From positions 1,726 through 65,725 of the forward strand of contig CALZIJ010000001.1 of assembly GCA_945787655.1 (NCBI GenBank): DNA of 64,000 nucleotides, read 5' to 3'. The notes below the pieces were generated by a model. It ran no database searches, was not told the DNA's origin, and worked only from the letters and a program-made list of their open reading frames with translations. Source of the stretch: Nitrospiria bacterium. Lineage in GTDB: Bacteria; Nitrospirota; Nitrospiria; SBBL01; JAADHI01. How positions within the stretch are numbered: the first letter of the stretch is position 1; every line of letters begins with the position of its first letter. The position numbers and the translations under genes are program-made. Below, in pieces: positions 1 to 64,000 of the stretch.

Positions 1-26
1 AGGTTCAAATCCTCTCGCCCCGACCA
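1..26 (+). tRNA. 3' fragment of a tRNA truncated by the window edge; possibly tRNA-Pro
   Basis: AGGTTCAAATCCTCT (T-arm with the GTTCAAATC loop) is followed by CGCCCCG-A-CCA. The acceptor 3' strand implies a C1:G72 pair with A73, as in tRNA-Pro. The anticodon lies outside the window. Confidence 0.6.
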
Positions 27-64
27 GTTTTATGGCCAATCAAAAAATAAGGACTGGAGGAGAC

Positions 65-337
65 ATGATTGGCGCTGAAATTTTCATCAGTGGCCGGGTC
101 CAAGGGGTTGGTTTTCGGAAATTCACCATGGATTGTGCCAATCACACCCAGCTTTATGGTATTGTAAGAAATTGCCCGGACGGCCGCGTTAATTTAGAAG
201 TGGAAGGCCCAAAGGGGGAAATTGAGTCGTTCATCTCCACTCTGAAAAAAGGACCGCCAGCTTCCAGAGTGGACTCGGTTGAAGTGATCTGGGGGAAAAA
301 CTCAAACCGCTTTAATAATTTTTCAATCACCTATTAG
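65..337 (+). CDS. acyP: acylphosphatase
   Basis: The ISGRVQGVGFRKF motif and ~90-aa size are typical. ATG at 65 is preceded by GGAGGAG. The alternative ATG at 32 lies only 5 nt after the tRNA end. Confidence 0.85.
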   Translation: MIGAEIFISGRVQGVGFRKFTMDCANHTQLYGIVRNCPDGRVNLEVEGPKGEIESFISTLKKGPPASRVDSVEVIWGKNSNRFNNFSITY

Positions 338-365
338 TTTGTTGTCTATAAAACAGGGGTAACTC

Positions 366-1346
366 ATGGGAAACGAGTGGGTCCAAGAACACGAAGATGA
401 AGAAGAGCTGGAAGATGAAACAGAAAGTCTGGACGGGAACCTGCCCGGCCTGGATTCTGCCGAAAGGTCGGAAGAATCGTCAAGCACGCCTTCGGCCTCA
501 GATCAACAGGACCAGCCTGCTGGAGACGCAGTCAAATCCTACCTCAGAAATATTCGCCGATCTACACTCTTGACCTTTGAAGACGAAGTTGCCCTGGCCA
601 AACGAATATTAAAAGGGGACGAATCTGCAAGACAACGCATGATTGAGTCCAACTTGCGCTTGGTCGTCAGCATCGGAAAACGCTACCTCAATCGAGGACT
701 TCCATTCTCGGATATCATCGAAGAGGGCAATATCGGTCTGATTAAAGCCGTTGAAAAATATAATCATGAAAAAGGGTTTCGGTTTTCAACCTATGCCTCC
801 TGGTGGATTCGTCAATCCATCGAACGTGCCATTATTAATCAGGGAAAACTGATTCGCTTGCCGGTTCATGTCGTCGAGCGGGTCAATCACTACCTTGCTC
901 ATCTTGATGATCTGGTCCAGGAACTGGGGCGGGAACCCGAAATTATTGAAATTTCAAAAAAGATGAAAATGAAAGAAAAAGACATCGACAGCATTCAGCG
1001 CCTGATGAGAAAAACCTATTCTCTCGACAGTCCCATTGCGACCGGCAAAACCATTTCCCTCAAAGATGTGATTGAGGACACCAATCAAACTTCTCCTATG
1101 AGCCGGGCAGAAGGGGTGGAACGCAGGGAAGGCTTAACCTGCTGGCTGTCCAAATTGAATCCCAATGAACGGAAAGTCATCGTTTTACGCTTTGGATTAC
1201 AAGGTGATGAGCCGAATACGCTTGAACAAATCGGGAAAGTTTTTGGTTTAACCCGTGAACGTGTCCGGCAAATCGAGGCCGTCGCACTACGAAAACTCAG
1301 AAATATTATCGCAGAAAAAGCCATTCAGTCGGATGAAATCCTGTAA
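366..1346 (+). CDS. RNA polymerase sigma-70 family factor, RpoS/RpoD-like (group 1/2)
   Basis: Region 2 is present ([57 protein letters not shown]). Region 4 is present ([27 protein letters not shown]). An acidic N-terminal tail precedes them. Confidence 0.9.
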
Positions 1347-1379
1347 GCCAAAGTTTAAGACACCAACGGAGTATCATTC

Positions 1380-1895
1380 ATGAACCTCAAAGCCAAAATC
1401 CGTGAAGTCCCTGATTTTCCAAAAGCAGGGATTCTTTTTTACGATATTACAACGCTCCTGTCTGACCCTGCCGCTTCCCGGTATGTCATTGATCAACTGT
1501 CTTCACCCTATCTAAAGGAAGGCATCGACAAGGTCATCGGGATTGAATCACGTGGATTTATTTTTGGTGCCCCCATTGCCGAAAGACTGAATGCCGGTTT
1601 TGTCCCGGTCCGAAAACCAGGGAAATTACCCGCAGAGCGCATTGAGGAACAGTATGATCTGGAATATGGACAGGATGCGCTTTGTATCCACAAAGATGCC
1701 GTATCGCCAGGCGAGCGGGTCTTGATTGTGGATGACCTGCTGGCCACGGGTGGCACATTGGCCGCCACCGCCAAGCTCATCCAGCGCCTGGAAGGTCAAA
1801 TTATTGAAATGGCCTGTGTTATTGAGCTGTTGGGGCTTAATGGCCGAAAGAAGTTAAATGGGCATCGTGTCTTTTCACTACTGACTTATGATTAA
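1380..1895 (+). CDS. apt: adenine phosphoribosyltransferase
   Basis: It has the DFPKAGILFYDIT motif and the PRPP loop VLIVDDLLATGGT. Length is 171 aa. Confidence 0.92.
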   Translation: MNLKAKIREVPDFPKAGILFYDITTLLSDPAASRYVIDQLSSPYLKEGIDKVIGIESRGFIFGAPIAERLNAGFVPVRKPGKLPAERIEEQYDLEYGQDALCIHKDAVSPGERVLIVDDLLATGGTLAATAKLIQRLEGQIIEMACVIELLGLNGRKKLNGHRVFSLLTYD

Positions 1896-1943
1896 TCATT
1901 AAGAATGGATTTCAATAAAAAACGATTTTTTTAGGATAAAAAC

Positions 1944-2171
1944 ATGCAAAAAACAACACTCAATATCGAGGGCATGACCTGCGATCACTGTGTTGGATCG
2001 GTCACCCGTACCCTGGAAGGGTTCGATGACGTTTCGGACATCTTGGTGAGCCTTTCTGAAAACACCGCCCAATTTGCTTTTGAACCCGAAAAAACGTCCC
2101 TTTCAGACATTTCGAAAGCCATTGAAGAAGAGGGGTGTGTCGTCAAAGGCGCTGTTGACGAATCAAGTTGA
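1944..2171 (+). CDS. copZ: heavy-metal-associated (HMA) domain copper chaperone, CopZ-like
   Basis: It has the GMTCDHC metal-binding motif and the 75-aa size expected of a ferredoxin-like HMA domain. Confidence 0.8.
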   Translation: MQKTTLNIEGMTCDHCVGSVTRTLEGFDDVSDILVSLSENTAQFAFEPEKTSLSDISKAIEEEGCVVKGAVDESS

Positions 2172-2497
2172 AACCGTCTTTCCAAGTTTTTTATGAACAC
2201 ACTCTCTACTTTAGATGACAGCCGCCCCGTTTTTCCCTTGCGGTAATCAATCTTTACAATCGTTGAAATCCGGTCACAATCTGTTCGCATCCGATCCAAA
2301 CAAGCTTTTACAACACCCATCACGTCCTCCCAGGGACCTTCGATCACTGTGCCCATCGGATTAAGGCGATACGGGAGACCGCTCTGATCAATAATTTCCA
2401 AGGAGCGTGAAACATATTCACTGACACTTTCGCCCTGGGTTAAGGGGGACATCGAAAATTCCAACAAGATGGTCACATCATCATCGTTTTGCGGCAT
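1985..2497 (-). CDS. MTH1187/YkoF-like (DUF77, UPF0045) protein with an atypical C-terminal extension
   Basis: The core runs from EFSMSPL to PYRLNPMGTVIEGPWEDVM and on to KIDYRKG and SKVESV. ATG at 2497 is preceded by GGAGAAGG. No stop follows the usual family end, so the ORF continues antisense into copZ. Confidence 0.65.
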   Translation of the reverse strand: MPQNDDDVTILLEFSMSPLTQGESVSEYVSRSLEIIDQSGLPYRLNPMGTVIEGPWEDVMGVVKACLDRMRTDCDRISTIVKIDYRKGKTGRLSSKVESVFIKNLERRFQLDSSTAPLTTHPSSSMAFEMSERDVFSGSKANWAVFSERLTKMSETSSNPSRVRVTDPTQ

Positions 2498-2510
2498 ACC
2501 TTCTCCATAC

Positions 2511-3599
2511 TTAAGCTGTTTTTTGATAAAAAGGAAGCGAGACCACTTTTCCCAAAACCTCCGTCTCATCATCCACTTTCACCCGGATCTCTGTTCCAGG
2601 ATTTGCCAATTCCCGCCGGACATAGCCCATGGCAACCACCTTTCCGATGAACGGGGAGTGGCCCGCACTCGTCACCCATCCGACTTTTTTATCGCCCTGA
2701 AACACCTCACTACCGTTTACCGGGACCACTTTTCCTTCAAGCGCCAGTCCGGAAAGCAGTCGATTCACATGCCCGTATGTTTTAATCCGGGCCACGACCT
2801 CCTGACCGGGGAAACACCCCTTGCTGTAACTAATGACTTCATCCTGAATACCTGCTTCAACCGGAATCACTTCTTCATTCAGTTCCATCCCGTACCGGGG
2901 TTTACCTGCTTCGATACGGAGTATTTCCAATGCATCATATCCGAGAGGATGCAGATGTAATGCTTTCCCTTCGGAAAAAAATTGCTGCCAGAGATGCCCC
3001 ATTTTTTCAGTCGGATAGTAAAGGTGAAAGTCCGTCTCCCCCGTGACCGTCCGCTTGATACAGATGAACCTTTCACCATCCACTTCTTTTTCAAAAAAGG
3101 ACTGTTCAGACATGTCGGGAAGCGGAAGGCCAAGTGTTTTTTCTATCAGTGATGCAGACGAAGGCCCGGCGATCAACAGTTTTCCCCAAGAGGGAACACT
3201 GATTTCCACCTTTGAACGCAAGCGAAACCGCATCAGGTGGTCCTTTGTTTTTTCCGCATTTCCCCTCTCAACCTCCATCAAATACCCTTCCGGCAGAGGG
3301 AAAAGATAAAAATCAGAAACTGTTTTGCCTTTCGCTGTCAGTAAAGTGGCATAAATCCCTTTTTCATTCGTGGCAGACAGAAGATCATTGCTGATCAATC
3401 CCTGTAAAAATGTTTGGGCATCCGGGCCTGAAATAATGAATTTTCCCTGATAAGAAAGATCGGACAGTGCGGCATGTTCCCGAACCGCTTGGTACTCTTT
3501 CAGAGGATCACCATAGTTTTTGGGGATTTCTATATCCAATTCCTTGAAAAATTGAGCCCCTTGGGCCTGATGAAGGTCATGCCAACGCAGTTGTTCCAT
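2511..3599 (-). CDS. glycine-cleavage T-protein family folate-binding protein (GcvT/YgfZ-like aminomethyltransferase fold)
   Basis: It contains DLSYQGKFIISGPDAQTFLQGLISND, RIEAGKPRYGMEL and CFPGQEV. Start chosen is ATG 3599 (MEQL) with an AAGGA upstream. The ORF is open up to GTG 3641. Confidence 0.75.
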   Translation of the reverse strand: MEQLRWHDLHQAQGAQFFKELDIEIPKNYGDPLKEYQAVREHAALSDLSYQGKFIISGPDAQTFLQGLISNDLLSATNEKGIYATLLTAKGKTVSDFYLFPLPEGYLMEVERGNAEKTKDHLMRFRLRSKVEISVPSWGKLLIAGPSSASLIEKTLGLPLPDMSEQSFFEKEVDGERFICIKRTVTGETDFHLYYPTEKMGHLWQQFFSEGKALHLHPLGYDALEILRIEAGKPRYGMELNEEVIPVEAGIQDEVISYSKGCFPGQEVVARIKTYGHVNRLLSGLALEGKVVPVNGSEVFQGDKKVGWVTSAGHSPFIGKVVAMGYVRRELANPGTEIRVKVDDETEVLGKVVSLPFYQKTA

Positions 3600-3862
3600 A
3601 TCATCCATCCTTGTCATAAAATCCGGGTTTATCTTACACACCTTTTTTACAGGTGGTCAACGGAAACGATTTCAATCCGCCCCGTCGGGTGTTTCCTCGC
3701 GAAAACCTGTACGGCCTTTTAAGTCATCCTTTAACGACAAGCGCTCCCGACCCTTGTGCTTTAAGCACTATTTCGGCACTTCAAAACGAAAATACGACAT
3801 TGTTCGCCTTTTCGCCCCGACACGCTATTAACCGGCTCTTTTTTATTTCAAAAACACTCCGC

Positions 3863-4660
3863 TTATTCATGCCCTTCGTAGGCGTGCGGCGGCCGCCAAG
3901 GGAAGGCCCCCATGGCAACATCCATCATAACTCGCCAAGCGTTCAAATGCAGCCACTGGTCATACATGGCCCAGTCCTTGTATTTTGGAAGCTTCACGGA
4001 TGTTGGAACCTCAGTAAAAGAGGTCCCCTTTTTGAATTCCGCAAAGATGGCGGCTTCCAAATCGTTGATGTAGGCCAGAGTGTCGGTCACGTCTTTCTTG
4101 CTTCCCGTCGGCTTGCCGCTGGCATTATGAGAATAGACGGCCAGATCAAAATCCATTTTTTCGATCTGAGTTAACGAGCGTTTCCACTCCTTGAGATTAA
4201 AATCCGGAACGATTGCAAAAAGCAGACGTTTCGGAGCGACCAGGTCGGCCACATAGACGATCTTTTCCTTGGGCAGACGGAAGACCGTCATGCCCAGGCC
4301 ATGATTCATGCCCATGTAATGCAGCTCCAGGGTCGTGCCGCCGAGGTGGATGTCCTTACGCATGCCCGCCCAACTTTCATCCGGCAGCGCCAGATCATCA
4401 TGCGGGTTGTCCTTCATCCATTCGTAAGCCTCGACATGGGCCACAATCGTGGCACCGGCGTCCCGAAAAACCTGCCCTCCATTGGCGTGATCCCAATGAT
4501 TGTGGCTGATCAGCAGAAAACGAATCGGCTTGTCCGTCACGCCGCGAATCGCCTTGAGCATCCCTTTCGAATGCTTCGAGTTAACCGGCTCGATTGCGAT
4601 AACGCCATCTTCTGTCACAACAAACATGGAAAGATACATCCCCGCATCATACACATACAC
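3863..4660 (-). CDS. MBL-fold metallo-hydrolase; upstream in-frame signal peptide separated by a TAG (possible pseudogene or sequencing error)
   Basis: It has the HNHWDHANGG (HxHxDH) zinc motif. ATG 4762 through TAG 4708-4706 encodes MKKMIVVGVFLALVPFSA in the same frame. Confidence 0.8.
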   Translation of the reverse strand: MYVYDAGMYLSMFVVTEDGVIAIEPVNSKHSKGMLKAIRGVTDKPIRFLLISHNHWDHANGGQVFRDAGATIVAHVEAYEWMKDNPHDDLALPDESWAGMRKDIHLGGTTLELHYMGMNHGLGMTVFRLPKEKIVYVADLVAPKRLLFAIVPDFNLKEWKRSLTQIEKMDFDLAVYSHNASGKPTGSKKDVTDTLAYINDLEAAIFAEFKKGTSFTEVPTSVKLPKYKDWAMYDQWLHLNAWRVMMDVAMGAFPWRPPHAYEGHE

Positions 4661-5178
4661 ATTCTCAGCAATCTTGACGGTTTTGGCCTGGTTCTCCTCT
4701 TGAGCCTAGGCAGAGAATGGAACCAGTGCAAGAAAAACCCCGACGACAATCATTTTTTTCATTATTCTCCCTTTCAGCTCATGATTGATACAATTGAAAA
4801 ACAAGACGTATTTATCCGCCTGTCCGCCCATTGAATGAAACAAAGAATGTTTTGGTCTTCCCGGAACACTGGCTTATCCTTTTCCATCCTTCTGCCCTTT
4901 TCGTAGCAGCACAAAGCTTTTTAACGCGCTCTGGAAGCGTCTCAGTGTTTCTTTCGGTTTTAAAATAAATCCCTCGGATTGATGCATCCATCGCAAAAAA
5001 TAAGACGCACCCACTTTCCTGCCCGGGTTTATGGTTGCAATATATTTAAAATAACATCACCAATGTCAACATTTCACCCATACCCGGTCTTTTTTTTGCG
5101 CATATGACTAACAACAGGAAACCCCATATTATATTTTAAGACCGGGGAAGCGCTTCTGATCTATTTTAAAACGGCTTT

Positions 5179-5649
5179 ATGTCCAGGTATCACAAGTACT
5201 GTATTTTGCATTTTTTTCTTTTTTTTTATATGCTCCCGTGTAATTTTGATCCAAAATGGAGGTTTTTGAAGGTGCAGTACTACATTTTATTTAATTCACT
5301 GCTCGTCATCGCCAGTTGTTTTTTAAGCTGGATTGAGCCCAAATTATTTGTCATTGCGATGCGCGGCATCCAGATGGTTGACGGTCAGATTGTATTCGTA
5401 CTCGGCTTCATCAGCTTTGTCACGATTTGTTACGAACTGCTTCGCAGAAAGGAGCAACTCTACTGGGTTTACGGTTTGACCGGGTTTATCATCTCCATTA
5501 TTGCCGGCATGGAATTCTACAGCTTCTATCAGAATCAATATTCTGGAGGCGCAGGAATCTTCCTTGCGACGCTGGGGGGAATTCAACTGACCGGGTCATA
5601 TATTGTTGTCCTTCTTCAAAAAGGGAAACCGGGCGCTTCAGCCCCTTAA
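5179..5649 (+). CDS. hypothetical multi-pass membrane protein
   Basis: Four or five hydrophobic segments are visible. I recognise no motif, and the start codon is uncertain. Confidence 0.4.
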   Translation: MSRYHKYCILHFFLFFYMLPCNFDPKWRFLKVQYYILFNSLLVIASCFLSWIEPKLFVIAMRGIQMVDGQIVFVLGFISFVTICYELLRRKEQLYWVYGLTGFIISIIAGMEFYSFYQNQYSGGAGIFLATLGGIQLTGSYIVVLLQKGKPGASAP

Positions 5650-5791
5650 ATTTTTTAATGCGGGACATCCACCTTGTTTTATTTCTCAATCATGTTTATC
5701 TGTATAGAAACACCCAGGGATCAACGCCCCGGATCGTGTACGTATTTTTTCCAAATTTGGAAAAACCGTTCCCCGGCCCGTCCATATCAAC

Positions 5792-5825
5792 CATGAGATT
5801 TCTATCTGCATGAGATTTTTATCTG
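5792..5825 (+). repeat. tandem 17-nt direct repeat in the hslV leader
   Basis: CATGAGATTTCTATCTG (5792-5808) is followed immediately by CATGAGATTTTTATCTG (5809-5825), matching at 16 of 17 positions. The repeat ends 10 nt before the hslV ATG. Confidence 0.8.
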
Positions 5826-5835
5826 AAGGAGAGGT

Positions 5836-6363
5836 ATGATTCGTTCTACAACCATTATTTCTGTACGCCAGAATGGTCAAGTCGCCATGGCGGGGGACGG
5901 ACAGGTCACCCTGGGCGCAACCGTCTTAAAACACAATACCCGTAAAGTCCGCAAGATTTACAACAATAAAATTTTAACGGGTTTTGCCGGCGCTACGGCA
6001 GACGCTTTTACCCTTTTTGAAAAGTTTGAAGCCAAACTCGAACAATACAACGGCAACCTGACCCGCGCGGCCGTCGAACTTGCAAAGGATTGGCGCACCG
6101 ATCGTATTCTCCGCCGTTTGGAAGCGCTGCTTGCCGTCGCGGATAAAGACCATTCCCTAATTATTTCCGGGACCGGGGATGTGATAGAACCCGAAAACGG
6201 CATTGTAGCGATTGGTTCCGGCGGACCCTTTGCCCAGGCAGCAGCCACCGCACTGAAAACCCATTCCACGCTCGATGCACGCGGCATTGTAACGGAATCC
6301 ATGAAAATTGCGGCAGATATCTGCATTTACACCAACAGCGAGATTATTATTGAGGAAATTTAA
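5836..6363 (+). CDS. hslV: ATP-dependent protease subunit HslV
   Basis: The N-terminal TTIISVR supplies the catalytic Thr after Met removal. GDGQVTLG and GSGGPFA motifs are present. Confidence 0.95.
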
Positions 6364-6480
6364 CAGGGCCGGCACGGAAACAGCGGCCTTGCCAAAAGCA
6401 GACGGAGCGTTCCCTTTTTGCAGCGTTGTCGTGTAGTATATGCGGCATCGGTATCTAAATAGTCTGGGAGAAATCAAAGT

Positions 6481-7863
6481 ATGACCGAAATTGAAGATTA
6501 CGGAAACCTGATTCCACGGCGCATTGTCGAGGAGCTGGACAAATACATCGTCGGCCAAAAAGAGGCCAAGCGCATGGTCGCGATTGCCTTGAGAAACCGC
6601 TGGAGAAGACAACGCCTTCCGGAAGAGTTAAAAGACGAGGTCCTCCCCAAAAACATCATCATGATGGGACCGACAGGCGTTGGGAAAACGGAAATATCAC
6701 GGCGGCTGGCCAAACTTTCAGGTGCGCCTTTTATTAAAGTCGAGGCCTCAAAATTTACTGAAGTGGGTTATGTCGGCCGGGATGTTGAATCCATGATTCG
6801 GGATTTGGTTGAGCTTTCCGTCAACATGGTGAAAGCCCAGCATAATGTCACTGTACAGGAAAAAGCTTCGAAACTCGCTGAAGACCGGCTGCTGGATCTC
6901 TTGCTCCCCCCACCCGCGAGAAATACACCCACGGGAGTGTACAGCGACTCAAAAGAAACCACACCGCCTCCCACCGATTCATATGAGAAAAGCCGGGAAA
7001 AACTCAGACAACAACTCAAGGATGGCAAGCTCGATAAACGCATGGTCGAACTGGATGTTCCGGATAAATCAACTCCGCCTATCGGTGTAATTTCAAACAT
7101 CGGCATGGAAGATCTCGAAATGAACCTCCGAGACATGTTGGGTAATATGATGCCCGGAAAAAAGAAAAAACGACGGGTCAAAATTCCGGAAGCCTTGGCC
7201 CTGCTCAATCAGGAAGAAGCCGCCAAATTGATCGATATGGATGAAGTGGTGCATGATGCGGTCAAACGTGTAGAAAATTCAGGCATCGTTTTCCTGGACG
7301 AAGTGGACAAGATTGCCAGCCGTGAAAAGGGACAAGGCCCTGATGTCTCAAGAGAAGGCGTGCAGCGGGATTTACTCCCTATCGTCGAAGGGTCAACCAT
7401 CAATACAAAGTACGGCATGGTGAAAACCGACCACATTCTGTTTATCGCTGCGGGCGCCTTTCATACGGCAAAACCGTCAGACCTGATTCCTGAATTACAA
7501 GGCCGTTTTCCCATCCGGGTTGAATTGAACTCGCTTGGAAAAGAAGAATTTATCCGCATCTTGACCGAACCGAAAAATTCACTCAAAAAACAATATGTCG
7601 GCCTGCTCAACACTGAAGGGGTCGATTTGATTTTTACGGATGACGCCATAGAAGCCATTGCGGAGACCGCGGTTCAGGTCAATGAACGGGATGAAAATAT
7701 CGGCGCACGGCGGCTCTTTACCATCCTGGAACGCCTGCTCGATAAAGTCTCATTCGACGCACCCGAGCTCGAAAATAAAAAAGTCGTCGTCGATGCCAAA
7801 TATGTTGAAGACCGCATGGACAAAGTCGCCCAAGACAGTGACCTCTCCCGCTATATTTTATAA
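6481..7863 (+). CDS. hslU: ATP-dependent protease ATPase subunit HslU
   Basis: It has [20 protein letters not shown], the Walker [21 protein letters not shown], and the C-terminal YIL. Confidence 0.95.
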
Positions 7864-7884
7864 ACATATTCGAGAGATAAAACC

Positions 7885-8745
7885 GTGACCAAAGCAGACT
7901 TGCTCAGCAATAAAGCCGAAATTCTTATTGAGGCCCTGCCTTATATTCAGGCCTTTCATGGCAAGACCATCGTCATAAAGTACGGCGGGGCCGCGATGAT
8001 TGACCCGGCCCTTAAACGTCAGTTTGCCGAAGATGTGGTCCTGATGAAGTACGTGGGTATGCATCCCGTTATTGTGCACGGCGGCGGTCCCCAAATTTCC
8101 GGCATGATGAAACGGCTTGGCATGGAGCCGCAATTTGTTGAGGGCGTTCGGGTGACCGACCCTGAAACCATGTCCATTGTGGAAATGGTGCTGGCCGGGA
8201 CGATCAACAAGGAGATTATCACCCTCATCCACCAGATGGGCGGCAAAGGCGTCGGGCTGACCGGCAAAGACGGTCGGCTGATCAAAGCCAAGCGGCTCAG
8301 TGACGAAAAAGAATCCAAAAATCACGTCGGCGAAGTCGCTTCAGTAGATCCGGAAATTTTAAAAACGCTGGATGAAGGTCAGTTTATCCCGGTCATCTCT
8401 CCCATCGGGGCAGATGAAACCGGAAAAACCTACAATATCAATGCGGACTTGGTCGCAGGCAGTTTGGCTGCGGCACTTTCAGCTGAAAAGCTACTGGTAT
8501 TAACGGATGTCCCCGGTATTTTAGATCAAACCGGTAGCCTCATTCCCACCCTGTCCCAAAAAAAAGTCGAGCAGCTGATGAGTGACGGGGTCATCCACGG
8601 AGGCATGATGCCCAAGATCAAGGCCGCGCTTTCCGCCGTGGAAAACGGCGTTCACAAATCCCACATCATAGACGGCCGGGTTCCTCATGCCTTGCTTCTT
8701 GAAGTTTTTACTGATCAAGGGGTGGGGACAGAAATCGTGGCTTAA
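7885..8745 (+). CDS. argB: acetylglutamate kinase
   Basis: Motifs are [18 protein letters not shown] and INADLVAG. The start codon is GTG. Confidence 0.92.
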
Positions 8746-8760
8746 AACGGATAAGTTGAT

Positions 8761-9579
8761 TTACGGGGATTTGGCGCATCGAAATCCAAGATCAGAAAAA
8801 GCTTGCTCCGGCGCAATCGATGATCGGTAAGCACCCCGGTAAAACAGTGGCAGGACATAGTGGCCAACACGCCCGCCTCCCCCGCCTTTAAAAACCTTTT
8901 GCTTTTGCCCGAATAATTCTGTTTCAAAGGTGGCGTTGGGGTAAGGCCTGTACCAATCACTTGTCCATTCCCAGACATTTCCCGCCATATCCATGACACC
9001 GTAAGGACTCATACTTTCAATAAATGATCCCACCGGCGCAATCTCTCCGGCATTGGGATCATTCGCTGCATTCTTTTTAATTTTTTCAAAATCATCACCC
9101 CAGGGAAATTCCCGGCCATCCGGGCCGCGGGCCGCTTTTTCCCACTCGGCTTCCGTTGGCAGCCGTTTTTCGGCCCACTGACAGTAGCGATCGGCTTCAT
9201 ACCAATTAATATTGGAAACCGGGTAGTTTTCAGCCCCTGGCGGCACGGAACCATTTTTAAAATAGGGCGGGGGACGCCAGTCCGTTGCATCAATAAACAC
9301 CTTGTATTCCGCATTGGTCACTTCATACTGGTCAATATAAAAAAAAGGCAAGTTTATTTCATGTTGGGGATATTCATCCTTGTACCATGGCTTCTTGCTG
9401 CCCAGCTCCTTGGCCTGCTGAAATGCATCAATTTTATTACTGCCGCGAATAAAACGACCGGCGGGAACCGGCACCATGCCGCGGGGCGGAGAGACCGTCG
9501 AGGCCATGACTGAACCGTTGGACAGGGAAAGGGCAATCACGAGGAAATGAATGCACAAACCGGAAATGGGCAGTTGCAT
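8761..9579 (-). CDS. periplasmic formylglycine-generating-enzyme (FGE/SUMF1) domain protein, paralog 2
   Basis: A signal peptide is followed by MVPVPAGRFIRGS, YEVTNAEY, RLPTEAEWEKAARG, GNVWEWTSDWY and GFRC. Confidence 0.85.
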   Translation of the reverse strand: MQLPISGLCIHFLVIALSLSNGSVMASTVSPPRGMVPVPAGRFIRGSNKIDAFQQAKELGSKKPWYKDEYPQHEINLPFFYIDQYEVTNAEYKVFIDATDWRPPPYFKNGSVPPGAENYPVSNINWYEADRYCQWAEKRLPTEAEWEKAARGPDGREFPWGDDFEKIKKNAANDPNAGEIAPVGSFIESMSPYGVMDMAGNVWEWTSDWYRPYPNATFETELFGQKQKVFKGGGGGRVGHYVLPLFYRGAYRSSIAPEQAFSDLGFRCAKSP

Positions 9580-9726
9580 AATGGGTGTAATGTAAGGAGA
9601 AGGGGAAAATCCGTCAAGCTAAAAAGCAGATCACATAAACTATTTACTGTAAATATTAATTATACTACTTAAAAAGACCTTGAAATTGCTTAAGTTTGGA
9701 AATTTTCCGACAAAAACCTTAAAAAA

Positions 9727-10545
9727 TCAAGGAGACTTTACGCAACGAAACCCCAAATCTGCATAAGCCTCTTCAGGCACCAGGGAAGAGCGATAAGCGG
9801 TCCGGTAAAAGAGAGGAAGAGAATAATGTCCGATACCGCCCCACCCGCCACCACGGAATACCTTTTGTTTTTCACCATACAGAACACTTTTGTAGGTTCC
9901 GTCCTCGTAGGGCTGATACCAGTCTGAAGTCCATTCCCAAACATTCCCGGACATGTCGTGTGCACCGTAAGGACTCACCCCACCCTCAAAAGAGCCGACC
10001 GGCGCGACATCTCCGATCCCCGAATCTCCGGCATTTAACTTCTTCTTGTCATAATCATTACCCCAGGGAAATTCCCGGCCGTCCGTCCCCCGAGCCGCTT
10101 TTTCCCATTCCGCTTCAGTCGGCAAACGTTTTCCCAGCCACTCACAGTATCGTGTCGCCTCATACCAGTTTATGTCGGTCACTGGATAGCCCTCCCGGCC
10201 GGGCGGCACACCTCGGCCAAAAAAATACACGGGAGGACGAGAGCGTGTATCGTCAATAAAAAGTTTGTATTCAGCGTTGGTCACCTCGTAACGGTCAATA
10301 TAAAACAAGGGCAGGTGGTGTTGATGCTTAGGATGTTCATCAAGATACCAGGGTTTCAGCGTGCCAAGTTCGTTTCCTTGCTGGTGCTCATCCACCTTGT
10401 CACTGCCACGAATAAACTTTCCGGCAGGCACTGCCACCATGCCCGGCGGCGGTGGCTCCAGGGGCATTTTCAATAGACAACTGGAAATCATGGCACCGAA
10501 AAAAAGGACCGCACTGGTAAAGCAGACTGTATGTTTTATTTTCAT
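9727..10545 (-). CDS. periplasmic formylglycine-generating-enzyme (FGE/SUMF1) domain protein, paralog 1
   Basis: It has the same 272-aa length and the same motifs as the neighbouring gene, and aligns to it without gaps. Confidence 0.85.
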   Translation of the reverse strand: MKIKHTVCFTSAVLFFGAMISSCLLKMPLEPPPPGMVAVPAGKFIRGSDKVDEHQQGNELGTLKPWYLDEHPKHQHHLPLFYIDRYEVTNAEYKLFIDDTRSRPPVYFFGRGVPPGREGYPVTDINWYEATRYCEWLGKRLPTEAEWEKAARGTDGREFPWGNDYDKKKLNAGDSGIGDVAPVGSFEGGVSPYGAHDMSGNVWEWTSDWYQPYEDGTYKSVLYGEKQKVFRGGGWGGIGHYSLPLFYRTAYRSSLVPEEAYADLGFRCVKSP

Positions 10546-10651
10546 GAGGGCATCATAATCACTCCAGTTCAGCGGGTCAAGGGTTCACGCCCTATTGCGT
10601 AGAATAAGCCGTTCTCTGTCGATTTGATTTTGATCGTCCATGTACGCATTT

Positions 10652-11692
10652 TTAGAACTGTACAATACTCGAAAAAATGAACCGTTTCTCATTAAATTCC
10701 ACAAAAGGATCAGTCGACCGGGTCCACATTTCTTCAAGACCACTTCTTAACATAAGATTGGGAAAAGGTTTGTAGACGGCCTCAATGGAGGCCCAATGGT
10801 TTTTATCCCGCCGTCCAAAATGAATGGGATCGCTTTCATCCGCAGAAAATCTCTTGTGCTTGAAGCGGTATCGCATAAGGACCTGCACGGTCGATAAAAC
10901 CTCATACCGGATTTGAATCGAAAAAATGACCGCACGATAGGAAATATCATCTCCCCGGCGACAACGCGCCAGTCCGCAGGTAAAGCCCTCATCCATCAAA
11001 AGATTCCGGCATGTGCGTAATACAGCTTCTGAAGTCAGCGGACACTGAACAACAAGGGTGCCCCTATTGGCCTCGCCCCGTTCTAACGCCAAGTCTGAAG
11101 AAACGGCCCATTGTACATTATCGGTATAAAAAAGGGTCGGCCCCAGGGTCATAATCTGTGAGTCCTTGGCATTAAAGTCCGCGTTGTAATTCAAACGGGT
11201 CCACGAAAAATAGACCCCCGCTTCGCCCCAAGTCATCTCCCTGTCAAGGTACAGGCTGATACTGCTGGAGGACAATTCAAACGGCTGACGGCTCCGATCT
11301 TCTTTGTCTAAAGGGGCCGATGGGGCAAGGGTCAGAAAAGCGCTGAAATAAAATTCATCCTCCAGGGGAGTTTCCAAACCGACTTCGTAAAAATAGTGCG
11401 TTAAGTTTTTATTTTCCCTGTATCGGTTAAGCGCCCCCAGGGCACTAAACATCGTTTCTCCCATTCGTGCATTCAATAAAATACTGGATTCTATAATTTC
11501 ATCGGACACCCTGTTTTCCTTGTCCTGAAAAATATTGTCATCAAAGACCAGTCCAAATTCAATTTCCCCACTCCAGCGGGGCAGGGTTTCATCATCCTCA
11601 AAATAAATTTGCGCGGCAGCCCATGTGGGAAAAAGGAACAAAAGGGCGCCGATAAAAAACAGACCGAACTGGACATCTTTGTTCAAAAACAA
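10652..11692 (-). CDS. predicted outer-membrane beta-barrel protein (uncharacterised)
   Basis: The signal peptide ends in AAAQ. The sequence shows an alternating amphipathic pattern and ends in the OMP-type C-terminal Phe (IVQF). A four-Cys segment is inserted internally. Confidence 0.55.
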   Translation of the reverse strand: MFLNKDVQFGLFFIGALLFLFPTWAAAQIYFEDDETLPRWSGEIEFGLVFDDNIFQDKENRVSDEIIESSILLNARMGETMFSALGALNRYRENKNLTHYFYEVGLETPLEDEFYFSAFLTLAPSAPLDKEDRSRQPFELSSSSISLYLDREMTWGEAGVYFSWTRLNYNADFNAKDSQIMTLGPTLFYTDNVQWAVSSDLALERGEANRGTLVVQCPLTSEAVLRTCRNLLMDEGFTCGLARCRRGDDISYRAVIFSIQIRYEVLSTVQVLMRYRFKHKRFSADESDPIHFGRRDKNHWASIEAVYKPFPNLMLRSGLEEMWTRSTDPFVEFNEKRFIFSSIVQF

Positions 11693-11757
11693 CTCCAGGG
11701 CTCAGAAAACACACGAATTTTCAACAGGCAGGTGCATTTCAGAAAACAGTCAGATCA

Positions 11758-13440
11758 TCACCCCTGAATTGCGCCGGGCAGGGTCGGTTTGGTCTTGTTT
11801 ATGACTTGATGGTAAAGCGGCAGATACTGCTCTTCCAGCACCTTTTCCCAGGTAAAGTGGCTATAGATATTCTGAATGGCCTTAAGTTGGATCGATCGGA
11901 GTTGTTTTTTCCCCGGAGTACGGTAAACCTTTATAGCGCGTTTCATTGCGAGTAACAACTCTTCTTTTCCGCCCAAATAAGAAAAACCGGTTTGGGCATC
12001 CACAGTTTTCACCAGCCCGCCGACTTGATGAACAATGGGAATATTTCCGTTGAGTTGTGCAATAAAATCCGTTAAACCACAAGGCTCGTATTGTGACGGA
12101 ATCAGGAAAAAATCCCCGGCTGCAAAAATACGATGGGCATTTTCTTCGCTGTATCCGTCAATAAAGCACACCCGCCCTTTAAACTGCTGCGTAAGCGCAA
12201 TGAACTGTTTAACAATCTCTGGGCTGCCATTTCCCAGCCCCAAAAGAGAAACCGCTCTCTCTTCTTTTAAAAGGAGACTTAAGGCCTCGTATAAATCACC
12301 AAACCCCTTTTGAAGGGTCAGCCGACCCACAAATGTAAACAGAACCGCTTCGGGATCATTGCGTATCGTCCCATATTTTTGTGCTTCATTCGTGGTTTTG
12401 AATCGATTGATGGCTTCTATCGATTGCTGCTTGCACTGTGCTTTCCCTTCCCAGTCCTTTTTTTCAGGGAAAAAAGGAACCGGCAGACCCTCAAGTAACG
12501 GACTACCCGGATGGTGAGAAGCCACATCGATCCCGTTGGTGATCCCAAGTAGTTCGATACCAAGCCCCGTGTAAGCATGTCCCAGCCAGCCCGTTTTTGC
12601 ATCCAGCCCGGTTTCACGTAACTCTCTCGCGTAATTTTCACTCACGGTATTGACTGCTGTGCCAAACACTGCGCCCGCCAATAAAGGGTCAAATGCCTCG
12701 TTTAAAGTACATCGGGGAATCAGGGTTTTCCCCTTTTCACTGGAAAGCCCGCAGATCGCCTGCGCATAATCCAGGCTTTGTGTTTCCTGATGATACCCCG
12801 AACCGGCGTTGTGAAGGGTCAGCAATGTCGGTATATGCGCAAGAGACGGGGCATATCCTTCCTCGGAGCATTGGGCGATCAAAGGGAACAGGGCGGCATG
12901 GCCATCGTGGCAATGCACAATATCCGGCCGCCAGGAAACCTGGGCTAACAGCATCAAGGCCGATTTTACCAATAACACATTTTGGGCAAACGCATCAGAA
13001 TACCCCTGCCCTTCCAAAAGAGGGCGCCCCAAAGCGGCCGCCTCATCTTTTGTATATTGATAAATTCCCTGCCGGGGAATCTTCTGCTCCGGCATCTCAG
13101 CCAAGTATTGAAAAGGGTCGGCCTTGATCAGATAAAGCGTCAGCTTCGGTGAGATTTTACAACTCGATACCACAACCGTTTCCGGATGCGCATAGCTGCC
13201 ATAATTCATGGGGACAAGAAATGTGCAATATCGGCGTGCGTTCAGTTGATGCCGGGCCAGGTATGCATCCACTTTCCGGTAGTGCGGCAACACCATGGCC
13301 ACTGCGATTCCTTTCTCCGCAGAAGCCCTGGAAAGCCCCCAGGTCACGTCCTTGATGCCGCCGGCGCCGGCGATCGGTCCAAATTCACGGGCAATGTGCA
13401 AAACACGCCGTATTTTTTGTTTTTGCGAACGGGAGTTCAC
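11758..13440 (-). CDS. glgA: glycogen/starch synthase family glycosyltransferase (long form, 560 aa)
   Basis: The N-terminal AGAGGIKDVTWGL matches the K-x-GG-type motif. The C-terminal half has GT-B motifs (FVGRLTLQKG, IPSQYEPCGL). Confidence 0.8.
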   Translation of the reverse strand: MNSRSQKQKIRRVLHIAREFGPIAGAGGIKDVTWGLSRASAEKGIAVAMVLPHYRKVDAYLARHQLNARRYCTFLVPMNYGSYAHPETVVVSSCKISPKLTLYLIKADPFQYLAEMPEQKIPRQGIYQYTKDEAAALGRPLLEGQGYSDAFAQNVLLVKSALMLLAQVSWRPDIVHCHDGHAALFPLIAQCSEEGYAPSLAHIPTLLTLHNAGSGYHQETQSLDYAQAICGLSSEKGKTLIPRCTLNEAFDPLLAGAVFGTAVNTVSENYARELRETGLDAKTGWLGHAYTGLGIELLGITNGIDVASHHPGSPLLEGLPVPFFPEKKDWEGKAQCKQQSIEAINRFKTTNEAQKYGTIRNDPEAVLFTFVGRLTLQKGFGDLYEALSLLLKEERAVSLLGLGNGSPEIVKQFIALTQQFKGRVCFIDGYSEENAHRIFAAGDFFLIPSQYEPCGLTDFIAQLNGNIPIVHQVGGLVKTVDAQTGFSYLGGKEELLLAMKRAIKVYRTPGKKQLRSIQLKAIQNIYSHFTWEKVLEEQYLPLYHQVINKTKPTLPGAIQG

Positions 13441-13507
13441 GCTGAAATAATCTGCTCGAAGATTAATTCTTCTCGAATCAATTCATCATCATGCAAAAGG
13501 AAATCCG

Positions 13508-13861
13508 CTATTTTTTTCTACACTCTGCCTTAAAGGCAAGAAAGGCCAATACATCAAGGCGGGCATCCTGGAGTTCCGGATGTTCCTGGATGTATCGGGT
13601 CAGTGTTTCCTCAAATTGCTCAGGCCCCATTTTTTCAATACATTTCGATAACCAGGGCACAATCGCCTGTTCATCGGCCATCGGCCTGACAATCGACATG
13701 CCATGTACAAAACCGTTGACATAAAACGTTCGGATCGGTGCCTCCAGTTTAAGATAGATCCGTCCGGAAAAACCTTCCGCCGCGGTGGAAACATCAACCG
13801 GACCCGCTGTAAACACCGCGAACAATACAAAACCTGTAAAAAAAAGACGTCCAACTTTCAT
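13508..13861 (-). CDS. hypothetical secreted protein
   Basis: From ATG 13861 the signal peptide reads MKVGRLFFTGFVLFAVFTAG. The ORF is open up to 13915, where it would overlap the trpS stop by 4 nt. Confidence 0.45.
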   Translation of the reverse strand: MKVGRLFFTGFVLFAVFTAGPVDVSTAAEGFSGRIYLKLEAPIRTFYVNGFVHGMSIVRPMADEQAIVPWLSKCIEKMGPEQFEETLTRYIQEHPELQDARLDVLAFLAFKAECRKK

Positions 13862-13911
13862 GAAACCATCATTCCTTTCAAAATAATAAACCTGACCCGG
13901 AGCGGCATGGC

Positions 13912-14958
<1,047 letters not shown>

Positions 14959-15055
14959 TTATTATGGCCGCAGGTTATGGGGGTGTCAAGCGTTGATCGA
15001 ACTCAAAGGGCGCTTAAATCATCTTCTATTCAAGCCTATTCAACTGAGCCGTCTA

Positions 15056-15085
15056 TTGAAAGAGCGCATGGGGTTTAGCTATAAT
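15056..15085 (+). promoter_or_regulatory. sigma70-like promoter
   Basis: TTGAAA (15056-15061), an 18-nt spacer, then TATAAT (15080-15085), about 40 nt upstream of the next CDS. Confidence 0.45.
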
Positions 15086-15125
15086 AAAACATTGGCTTGC
15101 CAACTTTCCTAGGGATACAAGTGCC

Positions 15126-15572
15126 ATGCGCCATGAACCCAAAAAATCCTTCCGATGTCTCTCTTTCTTCCACCTGGCTTTAATACTGTCTCTTGCTTTT
15201 ATGATAGCGCCGTCCGCCGAGGGAAAAACACAAACCCAGGAAATCCAGACCCTCATTCGACAGCAACTGGAAGCCTTTAATGAGGAGGATTATTTCTCGG
15301 CATATCAATATGCCTCCAGGCATATTCAATCCGAGTTTACGCTCAAGGAATTTGAGATGATGGTGAGAACGGGATACCCGCAAATCGCAAAGTCAAAACA
15401 ATCGCGTTTTGGGGACATTGAATTATTTGATGAGGGGCGTCACGCCCGCGCCATCGTCCACGTGACCGGTGCAGATCATGTGACCATCATCACACAATAT
15501 CGCTTGATCTACGAAGACGGTGCCTGGAGAAATAATGGGGTCATGATACTGGATCGCAACCGACCGATATAA
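15126..15572 (+). CDS. DUF4864-like secreted protein
   Basis: A signal peptide is followed by IRQQLEAFNEEDYFSAYQYAS, resembling DUF4864 (NTF2-like). This assignment is from memory only. Confidence 0.5.
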   Translation: MRHEPKKSFRCLSFFHLALILSLAFMIAPSAEGKTQTQEIQTLIRQQLEAFNEEDYFSAYQYASRHIQSEFTLKEFEMMVRTGYPQIAKSKQSRFGDIELFDEGRHARAIVHVTGADHVTIITQYRLIYEDGAWRNNGVMILDRNRPI

Positions 15573-15700
15573 GCTGTCCCCATTAAGACACACCTCCACA
15601 TACCCATTGTCAATAGCCGCCTCAAAACCGCTTTAATTAAACCTGATAAAAACACGCCTGCACCCCCTGAACGCATACTCCACATGCCTCTTTCTCTTGC

Positions 15701-15729
15701 TTGACAATCTATACCGCTCGTCCTACGAT
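15701..15729 (+). promoter_or_regulatory. sigma70-like promoter upstream of relA/spoT
   Basis: TTGACA (15701-15706), a 17-nt spacer, then TACGAT (15724-15729). Confidence 0.45.
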
Positions 15730-15781
15730 TAGGGACAAGGGGACAATCTGACGTAATTACACGGAGTGCAATCGAAATTTA

Positions 15782-17962
15782 ATGGTAACCAAAGTCAGTA
15801 AAATGAAACAAAAGCGAGCCGCCCAGGTCTCGGTTGATGTGCTCGTAAAACAAATCCGTTCCTATACAAGGGAGGTGGATGTCCCTCTGCTCACCAAGGC
15901 CTATGAATTTGCCGACAAAGCCCATCAGGGACAACAGCGCCAATCAGGAGAGCCTTATTTAAGGCATCCCTTTGCAGTCGCCAAAATCTTGACCGAGTTG
16001 AAACTTGATGTGCCTTCGGTCGCCGCCGGACTGCTGCACGATGTCGTCGAGGATACCGATTATACGCCAGAGGATATTAAAGCCGAGTTTGGAGAAACCA
16101 TTGCATCCCTGGTCGAAGGGGTCACCAAAATTGGGAAAATCGTCTTTAAAAATACTCAGGAAAAACAAGCGGAAAATTTCAGAAAAATGATTGTGTCCAT
16201 GTCGACCGATATCCGTGTCCTCCTGATCAAACTGGCCGACCGGCTTCACAATATGCGGACTTTAGACGCGCTTGCAGAGGAAAAAAAGGACCGAATCGCC
16301 AAAGAAACCCTGGAAATTTATGCACCGCTTGCAAACCGGCTGGGCATTGGGTGGATCAAGTCGGAACTCGAAGACCTTTGTTTGCATGCCATGAAGCCGG
16401 ATATCTATCAAAGTCTCCAGAAAGACGTTAAAGCGGGCAGCGGCGGACGAAAGCGCTATATTAAATCTGTTGTCGGCATCATCAATAAAACCCTGAAAGA
16501 AAATCATTTCAAATGTGAAGTTTACGGCCGTTCAAAACACCTTTTCGGTATTTATCGCAAGATGGAGCGTCAGGGGATTCCTTTCGAGGAAATCTATGAC
16601 TTGATGGCAGTCCGTATTATTACCGATACGAAAATGAATTGTTACGCGATTTTAGGGCTCATTCATTCTCTGTGGCGGCCTGTTCCGGGGCGCTTTAAAG
16701 ATTATATCGCCATCCCAAAATCCAATTTATATCAATCCTTGCACACTACGGTCATCGGCCCGGAAGGCAAGCACGTGGAATTCCAGATCCGGACGGAAGA
16801 AATGCACAAAATTGCCGAAGACGGGATTGCCTCTCACTGGGTCTATAAAGACGGCGGTCAGATCAATTCAAAAGACGAGCAGGTTTTTGCCTGGCTGCGC
16901 CAGCTTCTTGAATGGCAGCGTGACCTTCCCGACACCCGGCAGTTTATGACATCGGTGAAAGCAGACCTTTTCCCCAATGTGGTTTTTGCCTTCACCCCTA
17001 AAGGAGATTTGAAGGAATTAATTAAGGGATCAACCCCTATTGATTTTGCTTATGCCGTTCATACCGAGGTCGGGGACCACTGTGTTGGAGCAAAAATAAA
17101 CGGCGTTATTACCCCCTTGCGCCAGGCGATTAAAAACGGGGACACCGTGGAAATTATGACCTCATCGTCACATATGCCCAGCCGCGACTGGTTAAAATTT
17201 GTCAAAACCTCAAAAGCCAAAGCAAAAATAAAACACTTTATCGGATTGGAAGAACGCGCACAAAGTTTGGCTTTAGGACGTAAAATACTGGAGCGGGAAG
17301 CCAGAAAGGAAAAATTAAGCCCCACAGAAGTGATGAAATCCAAGGAAATTTTAAACGCAGGCAGGGAACAGGGCATCACCACTATCGGTGATTTGCTGAT
17401 TGCCATTGGCTATGGAAAAATCTCGGCCCAACATGTCATTCGTCAGCTCCTGCCTCAATCCAAAATCAAAGAAGGCATCACCGAAAAAATCATCCGAAAA
17501 ACCGGGATCGGCCGAAGTGATGTCAAAGTTAAAGGAGTCGGGGATATTTTAATTCATCTCTCAAAATGCTGTAACCCCGTACCCGGCGAAGAAATCATCG
17601 GATTTATCACCCGCGGCCGGGGGCTTTCCATCCATACAGTCAATTGTCCCAATATAGACGAGCTCGATTGTGACCGGGAACGGCTCGTCGCTGTTGATTG
17701 GGATAAAAAACATTCCCAGTCTCATGCCATCGACATATCCGTACTGACTCTGGACCGACCGGGGCTTTTGGCGGCTGTCACCGCCGCGATATCGGAGACC
17801 GGGGCCAATATCAAACACGCCGATATTAAAACGACTGAAGACCAGAAAGGTAATTTTAACCTCGTTGTCGATATCGAAAATATCAGACATCTAGAAAAAG
17901 TCCTAAAAAAAATCGAAAGCCTGGACGGGGTGCTTCAAGCCCGCCGCGTACACAAAGGTTAG
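15782..17962 (+). CDS. spoT: bifunctional (p)ppGpp synthetase/hydrolase RelA/SpoT (Rel)
   Basis: The HD hydrolase domain is present (HPFAVA, LHDVVEDT, DRLHNMRTL). The synthetase domain (RSKHLFGIYRKM), TGS and C-terminal ACT regions follow. Confidence 0.93.
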   Translation: MVTKVSKMKQKRAAQVSVDVLVKQIRSYTREVDVPLLTKAYEFADKAHQGQQRQSGEPYLRHPFAVAKILTELKLDVPSVAAGLLHDVVEDTDYTPEDIKAEFGETIASLVEGVTKIGKIVFKNTQEKQAENFRKMIVSMSTDIRVLLIKLADRLHNMRTLDALAEEKKDRIAKETLEIYAPLANRLGIGWIKSELEDLCLHAMKPDIYQSLQKDVKAGSGGRKRYIKSVVGIINKTLKENHFKCEVYGRSKHLFGIYRKMERQGIPFEEIYDLMAVRIITDTKMNCYAILGLIHSLWRPVPGRFKDYIAIPKSNLYQSLHTTVIGPEGKHVEFQIRTEEMHKIAEDGIASHWVYKDGGQINSKDEQVFAWLRQLLEWQRDLPDTRQFMTSVKADLFPNVVFAFTPKGDLKELIKGSTPIDFAYAVHTEVGDHCVGAKINGVITPLRQAIKNGDTVEIMTSSSHMPSRDWLKFVKTSKAKAKIKHFIGLEERAQSLALGRKILEREARKEKLSPTEVMKSKEILNAGREQGITTIGDLLIAIGYGKISAQHVIRQLLPQSKIKEGITEKIIRKTGIGRSDVKVKGVGDILIHLSKCCNPVPGEEIIGFITRGRGLSIHTVNCPNIDELDCDRERLVAVDWDKKHSQSHAIDISVLTLDRPGLLAAVTAAISETGANIKHADIKTTEDQKGNFNLVVDIENIRHLEKVLKKIESLDGVLQARRVHKG

Positions 17963-17978
17963 GCCCTTCATTTTTAAA

Positions 17979-18007
17979 CTGACAGCTTCAAATTCATCGG
18001 CTATACT
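17979..18007 (+). promoter_or_regulatory. sigma70-like promoter upstream of glgP
   Basis: CTGACA (17979-17984), a 17-nt spacer, then TATACT (18002-18007). Confidence 0.4.
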
Positions 18008-18056
18008 AGCGTCTACGCTTTAATGGTAAGAATTTGTAAAATTAGGAGGATATTTC

Positions 18057-20201
18057 ATGCCGGATGCTTTTAAAATCCCGGAACGGATTAAAAGGCTAAA
18101 AGAGCTGGCCTACAATTTCTGGTGGAGCTGGGACCCGGAGTCCAGAGGGTTATTTGAAGCGCTTGATCGGGTGCTTTGGAACAAGACCCATCACAATCCT
18201 GTCGCCATCCTGCAGGATATTAAACCTGAACGGCTCATGGAAGTTGAGAAAGACCCCACTTTTCTCCGGCATTATGACGGCGTGATTAAAAGCTTTGACT
18301 ACATGTTGGGGCTTAAAGAAACCTGGGTCAAAAAAACCTTTCCGGCCCTGTCCGATCAAACAATCGCCTATTTTTCGGCAGAATTCGGGCTTCACAACTC
18401 ACTCCCCATTTATTCTGGAGGTCTCGGTATCTTGGCCGGGGACCACTGCAAGGAAGCCAGTGAAATCGGGCTTCAACTCATCGGCATCGGATTTTTATAC
18501 CCGCAAGGCTATTTCCACCAGCGGATTCAGGCCGATGGCTGGCAAGAAGCATCCTACCATCCTCTTAACATAAATCGCGTGGCCATCGAACCGGTGACCT
18601 TTCCAGCGACAGGCAAACGCTATCTCCAGATCCCCGTGGGACATCGAACTATCCATATTGCCGCCTGGCAAGTGCGTGTTGGACGGGTTCGGCTTTTTTT
18701 GATGGACACCGACATCCCTGAAAACGAACCCTGGGACCGCGAACTTTCGGCCCGGCTGTACGCAGGCGATGAAGACCTCCGAATTCGCCAGGAAATTGTA
18801 CTGGGCATCGGGGGGGTGCGATTGCTTCGCGCATTAAACATTCAACCGGGAGTCTGGCACTGTAACGAAGGACATACGGCCTTCCAAATGCTGGAGCGTA
18901 TCCGAGAAAAAGTGGCGGATGGCGCACTGTTTGACACCGCGGCGGCTGAAATACGCAAAAAGACCATTTTCACAACCCATACTCCCGTACCCGCGGGCCA
19001 TGACGCATTTCCGCCTTCCCTCATAGAAAAATATTTTTCAAATTATTGGCCGGAGCTGGGCATCGATCAATCCCAGTTTTGGGCGCTGGGGCATCATAAG
19101 GAATCTTGGGGTGAGGCCTTTAACATGACGGTGCTGGCCCTCCATCTTTCTGACGGCAGAAATGCGGTGAGCAAGCAGCATGGCATTGTGAGCCGAAAAA
19201 TGTGGCAGCATCTCTGGCCTGTTTCAAAACAGGAAGACGTCCCGATTTGTTCTATTACCAATGGCATTCATGTGCCCACCTGGATTTCGCCCGAATTAAT
19301 CCGCCTATACCGGCGATATATTGCGCCGGACTGGGTAGAGCGTCAGGATGATCCCGGCCTATGGCAACGGGTCTGCGATATTCCCGATCAGGAACTCTGG
19401 CATACGCGCCAACACATGAAACGGAAACTGCTTAATTTTATCCGTGAACGGGCTAGAACCTCCTGGACACACGACCATATGGAAGCCGCTCAGCTTTTGG
19501 CGGCCGGCACCCTTCTAAACCCGGAAGCCCTGACGATCGGATACGCGCGCCGTTTCGCGGGCTATAAACGCGCCACTCTGATCTTCAAAGACATCCAGCG
19601 CTTAAAAAAAATACTCCAAAACCAAAGGCGGCCCGTTCAGATTATTTTTGCGGGCAAAGCACATCCTGCCGACGATATTGGAAAACATTTGCTACAGGAA
19701 ATTTACAACCTTGCCAAAGACTCCAAAATGGCAGGCCGGGTTGTTTTCGTAGAAAACTACGAAATGCATGTCGCCCATTTTTTGGTACAAGGGGTCGATA
19801 TTTGGTTGAATTCACCTCGCGCGCCGCTTGAAGCAAGCGGGACCAGCGGCATGAAGGCTGCCTTAAACGGGGTGCCTCAACTGAGCATTCCAGACGGCTG
19901 GTGGCCGGAGGCCTATAATGGATCGAATGGCTGGTCTTATGGAGGTGATACGGCGCTCCCCCAGGATGATATGGATGCGGCGGATGCAGAGGCCCTCTAC
20001 GAAATACTGGAAAATGAGGTCATCCCACTTTACTACCGTCGGGATTCGGATAACATTCCACGCGGTTGGACAGACTTGATTAAAGAAACCATCCGGTCTA
20101 TTGTGCCTGCTTTTTCAATGCGGCGAACCGTTAAAGAGTATACCGAAAGACTGTATGCTCCTGCAGTGAATGGCGACTTGCCGCCCAGTGGGCATCAATA
20201 A
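18057..20201 (+). CDS. glgP: alpha-glucan phosphorylase (GT35 family)
   Basis: It has LAYNFWWSWD, YFSAEFG and GGLGILAGDH. EASGTSGMKAALNG contains the PLP-binding lysine. Confidence 0.9.
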   Translation: MPDAFKIPERIKRLKELAYNFWWSWDPESRGLFEALDRVLWNKTHHNPVAILQDIKPERLMEVEKDPTFLRHYDGVIKSFDYMLGLKETWVKKTFPALSDQTIAYFSAEFGLHNSLPIYSGGLGILAGDHCKEASEIGLQLIGIGFLYPQGYFHQRIQADGWQEASYHPLNINRVAIEPVTFPATGKRYLQIPVGHRTIHIAAWQVRVGRVRLFLMDTDIPENEPWDRELSARLYAGDEDLRIRQEIVLGIGGVRLLRALNIQPGVWHCNEGHTAFQMLERIREKVADGALFDTAAAEIRKKTIFTTHTPVPAGHDAFPPSLIEKYFSNYWPELGIDQSQFWALGHHKESWGEAFNMTVLALHLSDGRNAVSKQHGIVSRKMWQHLWPVSKQEDVPICSITNGIHVPTWISPELIRLYRRYIAPDWVERQDDPGLWQRVCDIPDQELWHTRQHMKRKLLNFIRERARTSWTHDHMEAAQLLAAGTLLNPEALTIGYARRFAGYKRATLIFKDIQRLKKILQNQRRPVQIIFAGKAHPADDIGKHLLQEIYNLAKDSKMAGRVVFVENYEMHVAHFLVQGVDIWLNSPRAPLEASGTSGMKAALNGVPQLSIPDGWWPEAYNGSNGWSYGGDTALPQDDMDAADAEALYEILENEVIPLYYRRDSDNIPRGWTDLIKETIRSIVPAFSMRRTVKEYTERLYAPAVNGDLPPSGHQ

Positions 20202-20741
20202 GTGGACCTCGAAGAAATCTTTCTACGAAAAAAAACGGTCTACGAGGGCCGTTATCTCCGTGCTGAAGAACAGGTTTTTCAGCAGCCAAACGGGAAAGAA
20301 GCCACCAGAGAAATCATCGCCCCGCCCGATGCGGTCGGCGTCCTGCCGATTGATCAAAATGGACAGGTTTATCTCGTGCGTCAATACCGGCCTGCGATCC
20401 AAAAAATTACATTGGAAATCCCCGCCGGCGTCATTGACAAGGGAGAAAAACCCATTGAAACAGCAGGGAGAGAATGCCGTGAAGAAATCGGGTTTTTACC
20501 TGAGCGGCTCGATTTTCTTTTTATGTACTACCATTCAGTCGGGTTTTCAACCGGGAAAATAGAAGTTTTTTTAGGACGGGAACTTAAACCGTTTCAGGAG
20601 CAAGTCCTGGACGATGGAGAATTTATAGAAGTTGTGGTCCTTCCGTTTGAAGAGGCTTACCAACAAGCACGCTCAGGGAAAATTATCGATAGTAAAACCC
20701 TGCTTTCCTTTCTTTGGTACAAACAAAGTTTTTCTTCTTAA
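20202..20741 (+). CDS. NUDIX hydrolase (ADP-ribose pyrophosphatase-like)
   Basis: The Nudix box is GVIDKGEKPIETAGRECREEIGF. The GTG start lies immediately after the glgP stop. Confidence 0.85.
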   Translation: MDLEEIFLRKKTVYEGRYLRAEEQVFQQPNGKEATREIIAPPDAVGVLPIDQNGQVYLVRQYRPAIQKITLEIPAGVIDKGEKPIETAGRECREEIGFLPERLDFLFMYYHSVGFSTGKIEVFLGRELKPFQEQVLDDGEFIEVVVLPFEEAYQQARSGKIIDSKTLLSFLWYKQSFSS

Positions 20742-20756
20742 AAAAAATCCGGTTTT

Positions 20757-23700
20757 TTAAGACAACTCTTCATCCGCGCGAAAATATCGGGCCTCAGGGT
20801 GATGAAACACCGTCGCAGAAACCGTCGCCTCCGGCTCCATCATATGCCCGTCTGTTAAATTGACACCGATCCGATCCGTGACATTTAAAAGTCGGAACAG
20901 TTTTTCCTGATCCGCCAGATCAGGACAGGCCGGATAGCCAAAACTCACGCGAATGCCGCGATATTTGTTTTTCAGAACATCTCGAAGGGTCATGTCTTCC
21001 GGGTCGGGAATGCCCCAATCCGCCCTGATTTTTTGATGCAGCCACTCCGCAAAACCTTCTGCACCCTCAATGGCAATCGCTTGCAACATGTGAGACCGTA
21101 AGTAATCGCCCGCATCTTTCCAGGCCGTCGATAATTCCCGAACCCCGCGTCCAAGCGTGACGACAAAAAAGGCGACTGAGTCCATTTTTTCGGACCCGGT
21201 ATCCCGGCAATAATCGGACAAACACAGGTAATCGCCTCGGTTCTGCCTCGGAAAAGCAAAGGTTTCCAAAACCGTTTTTAGATTGTCCGGGTCGTAAATC
21301 AAAAGATCATTTCCTTTCGCCTGACAGGGGAAATACTGATAGATTCCCTGGGCAGATAAATATTCTGATTTTAGGATTTCGGCTTTCATGGCCTCTACCG
21401 ACTGATAGAGCTTCTGGGCCTTTTCATCCCCTTCTTTTAAGAGCCGGTCAATATTGCCTTTCAGGCCCAAATGATTACCATAGAGCATCGCCGGATTAAT
21501 AAAATGAAACAAGGTTTCAAGAGGCCCTTCTTGAATTAAATGGGGTTTAAAATCCGGCGCATTCGGGAGCGGGAGGTCACGGCGGATTGAGGACACACGG
21601 CGCATGCTCTCCTCTGTCGGCGCCTCTGCCTTTTTTGTCAGAGAACTTTGATTTTCAGCATGCCCTTTTTCCACTTCCGCCCGAATTTTCGCCAACAGCG
21701 TATCTCGGCCTGTCTTGTCTGAAAGCTGATTGGCCAACGAAAGACCATCCATCGCGTCTTTCGCATAAAGCACAGGGCCTGCATATTCGGCGGCGATTTT
21801 TAAATTGGTGAACCGTCGGGTCAAAGCGGCGCCTCCGACCAAAATGGGAAGTTCAATGCCGGATATTTTTAAGTCCTTGGCCGTAATCACCATTTGATGG
21901 GCTGACTTCACCAGAAGCCCGGAAAGCCCAATCATGTCGGGCTGGTTCACACGGACCGCTTCCACTAGGGTTTCAGGAGGCACTTTTATACCCAGGTTCA
22001 CGACCTCAAACCCGTTGTTGGACAAAATTATTTCAACGAGGTTTTTTCCGATATCATGCACATCCCCTTTCACCGTTGCCAGAATCACCTTGCCCCGGCT
22101 CGCCGTTTCTGACTTCTCCATGAACGGTTCAAGATGCCCCACTGCCGCCTTCATGGCCTCGGCGGATTGCAAGACTTCGGCAACAATCAACTCGTTTTGA
22201 TTAAACAGGCGGCCCACTTCACTCATTCCAGCCATCAACGGCCCGTTAATAATTTCAAGCGGCGGACTCTCTTTCATTTTCAAATCCAGATCTTCGACCA
22301 GCCCGTCTTTTGAGCCTTCCACAATATACTGGGCAAGTCGCTCATTTAATGGAAGTCTCGGTTTATCTTTGGCCGGTACGGCTTTTTTGGTTTTAAAATG
22401 TGCGGCAAAAGCGGCCACGGGATCCTCACCCCGCCAAAACAACAGGTTTTCGGATAACTCGCGCTCCAGCTTGGGGATCGATGGATAACGCTCCAGCTTC
22501 TCGGAATTGACAATCGCGTAATCCAAACCCGCTTTGACGCAATGATAAAGAAACACGGCGTTGAGAACTTCCCGACCCGCAGGCGGCAAGCCAAAAGACA
22601 CGTTGCTGATACCGAGAACGGTTTTAACCTCCGGGAATGCCTCTTTAATTAAGGTAATGCCTTCGATGGTTTCTTTCGCCGACCCAATGTAGTTTTCATC
22701 TCCGGTACCCACGGGGAATACCAGCGGATCAAAAATAATATCCTGAGAGGCAATACTGTATTTTTCAGTCAGCAAGGCATAGGACCGTTTTGCAATTTCC
22801 AGTTTTCTTTCCCGTGTCACCCCCATGCCCTGGTCCGGGTCTTCATCGATACAGCCAACCACCACCGCGCCGCCGTAGGATTTAAGCAGAGGAACGATTT
22901 GCTCGAAACGGCTTTCTCCTTCTTCAAGGTTAATGGAGTTGACGATACTTTTACCCTGACAGTGCTTGAGCGCAATTTCAGTTACTTCAGGGTCAGTTGA
23001 ATCAATCATGATGGGGGCTTTGACTTTTTTATTCAGCTCCTGAATAAACGCATCGAAATCAGCCACTTCGTCGCGGTCCGGATTGGCCATGCAAACGTCA
23101 ATGACCTGTGCTCCGGTTTTTACCTGTGCGCGTCCGATTTCCGCACCTTCTTCAATCTTCCCATCGACAATCAGTTGTTTGAATTTTCGGCTTCCAATCA
23201 CATTGGTGCGCTCGCCCACAATGATCGGCCGGTTTTCATCCTCGATTTGTAGAAAATCGATCCCGGAAACGGTCGTTTTCAAAACAGGGTTCGGAATGCG
23301 CGGCGGCTTGTCTTTGACCATTTTGGCGATTTCTGAAATGTGCGCCGGCGTCGTGCCGCAACAGCCGCCAATAATGTTGACCCATCCTTCATCCACAAAA
23401 CGGGCCAGTTGCTCGCTAAGCGACGCGGGGGTTTCTTCGTATTGGCCTTCCTCGTTGGGCAGCCCCGCATTGGGGTAAACACTGACCAAACAGGCGGCCA
23501 TGCTGGAAAGGGAACGGATGTGGTCTGTCATAAATTCCGGGCCGGTGGCGCAGTTTAATCCGATGGACAAGATCGGAAAATGTGAAAGTGCGGTGTAAAG
23601 GGCTTCCACGCCCTGACCCGCCAGCATCGTGCCAGTCGGTTCAATGGTGGCGGAAATCATCACCGGAACGGACACGCCCAGCGTTTTTTGTGTTTTCAGG

Positions 23701-24224
23701 ATGCCGATCATACCTGCCTTGATATTCAGTGTGTCCTGTGCGGTTTCCAGTAACAGGATGTCGGCGCCGCCTGTGATCAGGCCGTCGGCCTGTGCGGCGA
23801 AATAATCCACAAGCTGATCAAATGTGACCCCGCCGGTTACCGTAATGGCTTTGGTCGTCGGGCCCATCGATCCGGCGACAAAACGCGGGTGGTCTTTGGT
23901 CGAAAATTTTACTGCGGCCGCCTTGGCAATTTGCGCACCCTTTTGGTTGATCTCGATGACTTTGGATTCAAGCCCGTATTCCGCCAAAACCAGTCCCGTG
24001 CCGCCAAAGGTATTGGTCTCAACAATATCCGCGCCTGCTACAAAATAGGTTTCGTGAATCGATTGAATCACATCCGGGCGCGTAATGTTGAGGTGTTCGT
24101 TGCACCCTTCCAGGTCCGGACCGCCAAAATCCGCGTCGCTGAGGTTTCTGTCCTGTATCATCGTTCCCATTGCGCCGTCCATGACCAAAATCCGTTTGCG
24201 CAATATGTTTTGAATCTCATTCAT
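20757..24224 (-). CDS. metH: cobalamin-dependent methionine synthase
   Basis: All four modules are present: Hcy-binding (LVMDGAMGTMIQ), pterin-binding, B12-binding (GDVHDIGKN) and the C-terminal AdoMet reactivation domain. Length is 1155 aa. Confidence 0.95.
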   Translation of the reverse strand: MNEIQNILRKRILVMDGAMGTMIQDRNLSDADFGGPDLEGCNEHLNITRPDVIQSIHETYFVAGADIVETNTFGGTGLVLAEYGLESKVIEINQKGAQIAKAAAVKFSTKDHPRFVAGSMGPTTKAITVTGGVTFDQLVDYFAAQADGLITGGADILLLETAQDTLNIKAGMIGILKTQKTLGVSVPVMISATIEPTGTMLAGQGVEALYTALSHFPILSIGLNCATGPEFMTDHIRSLSSMAACLVSVYPNAGLPNEEGQYEETPASLSEQLARFVDEGWVNIIGGCCGTTPAHISEIAKMVKDKPPRIPNPVLKTTVSGIDFLQIEDENRPIIVGERTNVIGSRKFKQLIVDGKIEEGAEIGRAQVKTGAQVIDVCMANPDRDEVADFDAFIQELNKKVKAPIMIDSTDPEVTEIALKHCQGKSIVNSINLEEGESRFEQIVPLLKSYGGAVVVGCIDEDPDQGMGVTRERKLEIAKRSYALLTEKYSIASQDIIFDPLVFPVGTGDENYIGSAKETIEGITLIKEAFPEVKTVLGISNVSFGLPPAGREVLNAVFLYHCVKAGLDYAIVNSEKLERYPSIPKLERELSENLLFWRGEDPVAAFAAHFKTKKAVPAKDKPRLPLNERLAQYIVEGSKDGLVEDLDLKMKESPPLEIINGPLMAGMSEVGRLFNQNELIVAEVLQSAEAMKAAVGHLEPFMEKSETASRGKVILATVKGDVHDIGKNLVEIILSNNGFEVVNLGIKVPPETLVEAVRVNQPDMIGLSGLLVKSAHQMVITAKDLKISGIELPILVGGAALTRRFTNLKIAAEYAGPVLYAKDAMDGLSLANQLSDKTGRDTLLAKIRAEVEKGHAENQSSLTKKAEAPTEESMRRVSSIRRDLPLPNAPDFKPHLIQEGPLETLFHFINPAMLYGNHLGLKGNIDRLLKEGDEKAQKLYQSVEAMKAEILKSEYLSAQGIYQYFPCQAKGNDLLIYDPDNLKTVLETFAFPRQNRGDYLCLSDYCRDTGSEKMDSVAFFVVTLGRGVRELSTAWKDAGDYLRSHMLQAIAIEGAEGFAEWLHQKIRADWGIPDPEDMTLRDVLKNKYRGIRVSFGYPACPDLADQEKLFRLLNVTDRIGVNLTDGHMMEPEATVSATVFHHPEARYFRADEELS

Positions 24225-24319
24225 TTCGCTTCAACTGCCTCCGGGTTCAACCGGCCTTATTGTATCAGAGGATGTCTCTCTCTGCACCTTCCCTTTTTGC
24301 TCATCATCATTTTCCTTGC

Positions 24320-24348
24320 TTGACATTCAGGAAAGGGGTCGATAGAAT
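24320..24348 (+). promoter_or_regulatory. near-consensus sigma70 promoter for tRNA-Asn
   Basis: TTGACA (24320-24325), a 17-nt spacer, then TAGAAT (24343-24348), 10 nt before the tRNA 5' end. Confidence 0.65.
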
Positions 24349-24358
24349 CCTGCCACAT

Positions 24359-24433
24359 TCCCCAGTAGCTCAGTGGCAGAGCAGACGGCTGTTAACCGTC
24401 TTGTCGCTGGTTCGAATCCGGCCTGGGGAGCCA
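24359..24433 (+). tRNA. tRNA-Asn (anticodon GTT)
   Basis: Acceptor TCCCCAG pairs with CTGGGGA. The D-arm is AGCTCAGTGGCAGAGC, the anticodon loop is CTGTTAA and the T-arm is GGTTCGAATCC. CCA is encoded. Confidence 0.93.
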
Positions 24434-24442
24434 GTTTTTATG

Positions 24443-24475
24443 AGGCCGTTTTCCAGATTTGAAAACGGCCTTTTT
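24443..24475 (+). terminator. rho-independent terminator after tRNA-Asn
   Basis: An 11-bp stem forms between AGGCCGTTTTC and GAAAACGGCCT with a 7-nt loop, followed by TTTTT. Confidence 0.8.
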
Positions 24476-24553
24476 CGTCAGACTTTTAAAGACCCTGGTT
24501 TGACATTTTTTTAGGATTCAAGCTACAATCGCCGACTTAACAAGGGATAAGAG

Positions 24554-24868
24554 GTGATGAAGAACGGTTTTTATTTACGTTATTTGGCGGTTCTTTTTAT
24601 TTTCAGCGTGGTGTTTTCCGGCTGTGCGACTTTTGGGAGCAAGGTTCAACTGGGAGCGACACAGGAAGAAGTTGAAAAATTGTTAGGAAAACCCAAAGAA
24701 GCGCACAAACGCTGGCTCGCCTATGATAAAACGCGGGAAGTCTGGGTATATCATGACAACAGCCCCAACATTAAAAACCACCTCTACCCGGAAACCCATT
24801 TTATTGTATTTAGCCAGGGGAAAGTCGTGGCCAAAAACCCCGGTAATCCCTATGCGCCCCTTAAATAA
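24554..24868 (+). CDS. small lipoprotein, BamE (SmpA/OmlA)-like
   Basis: The lipobox is VFSGC. The LGATQEEVEKLLGKP...WVY pattern resembles BamE-type domains. Confidence 0.45.
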   Translation: MMKNGFYLRYLAVLFIFSVVFSGCATFGSKVQLGATQEEVEKLLGKPKEAHKRWLAYDKTREVWVYHDNSPNIKNHLYPETHFIVFSQGKVVAKNPGNPYAPLK

Positions 24869-24912
24869 AGCGTTTTTTACACGAGAGACCTGAACCCCAT
24901 ATAAAAATGATT

Positions 24913-24988
24913 GGCGGCGTACCCAAGTGGCTAAGGGAGCAGTCTGCAAAACTGTCATTCAGCGGTTCAAATCCGCTCGCCGCCTCCA
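24913..24988 (+). tRNA. tRNA-Cys (anticodon GCA)
   Basis: Acceptor GGCGGCG pairs with CGCCGCC, with discriminator T and an encoded CCA. The anticodon loop is CTGCAAA and the T-arm is AGCGGTTCAAATCCGCT. Confidence 0.9.
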
Positions 24989-25068
24989 TTTTTTCTTCCT
25001 GAGCTTTTCTTTCTTTGCCCTGGCCGTCACGCATAGGTCTACAGCCAGGGCATTTCCTAAATGTACGA

Positions 25069-25668
25069 TTAAAAATAAAACCGCAGGATCGCTTTTGTCC
25101 GAATATCACTTGTGGTTTGTTTAATCACTCTTTCTGAAAAAGGGGTCGTCACAAAGCCTCCGGTATTGACTGTTTTTTCCTTGCCGTCCAGTCGTGAATA
25201 TTGATACGCAATATCCGAACCCAAAGACACACCCGGCACGAAAAAGTATTCAAAACCCAGTGTGGGTGCAACAAAATAGCCGTCTAACTTTGTCGTTTGA
25301 GAAACGCCCGAAGTTGAACTGAAACTCACGAACTTGGTCTCTTCTTGAACGTAGCCTGCCCTTGCCCCGTAATAAAAAACTGTTTCCGAAGTTAGATTTC
25401 TTTTATGAAAAATTCCGAGCCCCAGTTCATAGCGCATGAAATCACCTTCAAAACCGCCCGGTTGCCCGTATCGGCTGTTGTCATTTTCAAACCAAGATAT
25501 TGTGGGTTCGAGGGTCACTGCCTTCAAGACAATGGGCGCATACACCTGAAAGGATGCATCGTCTATACCGATGCCCAAACCCGTTTTGAGTTCGGAAGCC
25601 GCGGTGTGATTTGAAATTGAAACCCCCATAAACACAGCAAACAGAAACACCATTTTCTTTTTCATCAT
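25069..25668 (-). CDS. small outer-membrane beta-barrel protein (OmpW/porin-like)
   Basis: It has a signal peptide, alternating aromatic beta-strand patterning, and a C-terminal RFYF. Confidence 0.6.
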   Translation of the reverse strand: MMKKKMVFLFAVFMGVSISNHTAASELKTGLGIGIDDASFQVYAPIVLKAVTLEPTISWFENDNSRYGQPGGFEGDFMRYELGLGIFHKRNLTSETVFYYGARAGYVQEETKFVSFSSTSGVSQTTKLDGYFVAPTLGFEYFFVPGVSLGSDIAYQYSRLDGKEKTVNTGGFVTTPFSERVIKQTTSDIRTKAILRFYF

Positions 25669-25880
25669 AACTCCTTATCGCAGGAAGACCTTCGACCGAC
25701 ACGAAGTAAAAATGGCCTGCCGGGGGTCTATATCTATTTGAGAAAGTGGGAATGAAAGGAAAGAAATCATGCCTCTCCAATGAATGTTTTGGAGAAAACA
25801 CGCGGGTTAAATATCACATGGCACAGAAAAATTCAACTTAATCAGGAAAATTTTTAATGTGGTATTCAAGGGGAAAAATT

Positions 25881-26210
25881 CTACTTGGGGGGCAGGGTTC
25901 GGTTAAACCCTTCACAAAGCGACACCCAAATGTGAAGATCCGCATCGGATTCAAAACCTTCGGGAGCGACATAAATAAAACCCTTCAAGGGCCGACCGGT
26001 GAAATCCATTTCACGCGCACATGGACGGCTCAGGGCTTCTTCATATTGATCAGGCCCCACACGGGCCATGAGGGTGTCATTCACAATGCCGCAGCACATA
26101 TGCCCGCGCAGCATAAAGGCAAGTCCGCCAAACATTTTTTTCTCCACAACGCCCTGCCGGTCCATGAAGATTTCTCGAAGCCGCTCAGCCAGGCCTTCAT
26201 CGTAAGGCAT
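25881..26210 (-). CDS. TfoX N-terminal-domain-only protein
   Basis: KKMFGGLAFMLRGHM...LMARV...Y..VP matches the TfoX_N pattern. At 109 aa it has no TfoX C-terminal domain. Confidence 0.7.
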   Translation of the reverse strand: MPYDEGLAERLREIFMDRQGVVEKKMFGGLAFMLRGHMCCGIVNDTLMARVGPDQYEEALSRPCAREMDFTGRPLKGFIYVAPEGFESDADLHIWVSLCEGFNRTLPPK

Positions 26211-26416
26211 TTCCAGAATGCACCTTTCTCCTTGGAGTAATTTTGAGAAGAATACAGTAACGTTTAGCGGTTTTTTTTTAAAGTATTTTATGAAAAAGTT
26301 GATGCGTTATTCATCGTCTATTTAGGGAGCGCCGCTAAAAAGGGCCCTCCAAATCTATGCCTTATAGACAGAGGACCCCCTTAAATAAGCATACGCGTTC
26401 AGGCGGGAGCGGTTCT

Positions 26417-26683
26417 TTACAAATTGTTAATTGTATTTCTAAGCTTCAAGGCCAAGGCCGCCTTGTTGGATTCTTTCGCAATGTTGCCCTGAATCATTTC
26501 ACGCAGATAGGAATTGGTGCCGACTTTGTTTATTACATTGGAAAAAAAATGATCATTCTCTCCAACTGATGTAATCTCCTTGAGAGACTGAATTAATTCG
26601 GGCTCAAGATTGACCGAATAATCTCCCACGCGCAGATACGCGGGATAGATTGGATCATGCCGTTTTTCAAAGGTGATGTTCAT
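26417..26683 (-). CDS. hypothetical protein (88 aa)
   Basis: This is an isolated ORF in an AT-rich stretch with no motif I recognise. Confidence 0.35.
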   Translation of the reverse strand: MNITFEKRHDPIYPAYLRVGDYSVNLEPELIQSLKEITSVGENDHFFSNVINKVGTNSYLREMIQGNIAKESNKAALALKLRNTINNL

Positions 26684-26898
26684 AAATCCTGTTCTCCTCT
26701 GGATTGAAAATCAGACTGAAAAGACCTTGTTCATACGTTAGTATAGCAAGGAATTATTGGGGGGCAAGCCATTGGCAAGCGTCCATTTGTCCGAGGTTGC
26801 TGGATTTAAACTTCACTGAGGAAAACAGGCGTTTTGTGGGATTTGAGGCCTTAAATTTGTAGAATATATATATTATTTAAAAAATATATATTCAAAAC

Positions 26899-28629
26899 TT
26901 ACCATGCGGCTAATTTCAGCCGCTGAGGCGCGGTGTTGATGGCCCCGTTCTTTTTCCGGGTTTTAATCGGATTCCCGGATTGATCCAACAGGTGAAAAAG
27001 GAGCTGCTGATTTTTAACATCAATATCGATCCGGGAGAAATTATCGGCCTGCGTAAACCCCCAGGCAGCGTAATCCATTGTGCCGTTTCCTTCCGTCAAA
27101 TTAAAAGTGTCGCCATTTTTCGGATCCGTCGAATTATGCACATAATCTGCCGGATTGCCATCTGCAAAAGGGAAGGGCCAATAAAATGCCGATGACGTCA
27201 GACAATAGGCAGTAAGATCATTGGCCGGGCCATTGTTAAATGTCATTTTGGCCACATTGGAACAATGGACATCACCACTTAAAAAGACAACATTTTCAAT
27301 GTTATTTTGAACGATGCAATCCAGTATGGCACGCCGGGTGTTGGGAAAGCCCGGCCATGAGTCACTGTCTTCTTTGTTTTTGTAACACTCCCGCGTCGAC
27401 TTGACCGTATTGGGCACAAAAACCGAAGAAGAAACAATAAATTTAGGCGCATTGCCTCTCAGATTTTGCTGAACTTGAAGCCAATGGAGTACACGTTCGA
27501 GCTGACCCGGCTCGGTGGGGTGCTGGGCGGGCCGCCCCAAAAGATGATTATCATCCAGGCCTTCCTGTGCATCCTGAAAACGCTGTGTCCGCGTATCCAG
27601 CACGAAAAAGGGGTAACCTTCACAAAGAAAGTCATAATACAATATCGAAGTTTGAGGATGATACAGCGCATCCTCGACCGCGGAAAGCTTCTTTTTGGGC
27701 GGCGGCACGCAGTTATTCCAGGATCGGGGGCCATGACTCCACTGGTAACTCATATAGGCCCCGATCGCCAGATTGAATAAAACCCGCTTCTCTCGTTTTT
27801 TATTGATCCGGTCCTGTGTCCAGTTATCCTCGATTTCGTGATCATCCAAAGTCATGTAGGTGGGGATTTTTCGTAAAAATTCCCGCATGTTTCTTGATCC
27901 GAAAGCCGTGGTATAGCGTTCCTGAAATTCTTCGTAGGTATCCGCAAGACAAATCGGTAAACGGTTAAACATATCCGCATAAATTTGATCTCCCACCATC
28001 AGCGAAAATCGAACGTCTTTTAGGTGGTCCCGAAGCATCGGGGCGAAAATCCGATCCGCCGCTTTGCGTTTCCAAAGCAAACCGGGATAGCGGCACGATC
28101 CCAGTAAAAAGCTGATCCCTGTTTTGGGTTTGCCATCCGCGGGCGGTGCCGGAAAGGTTTTAAATTCCGCTTCCACGTAGGCATCGGGCATCCGGTTTAA
28201 TACATCCGCCCAATTTTTCGGGTCAGGCAAACGAGAAACAAGGGTTTTATCAGGAACATCGTAATCGTTATGAAAGGCATCATCCACGGTTAAAGTTGAT
28301 AGGCGCACTTTGTACGAGCTCCCCGGATTTAGCCGATAAGGGGCGATTGCGTTCTCACTTTTCAGTGACTTGAAAATGCCGGTTTCCAAACCCAGATTGA
28401 ACGTACCTGTTCGATTGTGTCCCCGGTGAAGACGAAAATAGGAGAGTGAATCCGTATCAATCGTATTATCCTCTTTTTTAACGACACCGATAATCCCCAG
28501 TGTTCTCCGGCCTTCACTTTGTTTTTCATCAACACTATCCGGGTTGGATGCGGCAATCCACAAGCGACATGACTCATGAGTGGTATGGCCGACAATCGGC
28601 CCAAGGACGGGTTTTCTCAAAGTACTCAT
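26899..28629 (-). CDS. PhoD-like metallophosphatase/phosphodiesterase without an export signal
   Basis: Calcineurin-like/PhoD motifs are present: GSCRYPG, MVGDQIYAD, LDDHEIEDNW and FLSGDVHCS. No twin-arginine or Sec leader is visible at the N-terminus. Confidence 0.75.
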   Translation of the reverse strand: MSTLRKPVLGPIVGHTTHESCRLWIAASNPDSVDEKQSEGRRTLGIIGVVKKEDNTIDTDSLSYFRLHRGHNRTGTFNLGLETGIFKSLKSENAIAPYRLNPGSSYKVRLSTLTVDDAFHNDYDVPDKTLVSRLPDPKNWADVLNRMPDAYVEAEFKTFPAPPADGKPKTGISFLLGSCRYPGLLWKRKAADRIFAPMLRDHLKDVRFSLMVGDQIYADMFNRLPICLADTYEEFQERYTTAFGSRNMREFLRKIPTYMTLDDHEIEDNWTQDRINKKREKRVLFNLAIGAYMSYQWSHGPRSWNNCVPPPKKKLSAVEDALYHPQTSILYYDFLCEGYPFFVLDTRTQRFQDAQEGLDDNHLLGRPAQHPTEPGQLERVLHWLQVQQNLRGNAPKFIVSSSVFVPNTVKSTRECYKNKEDSDSWPGFPNTRRAILDCIVQNNIENVVFLSGDVHCSNVAKMTFNNGPANDLTAYCLTSSAFYWPFPFADGNPADYVHNSTDPKNGDTFNLTEGNGTMDYAAWGFTQADNFSRIDIDVKNQQLLFHLLDQSGNPIKTRKKNGAINTAPQRLKLAAW

Positions 28630-29009
28630 TTACAACTCCTTCACATCAAATGATTCTAACCTGGCGCGTGACATAATTTTTCCCTGGCTTCATAGTAAAG
28701 ACCAACGTCATTCAGGACAGCAAGACTTATGAAACTTGTTTTTCTCATCAAAAGCGGTGAACATCTGATTTTGTACCAGTTGGCTTCAAGTAAGAACTCC
28801 ATCGTTAAATAAAACAATGACTTTTTTTCAAAAAACCTGTAAGGGATATCTGAGCAAAAATTTGACTGAACCACGTATACAGAATCCCTCTTAAAATTGC
28901 AAGAAAACTCCTGTGTTTCCGTTCAAGCGGTTTTCAATGACAGCCCTTTTCCATAAAATAAACGAACCCGATACCGCATAAAAAAAATAAGAACTTCCTT
29001 TATTTTTTA

Positions 29010-29037
29010 TTGACAACGTTGCACAATTGGTTATGAT
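29010..29037 (+). promoter_or_regulatory. sigma70-like promoter upstream of the mltD-like gene
   Basis: TTGACA (29010-29015), a 16-nt spacer, then TATGAT (29032-29037). Confidence 0.45.
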
Positions 29038-29114
29038 TATGGTTGCTGTGGTTTTGTTAAACCACGTGGGGGAGCACTACTGGTTTCAACTCTGATATAG
29101 ATAGGAATTTCATC

Positions 29115-30905
29115 GTGTATTTTCGTTCATTGATTTCAATACTCAGGTTCTTTATTTTATTTGTTAGCCTCTTATTGCCAATAAGCGCAGCCGCCTCACT
29201 TTCCGTCTGGGGCTTTGAAGATCCTGTTGCAGAAAAAAACACTCAAAACGCTGAAAACCCGCCCCTTGCCTCAACCCCTTCTGAAATGCAGCAAGAGTCT
29301 AACGAAATTGGGCCGTCATGGACCGACCTCTCGAAAGAGACAAACCAAGATGAAACATTGCTTGAAGATTTAGAAGAGCATATCGAAAACGAGCCACACA
29401 GCATCACGACATTGCCTCAATTCAATACGCCAGGCCTCACAAATGTTGACCCCAAAGAAGAAATACCAGCTGATCCGACCCCCACTGAGATTGAAGAAGC
29501 CACCCTTTCGGACGAGGCCCCTGAAATTTCTGATGAGGCCCTTTCCGACCTTATTAAGGAAGGCGAAGAAACACCCGCACAAAATGCTTCCTCTGAACCA
29601 GCAGCGCTTGAAATTACCTACGACATGCCAGTGGCGCCGGATAACGAACATGTCAAAAAATATATTTCCCTTTTTCAAAATCGCTTGCGCCCCAATTTTG
29701 AAAAGTGGCTCTCCCGCTCCGGCCGCTACACGGATATGATTCGAACCACGCTTCGTGAAAACAATTTGCCCGAAGACCTGGTTTATCTCGCCCTGATAGA
29801 AAGCGGGTTTAGTCCACACGCCTTGTCAAAATCAAAAGCCAGTGGCGTTTGGCAATTTATGAAAGGGACAGGAAAACGGTACGGCCTTCGAGTCGACCGA
29901 TGGATTGATGAACGTCGTGACCCGGTCAAAGCAACACATGCTGCTGCAAAATATCTGACCGAGCTCTACAATATGTTTGAATCATGGCCCCTCGCTCTTG
30001 CTGGATATAATGCCGGGGAAAGTCGTGTGTACCGAACCATCGTACGTGTGAGAACCCGTGATTTTTGGACTTTGAGAGAGTCAAGGCATTTAAGGCCCGA
30101 AACACGAAATTACGTTCCCAAATTTATGGCCGCAATGATTTTGGCGAAAAACCCCGAACAATACGGCTTTTCCGTGGAATATGATGCCCCCTGGGCATAC
30201 GATGAAGTTGAAATACAAGACTCAACCTATCTCAGCTCCATAGCAAAACACGCCGGAATCTCGGTCAGGGAGCTAAAAAGTTATAATCCGGAGCTGAAGC
30301 AAAACATTACGCCTCCTCGTGCACCCGGATATAAAATCAAGCTTCCTCCCGGAAAAAAGGGAACTTTTTTAGCCAATTACTCCCCTGAAAAAGAAGAGAA
30401 AATTTTCATCGGCCGGAGTTTCAAGCATCGGGTGCGCAGAGGGGAAAACATCTCTTCCATCGCCGCAAAATACGGGGTCAGTACAAAATCGATTTTAGAA
30501 ACCAACAATTTGCACAGCAGAAGCATTATTCGAATCGGACAAAAGATTCTGATTCACGAGAGCCCCAGCCTCGCCGGAAATAAACATCGAATCAGGCGCG
30601 GGGAATCCATTAGTACCATCGCCGCAAAATACCGAGTGTCCATTCGAAAGCTGCTTGAAGCCAATAACCTGCATCGCAGAAGCGTAATCAGAGCGGGTGA
30701 CACACTCATTATTCCAGGATCATTTAAGATAAAACCCACAGCAAATGCAAAAAACCGCACCCCCAAAAGACATAAAATCAGGTCCGGGGAATCGATTAGT
30801 ACCATCGCCCAAAAATATGCAGTGCGTATGAACGACCTGCTCAAAGCCAACCGACTCACACAGAAAAGTGTCATTCAGGTGGGGCATTCCCTTATTATCC
30901 CTTAA
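29115..30905 (+). CDS. mltD: membrane-bound lytic murein transglycosylase D-like (SLT domain plus LysM repeats)
   Basis: The SLT core is LALIESGFSPHALSKSKASGVWQFM...GYNAGE. One divergent LysM is followed by three very similar LysM modules starting near 30426, 30585 and 30771 (H+IR+GESISTIA.KY). The start codon is GTG. Confidence 0.88.
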   Translation: MYFRSLISILRFFILFVSLLLPISAAASLSVWGFEDPVAEKNTQNAENPPLASTPSEMQQESNEIGPSWTDLSKETNQDETLLEDLEEHIENEPHSITTLPQFNTPGLTNVDPKEEIPADPTPTEIEEATLSDEAPEISDEALSDLIKEGEETPAQNASSEPAALEITYDMPVAPDNEHVKKYISLFQNRLRPNFEKWLSRSGRYTDMIRTTLRENNLPEDLVYLALIESGFSPHALSKSKASGVWQFMKGTGKRYGLRVDRWIDERRDPVKATHAAAKYLTELYNMFESWPLALAGYNAGESRVYRTIVRVRTRDFWTLRESRHLRPETRNYVPKFMAAMILAKNPEQYGFSVEYDAPWAYDEVEIQDSTYLSSIAKHAGISVRELKSYNPELKQNITPPRAPGYKIKLPPGKKGTFLANYSPEKEEKIFIGRSFKHRVRRGENISSIAAKYGVSTKSILETNNLHSRSIIRIGQKILIHESPSLAGNKHRIRRGESISTIAAKYRVSIRKLLEANNLHRRSVIRAGDTLIIPGSFKIKPTANAKNRTPKRHKIRSGESISTIAQKYAVRMNDLLKANRLTQKSVIQVGHSLIIP

Positions 30906-31107
30906 TTTATTCCAGCCCCTTCCCCGAAATTGAAGTTTCAAGGCCTTCCATATCGATGACTTGATTTTTTATGACTTGCATCAAAAGCCGCCGCATGGTG
31001 AATGCGTGATGACAGTAATCAAGACACCCCGGTTTTTCAGGGCTTCATCTAATAATTGTGCAGACTTGAATGTATTTTATAAAAAAGAAAACAGGAGGGC
31101 TGAACCC

Positions 31108-31962
31108 TTAATCTGAAATTTCTTCAGGAAGCGGTTCCGTTTTTTCTTCGGAGACGTCTGCATCTGTATTTTCAGACGTTTCCTCTTTAGCCTCGTCGGT
31201 TTCAGTGGTCGATTCTGATGGGCTAAGCAATACAAAGCGCGCTTTTGCCTCAATTCCCCAAGGGCTTTCAATATATTGCGTTGAAAGGGCCTCAAAGAGG
31301 GCTTTGGCTTCATCATGTTTCCCTTGGGATTCGAGTGCGCGCGCCAACTCAAACCCGGCCTGATCTTGTATCTCTACATCGGGAGATTCGTATATTTCTC
31401 TGAATAAATTGATCGCTCCCGAAACATCCCCTTTTTTTTGATAAAGGTAGGCTAACTTCATCTTGGAAAGAACACTCAAACTCCGTTCATTCGGGTATTT
31501 CTCAATAAAAGCCAGGAACCGGGTTTCCGCCTTGTCATTTTGCCCCAGCTTTTCATAGGCGTTCCCGCTTTCATATAAAGCCACAACGGCTGCATTGCTG
31601 TCCGCATGTTCTGTCAATATCTTTTCATATAGCCCCGCTGCCTTTTCCAATCGCTCTGTTTCACTTAAAATGATTTCAATCGGAGCATCCTCCTCCTCTT
31701 CCGAAATCGGTTTGGGCAAAGGCGGAGGTTCATTGAGTAATTTTGAGGCTTCCGACTCAATCGCCCACGCGGCTTCTTCCGCCTGCTGATTAAAATACTG
31801 TACGGTAAACGTCATCACACCCAGCAGGATCACCAGAGCGATGCCGCCCCATACCCATTGTGGATGATTAGAGATCCAGACAAAGAGCCTTTCACTCTTT
31901 GTCACAATTTGAACGGGAGCTGCGGCTTCTTTATTTTTTTGAGGACGAATCTTGTACGGCAT
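31108..31962 (-). CDS. membrane-anchored TPR protein (YfgM-like)
   Basis: A single N-terminal TM segment (WVWGGIALVILLGVMTF) is followed by TPR-like helices and an acidic C-terminal tail. Confidence 0.55.
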   Translation of the reverse strand: MPYKIRPQKNKEAAAPVQIVTKSERLFVWISNHPQWVWGGIALVILLGVMTFTVQYFNQQAEEAAWAIESEASKLLNEPPPLPKPISEEEEDAPIEIILSETERLEKAAGLYEKILTEHADSNAAVVALYESGNAYEKLGQNDKAETRFLAFIEKYPNERSLSVLSKMKLAYLYQKKGDVSGAINLFREIYESPDVEIQDQAGFELARALESQGKHDEAKALFEALSTQYIESPWGIEAKARFVLLSPSESTTETDEAKEETSENTDADVSEEKTEPLPEEISD

Positions 31963-32147
31963 GCACCTTATACCTATTCTTTTCGTTATTGTATCACATC
32001 AGAACGACTGATCTAAAAAAACGCCGTATCCTATTGGATCATCGAATCAAAGTCAAGAAACGGGCGCACGGAAACAACTGAATCCCTTACTGAAACCGGA
32101 TTCTTGAATATGATAAGATAAGAACTCTTTTTAACAGAGCATCGTTC

Positions 32148-32624
32148 ATGACCCCGATAAAAAAAACGGTAGCTGAATCCAGCTCTGAAATGACGCAGCT
32201 TGTGCTGCCCAACGATACCAATATTCTCAAACATTTGCTGGGTGGAACCCTGATGCACTGGATTGATCTCATCGGGGCCATTGTCGCCAACCGGCATTGC
32301 CGGCAACCCATTGTCACCGCCTCAATGGAGCGAATCGATTTTTTAAGACCCATCCCGCTGGGGCATTTGGTTATTTTAAAAGGGCAGATTCAATATGCCG
32401 GCACCACTTCAATGGAAGTCGGGGTCGAGGTTTTTTCCGAAAATACGTTAACGGGAGAACGTTCGCACGCGAGTACAGCGGTCCTGACTTATGTGGCTGT
32501 TGATTTCGAGGGGCGGCCCATACCAGTGCCTGAACTCATTTTATCCACAGATGAAGAAAAAGTCCGTTTCGCAGAGGCGGCCAAAAGAAAAACATCCCGA
32601 ATTACTTCAATGAAACCGCATTAA
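32148..32624 (+). CDS. acyl-CoA thioesterase (hotdog fold, YciA/ACOT type)
   Basis: It contains QLVLPNDTNILKHLLGGTLMHWIDL...TASMERIDFLRPI...TSMEV. Confidence 0.8.
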   Translation: MTPIKKTVAESSSEMTQLVLPNDTNILKHLLGGTLMHWIDLIGAIVANRHCRQPIVTASMERIDFLRPIPLGHLVILKGQIQYAGTTSMEVGVEVFSENTLTGERSHASTAVLTYVAVDFEGRPIPVPELILSTDEEKVRFAEAAKRKTSRITSMKPH

Positions 32625-32658
32625 ATCCACCACATCAATAATAGGGAAGGTCTTTATT

Positions 32659-34134
32659 ATGAATCGTCAAGACAGTCAGCCAAATCAGTTTTTTCTGGAA
32701 AAATATGGACTTTCAAACAACACACTCGAATCCACACTGGGCCGGGCGCTTGGAAAAAAGATCGACTACGCCGATCTTTTTTTTGAATACCAAACCAGTG
32801 AATTTTTAAGCCTGGAAGAAGGGATTGTCAAAAAACTGTCGAAAGACATCTCACAGGGCGTGGGCGTACGCGCCGTTGCCGAAGAAAAGACAGGATACGC
32901 CTACTCCGACGAAATTAACGTAGACCACCTGCTTTCGGCTGCACAAACCGCCCGCTATATTGCGGCTGAAGGCGGGGAGCGTCCTCCCGCGCCGATACAT
33001 ACGCCCTCTCCCCCCGCCTCGAACCTTTATCCCGTGGAAACGGCGCCGATCGACGTTCCCACCTCTGAAAAAATTAATCTTCTCCGTGAAATCGACCAGA
33101 TCGCACGAGCCTACGACCCCCGCATCAAAAAAGTCATGGCCTCTTTCAGCAGTGAGCAGCGGATCACACTGATCGTCACGTCCGATGGACTGGCTGTCGG
33201 CGATGTACAGCCCCTGATGCGTTTGAATGTGGCCTGCATCGCGGAAGAAGGCAGCAACCGACAGTCCGGCTCTTTTGGCGGCGGCGGCCGAAGCGAACTC
33301 GAATTTTTCTTTGAATCGCCGGATTTTGAATCGGGGGACAACAAAAAACGTTACGCACAATACGCGCACGAAGCCGCGCGACAGGCGATTTTAAATCTCT
33401 CCGCCGTAGATGCGCCCGCAGGCGCGACGGAAGTTGTCCTCGGGCCCGGCTGGCCCGGCATTTTGCTGCACGAGGCCATCGGTCATGGCCTGGAGGCCGA
33501 TTTTAACCGCAAAAAAACATCGGCCTTTACGGATAAACTGGGGCAGCGCGTCGCTTCCGATTTGTGCACCATTGTGGACGATGGCACCATTCCCAACCGA
33601 CGCGGTTCTTTAAATTGCGACGATGAAGGCACGCCCACAGGCCGTACCGTGCTCATCGAAAACGGGATTTTAAAAAATTATTTGCAGGACAAATTGAACG
33701 CCAAACTCATGGGCATGCCGCTCACCGGCAACGGTCGGCGCGAAAGTTACGCGCACAGCCCCATGCCGCGCATGACGAATACTTTCATGCTGGCAGGCGA
33801 TTCGACCCGCGATGAAATCCTCCGTTCAGTGAAAAAAGGGATTTACGCCGTGTCCTTCGGCGGCGGACAGGTGGATATCACTTCGGGCAAGTTCGTCTTT
33901 TCGGCCAGCGAAGCCTATCTCGTTGAAAACGGACAAATCGGCGCGCCGGTCAAGGGCGCGACCCTCATCGGCAACGGCCCGGACGTGCTCACGAAGGTCA
34001 CGATGGTGGGCAATGATCTGTCACTCGATTCCGGTATCGGCACCTGCGGGAAAGACGGGCAAAGTGTTCCTGTCGGCGTGGGCCTGCCCACCATTAAAAT
34101 CTCGGAAATGACCGTGGGCGGGACGAGTGGGTGA
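32659..34134 (+). CDS. tldD: metalloprotease TldD
   Basis: The HEAIGHGLEADF zinc motif is present, and the Gly-rich C-terminus is characteristic of the TldD/PmbA family. Confidence 0.92.
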   Translation: MNRQDSQPNQFFLEKYGLSNNTLESTLGRALGKKIDYADLFFEYQTSEFLSLEEGIVKKLSKDISQGVGVRAVAEEKTGYAYSDEINVDHLLSAAQTARYIAAEGGERPPAPIHTPSPPASNLYPVETAPIDVPTSEKINLLREIDQIARAYDPRIKKVMASFSSEQRITLIVTSDGLAVGDVQPLMRLNVACIAEEGSNRQSGSFGGGGRSELEFFFESPDFESGDNKKRYAQYAHEAARQAILNLSAVDAPAGATEVVLGPGWPGILLHEAIGHGLEADFNRKKTSAFTDKLGQRVASDLCTIVDDGTIPNRRGSLNCDDEGTPTGRTVLIENGILKNYLQDKLNAKLMGMPLTGNGRRESYAHSPMPRMTNTFMLAGDSTRDEILRSVKKGIYAVSFGGGQVDITSGKFVFSASEAYLVENGQIGAPVKGATLIGNGPDVLTKVTMVGNDLSLDSGIGTCGKDGQSVPVGVGLPTIKISEMTVGGTSG

Positions 34135-34167
34135 TGGGCGATATAGTCTAAATCCAAGGAAATTATA

Positions 34168-35103
34168 GTGGACAAAAAACATTTTGAACTATTATTACGT
34201 AATACCCCTTTCTCTAGAGCGCTTGTTGTCGAGTTATGGGATGGACTAAGCACTTTTGAGCACATCAACATCCTTATTCAGTTGAACTCTATTACAAAAG
34301 AATTATTTAAAAAGGCATTTAATGATGTGAATTCCGTTGTTCGGATGCTTGCTGTAAAAAGTTTTTACATAGATCAAAGTGAAGAACCTGAACTGTATGA
34401 AAAGATAAAGTCTGACATATCTCCATTTGTTCAAGCTGCTATTAAAGAAAAAAGTCTAGAATCGGATTTTAACAGATTGGGCTTTGAAGAAGAAATAGAA
34501 CAGTTGAGTCAACTTGAAAAACTTGGCGCAGTTGCTCTTTCTGATTCAATTATCGATGAGGAGTTTGCAGACTTCATTGTTAAAGGGATAGAGAATCAAA
34601 TAATATCGGAAGATGAGGCTTCAGAGCTGGTATTTGAGTTTGTTGGAAATCCTAATTGTAAATATGGACTAGAAATAAAGACTCGTGATGGTCTCTTGGC
34701 CTATTCAATACAAAAAGGTTTTGAAAAAATGTGGAATTTAACAACATGCACATCACACAAAGTTCATTACGCCATTGCATGGAGGTATCCCCTGACTACC
34801 GGAAATGGAGGCAAGATACCAAAAGAAATTTTGAACAAAATGGGCAATCAAGTTCTTGAAACTCTGGTATATCGTAACTATCAACCACTTCTGGATTTAA
34901 TAGAAAAGAATCCAAAAAATTTTGACGAAGAAATTCACAAAGCTATAGAAACCAATAGTGATTATTCTACATCTACAAGAATATGCGACCCTTTTAGAGG
35001 TAATGATATGGATCTACTCCGAGTAGAACTTCTTCGTGTAAAAGAAGAAATCAATGATCGTATCGATGCCTTGACTCAACAACTAAGGGATTCTGGTTCA
35101 TAA
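34168..35103 (+). CDS. orphan hypothetical protein (311 aa) in an AT-rich insert between tldD and pmbA
   Basis: The ORF is long, has a GTG start and an AAGGA RBS. It appears helical and acidic with a C-terminal coiled-coil-like segment. Composition contrasts sharply with both flanks. Confidence 0.6.
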   Translation: MDKKHFELLLRNTPFSRALVVELWDGLSTFEHINILIQLNSITKELFKKAFNDVNSVVRMLAVKSFYIDQSEEPELYEKIKSDISPFVQAAIKEKSLESDFNRLGFEEEIEQLSQLEKLGAVALSDSIIDEEFADFIVKGIENQIISEDEASELVFEFVGNPNCKYGLEIKTRDGLLAYSIQKGFEKMWNLTTCTSHKVHYAIAWRYPLTTGNGGKIPKEILNKMGNQVLETLVYRNYQPLLDLIEKNPKNFDEEIHKAIETNSDYSTSTRICDPFRGNDMDLLRVELLRVKEEINDRIDALTQQLRDSGS

Positions 35104-35224
35104 AGTCGTCATTCATCAATATGGAAAAAACAAGCATGACTTAGAAAACCATAGGCATGAATAGATTAAAACCAAATAAACAGAAATTAGAAGGACAACC
35201 CTTTATAAGTTTAAGGACAAACAC

Positions 35225-36571
35225 ATGCAATTTCAAATCGAACAAGCCAAAAATTTACTGAAATCCGCAAAGGAAAAGGGGGCAACGGAAGGCGACGTGC
35301 TGGTGGTCGAAGGGGACTCCTTTTCGACACAGGTACGTTTGGATGATGTTGAAAATATCAGCAGTGCACGCGGGAAGAGCCTGGGGCTTCGGCTCTTTTT
35401 CGGGAAGCGTTCGGCCATCACCTCCACGTCGGATCTCTCACCGGCCTCACTTGAACGACTGGTCGCGGATACCTGCACATTGGCAAAAATCGCTGAAGAA
35501 GATGAATTTTCAGGTCTGCCCGCGGCGGAAGCCTGCGCCAACACTTTTCCCGAACTGGACCTGGTGGATCACGAAATCGGCAAATTGTCCATCGATGAAA
35601 AAATCGCAATGGCCCGCGACACGGAACGCGCCGCACTTCAGGAAGACCCCCGTCTGAATAATTCCGAAGGTGCGGACTTCAGCCATTCTTACAATGAAGT
35701 CCTGTATGCGGCGAGCAATGGATTTTCCGGGACAAACCGGGGCTCCGGGATATCGCTCTCCGTCTCGCCGATCGCCTCGGAAAACGGCCATATGCAGCGG
35801 GATTACTGGTACAGCTCCAAACGCAAATTAGGCCAGTTGGCCTCTCCGGAATCGATCGGAAAAAAAGCCGCGCATCGCACCCTTCGTCGGCTGGGCGCGC
35901 AAAAAATAAAAACACAACAGGCCCCGGTGATTTTTGAAGCAGATATTGCCTCATCACTCCTGGGCCATTTGGCCTCTGCGCTTTCCGGCTATGCGCTGTA
36001 TAAAAAAGCTTCTTTTCTGACCGATCAACTGGACCAACGCATCGCTTCAGAAAACATCACGGTCTATGACGACCCCACACTGCCTTTTGGTTTCGGCTCA
36101 CGGCCTTTTGACGGCGAGGGTTTGCCCTCCTATCAAAAAATGATTGTTGAAAACGGGATTCTCAAAAGCTATTTACTCGATACCTATTCCGGGAAAAAGC
36201 TGGGGCTGCCATCCACAGGCAACGCTGTCCGGGAGACCGGGGGCGGACCCAGCGTCGGGGTGTCCAATTTCCATTTGATGCCGGGTACGGTGTCTCCAGA
36301 GGAAATCATCGCCTCCGTGCATTCCGGGCTGCTGGTGACTGAATTAATCGGGTTTGGTGTCAATCTGATCACGGGTGACTATTCGCGCGGCGCAGCAGGT
36401 ATCTGGATTGAAAATGGTGAATTGGCTTATCCGGTCGAGGAGTTGACCATTGCCGGCAACCTCAAGGAGATGTTTCAACAGATCGAACTCCTAGGCAATG
36501 ATGCCGATCTCAGCGATAAAATTGCCGCGCCCACCCTCAAAATTTCAAGCATGATGATTGCGGGAAATTAA
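35225..36571 (+). CDS. pmbA: metalloprotease PmbA (TldE)
   Basis: It shows the TldD/PmbA family pattern without an HExxH motif, and the C-terminus reads PTLKISSMMIAG. Confidence 0.9.
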   Translation: MQFQIEQAKNLLKSAKEKGATEGDVLVVEGDSFSTQVRLDDVENISSARGKSLGLRLFFGKRSAITSTSDLSPASLERLVADTCTLAKIAEEDEFSGLPAAEACANTFPELDLVDHEIGKLSIDEKIAMARDTERAALQEDPRLNNSEGADFSHSYNEVLYAASNGFSGTNRGSGISLSVSPIASENGHMQRDYWYSSKRKLGQLASPESIGKKAAHRTLRRLGAQKIKTQQAPVIFEADIASSLLGHLASALSGYALYKKASFLTDQLDQRIASENITVYDDPTLPFGFGSRPFDGEGLPSYQKMIVENGILKSYLLDTYSGKKLGLPSTGNAVRETGGGPSVGVSNFHLMPGTVSPEEIIASVHSGLLVTELIGFGVNLITGDYSRGAAGIWIENGELAYPVEELTIAGNLKEMFQQIELLGNDADLSDKIAAPTLKISSMMIAGN

Positions 36572-36596
36572 CACCCCCGCAATCATCATGCTTTTT
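36548..36596 (+). terminator. rho-independent terminator overlapping the pmbA 3' end
   Basis: A perfect 17-bp stem forms between AGCATGATGATTGCGGG (36548-36564) and CCCGCAATCATCATGCT (36576-36592), followed by TTTTT. Confidence 0.8.
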
Positions 36597-36788
36597 CAAG
36601 TCCTGATCATTGAACCCGCCACTTGAGATAAAAATTTCTCTATAAGTTCACATCATTAAAAAATTAGGTTAAACTTTCTATTGCGTTTTGGATCTTAAGT
36701 GGGCTAAATTGGAGGCGATTTTTTTAAATGCCATATCAGGAAGGGGTAAACCCTTGTTCAACTCAATACACATCAAAAAGCGGCCTTT

Positions 36789-38183
36789 ATGACACCTGAA
36801 AAACCCAAGTTTTGGAAAAGTCCACCTTTCCTTTTATCAACGCTCCTGGTGATCATTTCCTATGCGGCATTTTGGCTGCTTTCTCCACCCAGTCAGGCCT
36901 CTCAAAATACTCCCGGCATGGTGTCTTCCTCATCCGCGCAGGAGACAGAAAATCAACCTCATTCCGTTGAAACCTTACCCGAAAATGCCGGGAAAAGTGA
37001 TCAAAAGGTCGAGGATCATTTTTCCAGCACATCCGATCTGACGGTCCCGGCAACACCTGTCGCCCTCGCCCCGCCAGCTATTGTGAAGACCCATCAGCTC
37101 AAAAGGGGAGATTCTCTGGCTTTGGTGCTTTCACGGCTGGGCGTTTCGGATCAGGAGATTTATGAAATAACAACGGCCTCAAAAACGGTCTACAACTTGA
37201 AAAAAATCCATCCGGGTCAAATGATTGAGATCACATTTGATGAAACGGAAGAGCAAGTGACCCGGTTTTCATATGAAATCGACCCCTTTAATGATTTGGA
37301 AGTTGAACACAACGAAGGACAGTTTAAGGCATCCAAAAAAACCATGCCCCTTGAGAAGGGGATCGAACGACGGGCCGGAACAATCACAGACACACTTTAC
37401 GAATCTGCACACCGGCTGGGCGTGCCGCCAGAAGTGATCCTGGATCTCTCTGATATTTTTGCCTGGGACGTGGATTTTGCCCTGGACATTCGCAAAGGGG
37501 ATCATTTTAATCTTGTCTATGAAGTGTACAAAAATGCCGGAAACACCGTCCGCACCGGCCGGGTGCTTGCGGCGGAAATGCATAATCGAGGCAAAACCCT
37601 CCAGGCTTTTTATTTTAAACCGGAAGGCGGGCGGGCGGATTATTATGATGAAAACGGGCGCTCACTCAGAAAAGCCTTTTTAAAATCCCCTTTACGCTAT
37701 CGTTACATCAGTTCGGGTTATGCGACGCGACGACTGCATCCGGTCTTGAAAGTAAACCGGCCGCACCTGGGCATTGATTTCGCTGCAAAACGCGGAACAC
37801 CCGTTCGGGCCGCCGGAGACGGCGTTGTTAGTTTTGCCGGCTGGCATGGCGGATATGGAAAAACCGTCATTATCCGTCATAAAAATGGTTATAAAACGCT
37901 TTACGGTCATCTTTCCTCTTTTTTTAAAGGCATCAAAAAAGGGAAAAAGGTAAAGCAGGAAGATTTTATCGGACGCGTCGGTTCCACCGGATTAAGTACC
38001 GGACCCCATTTGCACTACACCCTGTACAAAAAGGGGAAAGCCATCAACCCGAGAAAAGCCGATGTTTTACGGGGTGCGCCTCTGGCGGAAAAATGGCGTA
38101 CGCTCTTTTCAGACCAGGTTGCTCTAATGAATCAATATCTTTTCCCCACCCCCGATTTACTCGCAAACACCGATTCTTTATAA
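36789..38183 (+). CDS. M23 family peptidoglycan DD-metalloendopeptidase
   Basis: An N-terminal TM segment is followed by HLGIDFAAKRGTPVRAAGDG and GSTGLSTGPHLHY. Confidence 0.88.
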   Translation: MTPEKPKFWKSPPFLLSTLLVIISYAAFWLLSPPSQASQNTPGMVSSSSAQETENQPHSVETLPENAGKSDQKVEDHFSSTSDLTVPATPVALAPPAIVKTHQLKRGDSLALVLSRLGVSDQEIYEITTASKTVYNLKKIHPGQMIEITFDETEEQVTRFSYEIDPFNDLEVEHNEGQFKASKKTMPLEKGIERRAGTITDTLYESAHRLGVPPEVILDLSDIFAWDVDFALDIRKGDHFNLVYEVYKNAGNTVRTGRVLAAEMHNRGKTLQAFYFKPEGGRADYYDENGRSLRKAFLKSPLRYRYISSGYATRRLHPVLKVNRPHLGIDFAAKRGTPVRAAGDGVVSFAGWHGGYGKTVIIRHKNGYKTLYGHLSSFFKGIKKGKKVKQEDFIGRVGSTGLSTGPHLHYTLYKKGKAINPRKADVLRGAPLAEKWRTLFSDQVALMNQYLFPTPDLLANTDSL

Positions 38184-38202
38184 TTCTTAATCAGAGAAAG
38201 CA

Positions 38203-40143
38203 ATGGCTCAAAGCCTTATGCAAAAATTTTATGTCACCACCCCCATATATTATGTGAACGACGTACCCCATATCGGACATGCCTACACCACCATTGCAGC
38301 GGATGTGCTCGCCCGATATCATCGTTTGTTGAACGAGAACGTCTTCTTTCTAACCGGTACGGATGAGCACGGACAAAAGGTCGAGCAGGCCGCGAAAAAG
38401 AAAGGGGTCTTGCCTAAAGCACACGCGGATGAACACGTTGTTGGATTTCAATCCCTCTGGAAAAAGCTCAACATCTCCAACGACGATTTTATCCGAACCA
38501 CAGAAGACCGCCATAAAAGAGTGGTCTCTCAGGTTCTGACCCAACTTTGGGAAAAAAAAGAAATCTATGCCGATACCTATACGGGTTGGTACTGTTTGCC
38601 CGATGAACGCTTTTGGACGGAAAAGGAAATTATTGACGGAAAATGTCCCGATTGCCGCCGTCCTGTCGAGCCGCTTTCCGAACGGAATTACTTTTTTAAA
38701 ATGGGACAATACCGTGACCGCCTCAGGCAGCATATTTTAGAGCATAAACACTTCATACAACCTGAAAGCCGCCGGAATGAAGTGTTGGGGTTTTTAGAGA
38801 ATGACCTCAACGACTTGTGTATTTCACGACCGAAACACCGTCTGGAATGGGGCATTCCGCTGCCATTTGACCCGGATTATGTGACTTATGTGTGGTTAGA
38901 TGCCCTTGTGAACTATATTTCCGCGGCAGGCTACCTGAGCACTCCGGATCAATTTGAAAACTGGTGGCCCGCTGATGTGCACCTTGTGGGGAAAGACATC
39001 CTCACCACACATGCCGTGTACTGGATGACCACCCTGATGGCCCTGGATTTACCACTCCCGAAAAAACTTTTTGCCCACGGCTGGTGGACAATAGAAGGTG
39101 AAAAAATGTCTAAAAGCCTGGGAAATGTCGTCAACCCTTCCGAAATGGCAGACACATTTGGCGTGGATGCCTTCCGTTTTTTTCTGCTTCGACAAGTCCC
39201 TTTTGGAAACGACGGCGACTTTTCACAAACAGCCCTGATGAACCGTATTAACAGCGACCTGGCCAATGACGTGGGTAACTTGCTTTCAAGAACACTCACC
39301 ATGCTGGAGCGATACTCAGACGGGTTAACCCCTGTTCGTATTAAAGGTTCTGCACCGGAAGACATTGCGCTTGAGGAAGCCGCCGACACCTTATTCGAAA
39401 AAATAGACAAGAACCTCTCTGATCTTGCATTTGATAAGGCCCTGACTGAAATTTGGCAGGTCATCCGCATTGCCAATCAATACATTGAAAAAGGCGCCCC
39501 CTGGCAACTCGCTAAAAATCCGGAAACAAAAGAACGGCTCCACGTTGTTCTATATTATACGACGGAAGCCATTCACATCGTCTCCTGTCTTATCGCACCC
39601 TTTATGCCTGATGCAGCACAGGAAATGAAACGGCAGTTGGGGTTTTCAAAAAAAACAGAAACACGGCCTCTCAATATGGCTGCACGCTGGGGAAATCTCC
39701 CACCCGGTCTTCCGGTTTCAAAAGGAAAGCCACTTTTTCCCCGTATCCAACCGGAGAAAAAAAAGTCGCCGCCCCAAAAAGTCACACCCAAAAAAAATGA
39801 TGTGCCTGCATCCTTCAAGCCCTCAATTTCAATTGAGGACTTTGCCAAACTCGACCTTCGTGTCGGCATCATCCGATCGGCAGAGAAAATTAAAAAAGCC
39901 AATAAACTGCTGTTACTTCACGTGGATATCGGCACGGAAAACAGACAGGTGGTCGCCGGGATCGCGACCCGCTACACCCCGGAGGAGATCATCGGGAAGG
40001 AAGTGGTCCTCATCGCCAATCTGAAACCCGCCACCATTATGGGCATTGAATCTCAGGGCATGCTGCTCGCAGCAGGCGGAAAAGCCGTCCTCGGGCTCGC
40101 CACATTTACAGAAGAGATCCCGCCAGGCGCGACGGTTCGTTAA
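38203..40143 (+). CDS. metG: methionine--tRNA ligase (with C-terminal tRNA-binding domain)
   Basis: It has PHIGHAYT (HIGH), the zinc knuckle CPDCRRP, KMSKSLGN, and a C-terminal EMAP/Trbp111-like domain (KLDLRVG...LKPATIMGIESQGMLL). Confidence 0.95.
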   Translation: MAQSLMQKFYVTTPIYYVNDVPHIGHAYTTIAADVLARYHRLLNENVFFLTGTDEHGQKVEQAAKKKGVLPKAHADEHVVGFQSLWKKLNISNDDFIRTTEDRHKRVVSQVLTQLWEKKEIYADTYTGWYCLPDERFWTEKEIIDGKCPDCRRPVEPLSERNYFFKMGQYRDRLRQHILEHKHFIQPESRRNEVLGFLENDLNDLCISRPKHRLEWGIPLPFDPDYVTYVWLDALVNYISAAGYLSTPDQFENWWPADVHLVGKDILTTHAVYWMTTLMALDLPLPKKLFAHGWWTIEGEKMSKSLGNVVNPSEMADTFGVDAFRFFLLRQVPFGNDGDFSQTALMNRINSDLANDVGNLLSRTLTMLERYSDGLTPVRIKGSAPEDIALEEAADTLFEKIDKNLSDLAFDKALTEIWQVIRIANQYIEKGAPWQLAKNPETKERLHVVLYYTTEAIHIVSCLIAPFMPDAAQEMKRQLGFSKKTETRPLNMAARWGNLPPGLPVSKGKPLFPRIQPEKKKSPPQKVTPKKNDVPASFKPSISIEDFAKLDLRVGIIRSAEKIKKANKLLLLHVDIGTENRQVVAGIATRYTPEEIIGKEVVLIANLKPATIMGIESQGMLLAAGGKAVLGLATFTEEIPPGATVR

Positions 40144-40213
40144 CCCCATTTTCTATTAATAATCAAATCCGCACGTTATTGAAAACAAAATGTGATTTTA
40201 CAAGCTTCAGGCC

Positions 40214-40241
40214 TTGACAGAAGTAAGGTTTTTGGTAACTT
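40214..40241 (+). promoter_or_regulatory. sigma70-like promoter driving the riboswitch leader
   Basis: TTGACA (40214-40219), a 16-nt spacer, then TAACTT (40236-40241). Confidence 0.45.
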
Positions 40242-40247
40242 TAAGTT

Positions 40248-40352
40248 GTCTGGAAAAAGGCAAACCGGTCGAAAGGCCGGGACGCAAAGCCACAAGGCTT
40301 CGTCCACGAGTTGATTGCTTGTGGACATGCCGGTTGGGCCACCGAGGATGCC
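40248..40352 (+). promoter_or_regulatory. c-di-GMP-I (GEMM-I) riboswitch aptamer
   Basis: The first core is GGCAAACC followed by a GAAA-tetraloop hairpin (CCGGTC-GAAA-GGCCGG). The second is GGGACGCAAAGCC followed by a hairpin (CCACAAG...CTTGTGG). Both line up with the V. cholerae Vc2 cores GGCAAACCAUUCGAAAGAGUGGGACGCAAAGCC. Confidence 0.8.
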
Positions 40353-40398
40353 CGAATTACGGAAAAAACCCCGTCACCGAGTATCTTGTTACTGTGTG

Positions 40399-40428
40399 GC
40401 CCATTTCTTAAATGAAATGGGCTTTTTT
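40399..40428 (+). terminator. intrinsic terminator, probable riboswitch expression platform
   Basis: A 9-bp stem forms between GCCCATTTC and GAAATGGGC with a 6-nt loop, followed by TTTTTT. It lies ~45 nt after the aptamer and ~105 nt before the CDS. Confidence 0.75.
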
Positions 40429-40534
40429 ATTGGGGAAACCATCATCTTATTTACAATCGGTTTGAACACCCATGAAATAGCCCTCTATTCACGGCAGGGG
40501 TCACAGCCTGCCTTAATACAGGGGGAAACCATCA

Positions 40535-43204
40535 ATGAAGAAGTATCTTTATCTTTCTGCACTCTTTTTTGCGACCGCAGGGTTGGCGGCTTGCGGCGGA
40601 AGTAGTTCAAGTTCGACCACAACGACGTCAAAAACCGGTCTTTCTTTACCTACAGAAATTTCAGCCGTTCCCACAACCGCTTCAAATACGACGAAAGTTG
40701 GGCTTAAATCCAAATTATCCGCATTACGGGCCGCAACAGATGCGGACACGGATTATTCAAATGCATCGACCACCACATTTGTCAATGAACATACCTTGGA
40801 ACAATTCGCCATTATTGAACAGGTTCTCGGCGCGCTGGGTCAAACACACTATGCCGATGCGAGTAATGTCGGCCAAGGCGCTTATAAAGCCATGGTGGCC
40901 TGGCAAGATGAGCAAAATGGCGTTGAAACCAAATCACTTCAACCCTGGATTGTCCAATCCGATATCATCGTCGAAAATGGCGCTGAAGTGACCCGCGCGC
41001 GGGCCTGGATTGAAGAAGTTGAAGAGGGACAAAAAGAAGTAATCAAAGCAGAATTTAAAATCTATGAAGCTGCTACCCAGGACAGCTCCGGGGCATACAC
41101 CAGCTACGGGGTCTGGACATTAAATGTCAAATTCGGAGACGAAGGCACAGACTTTTTTGCGGCATCCGCAGAAGTGGGTTCCAATGGCGAATCCATCATT
41201 AAACTCCACGAACGCTTCCCGGAAGGGGAAGGTTTTGTTTTTGAAGTGAAAGCCATCTTAAACAAATCCGCTACCAGTGGGTTTGGGAAAGTCTCTTTTC
41301 CAGATTGGGACAGCTGTACAGAACATCCTTGTATGCCGACCGCTGTCGAGGCCAAATATGCCTACAATGCCAACCATTTAGCGGTTCAAAAGGCGGGGGA
41401 ATCCGAACCAACGTTCAAAGACCGGGCGGATATCACAGAAATGACCCATCGTTATGGTTTATTTGACAGCACAACGGGAGATAATCTTTTTAAAACAAAA
41501 TCATTCGGATTCCCGGTTTTCTTTACGGACGACAACGGATTCAGACAGTATGCCTATTACGGGGCCTGGCAAGGCCGTCATGAGCTTTGGGGCGGCGGCG
41601 AAAGCGGCGTGGCTTCCGGAACCGTCGTCACGCGGGATGACCATGGCGGCAGTGAAACGGCTGCCACCTATACCGTCTCTCCTTCCTTTCAGGGAACACT
41701 GACCAAAAGATCTCTGGTCGCCGGGGCATTGGGCGATATTCTGGATATTCCGGTGGAAACCTGGATCAACAAACATTATGATCTTTTCCACGATGGAACA
41801 AACTGGACCTATTGCACGGGATGGATTGATTTTGGCCAGAGTCCTCCTGCGTGTATGAATCATGATGGCTCTTCCGGGTCCTTTGTGAACTTTACCGATT
41901 TTAACAGTCTGGTTGTCGGCGAACAAGATCGCAAGTTTGTCGGTATCGGCCGGTGGGATCAATCACAAAATCAACAAAAAGACTATGTCTATCTCAGTGC
42001 CGACCCTGGCCTCACGGGTTACACCACAGCCGGTTTCTATGAAGCCCAGCACGGCATGGAAGGACTGTCTCCCATTAGTCCGGCAGAAAGACTGACTGAA
42101 ACCAGCGGCACTCAGCTCTGGGTGGATATCGGCGGGTCTATTTATATTCAGTATACCGGCGAATTCAGCGGGCCAACCACAACGACGGGATGGGTTCAAA
42201 AAACCTTGGAAAACTTTGATCAGCGCACCTGGACGCCTGAATTTGCGACCAATGGTGACAGTGCCTTTACCCCGGCACCGGGTCAGGAATACTACATTAA
42301 CAGCAATGGCGCCAATTTCGTGGTAAGGCGGAAAGACAACAGCGGGACCATTTCTGCTAATTCTTATGAAGTGATGGTAGAGCTGCAAAAAACAGCCAAT
42401 CCAAACAACTTCTCTTCCATGCTCCCGACGGGAACGGATTATCTGCGCACCCCTTGGCGCCAGGAAGTCCGTTACACCTTTGTCACCACAACTGGAAGCA
42501 ATTTCCTCACCTTGCAGTATCTTTCGGATGATTCGAATACGCAGGATGTGGATGAAAGTGTAACGCCGACAGTGGTCACCAGCGGTGAGTGGGGCCTTCA
42601 GGCCTATGACGATAACGGGACCCCCAGCGATTTTACAGATGACATGCCGCTTCAGTCAGACGGGACAGGCGTTACTGTAGATGAATGGGGGAATTCTTCC
42701 GATCCGGACATTCGCCCGGTCCAGTTCAACTGGGAATATTCAGAGAATGGCGGCTGGGGCAACCAGAAATTCCTGATCGACGGGGACGGCAATTACGTCT
42801 TGCTGAGCGATCCGGTCCAGTTACAAGCGGTCACTTTGACCAACAATGGCGGGGACTCCAAAACCTTATCCCTGCAATACGATGGCTGGATGCATGGCTT
42901 GCCGAACTTGTTTGAAGATCTTCGCAAAAATGATTTTGTCATGAACGCGACTATTTCTGACAAGATTATTAACATCCCGGCCGGCACCGAAGTCACGGAT
43001 GCAGTGGACACCACCAAGAGCTACCTCATCAAGCCTCTTGAGGTAAGCCAGTTCCTGAATCCGGTGTCAGACCCCGGCGGGCTTGACATCACCGTCGCGG
43101 ATTCAGTCGATCTGTCGAGTGTCCCGGATTTCGTGGAGCATGGCATGGGTGACATCCCCACCGTGACCGTCACGAAATATTCGGAAGGCATTCTGATCGA
43201 ATAG
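40535..43204 (+). CDS. large uncharacterised lipoprotein (889 aa) downstream of the c-di-GMP riboswitch
   Basis: The lipobox is GLAAC-GG, followed by a Ser/Thr-rich linker (SSSSSTTTTS). The RBS is GGGGGAAA. There are no CxxCH or catalytic motifs, and the sequence is rich in Gly, Asp, Thr, Trp and Tyr. Confidence 0.85.
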   Translation: MKKYLYLSALFFATAGLAACGGSSSSSTTTTSKTGLSLPTEISAVPTTASNTTKVGLKSKLSALRAATDADTDYSNASTTTFVNEHTLEQFAIIEQVLGALGQTHYADASNVGQGAYKAMVAWQDEQNGVETKSLQPWIVQSDIIVENGAEVTRARAWIEEVEEGQKEVIKAEFKIYEAATQDSSGAYTSYGVWTLNVKFGDEGTDFFAASAEVGSNGESIIKLHERFPEGEGFVFEVKAILNKSATSGFGKVSFPDWDSCTEHPCMPTAVEAKYAYNANHLAVQKAGESEPTFKDRADITEMTHRYGLFDSTTGDNLFKTKSFGFPVFFTDDNGFRQYAYYGAWQGRHELWGGGESGVASGTVVTRDDHGGSETAATYTVSPSFQGTLTKRSLVAGALGDILDIPVETWINKHYDLFHDGTNWTYCTGWIDFGQSPPACMNHDGSSGSFVNFTDFNSLVVGEQDRKFVGIGRWDQSQNQQKDYVYLSADPGLTGYTTAGFYEAQHGMEGLSPISPAERLTETSGTQLWVDIGGSIYIQYTGEFSGPTTTTGWVQKTLENFDQRTWTPEFATNGDSAFTPAPGQEYYINSNGANFVVRRKDNSGTISANSYEVMVELQKTANPNNFSSMLPTGTDYLRTPWRQEVRYTFVTTTGSNFLTLQYLSDDSNTQDVDESVTPTVVTSGEWGLQAYDDNGTPSDFTDDMPLQSDGTGVTVDEWGNSSDPDIRPVQFNWEYSENGGWGNQKFLIDGDGNYVLLSDPVQLQAVTLTNNGGDSKTLSLQYDGWMHGLPNLFEDLRKNDFVMNATISDKIINIPAGTEVTDAVDTTKSYLIKPLEVSQFLNPVSDPGGLDITVADSVDLSSVPDFVEHGMGDIPTVTVTKYSEGILIE

Positions 43205-43243
43205 TCTCCTTCCTCGCGGGGTTTTACCGCGTCGAAATAAAAA

Positions 43244-43270
43244 GGGGGTGCAGAAATGCATCCCCTTTTT
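43244..43270 (+). terminator. rho-independent terminator after the 889-aa gene
   Basis: GGGGGTGCA-GAAA-TGCATCCCC forms a stem with one G-U pair, followed by TTTTT. Confidence 0.7.
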
Positions 43271-43336
43271 ATTTGCCTCATCCCCTTGACTTCAAAAGGA
43301 GGGCTGTCTATAGTTTTTAATTTTGCTTGGGTGAAT

Positions 43337-44596
43337 ATGTCAAAAATCAAGGCCCTCAAAGGGTTTAAGGACCTGATTCCAGGAGAATCAGAACACTGGG
43401 AAGTCGTGGCTGATATGGTTCGGGATACCTTTAAGGCCTTTGGTTTTTCACCCATCCGCACTCCGATTCTGGAAAGAACCACCCTCTTTACGCGCAGCAT
43501 TGGCGAAACCACGGACATCGTTGAAAAAGAAATGTACACCTTTGATGACTGGGATAAAAAACCCGTCACACTCCGTCCGGAAGGGACCGCGTCCGTCGTC
43601 CGGGCATTTCTTGAACACCGGCACCTTATGCCTCTATTGCCCGTCAAGTTGTATTACCAGGGCCCGATGTTCCGCCACGAAAGGCCACAGGCCGGACGGC
43701 TTCGGCAATTTCATCAGGTGGGGGCTGAGATACTTGGCGACATCGATCCCAAACAGGATATAGAGCTTCTCTCACTCTTGACCCATTTTTTTGACCGCAT
43801 CGGCCTTCAGGATCTCACTTTAGAAATAAACAGCCTGGGTTGTACCGTTTGTCGGCCCCCGTATCGTAAGGCATTGCAGCAATATTTTAAGACCTCACTT
43901 GAAAACCTTTGCAAAGACTGCAACCGGAGGTTTCACCATAATCCTTTGCGGATTCTGGATTGTAAAAAAGAAACCTGTAAAACCATCACCAAAAATGCGC
44001 CGTCCTCATCGGCCCACCTTTGCGAAGCATGCGAACTCCACTTTAAATCGGTTCGGCAAGGACTGGATGATCTAAAAATTCCCTATCAACATACGAAACA
44101 TTTGGTTCGCGGGTTGGATTATTACACCAAAACGGCTTTTGAAATGACCACGCAAAACCTGGGCGCCCAAAATGCCGTGGCCGCAGGCGGCCGATACGAC
44201 GGACTGGTGGAAGCCCTTGGCGGCCCAAGCACACCGGCGATCGGGTTTGCCCTGGGAATGGAACGCTTGATGCAATTGTTGCCAGAGCAGCCTCATCTTG
44301 CTTCGAACCTTAAGCTTTTTATCGCACCGTTGGGGGAAAATGCGTATCAAAAACTTTTCCCGATACTTTACGCCCTGCGCAAAAAAAATTGCCGCAGTGA
44401 AATTGGTCATCCAGGTGCGGCATTAAAAAAACAAATGAAAACTGCTGACCGCCTTCAGGCAGAATATGTTCTCATTGCAGGTGATCAGGAATTATCCGCC
44501 CAAAAACTGGTATTGCGTAATATGAGTACGAAAAAACAAACCGAAATCGGTTTTTCCAATCTTCTGGACACCCTCTTTTCAGAAATTTTTAAATAA
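43337..44596 (+). CDS. hisS: histidine--tRNA ligase
   Basis: It has KGFKDL, the class II motif 2 (MFRHERPQAGRLRQFHQ) and GGGRYDGL. I chose the start at MSKIKALKG rather than the upstream ATG at 43256. Confidence 0.93.
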   Translation: MSKIKALKGFKDLIPGESEHWEVVADMVRDTFKAFGFSPIRTPILERTTLFTRSIGETTDIVEKEMYTFDDWDKKPVTLRPEGTASVVRAFLEHRHLMPLLPVKLYYQGPMFRHERPQAGRLRQFHQVGAEILGDIDPKQDIELLSLLTHFFDRIGLQDLTLEINSLGCTVCRPPYRKALQQYFKTSLENLCKDCNRRFHHNPLRILDCKKETCKTITKNAPSSSAHLCEACELHFKSVRQGLDDLKIPYQHTKHLVRGLDYYTKTAFEMTTQNLGAQNAVAAGGRYDGLVEALGGPSTPAIGFALGMERLMQLLPEQPHLASNLKLFIAPLGENAYQKLFPILYALRKKNCRSEIGHPGAALKKQMKTADRLQAEYVLIAGDQELSAQKLVLRNMSTKKQTEIGFSNLLDTLFSEIFK

Positions 44597-44781
44597 AACC
44601 AACCACTTATATCGGTTCTGAGCACGAAACACCAGTGCTAAAAATTGACTTCTTTTTTATCTGACCCATCCTATAAACAGGCTCTGCTTTTTCCAAATCC
44701 AGCGACTCTTTTCTCTGAGATTCATTTATTTTTTTTCTTGAAAAGCCCTTGAACTCTCTTTTTTTAAGATTAATTATAGTA

Positions 44782-44808
44782 TTAGCACTCTAACAGAACG
44801 AGTGCCAA
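44782..44808 (+). promoter_or_regulatory. CIRCE operator (HrcA binding site)
   Basis: TTAGCACTC-N9-GAGTGCCAA differs from the consensus TTAGCACTC-N9-GAGTGCTAA at one position. It lies 62 nt upstream of the first hsp20 gene. Confidence 0.8.
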
Positions 44809-44870
44809 TTCAAACATAAAAACACCCTGTGATTTTAAGGGCACAACCAATATTAACAAAGGAGGTAGCC

Positions 44871-45296
44871 ATGTTAAGTCCATTTACAAGCACTCTGGAC
44901 ACATTACTGGCCTTGCAAAATGCCGTGGATCAAACCATGCAATCCGGGCTATTCAGGGAAAACATCAGGAGTAGAGGTCTTTTCCCCCCGGTCAATATTT
45001 TTGAACAGGAAGGCAATCTGATGATCGTTGCAGAGCTTTCGGGCATGAATAAGGATGATTTAAAAATAGAAATACAAAACAAACAGCTCCGGATAAGAGG
45101 CAAAAGAGAAATCGGATATGATAAAGGCGCCAGCGTCCACCGCGCAGAACGACAACCCGGAACATTTGACCGGACCATTAAACTGCCTTACCAGGTTGAA
45201 ACGGACAAAGTGACGGCCGATTACCAAAACGGTTTACTCGCCTTGCATATGCCGCGCGCAGAGGCAGACCGTCCTCGGCAAATTAGCATCAATTAA
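44871..45296 (+). CDS. Hsp20/alpha-crystallin small heat-shock protein 1
   Basis: It has the alpha-crystallin domain (PPVNIFEQEGNLMIVAELSGMNKDDLKIEI...ADYQNGLLALHMPR). The RBS is AAGGAGG. Confidence 0.9.
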   Translation: MLSPFTSTLDTLLALQNAVDQTMQSGLFRENIRSRGLFPPVNIFEQEGNLMIVAELSGMNKDDLKIEIQNKQLRIRGKREIGYDKGASVHRAERQPGTFDRTIKLPYQVETDKVTADYQNGLLALHMPRAEADRPRQISIN

Positions 45297-45348
45297 AAGG
45301 GTTCAGCCGTTTCAATCATAAACCATTCAATTGGAACTGGAGGAAAAC

Positions 45349-45753
45349 ATGAAAACCACACCACAAGAAGTAAAAGCCCCTTCCACAACCCTTAAAAAGG
45401 AGCCTGAAGGGGAACAAACGATACAAGGGAAATTTTATATACCACCAACAGATATTGTTGAAAACGAAAAGGCACTTCAGGTCATTATGGATATGCCGGG
45501 GGTCCGCCGAGAAAATGTCTCCGTGAACCTTGAAAAGGATGTGCTGAAAGTTGAAGGCTTGATCGACTCTTCCCCCTATTTCAAGGCAAGCCCGTTGTAT
45601 ACCGAATACAATGTCGGACATTACACGCGAAGCTTCAATGTCTCAAAAACCATCGATCAGGATCACATTGAAGCCCGCCTGAGCGATGGGGTTCTCACGT
45701 TGACATTACCCAAAGCCGCAGAAGCACAACCCAAACAAATTCAGATTCATTAA
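45349..45753 (+). CDS. Hsp20/alpha-crystallin small heat-shock protein 2
   Basis: It contains PPTDIVENEKALQVIMDMPGVRRENVSVNLE...ARLSDGVLTLTLPK. The RBS is GGAGG. Confidence 0.9.
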   Translation: MKTTPQEVKAPSTTLKKEPEGEQTIQGKFYIPPTDIVENEKALQVIMDMPGVRRENVSVNLEKDVLKVEGLIDSSPYFKASPLYTEYNVGHYTRSFNVSKTIDQDHIEARLSDGVLTLTLPKAAEAQPKQIQIH

Positions 45754-45764
45754 AATGCTGCCAT

Positions 45765-45804
45765 GGATTTCAAGAGACTGGCTTAAACCGGTCTCTTGAA
45801 ATCC
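45765..45804 (+). other. 17-bp stem-loop between hsp20-2 and ftsH
   Basis: GGATTTCAAGAGACTGG pairs with CCGGTCTCTTGAAATCC (one U-G pair) across a 6-nt loop. No U-tract follows. Confidence 0.6.
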
Positions 45805-45953
45805 CGGCAAATAAACAATAGATGTTCAGGTCTTTTTGAGTCGATGGATCATTTTAAGACGAGGCGAGACACACCGGTTCCATGTAAAACCTCGGCTTCA
45901 ATAAAATATTGGAACGTAATGTTTTATTCGATGAGCTAAAAGGATCTCTCACA

Positions 45954-47804
45954 ATGGATCAAAAAAGAATATTCAATATCTGGTTTACAGTATTTGCAAT
46001 TTTAGGCGTATTGACACTTCAAAACCTGTGGATTGGTTTTACACAAATTGAAACCATCCCTTACAGTCGGTTTTTGCAACTTCTTGACGAGGAGCGAATA
46101 TCCGAACTTTATGTCACGGATGATGCCATTAAAGGCACCATTCGTGACCCCGAATCCGGGGAAAAACCTTTATTTATGACAGTCCGTGTCGATGATACAC
46201 TGGCTGAAAAAATCCAAGACAAAAACGTCAAACTGGTCGGTATTGCTGAAAATACCTTGCTAAGAGACATTCTTTCCTGGGTCATCCCTGCACTTGTTTT
46301 TGTTGGAATCTGGATAGCCGCCATGCGATATTTCGCGAAAAAAAGCGGAATGGGCGGCTCTTTTATGAATGTGGGGAAAAGCAAGGCCAAAGTCTACGTC
46401 GAAACCGATACGAAAAAAACCTTCGCAGATATGGCTGGCGCAGACGAGGCCAAAGACGAATTGGTCGAAGTGGTCCATTTTCTCAAAGATCCAACAACAT
46501 ACGGCCGTCTGGGTGCCAGAATGCCAAAGGGCATCCTCTTGGTCGGCCCGCCCGGAACAGGGAAAACCCTGCTGGCAAAAGCCGTTGCAGGAGAGGCGGG
46601 CGTTCCCTTTTTTTCGATCAGCGGCTCGGAATTTGTTGAAATGTTTGTCGGTGTGGGCGCAGCCAGGGTGCGTGATCTTTTTGAACAGGCCCGAAAAAAA
46701 GCCCCGTGTATCGTTTTTATTGATGAGTTGGATGCCCTGGGGAAAGCCCGGGCAGGCGCCCAACTCAGTGGTGGCCATGATGAAAAAGAACAAACCCTCA
46801 ACCAATTACTGGTGGAAATGGACGGATTTGATCCAAGCGGCGGCATCGTCCTCCTTGCAGCCACAAACCGACCGGAAGTTCTGGATCCGGCCTTGCTTCG
46901 GGCCGGGCGATTTGACCGTCAGATCCTTGTGGACAGGCCCGATAAATTGGGACGTCTGGCCATCTTAAAAGTACACCTGAAACAGCTTAAAAACGTGGAC
47001 TCCAACCTGGATCTGGAAGACATTGCGGCAATGACCGCCGGGTTTAGCGGCGCGGATCTGGAAAACCTGGTCAATGAATCGGCACTTGCCGCCACCCGAA
47101 GAAATGCAAAAAGCGTTTCGACCTCTGATTTCACGACTGCCATTGAACGTGTTGTCGCCGGACTGGAACGTAAAAATCGTGTGCTCAATGAAAAAGAACG
47201 TCAAATAGTCGCACACCATGAAATGGGGCACGCCATTGTCAGCGCATGCCTTCAGTCCACAGACAAACTCCACAAGGTCTCTATTATTCCACGGGGAGTC
47301 GGGGCATTGGGTTATACCATGCAGCGTCCGACCGAAGACCGGTTTTTAATGACCCAGACAGAACTGGAAAATAAAATCTCAGTCTTGCTTGGCGGGCGGG
47401 CTGCGGAAGAAATCATATTTGATCATCTTTCCACAGGAGCCGCGGACGATATCAAAAAAGCGACCAACATCGCGCGCAGCATGGTATTGAAATATGGTAT
47501 GCACAAAAAACTTGGATTTATTGATTTGGACGATCAGGGAGAACACCCGTTTTTATCCGATAATGGATTTTCATCACCGCGCACCTTCAGTGAACAGACC
47601 GCCCGGGAAATCGATGAAGCCGTTCGTGAAATTATTGAAACCTGCTATGCACAGGCCACCCGTTTACTCAAGGAAAACCGCAATATTTTAATCAGGAGCG
47701 CCGAAACCCTTTTGGAAAAAGAGACACTGGATGAAGGCGAACTGGGCGCCTTGTTGAAGGATTTAAAACTGTCGATTCCTCAGACGGTTTCAAGTTTGGG
47801 CTAA
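45954..47804 (+). CDS. ftsH: ATP-dependent zinc metalloprotease FtsH
   Basis: Two N-terminal TM segments are followed by Walker A GPPGTGKT, Walker B IVFIDELD, the SRH region and the HEMGHA zinc motif. Confidence 0.95.
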
Positions 47805-47824
47805 CGATAAAACCAGAGAGAACA

Positions 47825-49291
47825 ATGATTTGGGACAAACACAGACGATGGACTTTAAGTATTGTTCTTTTCGCCACAGCCTTATTTGCACCCGCCTCTA
47901 TTGCCGAAGACGGCGGCATGGCCAGTTTAAGAGAATCCAGCAAAGCCTTTGCCGCTGTCGCGCAAAAAGTCTCCCCCGCTGTGGTTTTTATTAAAGTGGA
48001 GCGGACGCAAACTAATACATTACAAAATCCATTTCCTTTTCAATCACCTTTTAGGGATGATTTTTTTAAACGCTTTTTTGGTGAACCCTTTCCCGGCTTT
48101 CCCCGGCAGGAACCGCCCCGTGAAGCGCCGCGTACAATCGTCGGCCAGGGCTCCGGATTTGGCTTTGCCGCCAAGAAAAGCCTGCTATCAAACACCACCT
48201 ACATTCTCACAAACAATCACGTTGTCGGAGACGCGGATATTATTCGGGTCACCGCACAGGACGGTCGGGAATTTAAAGCCAAAGTCACGGGGTCAGACCC
48301 GAAATCCGACCTTGCGGTTATCGAGATTTCAGGAGAACTCCCCATCCTTTCCATGGGTGATTCCACACAACTGGATGTGGGGGAATGGGTCGTGGCCATC
48401 GGCAATCCTTTTGGCCTGAGTCATACGCTGACTGTCGGGGTCGTCAGCGCCAAAGGACGCAGGGGTTTGGGAATTAACGATTATGAAGATTTTATCCAGA
48501 CCGACGCCGCCATTAACCCGGGTAATTCCGGAGGACCCCTGGTGAATCTGGACGGAGAGGTCGTGGGCATCAATACTGCCATTTTTTCACGCAGCGGCGG
48601 TTATATGGGTGTAGGATTTGCTATTCCTGCAAACCTGGCTAAAAACGTAGCGGATCAGCTGATCAATCAGGGTGAGGTCACACGTGGATATCTCGGCATT
48701 GTCATTCAGGAGCTGACCCCTGAATTGGCGGAATCTTTTGATTTAAAAGACAAAAAAGGCATTTTAATTGCCCAGGTTACCGAGAACTCTCCCGCTGACA
48801 AAGCAGGGCTCAAATCCGGCGACCTGATTATAGAATATCAGGGCAGGACGGTCACAGACCTCAGTGATTTTAGAAACCGTGTGGCCTTGACCCCGCCAGA
48901 AAGCAAAGCAAATATTAGGATCATCCGAAATGGGGAAGAGAAGCAGCTTTCGCTTAAAATCGGGAAACTTCGTGAAGAACATTTGGTTCAAAAAGGATCT
49001 CCCCAAAAAACGGAAGAATTGGGCATAACGGTGCAAACCCTGACACCGGCGCTGGCCGAGCAATTTGACATTCAAATCAGAAAAGGCGTGGTCGTGACAG
49101 CCGTTTCACCCGGTGCGATTGCCGACAAAGCCGGTATTCAACCAGGCACCGTAATTTTGCAAGTGGACCGCAGCCCTGTAAACTCGGCTTCGGAATTTAG
49201 GAAGGCCGTTAAAAATCGAAAATCTAAAAAACAGATTATGCTCCTGGTTCGCGAACGGGGCATATCCCGATTTGTTGTGTTACGCTGGTGA
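47825..49291 (+). CDS. htrA: Do/DegP/HtrA family periplasmic serine endoprotease with two PDZ domains
   Basis: It has a signal peptide, TNNHVV (His), the GNSGGPL catalytic serine, and two PDZ-like segments. Confidence 0.92.
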   Translation: MIWDKHRRWTLSIVLFATALFAPASIAEDGGMASLRESSKAFAAVAQKVSPAVVFIKVERTQTNTLQNPFPFQSPFRDDFFKRFFGEPFPGFPRQEPPREAPRTIVGQGSGFGFAAKKSLLSNTTYILTNNHVVGDADIIRVTAQDGREFKAKVTGSDPKSDLAVIEISGELPILSMGDSTQLDVGEWVVAIGNPFGLSHTLTVGVVSAKGRRGLGINDYEDFIQTDAAINPGNSGGPLVNLDGEVVGINTAIFSRSGGYMGVGFAIPANLAKNVADQLINQGEVTRGYLGIVIQELTPELAESFDLKDKKGILIAQVTENSPADKAGLKSGDLIIEYQGRTVTDLSDFRNRVALTPPESKANIRIIRNGEEKQLSLKIGKLREEHLVQKGSPQKTEELGITVQTLTPALAEQFDIQIRKGVVVTAVSPGAIADKAGIQPGTVILQVDRSPVNSASEFRKAVKNRKSKKQIMLLVRERGISRFVVLRW

Positions 49292-49309
49292 GCATCAAAC
49301 CGATGCGGG

Positions 49310-49873
49310 TTAGTTTAATTCTGTATCTTTCCAGTATTTGGTCCCTTTAATCGTCGCCTGCAGCGCCAGGCCGCTTTCGGTGATTTGGTAAATGGTGATG
49401 TTGTCGATCGTGGCTTCTCCACCGACTGCGGCCCCTTTATTCCCGGCCTTCGCGGCGGCGTCTGCTTGTACACCAAAGGCCCAACCCTGCTCAACAAAAC
49501 GTTCAAGGGTTTCAAGCGTATGAAAAACAAACACCACTCGAAAGTCTTTTACACCCAGACCAAGCCCTATCCCCAATTCTCCCATTTTCATATAAGTCTG
49601 TTTTCCGGTTCGATTATTTTTAACCACGCCATACCCGCCGCCCACACTCGCAAAAATGATTTTGACATTGGCATTGCTGAAAACTGCATAGCCGGGTGCA
49701 CTTTTAATTTGAGACTTGACGTCCGGTTTGATCTTGTAAAGATCAGAAAGCACCTCATTTTTCATCTCCTGCACGGCTTGCCGTTTGTCCGACACAGGCT
49801 TGTTTCCCATCGTGGCACAAGCTGAGAACAGGACTGTCCATATCAGAATCCCCCATAAATATTTCAGTTTCAT
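49310..49873 (-). CDS. SYLF (DUF500/Ysc84-like) domain lipoprotein
   Basis: The lipobox is LFSAC. Gly-rich repeats GGGYGVV and GIGLGLGV are present, followed by ADAAAKAG. Confidence 0.6.
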   Translation of the reverse strand: MKLKYLWGILIWTVLFSACATMGNKPVSDKRQAVQEMKNEVLSDLYKIKPDVKSQIKSAPGYAVFSNANVKIIFASVGGGYGVVKNNRTGKQTYMKMGELGIGLGLGVKDFRVVFVFHTLETLERFVEQGWAFGVQADAAAKAGNKGAAVGGEATIDNITIYQITESGLALQATIKGTKYWKDTELN

Positions 49874-49952
49874 CCACTTTCTCCCCGGAAGACCACTTCC
49901 CACCTTACATTTTTAAAAGTCTCTGCGGCACACTTATCATATTCGTACACAC

Positions 49953-52115
49953 TCAGAGATTTATCATTTTTAATATTTTCGATATTTTTGCTTTAAGATT
50001 ATCGGGAATATCCTGTTTGAGCGCTGTTTCCAAATGTGGAAGGCCAAGGTGCATTTCCTCATTTTTTACATAAGCCATACCCAAGTGGTATTTATATAAC
50101 CCTTTGTCCGGGTTTTTATTGACAAGTGGGTCCAAAATTTCAATGGCTTGTTGATAATCTCCATTGAGATAATACCACCAGCCCAATGTATCATTGATTT
50201 GATCATTTTTAGGCGCCACGCTAATTGCCTGTCTGATATAGGAGTAGGCTGTGGTTTTATCTTCAAAGTGATTTAATAGTATCCAAGCCAAATTGTTGAG
50301 CAGCATGTCATCTTCGGGGAAATATGCCAGCCCTTTTTCATAGACTTTTCGGGCGTGAATATAATCTTTATTTTTTTCGTATAAAATACCCAAGGCCTGA
50401 TAAGATTTGATAAATTGAGGATGCATTTCAATCAGCCTGTTTAACAAGGTCATTGCCGAAGCGGCATCCCCTTTTTCAGACGCGATTTTGGCTTTCATAT
50501 AATGGGCCGCCGTATTGTTATGATTGAGAAGAATGGCCTTTTCAAGATGTTTATCCGCCAGGCCCAAAACACCCTCTTCTAAATAATATTGCCCCATTAA
50601 GGCGTGAGATAAAAACCCGGCCTGATGATCCAGATAGGGAGCAAGATGGTCATCAACCTGTCTTGGCTCCACCTTTTCTTGCTTTAAAAGTTCAAGTTCC
50701 AGGAAGAGCCGTTCGACATACCTTGGGTCTATTTCAGAGATCTGCTTTCTGGCCTCTGATAGCTGTTTGTTATTTATTGCGGTCAGGGCATTGAAATAAA
50801 AATAGAGATTATTCCGGCTATCCAGTTTTTGAAGCACTTCAAATTCATACCGGGCTTCTTCCAGCCGGCTTTGCAAATAAAGGGCAACGCCGTTCATGGC
50901 GTGTCCACTCCTGTTGTCGGGCTCAATCTGCAGGACCAGTTTGGCATGATCCGCCGCCAGGTCATATTGATTGGACAACAGATAAAGCCCCGCCAATAAT
51001 AGGTGGGCCTGAATATAACCCGGATTGTTTTGTATGGCCTTTTTTAAAAACTGTTTTGACAGCCTCGGTTTGTTTTGGAGCAAGTGCGTCAAACCCAGAT
51101 AATAATTGATTTCGTATGAGGACGGACTGACCACGAGTGCCTTGTTAAAACTGGACAGTGCACTGTCCACGTCCCCGGCCCGCAAATGATATTCTCCCAG
51201 CAACATCGCACCATAATAACGCTCGTTTTTTTTATCCTCATCGAGACCGGCCTGATTCAATTTTTCAATCAGGCGGGAAGCCGCCAGGTTTTTCCCCAAA
51301 TCCAGGTTCGTTTTAATGGCTCTAATGATTAGCGCCAGGGAATCCGGATGATGTTTTAAGGCATTCAAATAAATTTCATTGGCCCCGGAAAGGTTGTTTC
51401 GCTTGATGTATACCGTGCTGAGGGCCATGGATAAATTGATATCATCGGGATACGTTTTTAGTTTGCCCTCCAAATGAATCTCTGCCTCCCGGCTGCGGTC
51501 TGTCGACAAATAAAAATTCGCCAGTGCAATATCTGCAACAGTCCCTTCTTTAGACCGCCTTACGGCTTCTAAATAATATTCCTCCGCTTTTTTAAAATCC
51601 CTTTGTTTCAAAAAACTGTTGGCGAGTCCGACATAGCCTTTAATAAAATTTTCATCCTGTTTCAGAGCGGCCCGATAATATTTTTCAGCGTCGTCAAACA
51701 ACTCCTTTTTTAAATTAATATTTCCCCTCAAAAGCGCCGTTTCCGGTGATTGCCCAAACGCAGATTCCATTTTGTCAACAAGCTTTTCTACCCTGCCCGT
51801 CTCACCCAGTAATAGATACAAATAAGCAATCTCTATTTTTGTGGACAGGGGTTGGGGGCTCACTTTTTTGTAAGCCTTTAAAGCCCTCCTCAAATCCCCC
51901 AACTTAAGATAGGACAAGCCCTTAATTGTATAATATTCCGATGTTTTCAACTGGTTATCGTGGATGTCATTTAACAAGACAAGGGCCTGTGTATATTGGT
52001 TATCATCCAATGCTTGGCGTGCCCGGACGAGAGGCCCCATACTCCCCTCATGATTCGCCCTTGAGCAAGAGAGTAAGAAACTCAATAAAAGAATAGATAC
52101 GCCTAGCGTTTTCAC
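49953..52115 (-). CDS. TPR-repeat lipoprotein (720 aa)
   Basis: The lipobox is LLSC. At least 15 TPR-like repeats span the whole length, with the recurring pattern A...Y..AL...P....A...LG..Y. Confidence 0.7.
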   Translation of the reverse strand: MKTLGVSILLLSFLLSCSRANHEGSMGPLVRARQALDDNQYTQALVLLNDIHDNQLKTSEYYTIKGLSYLKLGDLRRALKAYKKVSPQPLSTKIEIAYLYLLLGETGRVEKLVDKMESAFGQSPETALLRGNINLKKELFDDAEKYYRAALKQDENFIKGYVGLANSFLKQRDFKKAEEYYLEAVRRSKEGTVADIALANFYLSTDRSREAEIHLEGKLKTYPDDINLSMALSTVYIKRNNLSGANEIYLNALKHHPDSLALIIRAIKTNLDLGKNLAASRLIEKLNQAGLDEDKKNERYYGAMLLGEYHLRAGDVDSALSSFNKALVVSPSSYEINYYLGLTHLLQNKPRLSKQFLKKAIQNNPGYIQAHLLLAGLYLLSNQYDLAADHAKLVLQIEPDNRSGHAMNGVALYLQSRLEEARYEFEVLQKLDSRNNLYFYFNALTAINNKQLSEARKQISEIDPRYVERLFLELELLKQEKVEPRQVDDHLAPYLDHQAGFLSHALMGQYYLEEGVLGLADKHLEKAILLNHNNTAAHYMKAKIASEKGDAASAMTLLNRLIEMHPQFIKSYQALGILYEKNKDYIHARKVYEKGLAYFPEDDMLLNNLAWILLNHFEDKTTAYSYIRQAISVAPKNDQINDTLGWWYYLNGDYQQAIEILDPLVNKNPDKGLYKYHLGMAYVKNEEMHLGLPHLETALKQDIPDNLKAKISKILKMINL

Positions 52116-52120
52116 GCGGA

Positions 52121-53167
52121 TTACACCCTTAAAAAAACCAGAAAAAATACCTTTGCCAGCATTTTTAAAAATAACAACAACAGCGTCAGTACAATAATTG
52201 AAATAATTTTGTTATTTAAAAAATACGCATATAATTTGGCGATACTTTTAAATAAACCATCAATCCAGGTGGACTCTTTTTTCGCCCCGGCACTTAATAT
52301 GATCGAACGTGTATTTAATGTGAATGTTTTTGCACTTTCAGAATTAACCTGTTCCCGTGATATTTTTTGTTGCGGCAGCACGTGTTCCTTTAATCGCCTT
52401 GATGCGGATGAAGCCTGCGCCATACGGCTCGCTTGTTTCTTCTCTCTAAAATCGCGCCTTGCTTTCGTTTCCCGGACGCCCCTTCCTCGACTGCCGGATT
52501 TTTCCCTGGAATCATACGAATAGGTAAAGTAATTATTTTGATCGATGGTCACGGTATGGTTGGGATTAAACAGGTCGGGCCTCTTTTTTGACATTTGAAG
52601 ATATCTTTGATTGACCGCCTCCAGTTCTTTTAAAATGGCAAAAATCCGGGTTTCCTGCTGTATCACTTCAAAATCTTTATTAAAAAAATTCTCCATCTGT
52701 CCCCACAGGGTAAAATCAAAATATTCACTGCGGATATCTTCTTTCATGACCGGATAACTCTTTATCTCAGTAAGTGCTATCATATCCAGATAAGGCTTTT
52801 CGGTGATATTAAAAATGATATTTTCTTTTTTTGAATTGAGGACTGAAAGGGAGCTAAAAATATGGATCTGTCCATCCGTCACTTTCGTATCACGCTTTAC
52901 ATAATCAATAAAATCCTGCTCATCAATGGAAGGAAAAACATGATTGCTTTCTGAAAAAACAAGGGAGGGAGGAGATAACGCCGTCAAAATCAGGCAAGAG
53001 AAGACACCGATCCAAAACAGGCGCATTCGGGTTTTTAAAAAATCCCTGGCTGGCTCGAAAAACCCCATGCTTCTTAAAAAAAAGGCAACGGCAAGAACAG
53101 TAACCTTCAAAAAAACAAACCTCATACGGTATATTATACAAGAACTGAACATAAAAAAAAGTTTCAT
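52121..53167 (-). CDS. hypothetical membrane-anchored protein (AT-rich gene)
   Basis: It has N-terminal hydrophobic segments, a basic Arg/Lys/Ser-rich middle and a C-terminal TM anchor. The start is uncertain (an alternative is the MRLFWIG ATG near 53026). Confidence 0.45.
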   Translation of the reverse strand: MKLFFMFSSCIIYRMRFVFLKVTVLAVAFFLRSMGFFEPARDFLKTRMRLFWIGVFSCLILTALSPPSLVFSESNHVFPSIDEQDFIDYVKRDTKVTDGQIHIFSSLSVLNSKKENIIFNITEKPYLDMIALTEIKSYPVMKEDIRSEYFDFTLWGQMENFFNKDFEVIQQETRIFAILKELEAVNQRYLQMSKKRPDLFNPNHTVTIDQNNYFTYSYDSREKSGSRGRGVRETKARRDFREKKQASRMAQASSASRRLKEHVLPQQKISREQVNSESAKTFTLNTRSIILSAGAKKESTWIDGLFKSIAKLYAYFLNNKIISIIVLTLLLLFLKMLAKVFFLVFLRV

Positions 53168-53243
53168 GTCAAAGAAAGAGAAGAACCTTGAGTATTACAG
53201 AAAATACGCCAGTCGATATCGACCGGGCAGGGCCGTCCTGGAT

Positions 53244-55028
53244 TCATTTTCTTTTTTTCAACTCAGAGATTCCGAACCTCTCGCTGATAATTTTTCTTCC
53301 ACCATCGGTCCCCAGGTCAAACTGGACCTCCAGTTCACCCTGGTTCAGACCCTCCAGTGCGCCCGTTTCCAGCTTCATCCCCCTGACAACCAGAAGCGCA
53401 CCGCCATCTGAAACTTGAAATGACACCTGATCTAAACCCGTAAGTGTCAGTTCTTCTGGACGATTTGTTTTATATTCTGTAATTTTATATTGATTCACCT
53501 TTTTAAAGATAGGCCCAATGGCTTTGAGCAAAAGGGTCACTTCGTACTGCTCATCACGACCTAAAATCCTGACAGGGGCAGGATTTCTTTTTTGCGCAAA
53601 AAGAATCCGCCCTGAAACATGTGTTTTTAATCTGTTTTTCCCGGAAAAAGGCGCATAAAGCGGGTCACCGATCATCACCATCATCCAGCTGGTGTAGGCT
53701 TGTGAGGCCCAATAGGCCTCACCGGCAGACCAGCCATTAAAGAGCCGGGGATAAAACAAATCTGCATGTGGAAATGCATCTAAAAACGGCTCTGAGATCG
53801 GGCCGCTGCAAAACGCGGCACCCTGAGTTAATAATCCCGAACACCAGGGGTTTTTCCCTTGTTTTTTATACCGCCGTATGTCTTTTGCTTCCCCGCTGGC
53901 CGTATGGACCGCTAGTGCTCCCGGAGCCAGACGCCCGCCAAAAATATCCTGAAAATTGGCCAGGGCATACCATCCCCAGTATAAAAACGTATGAGGGCAA
54001 TCCCCTGCTTGCCACAAGGTTTTTTGTTCATCCAGCTTCACTTTAAACCCTGCATTAAAGGCCTCAATATAGGCCCGCCGCACCCAGGCATCACCCAGTT
54101 CATAACCCGTCTTTGCGCGGCCTATGGTTGATTTTTTAGCATCAAAACACCCAATCCCTACCGGGCCGTCTTCTTCGGCCTGTATGGCCAAATCCACCAG
54201 CCCTTTTGAAATCTCGACGGTCGGCCCTTCCAGCCGAGCGGTCAAGTACAATAATCCTGCATTTTTCAGTTTCTTCCTTTCTTTTAACTTCGCCCTAAAC
54301 GCTCTAAATTTCAGACCCTGGGCAAAATAAAGATTTCGAGACCGACCAAAATACGATCGCATCCGGCCCGCTTCACCCACAGATGGGCCATAAACATCGG
54401 ATCTAAAAAGCCAGGCCAACTCGGAATCCACAGCCGATGAATTATCCAGCACGCGCAGGGCATGTTTACGCTGCCCTGCGGGGAGCAAAGCCACAACCTC
54501 CCGCCACACAGGCGCAAGCCTTTTATATTGACTTTTCAGGGTTTCAAGCTCGTGACGCAAACGGCGCGTTTTATGATGTTCTTCTCCTGATTGATCCTGC
54601 CGTTTCAACAAAGCCGCTTCTTTTTGATTGATTTTCTTCTGAAGTGTCGGCGGCAGGGCCACTGGGCCTTTCACTTTGTATGGAACATCGTATACCGTCA
54701 CCAGAGCCAGGACCTTCTCCTTGAGTTCTTTTTTTTCAAGATAGCGTTGAAGCGGGTAGACCAGCTTTTCCTGAAAATCACGGTGCGCAATATAACGATG
54801 ATGTTTTTGATTGGGAAATGACACCGTAAAGAGGTTTTCTTTTGGAATGCTCCGCCGCATCATGTAATACCTGGCGACGGTCATCGAATCCTCCGAGGCA
54901 TCATTCGCAATCACCAATACTTCATCAGGTCGCAAGTTTTTACCCGACGATTCCGCAGCCGCGACCTCATGAACCGCAGGAGACATTCCCCACAATACAA
55001 AAAACCCTGCCAGGATATAAAATCTCAT
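53244..55028 (-). CDS. secreted TIGR03790-like protein (uncharacterised family)
   Basis: A signal peptide is followed by EVLVIANDASEDSMTVARYYMMRRSIPKENLF, resembling the N-terminal signature I recall for TIGR03790. This assignment is from memory only. Confidence 0.5.
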   Translation of the reverse strand: MRFYILAGFFVLWGMSPAVHEVAAAESSGKNLRPDEVLVIANDASEDSMTVARYYMMRRSIPKENLFTVSFPNQKHHRYIAHRDFQEKLVYPLQRYLEKKELKEKVLALVTVYDVPYKVKGPVALPPTLQKKINQKEAALLKRQDQSGEEHHKTRRLRHELETLKSQYKRLAPVWREVVALLPAGQRKHALRVLDNSSAVDSELAWLFRSDVYGPSVGEAGRMRSYFGRSRNLYFAQGLKFRAFRAKLKERKKLKNAGLLYLTARLEGPTVEISKGLVDLAIQAEEDGPVGIGCFDAKKSTIGRAKTGYELGDAWVRRAYIEAFNAGFKVKLDEQKTLWQAGDCPHTFLYWGWYALANFQDIFGGRLAPGALAVHTASGEAKDIRRYKKQGKNPWCSGLLTQGAAFCSGPISEPFLDAFPHADLFYPRLFNGWSAGEAYWASQAYTSWMMVMIGDPLYAPFSGKNRLKTHVSGRILFAQKRNPAPVRILGRDEQYEVTLLLKAIGPIFKKVNQYKITEYKTNRPEELTLTGLDQVSFQVSDGGALLVVRGMKLETGALEGLNQGELEVQFDLGTDGGRKIISERFGISELKKRK

Positions 55029-55186
55029 TCAAATCCTTTAGAATATTAAACTTGCGGGCTACGCCACAATTGTCCGTAAGTTTATAAAACTGAGTATACT
55101 ATGAGAAAGTGACCTTTAAATAATAACCGTCCACCCGCTCTCTTGCCAATTGAAAGGTGCTGTGATAGATTCTCTGGGCTAAAATC

Positions 55187-57685
55187 ATGGATAAAAGCTA
55201 CTTACCACAAGAAATTGAACCCCGCTGGCAGACCCTCTGGGAAACCCTAAAAACCTTCAAGGTGTCCGAAGAGAAGGACTGCCCAAAATACTATATCCTC
55301 GAGATGTTTCCCTATCCCTCCGGCCGCATCCATATGGGGCACGTCCGGGTCTATGCAATCGGCGATGTCATTGCCCGTTTTAAACGTATGCGGGGATACC
55401 GGGTTCTGCACCCCATGGGCTGGGATGCCTTTGGTTTGCCTGCGGAAAATGCCGCGATCAAAAAGAAAGTGCCTCCTGCGGACTGGACGCATCAAAACAT
55501 CCGCGACATGCAGCAGCAAATGAAAGCCCTGGGTCTTTCTTTTGACTGGGAGCGCGAGGTCCGTACCTGCAGCCCGGATTATTACCGGTGGAACCAGTGG
55601 CTTTTTATTAAACTGTTCGAACGCGGCCTGGCGTATCGCAAGGAAGCCACCGTCAATTGGTGTCCTGATTGTGCGACTGTCCTGGCCAACGAACAAGTCG
55701 TGGAGGGTTTATGCTGGCGTTGTGACAGCGAAGTGAAACAAAAAGCGCTCGACCAATGGTTTTTTCGCATTACGGATTATGCGGAAGAATTGCTCTTGGG
55801 CTGCGACCAACTCTCAGGGTGGCCCGAGCGTGTTCTGGTGATGCAAAAAAACTGGATCGGAAAAAGTGAAGGGGTGGAAGTCGCTTTTAATCGGGCAGAC
55901 GGCAATGAAGTGCTCAAAATTTTCACAACGCGGCCGGATACACTTTTTGGCGTAACCTTCATGAGTATCGCCGCAGAACACCCTTTGGTGGAAAAACTGA
56001 TCGCCGGACGAAAAGAAGCCGATGCGGTCAGGGCTTTCATTCAAAAATACCGGGATCAGGATTTGACCGTACAAACCGCGCTGGATCAAGAAAAAGAAGG
56101 GGTGTTCACCGGGGCATATGCCACACATCCCCTGACTGGAGAGTCAATTCCCATTTGGGTAGCCAACTTTGTATTAATGGGCTATGGTACCGGCATCGTC
56201 ATGGCCGTCCCCGCACACGATCAGCGGGATTTTGAATTTGCCCAACAATACGACCTTCCGGTCAAACTCGTTATTCAAAACGAAGCAAAAAACCTAAGTC
56301 TGCCGCTCGATGCCGCCTACACCGAAACGACCGGCACGCTCGTACATTCCGGACCTTTTTCAGGGCTTGCACCCAAGGCGGCTCAAGAAGCCATTGCCGA
56401 GCACATCGAGACTGAAAAACTGGGAAATCGACAAACCCAATACCGCCTGCGGGACTGGGGAATCTCCCGCCAGCGCTACTGGGGCACGCCGATCCCCATA
56501 GTTTATTGCCAAGATTGCGGGATTCTGCCTGTTTCAGAATCCGATTTGCCGGTCACCCTGCCGGAGATCACCGCCTTTGAGAAAGGTGGGAATCCGCTTC
56601 TTAAAAACCCCGATTTTTTAGAAACCACTTGCCCAAAATGTCAAGGCCCCGCCACACGAGAGACGGACACGATGGATACTTTTGTGGATTCATCCTGGTA
56701 TTTTTTAAGATACACCTCCCCACACGAAAATAAGTTACCCGTGAATCCCGGTCAGGCAAAACAATGGATGGTCGTTGATCAATATGTCGGAGGCATTGAA
56801 CACGCCGTCCTTCATTTACTCTATGCCCGATTTTTCACCAAAGTGATGCGGGACATCGGGTTAATCACAATCGATGAACCTTTTGACAATTTACTCACCC
56901 AGGGCATGGTCATAAAAGATGGTGCGAAGATGTCCAAGTCCAAGGGAAATATTGTCGACCCGCAACATTTAATCCAAACCTACGGGGCGGATACTGCCAG
57001 ACTTTTTTCACTTTTTGCCGCACCGCCCGAAAAGGACCTGGAATGGAGTGATGACGGTGTTCAGGGCTGTTTTCGTTTTTTACAACGTGTCTGGCGTCTG
57101 GTCACGGAATATGCTGAATCCAAACCCTCTGTTCCCCTCGATTCTGATATTGATGCTTTAAGCGCCACACCCCGGGTGAAAAACTTGAGACGCCTCACGC
57201 ATCAAACAATCCAAAAAGTCACCTCGGACATTGATAAAGGCCATCAATTTAATACGGCGATTGCCGCACTGATGTCATTTTACAACGGCCTTTCCAAAGA
57301 CATGGCCGAAGCACCACCTACCGGGGGGGACGGACGTCACTATGCGGCCACACTTTCCGAAGCCGTTCATCATTTGGTGATTCTCCTGTCTCCTTTTGCC
57401 CCCCATCTTGCCGAATCGCTTTGGGAAGCCCTGGGTCATCCCCCGTCCATTATGGATATCGACTGGCCGGATTTTGACCCTCAGGCGATTGTAGAAGAAA
57501 AAGTGGTCGTGGTCATTCAAATCAATGGGAAAGTTCGAAGCCGGTTTGAGTCCGATGCAGACGCCCCCGACGATCTTTTAAAAGAGAAAGCCCTTTCTGA
57601 TCCCAAGGTCAAATCCTGGATCGGGGAGCAATCGATTAAAAAAGTCTTTGTGATTAAAAGTAAATTGGTTAATATTGTGATCTGA
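55187..57685 (+). CDS. leuS: leucine--tRNA ligase
   Basis: It has PYPSGRIHMGH (HIGH region), the CP1 editing domain and KMSKSKGN. Confidence 0.95.
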   Translation: MDKSYLPQEIEPRWQTLWETLKTFKVSEEKDCPKYYILEMFPYPSGRIHMGHVRVYAIGDVIARFKRMRGYRVLHPMGWDAFGLPAENAAIKKKVPPADWTHQNIRDMQQQMKALGLSFDWEREVRTCSPDYYRWNQWLFIKLFERGLAYRKEATVNWCPDCATVLANEQVVEGLCWRCDSEVKQKALDQWFFRITDYAEELLLGCDQLSGWPERVLVMQKNWIGKSEGVEVAFNRADGNEVLKIFTTRPDTLFGVTFMSIAAEHPLVEKLIAGRKEADAVRAFIQKYRDQDLTVQTALDQEKEGVFTGAYATHPLTGESIPIWVANFVLMGYGTGIVMAVPAHDQRDFEFAQQYDLPVKLVIQNEAKNLSLPLDAAYTETTGTLVHSGPFSGLAPKAAQEAIAEHIETEKLGNRQTQYRLRDWGISRQRYWGTPIPIVYCQDCGILPVSESDLPVTLPEITAFEKGGNPLLKNPDFLETTCPKCQGPATRETDTMDTFVDSSWYFLRYTSPHENKLPVNPGQAKQWMVVDQYVGGIEHAVLHLLYARFFTKVMRDIGLITIDEPFDNLLTQGMVIKDGAKMSKSKGNIVDPQHLIQTYGADTARLFSLFAAPPEKDLEWSDDGVQGCFRFLQRVWRLVTEYAESKPSVPLDSDIDALSATPRVKNLRRLTHQTIQKVTSDIDKGHQFNTAIAALMSFYNGLSKDMAEAPPTGGDGRHYAATLSEAVHHLVILLSPFAPHLAESLWEALGHPPSIMDIDWPDFDPQAIVEEKVVVVIQINGKVRSRFESDADAPDDLLKEKALSDPKVKSWIGEQSIKKVFVIKSKLVNIVI

Positions 57686-58263
57686 TGCGGATGAATGCTT
57701 TTTTCAAAATGAGGTCTTCCTTATTTGCTCCGCCCCTGTTACTTTTTGCACTGTTTTCCACACTAATCATCAGTTGCGGCATCCATGATAAAACACCCTC
57801 CCTCAGGGAAGCTGCTCAAATAAAGAAAAGGATCGCCGTACCGCTTTTTACCAATGCCACTTTTGAACCGGTTCTGGAAAAAGAGCTCACCCGTATTTTC
57901 AAGTCTTCCTTTTACCAGAAAGGCTGGACAGTCGAAGACCACTCGGCAAAAAATCGCTTAACCTTACTTGGAAAAATTATTGCTTATACACATCGTCCCA
58001 CTTCTTTAACCCCGACCGGTCAGGCGCGGGCCTATCAAATACGGATCGATGTCGAAATCCGGCTGCTTCAAGGATCTAACCAAGCTGAACCTCGTATTGA
58101 AACGTTATCGGGCATTTCAGATTACCTGGCCAAAACCAATCCAGCCGCGGAACGTGCGGCAAAAGACCGCGCCATTCGGGAAGCGGGGGAAGAAATGGCG
58201 TCGCGACTGGCAATATTAATACAGCCCTTACGCCATCCTTCTTCAGAGCCGGCTTTCAAATGA
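57685..58263 (+). CDS. lptE: LPS-assembly lipoprotein LptE-like
   Basis: The lipobox is IISC. It sits in the conserved leuS-lptE-holA order, and its ATG overlaps the leuS TGA. Confidence 0.6.
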   Translation: MRMNAFFKMRSSLFAPPLLLFALFSTLIISCGIHDKTPSLREAAQIKKRIAVPLFTNATFEPVLEKELTRIFKSSFYQKGWTVEDHSAKNRLTLLGKIIAYTHRPTSLTPTGQARAYQIRIDVEIRLLQGSNQAEPRIETLSGISDYLAKTNPAAERAAKDRAIREAGEEMASRLAILIQPLRHPSSEPAFK

Positions 58264-59315
58264 CTTTTCAGGAGGCTATAAAGCATCTCGACGCGCAACA
58301 GTTTGCGCCTTTGTATCTGATTACCGGCGATGAACCTTATTTAATGGATCAATTGCGCCAGGGCTTTCTTACAAAAACACTCGACCCAAAGGCTCACGGT
58401 TTTAATCTGAACCAGTTTCGGGGCGAAGAAACGCATCCAGAGCAAATTATTTCTGTGGCCAATACCTTTCCCATATTAAGTCCACGAAGACTGATTTTGG
58501 TTCAGAATGCTTCACAGCTAAAGGACGATCAAGGTTTGCTTCTGAACTATATTTCCCATCCTTCAGAAACCACGGTATTGGTATTTATTGCCGAAAAACC
58601 GGATATGCGGAAAAAATTCTTTTCGACACTCAAAAAGAAAAGCACCGTTATGCACTGCCCCAGGCCACGCGAAAGAGAGCTGCCCCAGTGGATTCGTCAG
58701 GAAGCTGGGCGCCTCAATTTGAGTCTTTCCGAAGAAGCGGTCTGGTTTTTAAAGGAACACCTGGGTGCCAATCTTCTGGGTATTCGGAAGGAACTGGAAA
58801 AACTGGCTTTGTATCAAGCCGATGAGGGCAAGCAACAAGCGATCAGTACAGAGGTCGTGCAAATGATTGTTAGCCATGGCCGCAGTCACTCTATTTTTGA
58901 ATTAACCCAGGCGATAGGAAACCGGAATGGCCCTGAGGCGATCTCCCTTCTTGCGGCGATCCTTGCAGAGGGAGCCCATCCACTCTTTGTGCTCACCATG
59001 ATGACCCGTCTTTGGCGGCAAATGGCCGTGGCAAAAAGGCTTATCGCATTGGGCGAATCTTCACAACTGGCTAAAAAAATCCCGATGCCGCCGAGCGTAT
59101 TTCAATCTTTTCTTCAGCAGCTTAAAAAATGGCCGGATGAGGATATACAGCAGGCTTTGGAACTTGCGCTTTCAGCAGATTCTCAACTCAAGGGGAGTCC
59201 GCTGCCGGGAAAACTGATCCTGGAGGCCTTGATTTTTGATCTCTGTCTCAATCCCAACACAAACTCAAAAAGAAGGACGTACAGCACCCCCTTTTTAAGT
59301 TTAGGTCACCTTTAA
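58260..59315 (+). CDS. holA: DNA polymerase III subunit delta
   Basis: It begins with the typical N-terminus (APLYLITGDEPYL) and shows HolA-like helical domains. It overlaps lptE by 4 nt (ATGA). Confidence 0.85.
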   Translation: MTFQEAIKHLDAQQFAPLYLITGDEPYLMDQLRQGFLTKTLDPKAHGFNLNQFRGEETHPEQIISVANTFPILSPRRLILVQNASQLKDDQGLLLNYISHPSETTVLVFIAEKPDMRKKFFSTLKKKSTVMHCPRPRERELPQWIRQEAGRLNLSLSEEAVWFLKEHLGANLLGIRKELEKLALYQADEGKQQAISTEVVQMIVSHGRSHSIFELTQAIGNRNGPEAISLLAAILAEGAHPLFVLTMMTRLWRQMAVAKRLIALGESSQLAKKIPMPPSVFQSFLQQLKKWPDEDIQQALELALSADSQLKGSPLPGKLILEALIFDLCLNPNTNSKRRTYSTPFLSLGHL

Positions 59316-59348
59316 CATGTTGTGATTTTCAAAACGAGACAAGGCCGG

Positions 59349-59624
59349 TTACAAGGAGGGTAAAATGACCTGGTTTGCCTTTGCAGTTAAACGCGCAATT
59401 TTCCGAGATGCGCGGGCCTTGGGAACCACTCCCTTGGATGCGGCACGGTCTAAAACAGATGTCACTTCCTTTAAGGAGGATTTTACGCCTTCGGCTTCTT
59501 TTTCTGAAAGGGCCGCAGTAAATTTCTTAATGGATGTCTTGATCGCCGAGGATACCGCACGATTTCTGAGACGGCGCTTTTGGGCCTGCCGTTCTCTTTT
59601 TAACGCAGATGGATGATTTGCCAA
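59349..59624 (-). CDS. rpsT: 30S ribosomal protein S20
   Basis: It begins MANHPSALKRERQAQKRRLRN and is 91 aa. Confidence 0.95.
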   Translation of the reverse strand: MANHPSALKRERQAQKRRLRNRAVSSAIKTSIKKFTAALSEKEAEGVKSSLKEVTSVLDRAASKGVVPKARASRKIARLTAKANQVILPSL

Positions 59625-59670
59625 AATTTAATCTCCTGAGTGAAAAATGAAAAATATAATTTGATTATAC

Positions 59671-61284
59671 ATGAAAAGTCAACTAAAAACGCCTGAAGAA
59701 CCCGATCAGGTCGAAAGACACATCGCAAATTCCGCGGGAATTGTCGCGCTTGGAACCTTCTCGAGCCGCATTCTGGGCTTTGTCAGAGATGTTATTCTAG
59801 CGGGCATTTTTGGCGCATCCTTCGTTGCCGATGCCTTTTATGTGGCATTCAGGATTCCCAATTTCCTTCGTGAACTGTTCGCAGAAGGATCCATGTCGGC
59901 CGCCTTTGTTCCTGTTTTTTCAGAATACCTCACGCTTCACGGGAAATCCGAGGCCAAAAAACTGGCGAGGGCAACCCTGACTGTTTTGTTCATTATCCTT
60001 CTGTTTGTGGTCATCTTAGGCATCATTTTTTCCCCTCAAATCCTCAGCCTGATTGCACGCGGTTTTTTAGAAGATCCACAGAAATTTGAACTGACAACCA
60101 TGCTCACACGGATCATGTTTCCGTTTTTGTTGTTTATCTCCTGTGCTGCTTGGGTGATGGGTATCTTAAACAGTACCCGTCATTTTGGCCCCCCTGCTTT
60201 TTCATCGGCTGTCTACAATGCAGTCAACATTATCATGATACTCGCGCTTTCCCCTTATATGGCACAACCGGTTTTTGCGGCGGCAATCGGCGTGACGCTC
60301 GGTGGTGCGGCACAGTTTCTTATCCAGGTTCCCACGCTGTACCGGGAAGGCTTTTCAATGGCTTTGCTCAAACCCACCCGGCCGCTGCATCCGGGCGTGG
60401 CCAAAATGGGAAAGTTGGTCTTACCCACCATCGTGGGGCTTTCCGTGACACAAGTGAACCTGTTGGTCAATACTTTTTTAGCCTCCTATTTACCGCTGGG
60501 CTCCGTGAGTTACCTTTATTATGGGATGCGGCTCATTCATTTTCCGCTGGGCATCTTTGCGGTCGCGCTCTCTACAGCACTTCTTCCGACGCTTTCAAAA
60601 CAGGCGGCAAGAGGAGATCTATCTGCACTGAGCCGTTCTTTCTCTTTCGGGCTTCGGCTTGTTTTTTTTATTACCTTTCCAGCACTGCTGGGTTTGATTC
60701 TTTTCCGCAATCCTATCGTTCAAACCCTTTTCGAACATGGGGAATTTGACCGCGTCGCCACTCTTGGCACTGCCGATGCCGTCCTGTTTTACGCAGTGGG
60801 ACTCTGGGCTTTTGCCGGAGTCCGAATCATCGTTCCTGTCTTTTATGCCATGCAGGATACCAAAACACCTGTCAAGATCGCCGTTTTCGCCATGCTGCTC
60901 AACCTGATCCTTAATATTGGGCTGATGTTTCCACTCAAACACCGGGGACTGGCTCTGGCCACTTCTCTTTCTGCAATGTTTAATTATTCCTGTTTGTTAG
61001 TCATCTTAAAAAAGCGCATCCATTGGCAGGATGGTCAACGTATTCTAAGTTCCCACCTTAAAGTAATCCTGGCTTCTCTTATCATGCTCATCCCGGCCTA
61101 TTGGATTACCACACAGGAAATCTGGCACGTCTCTGGAAAACATGGGGCAAAAACCCTTTCACTTGTTCTGGCTATTGGCACCAGCATCATCGGGTATTTT
61201 GCCGCACAATATGTTTTAAAAAGTGAAGAACTCCACTTTTTAATCGGGACGATCAAAAAAAGAATCCAAAAGAAACAACAATAA
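59671..61284 (+). CDS. murJ: lipid II flippase MurJ (MviN)
   Basis: It contains SRILGFVRDVILAGIFGA...ADAFYVAFRIPNFLRELFAEGSMSAAFVP and about 14 TM segments. Confidence 0.93.
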   Translation: MKSQLKTPEEPDQVERHIANSAGIVALGTFSSRILGFVRDVILAGIFGASFVADAFYVAFRIPNFLRELFAEGSMSAAFVPVFSEYLTLHGKSEAKKLARATLTVLFIILLFVVILGIIFSPQILSLIARGFLEDPQKFELTTMLTRIMFPFLLFISCAAWVMGILNSTRHFGPPAFSSAVYNAVNIIMILALSPYMAQPVFAAAIGVTLGGAAQFLIQVPTLYREGFSMALLKPTRPLHPGVAKMGKLVLPTIVGLSVTQVNLLVNTFLASYLPLGSVSYLYYGMRLIHFPLGIFAVALSTALLPTLSKQAARGDLSALSRSFSFGLRLVFFITFPALLGLILFRNPIVQTLFEHGEFDRVATLGTADAVLFYAVGLWAFAGVRIIVPVFYAMQDTKTPVKIAVFAMLLNLILNIGLMFPLKHRGLALATSLSAMFNYSCLLVILKKRIHWQDGQRILSSHLKVILASLIMLIPAYWITTQEIWHVSGKHGAKTLSLVLAIGTSIIGYFAAQYVLKSEELHFLIGTIKKRIQKKQQ

Positions 61285-61312
61285 GTGCCGTTAAGGAAGA
61301 AAAAGGGTCGAG

Positions 61313-62230
61313 CTAAAACGATGCCGTTGCAGGAAGGGCTTGTAAACCGGATTTAAAAACCGTTGCGGACGCCCGGCTTTCAGAAGCCGTGACCATTCTC
61401 CATGATTTTTTGTTCTTCATCATCACCTGAATCATTTCGGCGTGTAACTTATGGCCCGAACAAACCGCTTCAACACATCCCAAAATAGGGGCACCCAGCA
61501 GGGTGAAGTCTCCAATTAAATCCAGAACCTTGTGTCGAACAAATTCATCGCTATAACGCAGACCGCCTTCATTGAGGATATTTGTTTCATCAATCACGAT
61601 CGCATTATCAAGTGAGACCCCCAGCGCAAGTCCTTTGGATTGAAGCGCTGCCGCATCTTTTAAAAATCCGAACGTCCGGGCAGAAGCCAGTTCCCCAATA
61701 AAGGCTTGACGGCTGTGCCAATATTGGTAGGTCTGCTCTCCAATCACAGGATGGTCGAAGGAAATCTGGCATTTCACTTCAAAAGAAGAAGCGGGGAGTA
61801 CGGCCACAGATTTACCGTGGTCAGTCAGGGTCATGGGCTTAAGAATCTCGATAAAGGCACGGTCTTTTTTCTGTTCAACCACGCCCGCTTTTTGAAACAA
61901 GGCCACAAATGGAAAAGCACTGCCATCCAAAGCAGGCAGCTCAGGGCCGTCAAGCTCAATCATGAGGTTATCGATTTCCAAAGCAGAAATCGCCGCCATC
62001 AAATGCTCAACAGTCTGCACGGTGGCCTTACCTGATTTTAGAATGGTTGCAAGAGAAGATGGAACCACATGGGCCGCATCTGCGGGAATCACAGCATCAC
62101 CCATGTCTTTCCGGACAAAAGCAATCCCCTGACCTTTGCCGGCCGGTCGGAGCGTCATCTGAATTTTCCGACCGGAGTGAAGGCCAATCCCGCTACACGA
62201 TATACTGTTTTGTATTGTCTTTTCTTTCAT
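61313..62230 (-). CDS. lpxC: UDP-3-O-acyl-N-acetylglucosamine deacetylase
   Basis: It contains GIGLHSG, TVEHLMAA, HKVLDLIGD and GHKLH. Confidence 0.95.
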   Translation of the reverse strand: MKEKTIQNSISCSGIGLHSGRKIQMTLRPAGKGQGIAFVRKDMGDAVIPADAAHVVPSSLATILKSGKATVQTVEHLMAAISALEIDNLMIELDGPELPALDGSAFPFVALFQKAGVVEQKKDRAFIEILKPMTLTDHGKSVAVLPASSFEVKCQISFDHPVIGEQTYQYWHSRQAFIGELASARTFGFLKDAAALQSKGLALGVSLDNAIVIDETNILNEGGLRYSDEFVRHKVLDLIGDFTLLGAPILGCVEAVCSGHKLHAEMIQVMMKNKKSWRMVTASESRASATVFKSGLQALPATASF

Positions 62231-62371
62231 ACCTACCCTGTTTATTCTAATTGCTTCTTATATAACAGCAATTGTCATGCCATAAATTAAAAAAACAAAC
62301 ACACACAAAATATCGTTATTTTTTAATAGGTTATACAAATCATTTTGAAGCAAAGGATTTTTGATGCTTTT

Positions 62372-62425
62372 TTGTTGCCAAAATACAACACCCTTCAAAA
62401 CAAAGATGTTGTATTTTGGCAACAA
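62372..62425. repeat. perfect 19-bp inverted repeat (hairpin or palindromic operator)
   Basis: TTGTTGCCAAAATACAACA (62372-62390) and its exact reverse complement TGTTGTATTTTGGCAACAA (62407-62425) are separated by 16 nt. Confidence 0.85.
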
Positions 62426-62488
62426 CACGATATTAAGATTTTTAAACCAATGAACAAATAAATATGGAGGGGAGTCGATTCAATAAAG

Positions 62489-62561
62489 TGAGCCGCCTCG
62501 GGATCGAACCGAGGACACTCGCCTTAAAAGGGCGATGCTCTACCAACTGAGCTAGCGGCTC
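62489..62561 (-). tRNA. tRNA-Lys (anticodon TTT)
   Basis: The reverse complement reads GAGCCGCTAGCTCAGTTGGTAGAGCATCGCCCTTTTAAGGCGAGTGTCCTCGGTTCGATCCCGAGGCGGCTCA. The anticodon loop is CTTTTAA. CCA is not encoded. Confidence 0.93.
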
Positions 62562-62582
62562 TTCTTTGAAAAATGTGGAGGT

Positions 62583-62612
62583 TTTCTATCATGTTCATGA
62601 TTCGACTGTCAA
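62583..62612 (-). promoter_or_regulatory. sigma70-like promoter for tRNA-Lys
   Basis: On the minus strand, TTGACA (62612-62607) is followed by an 18-nt spacer and TAGAAA (62588-62583). The architecture matches the tRNA-Asn promoter. Confidence 0.55.
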
Positions 62613-62712
62613 CTTTGTTTTCTCTAAAAGACACTTTAACAGAGGGGTTCTGGCCGTTCGGAATCCTTGAAAAACGCTTCGGCCTGACATTCGGAGCCAA
62701 AAAAAATCACAC

Positions 62713-63018
62713 TTAAACAGGCTTGCGCAACTCGGCATTGCTTTGCAGCGAAAACCGAGCCTGCCGGGGGGTCATTTTTTGAGATGTCTCGCTATGAAAA
62801 CCTTTTATAAGTAGCGCATGTTCAACCTCTTGAACATGTTTTTCAAGCACATCCAGATAGACACGCTTTGAATCAATGCCAAAGAAAACCTTTCCTTCCG
62901 CATGCTTAGCGATGTGGATGATTTTTAAAATATCTCTGCAGGTCAATTCATGAACACTTTCCCTTAAATCCAACTGCATATGTTTTATCTTTCTCATATT
63001 TTCTTTTTTAATGACCAT
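62713..63018 (-). CDS. hypothetical His-rich protein (101 aa)
   Basis: The ORF lies downstream of the globin gene on the same strand. It has seven His residues including HIAKH (HxxxH). No family assigned. Confidence 0.4.
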   Translation of the reverse strand: MVIKKENMRKIKHMQLDLRESVHELTCRDILKIIHIAKHAEGKVFFGIDSKRVYLDVLEKHVQEVEHALLIKGFHSETSQKMTPRQARFSLQSNAELRKPV

Positions 63019-63123
63019 TACCCTGCTCCTTGTTTATTGAAGTCAAGAAAACCCGGAAGGGGGTGGGTAGAGGGGTGCATGAGGCGATTACCCTAAACAA
63101 GAATCCCTTCCGGGTCATGAGGA

Positions 63124-63540
63124 TCATACCTGAGCGCCAGCAGCAGCTTCTTTCATCGTCATCGACAATACGATATACAATTCGCTCCACGCATATCTTA
63201 CTTCATCCGTAAACGCTTCACCCAGACCCTGTCCCAACGTCCAGAACAAGGCTTCGGCCACCGTATCGTAGTCCTTTTCTTTGACTCCGTAAGTCACATG
63301 CCTTCGGCCAAGATCTTCAACCACCGGGATCACACGTTCAAAATTCTTGAGGCTCAACACCAGGATTTGAATGGTCGCCATCAACTTTTTCCCCTGCTCC
63401 TTCATATCGTTTGGAAAGAGGGGTTTCAAACCCGGATTCAACTCAAATAACTTTTTATAAAATAATTTCGCCGCATCATCCGCAATGGGAACAAGGGCCT
63501 CGAAGCTTTCCTGAATTAAAATAATCTGTCTGGGTGTCAT
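63124..63540 (-). CDS. single-domain globin (flavohemoglobin-lineage 3/3 globin)
   Basis: It begins IQESFEALVP. By comparison with Hmp/Vgb it has the B10 Tyr in LFYKKLF, an E7-region Gln (KEQGKKL) and the proximal His in LGRRHVTYGVKEKDYDTVAEAL. Confidence 0.8.
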   Translation of the reverse strand: MTPRQIILIQESFEALVPIADDAAKLFYKKLFELNPGLKPLFPNDMKEQGKKLMATIQILVLSLKNFERVIPVVEDLGRRHVTYGVKEKDYDTVAEALFWTLGQGLGEAFTDEVRYAWSELYIVLSMTMKEAAAGAQV

Positions 63541-63595
63541 GTTCTTCTCCTTTTTGTTATCAAAAAAATTGTACTGTTATTGATCTTGTTTTCGG

Positions 63596-64000
63596 CTACG
63601 TGCCGAGTGGAATCCGAATCACCACGCCGCCCATCACATCCCCCAATTTGAAGTCCGTTTTTGGACTATCCTGATGGTCGTTATGACAGCTGTAACAGGC
63701 CGGGGCCACTGCAATGTCGGGATAAAGCGCGGTAAAATATTTCCTTCCCCCGAGGGTTTCCTCCGTATAATAACTTTCTCCCGTTCTGTTTATTTCCGCC
63801 AAGCCGATTTTTTCTGATTCTGTTTTGGGCGCATTCTGTTTGTTCACCGGCCAAAGAGAAATAAGGGAATACGAAAAAGGCGCCTTACTTTCAGCAACGC
63901 GCTCGGCCCCCATGCGAAACATTTGTGCAGGCAAAACCAAGGCTTTATCATCCTTCCAGTGCTCGCTGGCTTTGATCACTTTTTCTTCATTTTGAAGGCG
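63596..64000 (-). CDS. DUF3365 (Tll0287-like) c-type heme protein, 5'-truncated by the window edge
   Basis: It has the CYSCH heme-c motif in a DUF3365-like context (YFTALYPDIAVAPACYSCHNDH). The reading frame stays open to position 64000. Confidence 0.65.
   Translation of the reverse strand, partial: RLQNEEKVIKASEHWKDDKALVLPAQMFRMGAERVAESKAPFSYSLISLWPVNKQNAPKTESEKIGLAEINRTGESYYTEETLGGRKYFTALYPDIAVAPACYSCHNDHQDSPKTDFKLGDVMGGVVIRIPLGT

Follow-up and report, generated by a model that had tools for sequence, protein, structure and literature searches.

An AT-rich gene of an integron cassette family inserted between tldD and pmbA in an uncultured Nitrospirota lineage

TldD and TldE (PmbA) form a heterodimeric metalloprotease that functions without a third partner (PMC5810440). 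In the window analysed here, a 64-kb stretch of DNA from a Nitrospiria bacterium, the two genes are canonical, neighbouring and co-oriented, and a 1,090-bp segment with a single long ORF stands between them. Where did this gene come from, and does it have anything to do with the protease? A preliminary description of this DNA had placed the end of tldD at 34134 and the start of pmbA at 35225, in the same direction, and these coordinates were confirmed. TldD carries the HEAIGH form of the HExxxH motif and all three PmbA_TldD Pfam domains are found in both flanking proteins. The features of the locus are given in Table 1.

Table 1. Features of the tldD-pmbA locus (positions in the window)
Feature	Position	Strand	Details
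tldD	32659-34134	+	Upstream native flank, intact; Pfam PmbA_TldD_1st/2nd/3rd, E 1e-12 to 3e-70
Left junction and 5' leader of inserted gene	34135-34167	+	33 nt; AAGGA Shine-Dalgarno about 8 nt before GTG
Inserted gene	34168-35103	+	311 codons, GTG start; sole long ORF in the gap
Out-of-frame remnant of the family C-terminal tail	35085-35144	+	From frame translations and family C-termini
3' non-coding remainder of insert	35104-35212	+	Expected place for a cassette's attC
Native pmbA ribosome-binding region AAGGACAAACAC	35213-35224	+	Similarity to the L009 empty site resumes here
pmbA/tldE	35225-36571	+	Downstream native flank, intact; PmbA_TldD_1st/2nd/3rd, E 2e-10 to 2e-80

The segment 34135-35224 has a GC content of 0.346; the value is 0.475 in the whole window, 0.552 in tldD and 0.526 in pmbA. 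The segment marks the minimum among all 1,090-bp windows of the 64 kb (mean 0.475, sd 0.031) and lies about 4 sd below their mean. GC3 of the ORF is 0.266 against 0.515 ± 0.049 in the 31 other long ORFs (z -5.1), and the segment is also the top deviant by tetranucleotide content (z 5.6). The preliminary description had recognised a segment of about 1.1 kb with distinct composition from two sample lines with 16 and 37 G+C; both counts are exact, and sliding GC, GC3 and tetranucleotide content bear the claim out. The contrast in GC is sharpened because the flanking genes stand near the top of the 32 long ORFs in GC content, tldD being first and pmbA just behind an ORF at 3863-4660. The reading frame 34168-35103 is a real gene and not a chance ORF. 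The chance of 311 stop-free codons at its composition is about 1e-11, and the product aligns end to end with its homologues. Its translation contains VRMLAVKS and the C-terminal LLRVELLRVKEEINDRIDALTQQL, as described earlier. The insert junction is reproducible, since a second assembly contig (GCA_945786955.1, L004) agrees with the window from 33860 onwards at all but 2 of 9,244 bp. A search for flanking direct or inverted repeats and for a target-site duplication gave only short chance matches at the insert, and no mobility gene was found with it, which agrees with the first inspection of the sequence.

Comparison with related genomes revealed an empty site in seven of them. In the closest relative (L009; 91% and 86% amino acid identity in TldD and PmbA, respectively) the gap between tldD and pmbA is 78 bp, and in six further members of the clade (L010-L012 and L079-L081) it is 45-182 bp. 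The right boundary of the insert is at 35213, where the blastn match between the window and L009 begins (92% over 39 nt), and it lies within a few nucleotides of a GTT (..ATAAGTTT, boundary, AAGGAC). On the left side, alignment with L009, L010 and the sister genome L013 places the insertion point only within 34135-34167. In the same alignment GCGATAT follows the tldD stop codon in both the window and L013 and is probably native sequence. No G↓TT-type junction is demonstrable on the left of the insert. The segment carries one gene that was gained horizontally and sits in the spacer, about 80 bp long, of an otherwise conserved tldD-pmbA pair; the host is a Manganitrophaceae-like Nitrospirota genome. 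Horizontal acquisition into the operon had been proposed earlier from the deviant composition; it is strengthened here by the empty sites and by homologues that are scattered over unrelated contexts and hosts, and no relative was found to have an orthologous, compositionally native gene at this position.

The inserted protein (311 aa) is acidic, with a pI of 4.89, and its predicted structure is all-alpha (AF2 pLDDT 78.5, 20 helices) with a long C-terminal helix at residues 280-310, as had been anticipated from the sequence. It has 14 close and 152 representative homologues; at 50% identity the family falls into at least 152 clusters, and a wider profile search added at least two new proteins to it. 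There is no curated Pfam or NCBIfam model for this family. Searches of Pfam, NCBIfam, PADLOC and PHROGs with the inserted protein gave nothing beyond a sub-threshold match to Imm49 (PF15575), which covers 44 residues with 12.8 bits against a gathering score of 30.1 (E 0.088) and is seen in 1 of 38 family members. The defence models of PADLOC-DB 2.0 do not match the window protein at E <= 10 and gave scattered single-member matches only among the 38 relatives. A PDB sequence search with the profile of the close family reached a best E of 0.05, and Foldseek returned solely ARM/HEAT/LRV solenoids (TM about 0.2, E > 0.07).

Two HEAT/LRV-like repeats with the pattern D-x-[NS]-[SP]-x-V-[RQ]-x-x-A are present at about residues 53-66 and 83-95. 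The HEAT-like character ascribed to VRMLAVKS in the preliminary description finds support at the level of the family. HEAT_2 and HEAT models match 8 and 4 of the 38 members, respectively (best E about 1e-3), and the family profile matches alphaRep HEAT-like proteins (E 9e-4) over profile positions 55-101, which hold these residues. Taken by itself, the window protein gave no hit to HEAT models at E <= 1. The likeness to HEAT, PBS-lyase HEAT-like and LRV proteins and to the alphaRep designs consists of the two repeats and the all-helical solenoid model, whereas the repeat-like part covers only about 45 of 311 residues, and neither the coiled C-terminal helix nor the family's membrane tail or anchor is a HEAT feature. 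No catalytic signature is seen in the inserted protein. The best reading is a protein-binding accessory factor such as integrons stock, and it could possibly be related to defence or immunity.

Members of the family end in one of two ways. The short form has a basic-aromatic tail (consensus [KR][KR][KR]G[LF][FW]) and the long form a TM anchor. The window protein keeps all 26 family-invariant residues and ends early, at ...QQLRDSGS, by a frameshift that is common to the window copy, P0002 and P0027. The +2 frame at 35085-35144 reads KGFWFIKSSFINMEKTSMT up to a stop codon, which parallels the GRFRLIKSEFQSWQKNKGR and stop of the homologue in L001 as well as the tail consensus. The tail-less ending ...QQLRD..S is found in three sequences (P0001, P0002 and P0027) that are 67-74% identical in each other's region, and therefore the truncated form has persisted through substantial divergence. 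Because the putative membrane-targeting tail of the family has been frameshifted away, the window protein is probably soluble.

The family of the inserted gene circulates elsewhere as integron gene cassettes. L001 encodes a divergent integron integrase (TIGR02249, 499 bits, cutoff 265), and the second cassette beside it is a copy with 67% identity over residues 1-194. A canonical 60-nt attC at 7928-7987 (AGCTAAC...GTTAGGC, z -4.3) ends 13 nt upstream of its ATG, and DUF6680, SnoaL and RHH-ParE cassettes are found in the same array. This copy belongs to the same subfamily as the window copy and is a disrupted pseudogene. In L166 a 45%-identical copy is flanked by two attC sites that belong to one family (z -10.7 and -4.0) and end in GTTAGGC and GTTAGCC, and the copy in L005 has attC-like flanks. 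The close homologues are AT-richer than their hosts (GC 0.35-0.39 vs 0.42-0.45). Recognisable attC sites were absent at the homologues in L002, L007, L159, L161, L162 and the Paraburkholderia plasmid pOLGA3, where a 27%-identical match adjoins a tyrosine recombinase; the family therefore also moves or persists by other means. A phage origin was rejected, as neither a set of 50,697 phage records nor IMG/VR contained a match. A conserved partner gene was also considered. A DUF6680 protein lies upstream of the copy in L001, and P0014 has beside it, at an equal spacing of 16 bp, a 186-aa protein for which no Pfam match is on record; the idea was rejected as the other homologue neighbourhoods have different neighbours. 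The connection with integron cassettes had not been raised in the preliminary description.

The window copy was examined for the features of an attC site, namely an R''-L''...L'-R' imperfect palindrome, an AAC/GTT core and a stable bottom-strand hairpin. No attC-like hairpin was found in the 121 nt after the stop codon. With a home-made scanner, 35090-35235 gave no AAC...GTT hairpin whose ends pair; the scanner finds true attC sites but also calls many false ones in coding DNA, and it serves as a local negative test only. Bottom-strand DNA folds 3' of the gene gave z scores of -0.7 and -1.2, as compared to -4 to -11 for real attC sites (L001, L163 and L166), and the RNA fold of 35104-35212 gave -1.4. 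A site proposed by eye at 35164-35220 (TTAAAAC...GTTTAAG) was rejected: it does not fold (-2.2 kcal/mol, with unpaired ends), and it aligns to the R'' box of L001 no better than shuffles do. The non-coding flanks were likewise no more similar to the L001 cassette than shuffles (z 0.1 to 1.2), nor was the similarity of the leader significant, and tblastn with the L001 IntI found no integron integrase in the 64-kb window. Thus, without a detectable attC and without an intI in the 64 kb, the window copy does not pass the defining test of a cassette, though some of its homologues are attC-bounded cassettes. In addition, 311 aa looks long for a cassette product. On the other side, it is a single ORF with a 33-nt leader and an AAGGA Shine-Dalgarno sequence on the strand of tldD and pmbA, as in a promoterless cassette. 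No terminator was found by a scan on either side of the gene and no promoter-like site was seen upstream of it on the + strand. Its own Shine-Dalgarno sequence without a promoter or terminator of its own suggests that it is probably translated from read-through tldD-pmbA transcripts, which would place its expression under the promoter of the operon.

The reading that we favour, with a probability of about 0.6, is that the window copy is a stranded cassette-derived accessory gene, carried as a passenger in the tldD-pmbA operon. We infer that a cassette would have landed outside an integron, either through integrase-mediated insertion at a genomic site or through later recombination, and could afterwards have lost its recognisable attC. 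It has been reported that integrases insert cassettes into genomes outside att sites, where they are expressed near host promoters (bioRxiv 10.1101/2022.09.11.507474). In the same preprint Loot et al. describe such isolated cassettes, named SALINs, in 2,469 genomes and attribute them to attC x attG insertion, and CALINs arise from secondary-site integration (Cury et al. 2016, PMC4889954). Like a SALIN, the window copy consists of one promoterless ORF, comes from a cassette-borne family and lies away from any integrase (within 64 kb); it is placed inside a host transcription unit that could express it, and its right boundary is within a few nucleotides of a GTT. It differs in that an attC, which is required beside the CDS in the definition of a SALIN, is not detectable here, and in that its junctions are not demonstrable as G↓WT crossovers. 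Arrays of sedentary chromosomal integrons contain mostly ORFs of unknown function, toxin-antitoxin modules and defence genes (bioRxiv 10.1101/2024.07.02.601686). Relatives of the inserted gene are array cassettes (L001 with IntI, L166 with homogeneous attC sites), and in being without a known function and AT-richer than its host the family is like many such cassettes, but the window copy is not in an array and its protein matches no PADLOC defence model.

The same spacer is occupied in the sister genome L013 (TldD 85% and PmbA 80% identical) by a 1,365-bp insert with a GC content of 0.36. It holds a truncated ORF, a 154-aa TM protein, which is not DUF6680, and a 228-aa protein. The truncated ORF at its left end has no Pfam match, and from its sequence we take it to resemble the N-terminus of a BrnA-type antitoxin. 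Kinship of the 228-aa cargo with the window protein was rejected (hhalign probability 0.4%). P0168, a relative of the L013 cargo, lies in the attC array L163, which has duplicated cassettes, ATCTAAC/GTTAG cores and an attC z of -6.95.

These data bear on the main alternative, which we consider clearly less probable, that the insert is foreign but came by a non-integron route. This could be illegitimate recombination, the insert then being a decayed remnant of a larger islet, for instance with a toxin-antitoxin module, or homologous recombination of the tldD and pmbA flanks with DNA of a carrier relative. An attC, an intI and a target duplication are all lacking in the window, and several family members occur in non-integron contexts. 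The BrnA-like ORF of L013, together with a full BrnA beside the family member in L002, points to decayed toxin-antitoxin islets, and for the same spacer in the Acidobacteria genome L019 the sequences alone suggest a PIN/AbrB-like toxin-antitoxin pair. However, toxin-antitoxin genes are themselves common cassettes, as the ParE cassettes in L001 and L163 illustrate, and it would have to be a coincidence that both independent cargos of the spacer have relatives that are demonstrable integron cassettes.

It could also be that the ORF is a decaying hitch-hiker without function, still open and no longer under selection. The frameshifted tail, the missing attC and the pseudogene of the same subfamily in L001 fit such a fate. 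We regard it as unlikely, as so long an open frame in AT-rich DNA, the retention of 26 of 26 family-invariant residues and a tail-less ending that P0001, P0002 and P0027 have in common in spite of their divergence all speak against it.

The position between two subunits of one enzyme had led to the proposal that the protein is associated with TldD/E as a substrate, a modulator or an immunity-like protein; on this view it joined the operon because it acts together with the protease. Orientation and probable co-transcription agree with this, a helical repeat protein could bind a partner, and there is the very weak match to Imm49. However, neither tldD nor pmbA occurs in any of the 12 homologue neighbourhoods examined, the gene is absent from the closest relative, unrelated genes occupy the same place in L013, the Imm49 score is far below its cutoff, and the enzyme is a two-subunit heterodimer with no third partner. 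The inserted protein resembles neither subunit. A role with TldD/E is thus very improbable, and the tempting link to the biology of this protease is withdrawn as unsupported; the inserted gene is best read as an operon passenger and not as a component of TldD/E. That the gene is native, vertically inherited and lost in the relatives, for which one could cite that the spacer is occupied in two of the three closest genomes, is refuted in practice by the empty site in seven other clade members and a GC3 5 sd below that of host genes, the inserts of the window and L013 being moreover unrelated to each other and the relatives residing in unrelated hosts, even on a Paraburkholderia plasmid.

A more far-reaching proposal is that the tldD-pmbA spacer is a recurrent attG-type hotspot for cassettes and, as a corollary, that the alpha-solenoid family is a new cassette-borne functional class. 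We hold this to be rather doubtful. If true, different cassettes would have landed in sister genomes and would be expressed from the promoter of a housekeeping operon, and the spacer would be a mini-platform without an integrase that fixes cassettes via attC loss, a natural counterpart of the attG hotspots of the laboratory. The family, whose members end in either a membrane tail or a TM anchor, could then be, for example, a membrane-associated defence or immunity factor.

On the reading of a stranded cassette, what looked like an orphan in a protease operon becomes a concrete and testable case of a gene of the cassette pool fixed outside an integron, inside a housekeeping transcription unit of an uncultured Nitrospirota lineage. 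Together with the cargo of L013 it would offer natural evidence for the recently proposed spread of cassettes to genomic sites other than att, and the window copy would illustrate the aftermath of such spread, namely the decay of attC and the loss of the tail. The family is widespread and has no curated Pfam or NCBIfam model, and it is a sensible choice when cassette genes are screened for function.

The preliminary description had placed an AT-rich gene between the co-oriented tldD and pmbA, and here it holds: the coordinates, the length of 311 aa and the quoted motifs were all recovered in the ORF, and the base counts of its two sample lines (16 and 37 G+C) are exact. The GC content of the insert is 0.346 against 0.475 for the window, which is the minimum among all 1,090-bp windows and lies ~4 sd under the mean. 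GC3 of its ORF is 0.266 as compared to 0.515 +/- 0.049 for the 31 other long ORFs (z -5.1), and the insert is the top tetranucleotide outlier of the window (z 5.6), so that sliding-window GC, GC3 and tetranucleotide checks all find it extreme. It should be noted that tldD (GC 0.552, GC3 0.622) has the highest GC among the 32 long ORFs and pmbA (GC 0.526, GC3 0.579) stands third by GC, just behind the ORF at 3863-4660; the contrast seen by eye is thus heightened by unusually GC-rich flanks. The 1-kb windows internal to tldD are themselves tetranucleotide outliers (z 3.6-4.2). After the insert, AT content is highest in the stretch made up of 49953-52115 and 52121-53167, which holds a 348-aa ORF (52121-53167; GC 0.379, GC3 0.407, the lowest except the insert) with hydrophobic stretches at both termini, adjoining a 720-aa repeat-rich protein of GC 0.426 that is TPR-like by eye only. 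The region 49953-53167 may be another foreign or fast-evolving one.

The insert ORF is a real reading frame: the chance of 311 stop-free codons at its composition is ~1e-11, and its product can be aligned over the full length with homologues that likewise begin with MDKKHFELLLR. A chimeric tldD/insert junction can be dismissed, because the identical junction is present on a second assembly contig, with 2 mismatches over 9.2 kb. On the left, the GTG of the insert follows the tldD stop after only 33 nt and has an AAGGA Shine-Dalgarno 8 nt upstream. On the right, similarity to the empty site of relatives restarts at 35213, 12 nt 5' of the pmbA ATG (AAGGACAAAC); pmbA retains its own ribosome-binding site and no terminator was found between the insert ORF and pmbA. 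As had been stated at first, the site shows no flanking repeats and no mobility gene. A search there for target duplication, terminators and tRNA genes was also negative, and the neighbours of the insert are all housekeeping genes. The integron integrase of L001, a contig carrying a homologue, was the sole recombinase tested, and nothing in the 64 kb matches it.

In a scan with a single genome for each species, the host fell within Nitrospirota near Candidatus Manganitrophaceae. In the closest relative genome, the MAG OFTM211 (L009), TldD and PmbA are 91% and 86% identical to those of the window and the order TPR gene, thioesterase, tldD, pmbA, M23 peptidase, metG is kept, with a tldD-pmbA gap of 78 bp at GC 0.36. 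In six further clade members (L010, L011, L012, L079, L080 and L081; PmbA 71-73% identical) the two genes are 45-182 bp apart. Since these more distant members are empty, the empty spacer is the ancestral state. The deviant composition, together with a site that is empty in L009 and in six clade members, strongly supports the horizontal acquisition proposed earlier, and the synteny comparison found no orthologous native gene at this position. The sister Nitrospirota MAG OFTM336 (L013; TldD 85%, PmbA 80% identical) carries 1,365 bp at GC 0.33-0.38 in the same spacer (L013:4636-6000), and the window protein is unrelated to any protein of that cargo (hhalign probability 0.4%). The tldD-pmbA spacer is recurrently used, by different cargos in the window and in the sister genome. 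L009 is a nearer relative of the window than is L013, so the spacer was either invaded on two occasions or filled, emptied and filled again. In other phyla the gap is sometimes occupied too, at native GC (L019:5122-5822; the L035, L050 and L141 gaps). Judged from sequence alone, the ORFs in the L019 gap, on the opposite strand of an Acidobacteriaceae MAG, look like a PIN/AbrB-type toxin-antitoxin pair, and some gammaproteobacterial gaps hold a yjgA-like-looking ORF, also on the opposite strand.

Features of the tldD-pmbA region in the window, cargo of the sister genome and neighbourhoods of homologues (L, compared loci; P, homologous protein)
Locus	Feature	Position	Strand	Remarks
Window	tldD	32659-34134	+	all three PmbA_TldD Pfam domains
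Window	insert ORF, 311 aa, GTG start	34168-35103	+	sole long ORF in the 1,090-bp gap
Window	pmbA	35225-36571	+	all three PmbA_TldD Pfam domains
L013	cargo, 44-aa ORF			truncated; reads like a BrnA-type antitoxin N-terminus by sequence; no Pfam hit
L013	cargo, 154-aa protein			weak 2TM match
L013	cargo, 228-aa protein			orphan
L001	integrase, DUF6680 gene, family member			followed by SnoaL and RHH-ParE genes
L002	BrnA, family member, 144-aa ORF			between housekeeping SLT and yceD-rpmF-plsX genes
P0014 contig	186-aa ORF			16 bp upstream of family member
L005	array of small ORFs		+	all on plus strand; weak RelA_SpoT-like gene downstream
L007	84-aa ORF			upstream of family member
L159	NmeDI-type endonuclease, KptA			
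L161	ParB_N, RcgA			
L162	deaminase			upstream of family member
Plasmid pOLGA3	tyrosine recombinase, DUF6650			
L166	family member			between attC sites

Neither tldD nor pmbA was found in any of the 12 homologue contexts, and the idea that the gene encodes a TldD/E-associated factor is therefore not supported. In L005 the 208-aa ORF at 2340-2966 matches RelA_SpoT below the threshold (E 4e-5, 24.3 bits vs cutoff 27); together with the 82-aa ORF ahead of it, it could form a toxin-antitoxin cassette of the small alarmone-synthetase type.

The recombinase encoded in L001 belongs to the integron integrases (TIGR02249, E 5e-150, 499 bits vs cutoff 265), and its gene is divergent from the plus-strand array. 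A canonical 60-nt attC (AGCTAAC...GTTAGGC), which folds into a bulged hairpin (-19 kcal/mol, z -4.3), lies between cassette 1, with the DUF6680 gene, and cassette 2, the family copy, which is 67% identical to the window protein over residues 1-194. The ATG of cassette 2 is 13 nt from the end of the R' core and 19 nt from the crossover between G and TT. More attC-like sites follow downstream, at 9349-9479 and 9843-9905 (z -3.7). The L001 copy is a pseudogene, split by ~590 bp (L001:8517-9103); the splitting stretch contains two ~70-nt direct repeats (~8545-8620 and ~8950-9025, ...CTGGAATCTGC..GCTAGACGTGATGGACTATGAGAAGCGC..GGGGAC.GTATCGAATAAG...) and might have arisen by duplication or be a small mobile element. 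The family member in L166, 45% identical, is flanked on both sides by attC sites of one sequence family: the site at 1314-1422 ends in GTTAGGC (-45 kcal/mol, z -10.7) and the site at 2531-2630 in GTTAGCC (z -4.0). A third attC is present at 252-317. P0168, encoded in the locus L163, is related to the 228-aa cargo protein of L013 (54% identity); an attC (z -6.95) lies just 5' of the P0168 gene in a same-strand array with small Pfam-less ORFs, ParE, duplicated cassettes and ATCTAAC/GTTAG cores. The L163 array also has weakly SIR2-like genes and near-identical duplicates over 2156-9781 (three 92-aa ORFs, two 205-aa ORFs, and 272-300-nt repeats 96-100% identical), and resembles large sedentary chromosomal integrons. 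Taken together, L001, L166 and L163 indicate that both unrelated spacer cargos come from families circulating as integron cassettes.

In the 121 nt 3' of the window ORF stop, no AAC...GTT hairpin is present and folding is no better than that of shuffles (z -0.7 and -1.2). A candidate attC picked by eye 3' of the ORF failed the hairpin/fold test, and alignment of the window flanks to the L001 cassette was not significant (z 0.1-1.2). IntI is not encoded in the 64-kb window, and L002, L007 and L013 are likewise without attC sites. An isolated integron cassette in a genome (SALIN) is by definition a CDS plus attC, whereas the window gene is a CDS without detectable attC; it is therefore not a SALIN and is at most an ex-cassette. 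It has been reported that the integrase catalyses cassette insertion at genomic attG sites with a minimal G-W-T core, that inserted cassettes are expressed when near host promoters and that genomes contain thousands of isolated cassettes (bioRxiv 10.1101/2022.09.11.507474); secondary-site integration is a source of integrase-less cassettes (PMC4889954). Most likely a cassette entered the AT-rich tldD-pmbA spacer and its attC later decayed; the gene would now be expressed by read-through from the tldD promoter. The main rival is entry without an integron, either as part of a toxin-antitoxin islet that has since decayed or by homologous exchange through the flanks; since no junction signature survives at the insert, such a route is possible as well.

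Searches of Pfam, NCBIfam, PADLOC and PHROGs gave nothing significant for the window protein; the best library match, Imm49, reached 12.8 bits vs a cutoff of 30.1. The protein is acidic (pI 4.89), and its AlphaFold2 model, built with 14 homologues as input, is all-alpha with 20 helices (mean pLDDT 78.5), disordered at residues 265-283 and with a C-terminal long helix at 280-310. The Foldseek hits were all generic solenoids of the ARM/HEAT/importin, alphaRep and "leucine-rich repeat variant" types (E > 0.07, TM ~0.2). A D-x-[NS]-[SP]-x-V-[RQ] repeat occurs twice, at residues 53 and 83. HEAT_2 was matched in 8 of 38 family members and HEAT in 4 of 38 (E ~1e-3), and the family profile matches alphaRep over positions 55-101 (E 9e-4). 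By these profile matches the two repeats are HEAT-like at the family level, which supports, at that level, the HEAT-like segment suspected earlier. Family-invariant residues are mainly W, L, R, D, F and P, the family alignment contains no catalytic-looking constellation common to all members, and we infer a binding or scaffold protein.

None of the 14 close homologues is named; an exhaustive search gave 152 family representatives at E <= 1e-3, and phage-sequence searches found no phage homologues. Close homologues are AT-rich against their hosts (GC 0.35-0.39 vs 0.42-0.45) and distant ones have host-like GC. Two endings exist, which are mutually exclusive among proteins P0001-P0163. The short form has a basic-Gly-aromatic tail ([KR]2-3-G-[LFI]-[FW], e.g. 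RKRGLFG), found in 30 of 54 proteins of 280-370 aa. Among the 62 proteins of at least 440 aa, a C-terminal hydrophobic segment occurs in 47 and the tail in none; these long forms carry an extra ~250-aa region with no Pfam match. The basic-Gly-aromatic tail resembles short amphipathic membrane-targeting sequences. By analogy both endings would be membrane-attachment devices, and the existence of two alternatives suggests an ancestral membrane association of the family. The window protein stops early, at ...QQLRDSGS. In the +2 frame the sequence goes on as KGFWFIKSSFINMEKTSMT and a stop, parallel to ...GRFRLIKSEFQSWQKNKGR and a stop in the L001 copy, so that a frameshift must have cost the protein its tail. 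The truncated ending is common to the homologues P0002 and P0027 (67-74% identity), which indicates an old tail-less form that probably still has a function.

Among the cassettes of chromosomal integrons, many code for defence systems (bioRxiv 10.1101/2024.07.02.601686), so that a role in defence or immunity would be a reasonable guess for the protein. The insert gene, from a family not yet characterised, is probably an integron cassette gene stranded in a genome; its probable cassette ancestry together with the recurrent use of the tldD-pmbA spacer is the most useful new fact.

Follow-up and report, generated by a model that had tools for sequence, protein, structure and literature searches.

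Upstream of the gene for an 889-residue lipoprotein in a Nitrospiria bacterium lies an untranslated region that had been proposed, from its letters alone, to hold a promoter, a c-di-GMP-I (GEMM-I) riboswitch and an intrinsic terminator. The locus raises the question of which ligand such an RNA would sense, in which direction it would switch and what kind of protein it would control. Coordinates refer to the window, i.e. the whole stretch of 64 000 nucleotides that was analysed, and the features of the unit lie on its forward strand. A literature search returned nothing relevant on Manganitrophus or Nitrospirota riboswitches, c-di-GMP or lipoproteins.

Identification and structure of the aptamer

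A cmscan search of the whole window against Rfam gave a match to clan CL00126 (c-di-GMP-I) at 40250–40347, with RF03167 as the reported model (62.3 bits against a gathering threshold of 59, E = 2.5e-12). The two GEMM-I cores of the original prediction, GGCAAACC and GGGACGCAAAGCC, are found within it in the predicted order, together with the hairpin CCGGTC-GAAA-GGCCGG. In the window, clan competition masked one more match of the same clan that reaches or exceeds its own gathering score. Because all matches for which RF03167 scores best show one such extra same-clan match, we infer that the window also reaches the gathering score of RF01051 (35 bits), the test on which the original prediction had been staked, its RF01051 score being placed, by the same indirect route, between that value and 62.3 bits; the orthologous leaders score 56–72 bits on this model.

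The aptamer consists of a P1b hairpin capped by a GAAA tetraloop and a helix P2 that is extended at its apex, with a conserved internal loop, GCUUCG/CAUGC, in the place of the tetraloop receptor. In an alignment of 18 homologues, the consensus fold comprises 22 pairs, six of which show compensatory changes, and covariation across these 18 sequences bears out the two-helix GEMM-I architecture. The GAAA loop on the first helix is invariant among the homologues, in keeping with the GNRA tetraloop of the c-di-GMP-I class. The covariance model and the aligned homologues pair AGCCACAAGGC with GCCGGTTGGGC in P2 and TCCACGAG with CTTGTGGA in the apical extension. The second hairpin had been drawn differently, as CCACAAG/CTTGTGG; these strands are complementary, yet both the model and the alignment assign the pairing to other strands, and CCACAAG/CTTGTGG was rejected as a functional helix. 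P1 is weak in the window, with one non-canonical pair flagged in the Rfam alignment. Judged by model score and covariation, the window RNA is a genuine aptamer of the GEMM-I clan.

RF01051 has its structural reference in Vc2 from Vibrio cholerae, which shares with the window the arrangement GGCAAACC...GAAA...GGGACGCAAAGCC, the bases G20, A47 and C92 and a first hairpin capped by a GNRA tetraloop. The window differs from Vc2 in its longer apical extension on the second helix and in its clear Rho-independent terminator platform. The receptor-position internal loop is invariant within the lineage as GCUUCG/CAUGC, where the RF01051 consensus has a receptor of the CUAAG/UAUG type.

The ligand pocket

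The pocket equivalents read off the alignments are G40259 for G20, A40286 for A47, A40341 for A91 and C40342 for C92, and the ligand-contacting bases of the c-di-GMP-I class (G20, A47 and C92) are therefore all in place. A47 intercalates in the Vc2 structures. G20 reads Gα, while C92 pairs with Gβ (PMC6140456). As the G20/A47/C92 pocket is canonical, c-di-GMP is the expected ligand of the window aptamer.

Rfam gives c-di-GMP-I-GGC (RF03167) as the top label of the window and of roughly half the orthologous leaders. Taken at face value, this label would make the RNA a specificity variant, either of the GGC type or of the cGAMP-sensing GEMM-Ib type, with a ligand other than c-di-GMP; the non-canonical receptor motif and the presence of A (locus L022) or C (locus L021) at the G20 position in two orthologous leaders could be read in the same direction. 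However, in the ligand-contacting segments a single base separates the consensus of RF03167 from that of RF01051, GACGC-G-AA versus GACGC-A-AA at the A47 position, from which comparison we take the name 'GGC' to stand for G20/G47/C92. The window reads GACGCAAAG, with A at this defining position, as do all of the 18 + 13 lineage members examined; the G that RF03167 conserves directly after GGGACGC is thus A in the window and in all of its relatives, and membership in RF03167 was rejected. Since some orthologous leaders score best on RF01051 and others on RF03167, we regard the label as a scoring accident. Membership in the c-AMP-GMP (GEMM-Ib) family was rejected as well: it calls for A at the Vc2 G20 equivalent, where the window has G40259, the base that had been proposed there as favouring c-di-GMP over cGAMP. 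The GEMM-Ib RNAs of Geobacter (Gs1761, pilM) share the fold and the clan with the window, but their diagnostic A20 recurs among the orthologous leaders in L022 only; they are ON switches with a terminator overlapping the aptamer, whereas the window combines G20 with an architecture of the OFF type. A specificity variant is on these grounds very improbable.

Promoter, transcript boundaries and leader

A σ70-type promoter can be read at 40214–40241, where it had been predicted, with TTGACA (40214–40219) as the −35 element, a 16-nucleotide spacer and TAACTT (40236–40241) as the −10 element; the TG at 40233–40234 makes the latter an extended −10 element, TGgTAACTT (40233–40241). It is absent from the scored sites of a generic promoter scan because TAACTT matches only three of the six consensus bases. 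Most of the related leaders keep the same −35/−10 pair 5' of the aptamer, as cTTGACA-N16/17-(TGg)TAtCTT. Transcription is predicted to start at about 40248, immediately 5' of the aptamer.

Downstream of the riboswitch terminator, the leader of the read-through mRNA (40429–40534) contains the conserved motif CCCATGAAATAGCCCTC, a GGCAG...CTGCC hairpin and a Shine–Dalgarno sequence, GGGGGA, at 40521–40526. A 4 bp helix between CCCT and the Shine–Dalgarno sequence is weakly supported, and some compensatory changes occur in the nested hairpin. A promoter scan found no promoter-like site between the riboswitch terminator and the ATG (40429–40534); a candidate second promoter in this leader, TTGAAC-N18-TATTCA, was missed by the scan, is not conserved and was discarded. 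The gene itself (40535–43204) is followed by an intrinsic terminator at 43237–43272, a 16 bp hairpin and a U-run, in a region (43205–43285) that folds at −36.2 kcal/mol (z = −5.8). The position of this terminator after the stop codon indicates that the lipoprotein gene is monocistronic. A promoter-like sequence for hisS, TTGACT-17-TATAGT, follows at 43286–43314.

The expression platform

The intrinsic terminator of the riboswitch, located by a terminator scan at 40398–40428, consists of GGCCCATTTC, the loop TTAAAT and GAAATGGGCT (stem 40398–40423) followed by T6, and folds at −16.2 kcal/mol (z = −4.0). All positions of its 9 bp stem are paired across 16 leaders (100%), and one compensatory A-U pair occurs among them. 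The predicted stem and T6 are thus present, and the layout supports the claim of control by transcription attenuation. The hairpin is self-contained and lies about 50 nucleotides 3' of the aptamer, and both can coexist.

An alternative pairing connects the two elements. The 3' strand of the aptamer contains TGGGCCAC (40335–40342), made up of the final six bases on the 3' side of P2 and the A91 and C92 equivalents, which is complementary to a switching strand, GTGGCCCA (40396–40403), that shares bases with the 5' arm of the terminator; aptamer and switching strand are separated by a conserved linker hairpin. The resulting 8 bp antiterminator helix is 94.5% paired in 16 leaders, against 27–45% for slid controls, and two of its pairs show double changes (CG to UA and AU to GC, in either direction), although this covariation may stem from few evolutionary events among related sequences and the shuffle control is not a probability. 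Further CCGC/GCGG variants of the helix occur in metagenome leaders. Of 24 related leaders, 23 contain the antiterminator in their predicted nascent-RNA fold of minimum energy, and for window transcripts ending at 40407–40413 the antiterminator fold reaches −67.3 kcal/mol compared with −56.5 kcal/mol for an enforced aptamer fold, values that leave out kinetics, tertiary structure and the binding energy of the ligand.

A separate terminator together with an antiterminator built from the aptamer 3' strand is the arrangement of Cd1, the GEMM-I riboswitch 5' of the flgB flagellar operon of Clostridioides difficile, in which aptamer and terminator coexist and compete with the antiterminator, so that ligand leads to termination and turns expression off (PMC9262584). 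Like Cd1, the window has an intrinsic terminator that is set apart from its GEMM-I aptamer on the 3' side, and in both RNAs the antiterminator joins the aptamer 3' strand to a switching strand; for the window, the corresponding behaviour is a prediction. The two differ in setting, a flagellar operon in Firmicutes as opposed to a single lipoprotein gene in Nitrospirota, and the window has another tetraloop-receptor sequence and the conserved linker hairpin.

We consider it probable, from these elements of the sequence, that the locus is a monocistronic unit of promoter, canonical c-di-GMP-I riboswitch and lipoprotein gene, regulated by transcription attenuation as an OFF switch of the Cd1 type, with ligand binding and termination as predicted steps. 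Transcription would begin near 40248 and the aptamer (40250–40347), the structure of which is backed by model score and covariation, would fold co-transcriptionally. Binding of c-di-GMP, suggested by the G20, A47 and C92 equivalents, would lock TGGGCCAC (40335–40342) into P2 and the pocket; downstream, GGCCCAUUUC could then pair with GAAAUGGGCU and polymerase would stop at the U-tract, at about 40428. In the ligand-free state, GUGGCCCA (40396–40403) would take the aptamer 3' strand immediately after its own synthesis, and the antiterminator would tie up the 5' arm of the terminator and allow read-through into the 889-residue open reading frame. With this OFF logic the lipoprotein is expected at low c-di-GMP, for example in a planktonic or dispersing state, and would be off at high c-di-GMP, the link to physiology being speculative.

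The same aptamer could in principle work with reversed logic, c-di-GMP promoting read-through and inducing the lipoprotein as it would a biofilm or adhesion factor. Many surface proteins controlled by GEMM-I riboswitches are induced by c-di-GMP, and the original prediction had suggested a c-di-GMP-induced biofilm or adhesion effector here. In addition, several of the full-length RNAs still hold part of the antiterminator at minimum energy, so that termination is not self-evidently the default. However, the terminator is a separate hairpin that is compatible with a folded aptamer, and the sole conserved alternative pairing is that of the aptamer 3' strand, including the C92 equivalent, with the terminator 5' arm, a pairing that ligand binding would abolish. 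Among the related leaders, no conserved structure was found that sequesters the terminator while the aptamer is folded. An ON switch therefore seems unlikely, and the effector suggestion fits poorly because the platform reads as OFF.

A further alternative sees in the element a relic, decaying or without a regulatory role, whose terminator in this gene order mainly ends metG transcripts. Neither inspection of the sequence nor the terminator scan found a terminator between the metG stop codon (40143) and the riboswitch, and metG read-through would consequently end at 40428. Against this stand the conservation of promoter, aptamer, antiterminator and terminator alike, the compensatory changes in the helices, the retention of the unit where the upstream gene is divergent (Manganitrophus) and the fact that gene duplications and one tandem duplication have carried the unit along. 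We give this reading hardly any weight and retain that of a Cd1-type OFF switch. The MetG protein of the window is 75% identical to the MetG proteins of the metagenome-assembled loci, and this identity, with the shared gene order, agrees with a placement in Nitrospirota.

The lipoprotein and its family

The open reading frame at 40535–43204 encodes an 889-residue member of an uncharacterised, nearly all-β family. Its N-terminus, MKKYLYLSALFFATAGLAAC, reads as a signal peptide with the lipobox LAAC, which conforms to the pattern [LVI][ASTVI][GAS]C. The lipobox cysteine, Cys20 (codon 40592–40594), is invariant in 77 homologues and is followed by a Ser/Thr/Gly-rich linker; the protein would be exported and then lipidated at this residue. 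Gly at position +2 suggests, by the Escherichia coli sorting rule, that the lipoprotein is probably anchored in the outer membrane.

The description of a large lipoprotein without a recognizable domain holds: no Pfam or NCBIfam match was obtained for the window protein, 44 family members or nine of ten distant relatives. One distant relative is fused to three CHB_HEX_C_1 domains. The protein is not, however, an orphan as had been supposed, since its family comprises about 500 clusters, distributed over Nitrospirota, Gammaproteobacteria and Deltaproteobacteria. A profile search found no sequence match in the PDB, and profile self-comparison found no internal repeats. An AlphaFold2 model of the lipoprotein is confident and all-β (pLDDT 86, pTM 0.81). 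Foldseek searches returned no match at E ≤ 0.001, either for the full model against the PDB and BFVD or for a separate model of the N-terminal half against the PDB. Soluble β-barrels (Osh4, DUF1849) were considered as structural kin and rejected; they were the PDB matches of best probability, with values of only ≤ 0.38 and TM scores of ≤ 0.24, which are not significant.

A tentative reading, and by our estimate an unlikely one, is that the regulated protein defines a new fold family of envelope proteins, produced solely at low c-di-GMP in manganese-oxidizing and related lithotrophic Nitrospirota. Such a protein would, for example, be surface-exposed and interact with glycans or matrix in dispersal or in the handling of mineral surfaces. 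The many invariant aromatic residues of the family, the CHB_HEX_C_1 fusion and the lack of a Foldseek neighbour are weak hints of this kind.

Distribution of the riboswitch–gene pair

The riboswitch is found 5' of the lipoprotein gene in about 30 Nitrospirota and metagenome loci and in no proteobacterial locus. In the window and in loci L001–L003, L008–L014, L016–L018, L020–L022 and L031, an aptamer lies 150–400 nucleotides 5' of the homologue, and one precedes the homologue in 12 of 13 informative metagenome loci as well; where paralogues stand in tandem, each has a separate copy of the riboswitch. An Rfam scan detected no riboswitch 5' of the proteobacterial homologues, and a custom model run upstream of them gave one weak match, L019 (16.7 bits, E = 0.08), with nothing recognizable in its sequence. 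The pairing of riboswitch and gene is thus conserved across a Nitrospirota clade related to the manganese oxidizers. Its recurrence there agrees with the proposal that the riboswitch controls the downstream lipoprotein, control itself being predicted.

Implications

The riboswitch class is well known, and the window holds an ordinary-class c-di-GMP riboswitch. As the window RNA and about half of its orthologues combine a canonical pocket with a 'GGC' label, automated annotation would mislead here. The orthologous leaders L022 and L021, in which A and C, respectively, take the place of G20, may reflect ligand drift and could provide a small system in which to follow a change of specificity. In the Manganitrophaceae and neighbouring Nitrospirota, the predicted OFF switch has stayed linked to a single uncharacterised family of lipoproteins (about 850–950 residues) through gene duplications and changes of genomic context. 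This pairing ties a lipoprotein of uncharacterised fold to the second-messenger state of lithotrophs that are hard to culture, with the expectation that it is expressed at low c-di-GMP. Should the family indeed represent a new fold of envelope proteins, the riboswitch would be the first regulatory handle on its function.

The aptamer and its ligand pocket

Searching the entire window with Rfam cmscan gave a single riboswitch match, at 40250–40347 (+) (clan CL00126, 62.3 bits, E = 2.5e-12; the gathering score of the best model, RF03167, is 59), and a permissive rescan of 40150–40560 returned the same aptamer and no other credible match. The cores on which the original prediction of a c-di-GMP-I (GEMM-I) riboswitch was based, GGCAAACC, CCGGTC-GAAA-GGCCGG and GGGACGCAAAGCC, are all present between 40259 and 40291. 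The window aptamer and those of related loci, 18 in all, can be aligned nearly gap-free; of the 22 pairs in their consensus fold, six show compensatory double changes, which fall in the hairpin with the tetraloop and towards the apex of the second helix. The second hairpin originally proposed, CCACAAG/CTTGTGG, reflects genuine complementarity in the window sequence, but the covariance model and the alignment pair this region otherwise (AGCCACAAGGC with GCCGGTTGGGC and TCCACGAG with CTTGTGGA). We have very little doubt that the riboswitch is real.

The top model is RF03167 (c-di-GMP-I-GGC) and not RF01051 (c-di-GMP-I). The model consensus sequences printed by cmscan (...GGGACGC-G-AAgCc... for RF03167 and ...ggGACGC-A-AAgCc... 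for RF01051) have in common the G before the GC pair (G20 in the numbering of Vibrio cholerae Vc2) and the gC/GC before the 3' end (positions 91 and 92), leading us to propose that the distinguishing pocket base of the GGC variant is a G at the A47 position; by the same comparison, the name would stand for G20/G47/C92. The window aptamer carries G40259, A40286 and C40342 at the positions of G20, A47 and C92, which, judged from these bases, is the canonical c-di-GMP pocket, and the GGC variant was rejected as its defining G at the A47 position is absent. Among orthologous leaders the best model alternates between RF01051 (56–72 bits; gathering score 35) and RF03167 (61–65 bits), and the RF03167 label is therefore a scoring accident, likely caused by the lineage's GCUUCG/CAUGC in place of the CUAAG/UAUG receptor of RF01051. 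The original prediction was to be refuted by a score below the RF01051 gathering threshold. In the window, cmscan reported one further match from the same clan that reached its own gathering score but was outcompeted within the clan. Such matches equal the RF03167-best matches in number in two of three locus-set scans, and the third (seven outcompeted for five RF03167-best and nine RF01051-best matches) is compatible with this pattern; we therefore infer that RF01051 also passes in the window, its own score being masked by clan competition, and that the prediction is not refuted on this count.

G20 is described as reading G-alpha and C92 as pairing with G-beta; a G20A change is reported to mark cGAMP riboswitches, and wild-type Vc2 to bind cGAMP only at 10 µM (PMC6140456). 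The earlier preference for c-di-GMP over cGAMP depended on a G at position 20, which the alignment confirms as G40259; a cGAMP riboswitch was rejected on this basis and c-di-GMP is confidently expected to be the ligand. Position 20 is G in all lineage members except two leaders from groundwater Nitrospirae MAGs, which have A (L022:2129–2220, AAAAAAGCAAACC) and C (L021:2266–2356, AAAAACGCAAACC). As A is the cGAMP-type base at position 20, these two leaders may have shifted in ligand specificity.

Expression platform

The intrinsic terminator proposed after the aptamer was recovered by pattern scan at 40398–40428 (GGCCCATTTC/GAAATGGGCT followed by T6; folding energy −16.2 kcal/mol, z −4.0), and its stem is 100% paired across the aligned leaders, with one compensatory A-U. 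A competing antiterminator involves TGGGCCAC (40335–40342), comprising the end of the second helix and the A91 and C92 equivalents, which is perfectly complementary over eight bases to GTGGCCCA (40396–40403), overlapping the terminator 5' arm. This helix is 94.5% paired across 16 aligned full leaders; in two of its pairs both partners have changed (C-G to U-A and A-U to G-C), and sliding the partner strand by 1–3 columns as a control lowers the pairing to 27–45%. CCGC/GCGG, seen in metagenome leaders, is a third compensated state. Between the aptamer and the switching strand, a linker hairpin shows 83% pairing and contains two compensated pairs. For window transcripts ending at 40407–40413 the minimum-energy structure is the antiterminator fold (−67.3 kcal/mol, compared with −56.5 kcal/mol when the aptamer is enforced), and at least six of the eight antiterminator pairs form in the nascent-RNA minimum-energy folds of 23 of 24 leaders.

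The aptamer and terminator are compatible with each other and the antiterminator with neither. The same layout, with an antiterminator that excludes both coexisting elements, is found in Cd1, the c-di-GMP-I OFF riboswitch of Clostridioides difficile (PMC9262584), and the device is therefore read as an OFF switch, an assignment that we consider likely. Binding of c-di-GMP would result in termination near 40428, whereas the ligand-free RNA would allow read-through into the lipoprotein ORF; the pairings and covariation are observed, the ligand dependence and kinetics inferred.

The terminator stem GCCCATTTC/GAAATGGGC (40398–40423 and equivalents) is almost invariant in all related leaders, in contrast to a lipoprotein identity of only 45–65% across the same leaders. 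The antiterminator accounts for the constancy of the GCCCA part, but not of TTTC/GAAA. Between the terminator and the ATG (40429–40534), the subclade with metG–hisS synteny shares three conserved features, a motif CCCrnAAAATAGCyCTC, a GGCAG...CTGCC hairpin and a possible 4 bp helix of CCCT/CTCT with the Shine-Dalgarno sequence; this stretch might conceivably provide a second, translational layer of control.

Transcription unit and genomic neighbourhood

The promoter is present as predicted, with a −35 box (TTGACA, 40214–40219) and, after a 16 nt spacer, TAACTT (40236–40241), extended by TG at 40233–40234. It was left unscored by a generic promoter scan because TAACTT fits the consensus at only three of six bases, and the evidence for it is thus its conservation in related leaders. 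Transcription would start at about 40248, placing the aptamer at the extreme 5' end of the transcript. The promoter scan found no promoter-like site between the terminator and the ATG, while a strong hairpin and U-run lie directly 3' of the lipoprotein stop codon (43237–43272; −36.2 kcal/mol and z −5.8 for 43205–43285), followed by a promoter-like TTGACT-17-TATAGT (43286–43314). Hence the lipoprotein gene forms a monocistronic unit, apart from hisS. The mechanically called hisS start (ATG 43256) falls within this hairpin; since similarity to HisS sets in only at ORF residue 28, translation probably starts near 43337, downstream of the promoter-like site. Sequence reading and pattern scan revealed no terminator downstream of metG, so that read-through from metG would likewise be gated by the riboswitch.

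The window, which comes from a Nitrospirota genome, is otherwise a housekeeping region (relA/spoT, metH, tldD/pmbA, metG, hisS, ftsH, degP, leuS, holA, murJ). Two neighbouring ORFs of 348 and 594 residues (52121–55028, −), with no Pfam match at E ≤ 1e-5, adjoin a 720-residue TPR protein (49953–52115).

Conservation of the riboswitch–gene pair

Among 31 loci from species-representative genomes, an aptamer lies 150–400 nt upstream in all Nitrospirota loci with a close homologue and an intact upstream region, and is absent from the more divergent Nitrospirota loci L024 and L037 and from all 11 proteobacterial loci. L024 (positions 2100–2500; Nitrospiria MAG D_3_bin.29) keeps a promoter (TTGACA-N16-TAGCTT) before a homologue of 45% identity, with neither aptamer nor terminator, and offers a natural comparison without the riboswitch inside the phylum. 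Scanning metagenomes with an aptamer pattern specific to the lineage yielded 15 loci, of which 12 have a homologue directly downstream, two are incomplete and one is an unrelated GEMM-I aptamer (L050:3543–3636, −; contig Ga0206969_1419; 77 bits on the lineage model). The latter sits 5' of a 227-residue radical-SAM ORF with a CxxxCxxC motif, QueE-like in appearance, an unusual partner for a c-di-GMP riboswitch.

The order metG–riboswitch–lipoprotein–hisS is shared by the window and loci L011, L012 and L031 (MetG is ∼75% identical between the window and the MAG loci L011 and L012), and in Manganitrophus the unit adjoins a urease cluster; we conclude from these clade-specific surroundings that RNA and gene move as a pair. 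Two tandem paralogues, each with its own promoter–riboswitch–terminator unit, occur both in Ca. Manganitrophus SA1 and in a JGI relative; a single unit of this kind is found in Ca. M. noduliformans. The SA1 paralogues (L001:5690–6360 and L001:8897–9570) share 61% overall identity, with the first ∼120 residues almost the same and with leaders that, from −35 box to ATG, differ only at two positions in the promoter spacer, a pattern suggestive of gene conversion at the 5' end. In L014 (Nitrospiria MAG D_2_bin.29; 1033–1476) the aptamer–terminator unit is itself duplicated before a single lipoprotein gene (aptamers at 1033–1128 and 1305–1400, 57.1 bits each). Tandem c-di-GMP-I riboswitches of this kind are well documented, 347 doublets having been reported (PMC9481103); two serial OFF switches would make repression tighter and more switch-like. 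Matches to RF02514 (Helicobacter 5' ureB sRNA) at L003:11484–11781 and L002:11643–11938 (+; 98 and 68 bits) in Manganitrophus lie antisense within the minus-strand urease alpha-subunit (Urease_alpha) gene and probably reflect conservation of the coding sequence and not a real sRNA.

The regulated lipoprotein

Translation of the 889-codon ORF from 40535 gives an N-terminus of MKKYLYLSALFFATAGLAAC followed by GGSSSSSTTTTS, with Cys20 invariant among 77 homologues. The protein is not the orphan that had been supposed: 322 homologues at E ≤ 0.001 came from a word-indexed search, the best 120 listed being 46–67% identical and mostly near full length, and 517 cluster representatives at the same cutoff (142 at E ≤ 1e-30) from a full profile scan. 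Named sources include Ca. Manganitrophus, Nitrospiria and Nitrospirota MAGs, Gammaproteobacteria (including Ca. Tenderia, Halothiobacillaceae and Pseudomonadales) and Deltaproteobacteria/Geopsychrobacteraceae. As anticipated, searches against Pfam, NCBIfam and PDB sequence profiles recognised no domain. Functional hints are limited to two weak ones, the many invariant aromatic residues of the family and its only annotated domain fusion, P0167 (1102 residues, from the representative search), in which three N-terminal CHB_HEX_C_1/Fn3_assoc domains precede the conserved body; both would be compatible with an extracytoplasmic, possibly glycan-facing protein.

The window element thus belongs to the c-di-GMP-I class and probably operates in the manner of Cd1. 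Literature searches turned up no paper that connects this riboswitch or lipoprotein with Manganitrophus or Nitrospirota, and the conserved regulon link between the riboswitch and an uncharacterised protein family is apparently undescribed. Both the class of RNA and its mechanism are ordinary, and it is the regulated protein that makes the system attractive; as a working hypothesis, this may be an outer-membrane-anchored envelope protein produced at low c-di-GMP.

Follow-up and report, generated by a model that had tools for sequence, protein, structure and literature searches.

A predicted OFF-type c-di-GMP-I riboswitch paired with an undescribed lipoprotein family in Nitrospirota

Introduction

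What is made, and when, by a solitary gene for a large lipoprotein that stands behind a riboswitch between two housekeeping genes? The question is raised by positions 40535-43204 of the window (the whole stretch of 64,000 nucleotides of Nitrospiria DNA that was analysed). The original prediction described a self-contained c-di-GMP output module, and a literature search retrieved no report of a GEMM-I riboswitch in Nitrospirota. The reading preferred here, to which we give a probability of roughly 65%, is that of a single-gene c-di-GMP output unit, in which an OFF riboswitch would control a lipid-anchored, all-beta lipoprotein of the low-c-di-GMP state, c-di-GMP being the signal by which bacteria choose between settling and swimming.

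Results

Transcription unit

The elements on which the argument depends are the following.

38203-40143: metG, flanking the lipoprotein gene upstream.
40214-40241, + strand: sigma-70-type promoter of the lipoprotein gene, read from the sequence and conserved in orthologous leaders.
40250-40347, + strand: c-di-GMP-I (GEMM-I) aptamer, from an Rfam gathering-level match, covariation and contact residues.
40335-40342, + strand: anti-terminator 5' strand, UGGGCCAC, made up of the aptamer P3 3' strand plus J3/1 and including C92.
40396-40403, + strand: anti-terminator 3' strand, GUGGCCCA, overlapping the terminator 5' arm by 6 nt.
40398-40428, + strand: leader intrinsic terminator, GGCCCATTTC-TTAAAT-GAAATGGGCT-T6 (10-bp stem, 6-nt loop, U6).
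40429-40534, + strand: rest of the 5'UTR, with a conserved box, a hairpin and a Shine-Dalgarno sequence, from an alignment of 10 leaders.
40535-43204, + strand: lipoprotein coding sequence, ATG start, 889 aa, from the open reading frame, its translation, homolog alignment and AlphaFold.
43240-43270, + strand: 3' intrinsic terminator closing the transcription unit, GGGGGTGCA-GAAA-TGCATCCCC-T5.
43286-43314: hisS promoter (TTGACT-17-TATAGT), downstream of the 3' terminator.
43337-44596: hisS, flanking the lipoprotein gene downstream.

The gene is flanked by metG and by hisS, which has its own promoter, and is therefore monocistronic; the promoter, riboswitch and terminator that had been claimed for it could each be located. 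MetG shares 74-80% identity with its counterparts in Nitrospirota/Manganitrophaceae MAGs, which together with synteny points to the source lineage. Its promoter consists of a -35 element TTGACA (40214-40219) and an extended -10 element TGgTAACTT (40233-40241), and was missed by a consensus scanner because the -10 hexamer matches at just three of six positions. Most orthologous leaders have the pattern CTTGACA-N14/15-TTTGGTAnCTT ahead of their aptamer, and the implied transcription start lies a few nucleotides ahead of the aptamer. The 3' terminator has a folding energy of -20.4 kcal/mol (z -5.35). The 5'UTR beyond the leader terminator holds an ATTGGG...CCCAnAAAATAGCyCTC box, a GGCAGG/CCTGCC hairpin and a GGGGG Shine-Dalgarno sequence (40521-40525); RNAalifold detected no covariation in this part of the 10 aligned leaders, and the conserved element could add a second layer of control.

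Aptamer identity

The best Rfam match of 40250-40347 is RF03167, the c-di-GMP-I-GGC variant (62.3 bits against a cutoff of 59, a margin of 3.3 bits); a second model of clan CL00126 also exceeds its own cutoff here with a lower score. RF03167 as best Rfam label is a near tie. A covariance model built in this analysis (R1) gives the window aptamer 105.5 bits. Among the 22 orthologous aptamers, compensatory changes occur at 9 of the 22 predicted pairs and the GAAA tetraloop on the first hairpin is invariant. The ligand-contacting nucleotides of c-di-GMP-I aptamers are G20, A47 and C92 (PMC4744006). In Vc2 numbering their equivalents in the window are positions 40259, 40286 and 40342, the A47 equivalent following that of G20 by 27 nt, the same spacing as in Vc2. 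Since the window RNA carries these canonical contacts, c-di-GMP stays the best call for its ligand.

Expression platform and switch direction

The leader terminator (-16.2 kcal/mol, z -5.4) is present in about 21 of 24 leaders, and 100% of its cells are paired across 20 orthologous leaders. The anti-terminator strands at 40335-40342 and 40396-40403 are paired in 95% of cells across the same number of leaders, against 26-46% when the partner strand is slid, and the alternative fold has an energy of -28.2 kcal/mol (z -3.9). Compensatory changes support this helix (CG<->UA in 5 sequences and AU<->GC in 7, giving 12 doubly compensated cells), and the two compensating positions are unpaired within the aptamer. 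The leader thus combines a downstream terminator with a mutually exclusive helix between the aptamer 3' strand and the terminator 5' arm, the architecture of an OFF platform, which predicts that c-di-GMP leads to termination. A direction predicted in this way can fail in vivo, as with the Bc1 c-di-GMP-I riboswitch, which binds its ligand yet gives no response (PMC11218506).

Linkage of riboswitch and gene across genomes

Whether homologs are preceded by GEMM riboswitches had been named as a check of the original prediction, and the answer was positive: an aptamer precedes the homolog at 22 of the 24 evaluable Nitrospirota loci, Ca. Manganitrophus noduliformans Mn-1 included, at a distance of 80-340 nt. 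Outside Nitrospirota the pairing was seen at one of 53 loci, a gammaproteobacterial locus with a canonical RF01051 match. Conversely, when this aptamer subtype was traced in metagenomes, a member of the lipoprotein family followed 13 of the 15 copies that could be evaluated. The pairing of predicted riboswitch and lipoprotein gene is conserved in manganese-oxidising Nitrospirota; together with the aptamer, the terminators and the promoter, it supports the proposed output module.

No conserved operon partner of the family was found, the best recurring neighbours being present at 5-13 of 79 loci. A gene for a Pfam Pom beta-barrel lies directly downstream of the homolog at five loci, overlapping it at one, and is taken as support for outer-membrane association, an association that rests on few loci. 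At several loci GGDEF-EAL or REC-GAF-HD genes adjoin the homolog, which is taken as a link to c-di-GMP outside the riboswitch lineage. At the riboswitch-less loci, sigma-54 sites were found at 6 of 48 (about 1.7 expected); sigma-54 control of these loci was considered and set aside, the enrichment being weak.

The lipoprotein and its family

The translation begins with MKKYLYLSALFFATAGLAAC|GG followed by SSSSSTTTTS. Residues 1-19 form the signal peptide, and the predicted lipidated Cys20 (codon at 40592-40594) closes an LAAC lipobox that matches the pattern [LVI][ASTG][GA]C. Ahead of the body lies a Gly/Ser/Thr tether that contains the conserved motif LPTEISAVP (residues 38-46); in the body itself, YGAWQGRHxxW (342-352) and DGWMHG (783-788) are invariant. 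Cysteines occur only at positions 20, 261, 266, 427 and 440, so that CXXCH is absent; neither this haem motif nor an obvious metal-site motif was found in the sequence. AlphaFold2 gives an all-beta body (pLDDT 83.3, pTM 0.75).

Homologs over the full length number 322 (46-67% identity), from which it follows that 40535-43204 is a real gene; the family counts 251 clusters at 50% identity. The hosts are almost solely uncultured Nitrospirota, Gammaproteobacteria and Desulfobacterota. The lipobox is present in 111 of 119 full-length members, most of the other eight having an atypical box or a truncated start, and Cys20 is at least 90% conserved across the family alignment; both local Cys pairs (261/266 and 427/440) are kept, and Trp, Tyr, Asp and Glu are frequent among the invariant residues. 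On these sequence features the product is predicted to be an exported lipoprotein. Its anchor is probably in the outer membrane: the residue after the lipobox Cys is Gly, Asn or Ser in 109 members and Asp in one, to be read under a +2 sorting rule that comes from work in E. coli and may not apply to Nitrospirota.

Searches of Pfam and NCBIfam with the 889-aa protein returned nothing above cutoff, and Pfam gave no match to 47 aligned family members. Among 19 distant or differently built relatives, Pfam recognised CHB_HEX_C_1 modules in one (three copies), a collagen repeat in another and nothing else. Sequence and profile searches of the PDB, with the full length and with the N-terminal module, found no relative. 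No significant match came from Foldseek searches of PDB and BFVD with the full AlphaFold model, the top labels ranging without consistency over barrels, propellers, cocoons and jelly rolls; the N-terminal module re-predicted alone was a worse model (pLDDT 67) and again gave nothing significant. A fold assignment was rejected, all Foldseek matches being non-significant and inconsistent. The family is conserved, unnamed and undescribed.

The protein's description in the original prediction stood up throughout: a classic lipobox and Ser/Thr tether, two short Cys pairs besides Cys20, no haem motif and an all-beta protein without recognisable domains. The structure prediction and Foldseek search proposed there yielded a confident all-beta body with no significant structural neighbour.

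Discussion

Proposed mechanism

In the preferred reading, the conserved promoter would drive a leader RNA that opens with a GEMM-I aptamer of canonical type. With c-di-GMP bound, the aptamer would retain its P3 3' strand and C92, the GGCCCAUUUC...GAAAUGGGCU-U6 hairpin would form downstream, and transcription would end ahead of the lipoprotein gene. At low c-di-GMP, UGGGCCAC of the aptamer would pair with GUGGCCCA, the terminator would be broken and the 889-aa lipoprotein produced. The protein would be exported, lipidated on Cys20 and held on its flexible Gly/Ser/Thr tether, probably at the outer membrane, with a body that would be one large all-beta fold of an undescribed family. It would act in the envelope or at the cell surface, under the planktonic, non-matrix or dispersal conditions that go with low c-di-GMP. 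As to its activity, our best guess, which is speculative, is that the protein binds or remodels an extracellular polymer or some other bulky ligand and does not serve adhesion. A glycan or surface hint is taken from the Trp/Tyr/Asp/Glu-rich invariant residues and from the CHB_HEX_C_1 modules, the latter an association that rests on few loci; fold and sequence relatives gave no support for any protein activity in the PDB, Pfam, NCBIfam and Foldseek searches.

Alternative readings

On the RNA side, ligand and direction could both be otherwise. A specificity variant (c-di-GMP-I-GGC or a c-AMP-GMP-type GEMM-Ib) sensing a ligand other than c-di-GMP would fit the top rank of RF03167 for the window and for five orthologs, and position 20 does differ in two orthologs (C in L018, A in L019). 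Yet the RF03167 margins are only 2-5 bits, whereas seven orthologous loci match canonical RF01051 best (56-72 bits; cutoff 35); G20 is kept in 20 of the 22 aligned orthologs, and A47 and C92 in all. On our reading of the RF03167 consensus, the name "GGC" denotes the bases at positions 20, 47 and 92, and to our knowledge the ligand of that variant has not been established. Position 47 is G in the consensus ACGCGAAGC but A in the window and in 22 of 22 aligned orthologs, all of which read ACGCAAAGC; a true GGC variant was rejected on this ground, and another ligand is on the whole very unlikely. An ON switch, with the lipoprotein as a c-di-GMP-induced biofilm adhesin or matrix component, is unlikely, though somewhat easier to imagine: adhesins are common among the outputs that c-di-GMP induces, activation of a surface protein by a GEMM-I element has precedents such as Vc1-GbpA (PMC4744006), and the product is a large, tethered, Thr/Gly/Asp-rich lipoprotein of surface type. 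Against it, the sole conserved alternative pairing is the covarying one of the aptamer 3' strand with the terminator 5' arm, a classical OFF arrangement, and no alternative helix was found by which the bound aptamer could disrupt the terminator. The biofilm or adhesion role implied by the original prediction fares accordingly less well: the lipoprotein is predicted to be made at low c-di-GMP, which disfavours a biofilm adhesin and suggests a protein that serves the cell when c-di-GMP is low.

On the protein side, a tie to lithotrophic extracellular electron uptake or mineral contact (e.g., Mn(II) or Mn oxide handling at the cell surface) instead of general envelope or matrix biology is suggested by the hosts, which are enriched in Ca. 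Manganitrophaceae, Ca. Tenderia, biocathode-community MAGs and Desulfobulbaceae, and by Geobacter, where GEMM-I-type riboswitches control outer-surface electron-transfer lipoproteins. The missing haem and metal-site motifs speak against this tie, as do the position of the gene among housekeeping genes and not in respiratory clusters, the occurrence of the family also in Acidobacteriota, Pseudomonadales and Myxococcota MAGs, and a comparative-genomics paper on Manganitrophaceae that mentions neither the lipoprotein gene nor the riboswitch, including among its shared candidate genes; we consider it improbable. Lower still do we rate a role in carrying or binding a lipid or hydrophobic ligand, in which the protein would be a large partial beta-barrel with a cavity, periplasmic or at the surface. 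Faint labels recurred for the N-terminal beta-meander (Osh4/Osh6 ORD barrels, START domains, lipovitellin, haemophore), but these Foldseek matches are non-significant (E >= 0.08, TM <= 0.25, probability <= 0.3) and mixed with propellers and Tc-toxin cocoons, and the sub-domain model is modest. A bolder extension of the low-c-di-GMP reading is unlikely: the family would be a new fold and, in Mn(II)-oxidising Nitrospirota, the main c-di-GMP output under riboswitch control. As a surface lipoprotein produced at low c-di-GMP alone, it would mediate a lifestyle step specific to these mineral-encrusting lithoautotrophs, with relatives in electrode-oxidising and cable-type bacteria doing the same job under protein-based control. 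Such a step might be the initial contact with a solid substrate, or the shedding or remodelling of a coat of Mn oxide or polymer.

Significance

The well-conserved family of proteins of about 850 aa falls into about 250 clusters at 50% identity and occurs almost wholly in uncultured lineages rich in lithoautotrophs. It has neither a Pfam model nor a detectable structural neighbour, and would lend itself to a new family entry and to structure determination. By our literature search, the predicted unit is the first concrete c-di-GMP output for Ca. Manganitrophaceae, with a simple RNA mechanism and a predicted sign (OFF), and the tight linkage of riboswitch and gene gives a handle on a protein beyond current genetics in these organisms. 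For annotation pipelines there is a caution: clan competition labels orthologous aptamers alternately as canonical c-di-GMP-I or as "GGC variant", while none has the variant's defining base.

Comparison with known systems

The nearest labelled entries for the protein are of the kind of WP_168057954.1 (Ca. Manganitrophus noduliformans), named "hypothetical protein" or "Lipoprotein"; they share full-length homology (about 50% identity), the lipobox and the same riboswitch upstream, and none is characterised or has a Pfam or NCBIfam model, a PDB relative or a significant Foldseek neighbour. For the RNA, the c-di-GMP-I class RF01051 (Vibrio cholerae Vc2, Vc1) has in common with it the two hairpins with a GAAA tetraloop on the first, the GCAAAC...GGGACGCAAAGC core, the G20/A47/C92 contacts, the position in a 5' leader, ahead of a gene whose product is exported or surface-located, and the matches of orthologous aptamers; the window copy differs in its slightly better match to the sister model RF03167, its extended distal P3 stem and its Nitrospirota origin. 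Sequence features of P3 are shared with RF03167, which is unlike the window and its orthologs in the name-giving G47 and loses the remaining orthologs to RF01051.

In Geobacter, GEMM-Ib (c-AMP-GMP) riboswitches control outer-surface cytochrome lipoproteins. In both cases a riboswitch of GEMM-I fold precedes a solitary gene that encodes a large lipoprotein of the outer envelope, in a bacterium that transforms metals; unlike the Geobacter elements, the aptamer here has G20 and not A (the L019 ortholog excepted), and the lipoprotein lacks haem-binding motifs. The closest parallel in mechanism is Cd1 of Clostridioides difficile, a transcription-terminating c-di-GMP-I riboswitch of OFF type ahead of the flagellar operon. 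In both, the aptamer is followed by a terminator whose 5' arm can pair with the aptamer 3' strand, c-di-GMP is predicted to cause premature termination and the target gene would belong to the low-c-di-GMP state; unlike in Cd1, the target is a single orphan lipoprotein gene and not a motility operon, the direction is predicted from sequence, and the leader continues beyond the terminator with about 110 nt of conserved 5'UTR. The protein family itself is undescribed, and the riboswitch-lipoprotein unit belongs to an already known kind of system.

Gene, leader and neighbourhood

The lipoprotein gene lies between the methionyl-tRNA synthetase gene and hisS, with an M23 peptidase gene farther upstream and Hsp20 and FtsH genes farther downstream. 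The sequence reads as the original prediction had described it: an ORF of 889 aa with a lipobox, a low-complexity tether and two Cys pairs. The N-terminus is MKKYLYLSALFFATAGLAAC/GG, followed by SSSSSTTTTS; Thr, Gly, Ser and Asp are abundant in the mature protein, and Cys is found at 20, 261, 266, 427 and 440 only, so that CXXCH is absent. The gene had also been called monocistronic with its own terminator, and this holds, since a 3' hairpin of its own is followed by a separate promoter-like site of hisS. The dedicated promoter ends immediately 5' of the aptamer.

Features of the lipoprotein gene and its surroundings (window coordinates)
38203-40143: methionyl-tRNA synthetase gene, upstream neighbour
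40214-40219 and 40233-40241: dedicated promoter, TTGACA and TGgTAACTT, conserved
40250-40347, + strand: aptamer, RF03167 (c-di-GMP-I-GGC), 62.3 bits, cutoff 59
40335-40342 with 40396-40403: predicted anti-terminator, UGGGCCAC with GUGGCCCA, -28.2 kcal/mol, z -3.9
40398-40428: leader terminator, GGCCCAUUUC-UUAAAU-GAAAUGGGCU-U6, -16.2 kcal/mol, z -5.4
40535-43204, + strand: lipoprotein ORF, ATG start, 889 aa
40646-40672: LPTEISAVP tether motif (residues 38-46), nearly invariant, inside the low-complexity Gly/Ser/Thr tether
43240-43270: very stable 3' hairpin, GGGGGTGCA-GAAA-TGCATCCCC-T5, -20.4 kcal/mol, z -5.35
43286-43314: promoter-like site of hisS, 3' of the hairpin
43337-44596: histidyl-tRNA synthetase gene (hisS), downstream neighbour

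Aptamer identity and predicted ligand contacts

The aptamer is the single riboswitch detected across the 64-kb window (Rfam, gathering thresholds). At 40250-40347, another model from the clan of RF03167 likewise exceeded its cutoff and was suppressed as lower-scoring. Among 12 orthologous loci, seven are labeled RF01051 (canonical c-di-GMP-I; 56-72 bits, cutoff 35) and five RF03167 (61-64 bits); this split indicates that the 'variant' label is a near tie of sister models. Identity with the GGC variant was rejected, the variant's defining base being absent (RF03167 consensus, ACGCGAAGC; window aptamer, ACGCAAAGC).

In the Vc2 structure, c-di-GMP is contacted by G20, A47, and C92 (PMC4744006). 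Positions were counted from the G directly 5' of GCAAACC (40259); the first hairpin is as long as that of Vc2, which places position 47 at the A at 40286, and position 92 is the invariant C at 40342. Aligning 22 orthologous aptamers shows A47 and C92 without exception and G20 in 20 of them; compensatory substitutions occur in 9 of the 22 predicted pairs. Judged from these alignments, the predicted fold is well supported by covariation and the aptamer is canonical in its predicted ligand contacts despite its variant label.

Position 20 is C in L018 (4765-4872) and A in L019 (3470-3577), both from groundwater Nitrospirae (column 12 of the aptamer alignment). A20 is the signature of the c-AMP-GMP-selective GEMM-Ib aptamers of Geobacter; ligand specificity may have shifted inside the orthologous set.

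Expression platform

The anti-terminator was sought by folding the nascent leader without the terminator 3' arm. Its first strand, UGGGCCAC, comprises the 3' strand of aptamer P3 and the junction bases up to C92; its second, GUGGCCCA, shares six bases with the terminator 5' arm. Over 20 orthologous leaders the terminator is 100% paired and the anti-terminator 95%, versus 26-46% with the partner strand slid. Compensation in the anti-terminator (CG/UA exchange in 5 sequences, AU/GC exchange in 7) involves two positions that are both unpaired within the aptamer, making this covariation specific to the anti-terminator. The leader is predicted to have the classical OFF layout: the c-di-GMP-stabilised aptamer would withhold the anti-terminator strand, the terminator would then form, and transcription would stop. 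The lipoprotein gene would be expressed at low c-di-GMP. A direction predicted from sequence can fail, as for the Bc1 c-di-GMP-I riboswitch (PMC11218506).

Past the terminator, the 5'UTR (40429-40534) is conserved as ATTGGG...CCCAnAAAATAGCyCTC in an alignment of 10 orthologous leaders, with a GGCAGG/CCTGCC hairpin directly before the Shine-Dalgarno sequence. RNAalifold pairs the terminator 3' arm and U-tract (GGGCUUUUUU) with downstream AAAAAUAGCCC; no covarying pairs were found in this helix in the same alignment. The region may form a second regulatory or stabilising layer.

Linkage of aptamer and gene

A covariance model built from the orthologous aptamers was run over the loci with upstream sequence. 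An aptamer precedes the homolog in 22 of 24 evaluable Nitrospirota loci (same strand, 80-340 nt, 93-114 bits), and likewise, at 110 bits, the ortholog in Ca. M. noduliformans Mn-1, an Mn(II) oxidiser that has been cultured. Outside Nitrospirota it was found in 1 of 53 loci, that of a gammaproteobacterium (canonical RF01051 match, 64 bits); full Rfam scans of 27 non-Nitrospirota loci gave no other riboswitch class. The model is sensitive enough to score unrelated GEMM-I elements of high GC content at 61-82 bits, so absence outside Nitrospirota carries weight.

In the reverse direction, an exact-pattern metagenome scan for the aptamer core gave 33 loci, 17 of which scored at least 96 bits with the same model and were assigned to the window subtype. 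The family gene follows 13 of these 17, counted on contigs that partly duplicate genome loci (e.g., L084, same contig as L006); two are too short to judge, and the remaining two precede the first two genes below, candidate regulon members in related organisms. The linkage clearly contradicts the refuting case named with the original prediction, in which no homolog would be associated with a c-di-GMP element.

Features at other loci
L094, 3038-4494: PilX_N-type pilin gene after a window-subtype aptamer
L112, 753-1716: YkuD_2 L,D-transpeptidase gene after a window-subtype aptamer
L045, L046, L048, L063, L070: Pom (PF17251) outer-membrane beta-barrel gene, ~350 aa, directly 3' of the family gene

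In L009 (Nitrospiria MAG), two identical aptamers (1032-1139 and 1304-1411, 272 nt apart) precede the homolog and the conserved promoter precedes the first copy only, which makes this a tandem riboswitch in one leader. GEMM-I aptamers of another lineage lie upstream of small radical-SAM proteins with QueE-like N-termini (L093, L095, L096, L110; QueE is 7-carboxy-7-deazaguanine synthase), unusual targets for c-di-GMP riboswitches; the L093 protein, the sole one of the four checked, matches Radical_SAM and Fer4_12. In L001 (Manganitrophaceae), '5_ureB_sRNA' (RF02514) matches 10654-10952 with 96.5 bits, and the family gene lies a few kb away; in the syntenic region of M. noduliformans urease genes are close by, and the match may merely reflect ureB coding sequence.

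Protein family and predicted structure

All 322 close relatives, which share 46-67% identity over their full length, are annotated as 'hypothetical' or 'lipoprotein', and no Pfam domain was found in them. Searching 1.84 billion cluster representatives exhaustively gave 251 clusters; a GTDB survey with one genome per species gave 110 relatives, of which 79 loci were retrieved. Nitrospirota account for 26, including Ca. Manganitrophus and Manganitrophaceae; the others are Gammaproteobacteria (Ca. Tenderia, Chromatiaceae, Thiotrichaceae, Pseudomonadales), Desulfobacterota, Acidobacteriota, and Myxococcota. Virtually all hosts are uncultured MAGs, and no ordinary isolate genome was seen among the 79. 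The family is undescribed, conserved, and almost confined to hard-to-culture, lithoautotroph-rich lineages.

Many hosts are from lithoautotrophic or electroactive settings (Ca. Manganitrophus, Ca. Tenderia, 'Biocath_Gamma', FO_M/FCS_M MAGs, groundwater Nitrospirae, an Olavius symbiont). Tandem or nearby paralogs of ~50% identity occur in L001, L003, L017, L037, L058, and L070, and in Ca. Manganitrophus SA1 (LLH30_00870, LLH30_00875). One aptamer was found per paralog-bearing locus; the paralogs may therefore differ in regulation.

Of 119 full-length members, 111 have a lipobox; in 109 of these the Cys is followed by Gly, Asn, or Ser and in one by Asp, and ~70% of the next 20 residues are Gly, Ser, or Thr. 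In E. coli, the residue after the lipidated Cys governs lipoprotein sorting (+2 rule), which suggests that the lipoprotein is destined for the outer membrane. AlphaFold2, with a 47-sequence alignment, gave a confident, nearly pure beta model (pLDDT 83.3, pTM 0.75), bearing out the all-beta fold proposed from composition. Predicted alone, the N-terminal module has much lower confidence (pLDDT 67), which argues for one interlocked body rather than beads on a string. YGAWQGRHxxW (342-352), DGWMHG (783-788), and the two local Cys pairs are strongly conserved; many Trp, Tyr, Asp, and Glu residues are invariant. LPTEISAVP has moderate model confidence (pLDDT ~75), as if it docked onto the body or served as a recognition peptide.

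Function and comparison with known systems

There is little to suggest a function: three chitobiase-type CHB_HEX_C_1 modules occur in a single distant homolog, and Foldseek labels for lipid-binding barrels are faint. The Pom gene, found in Desulfobacterota or Pseudomonadales (4-nt overlap in L070), is consistent with an outer-membrane context and suggests a lipoprotein-barrel pair in these lineages. Several homologs without the riboswitch adjoin c-di-GMP turnover or response-regulator genes (GGDEF-EAL in L046, L063, L064, and L078; REC-GAF-HD_5 in L055; a sigma-54 activator in L070), and sigma-54-like promoter sites precede 6 of 48 homologs that lack it, versus ~1.7 expected. This hints that protein-based control replaces the RNA switch there.

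The original observation is confirmed. Its interpretation as a c-di-GMP output module is supported by the canonical predicted contacts and the conserved linkage, with two corrections: the contacts are canonical despite the variant label, and the sign is predicted as OFF, so that the product would act at low c-di-GMP rather than as a biofilm adhesin. The Manganitrophaceae genomics paper mentions neither gene nor riboswitch, and no report of c-di-GMP riboswitches in Nitrospirota was found in the literature searched. The arrangement itself, with a GEMM-I riboswitch preceding the gene of a surface protein, is well known; what the locus adds is a tidy lead open to testing and a candidate for a new protein family.
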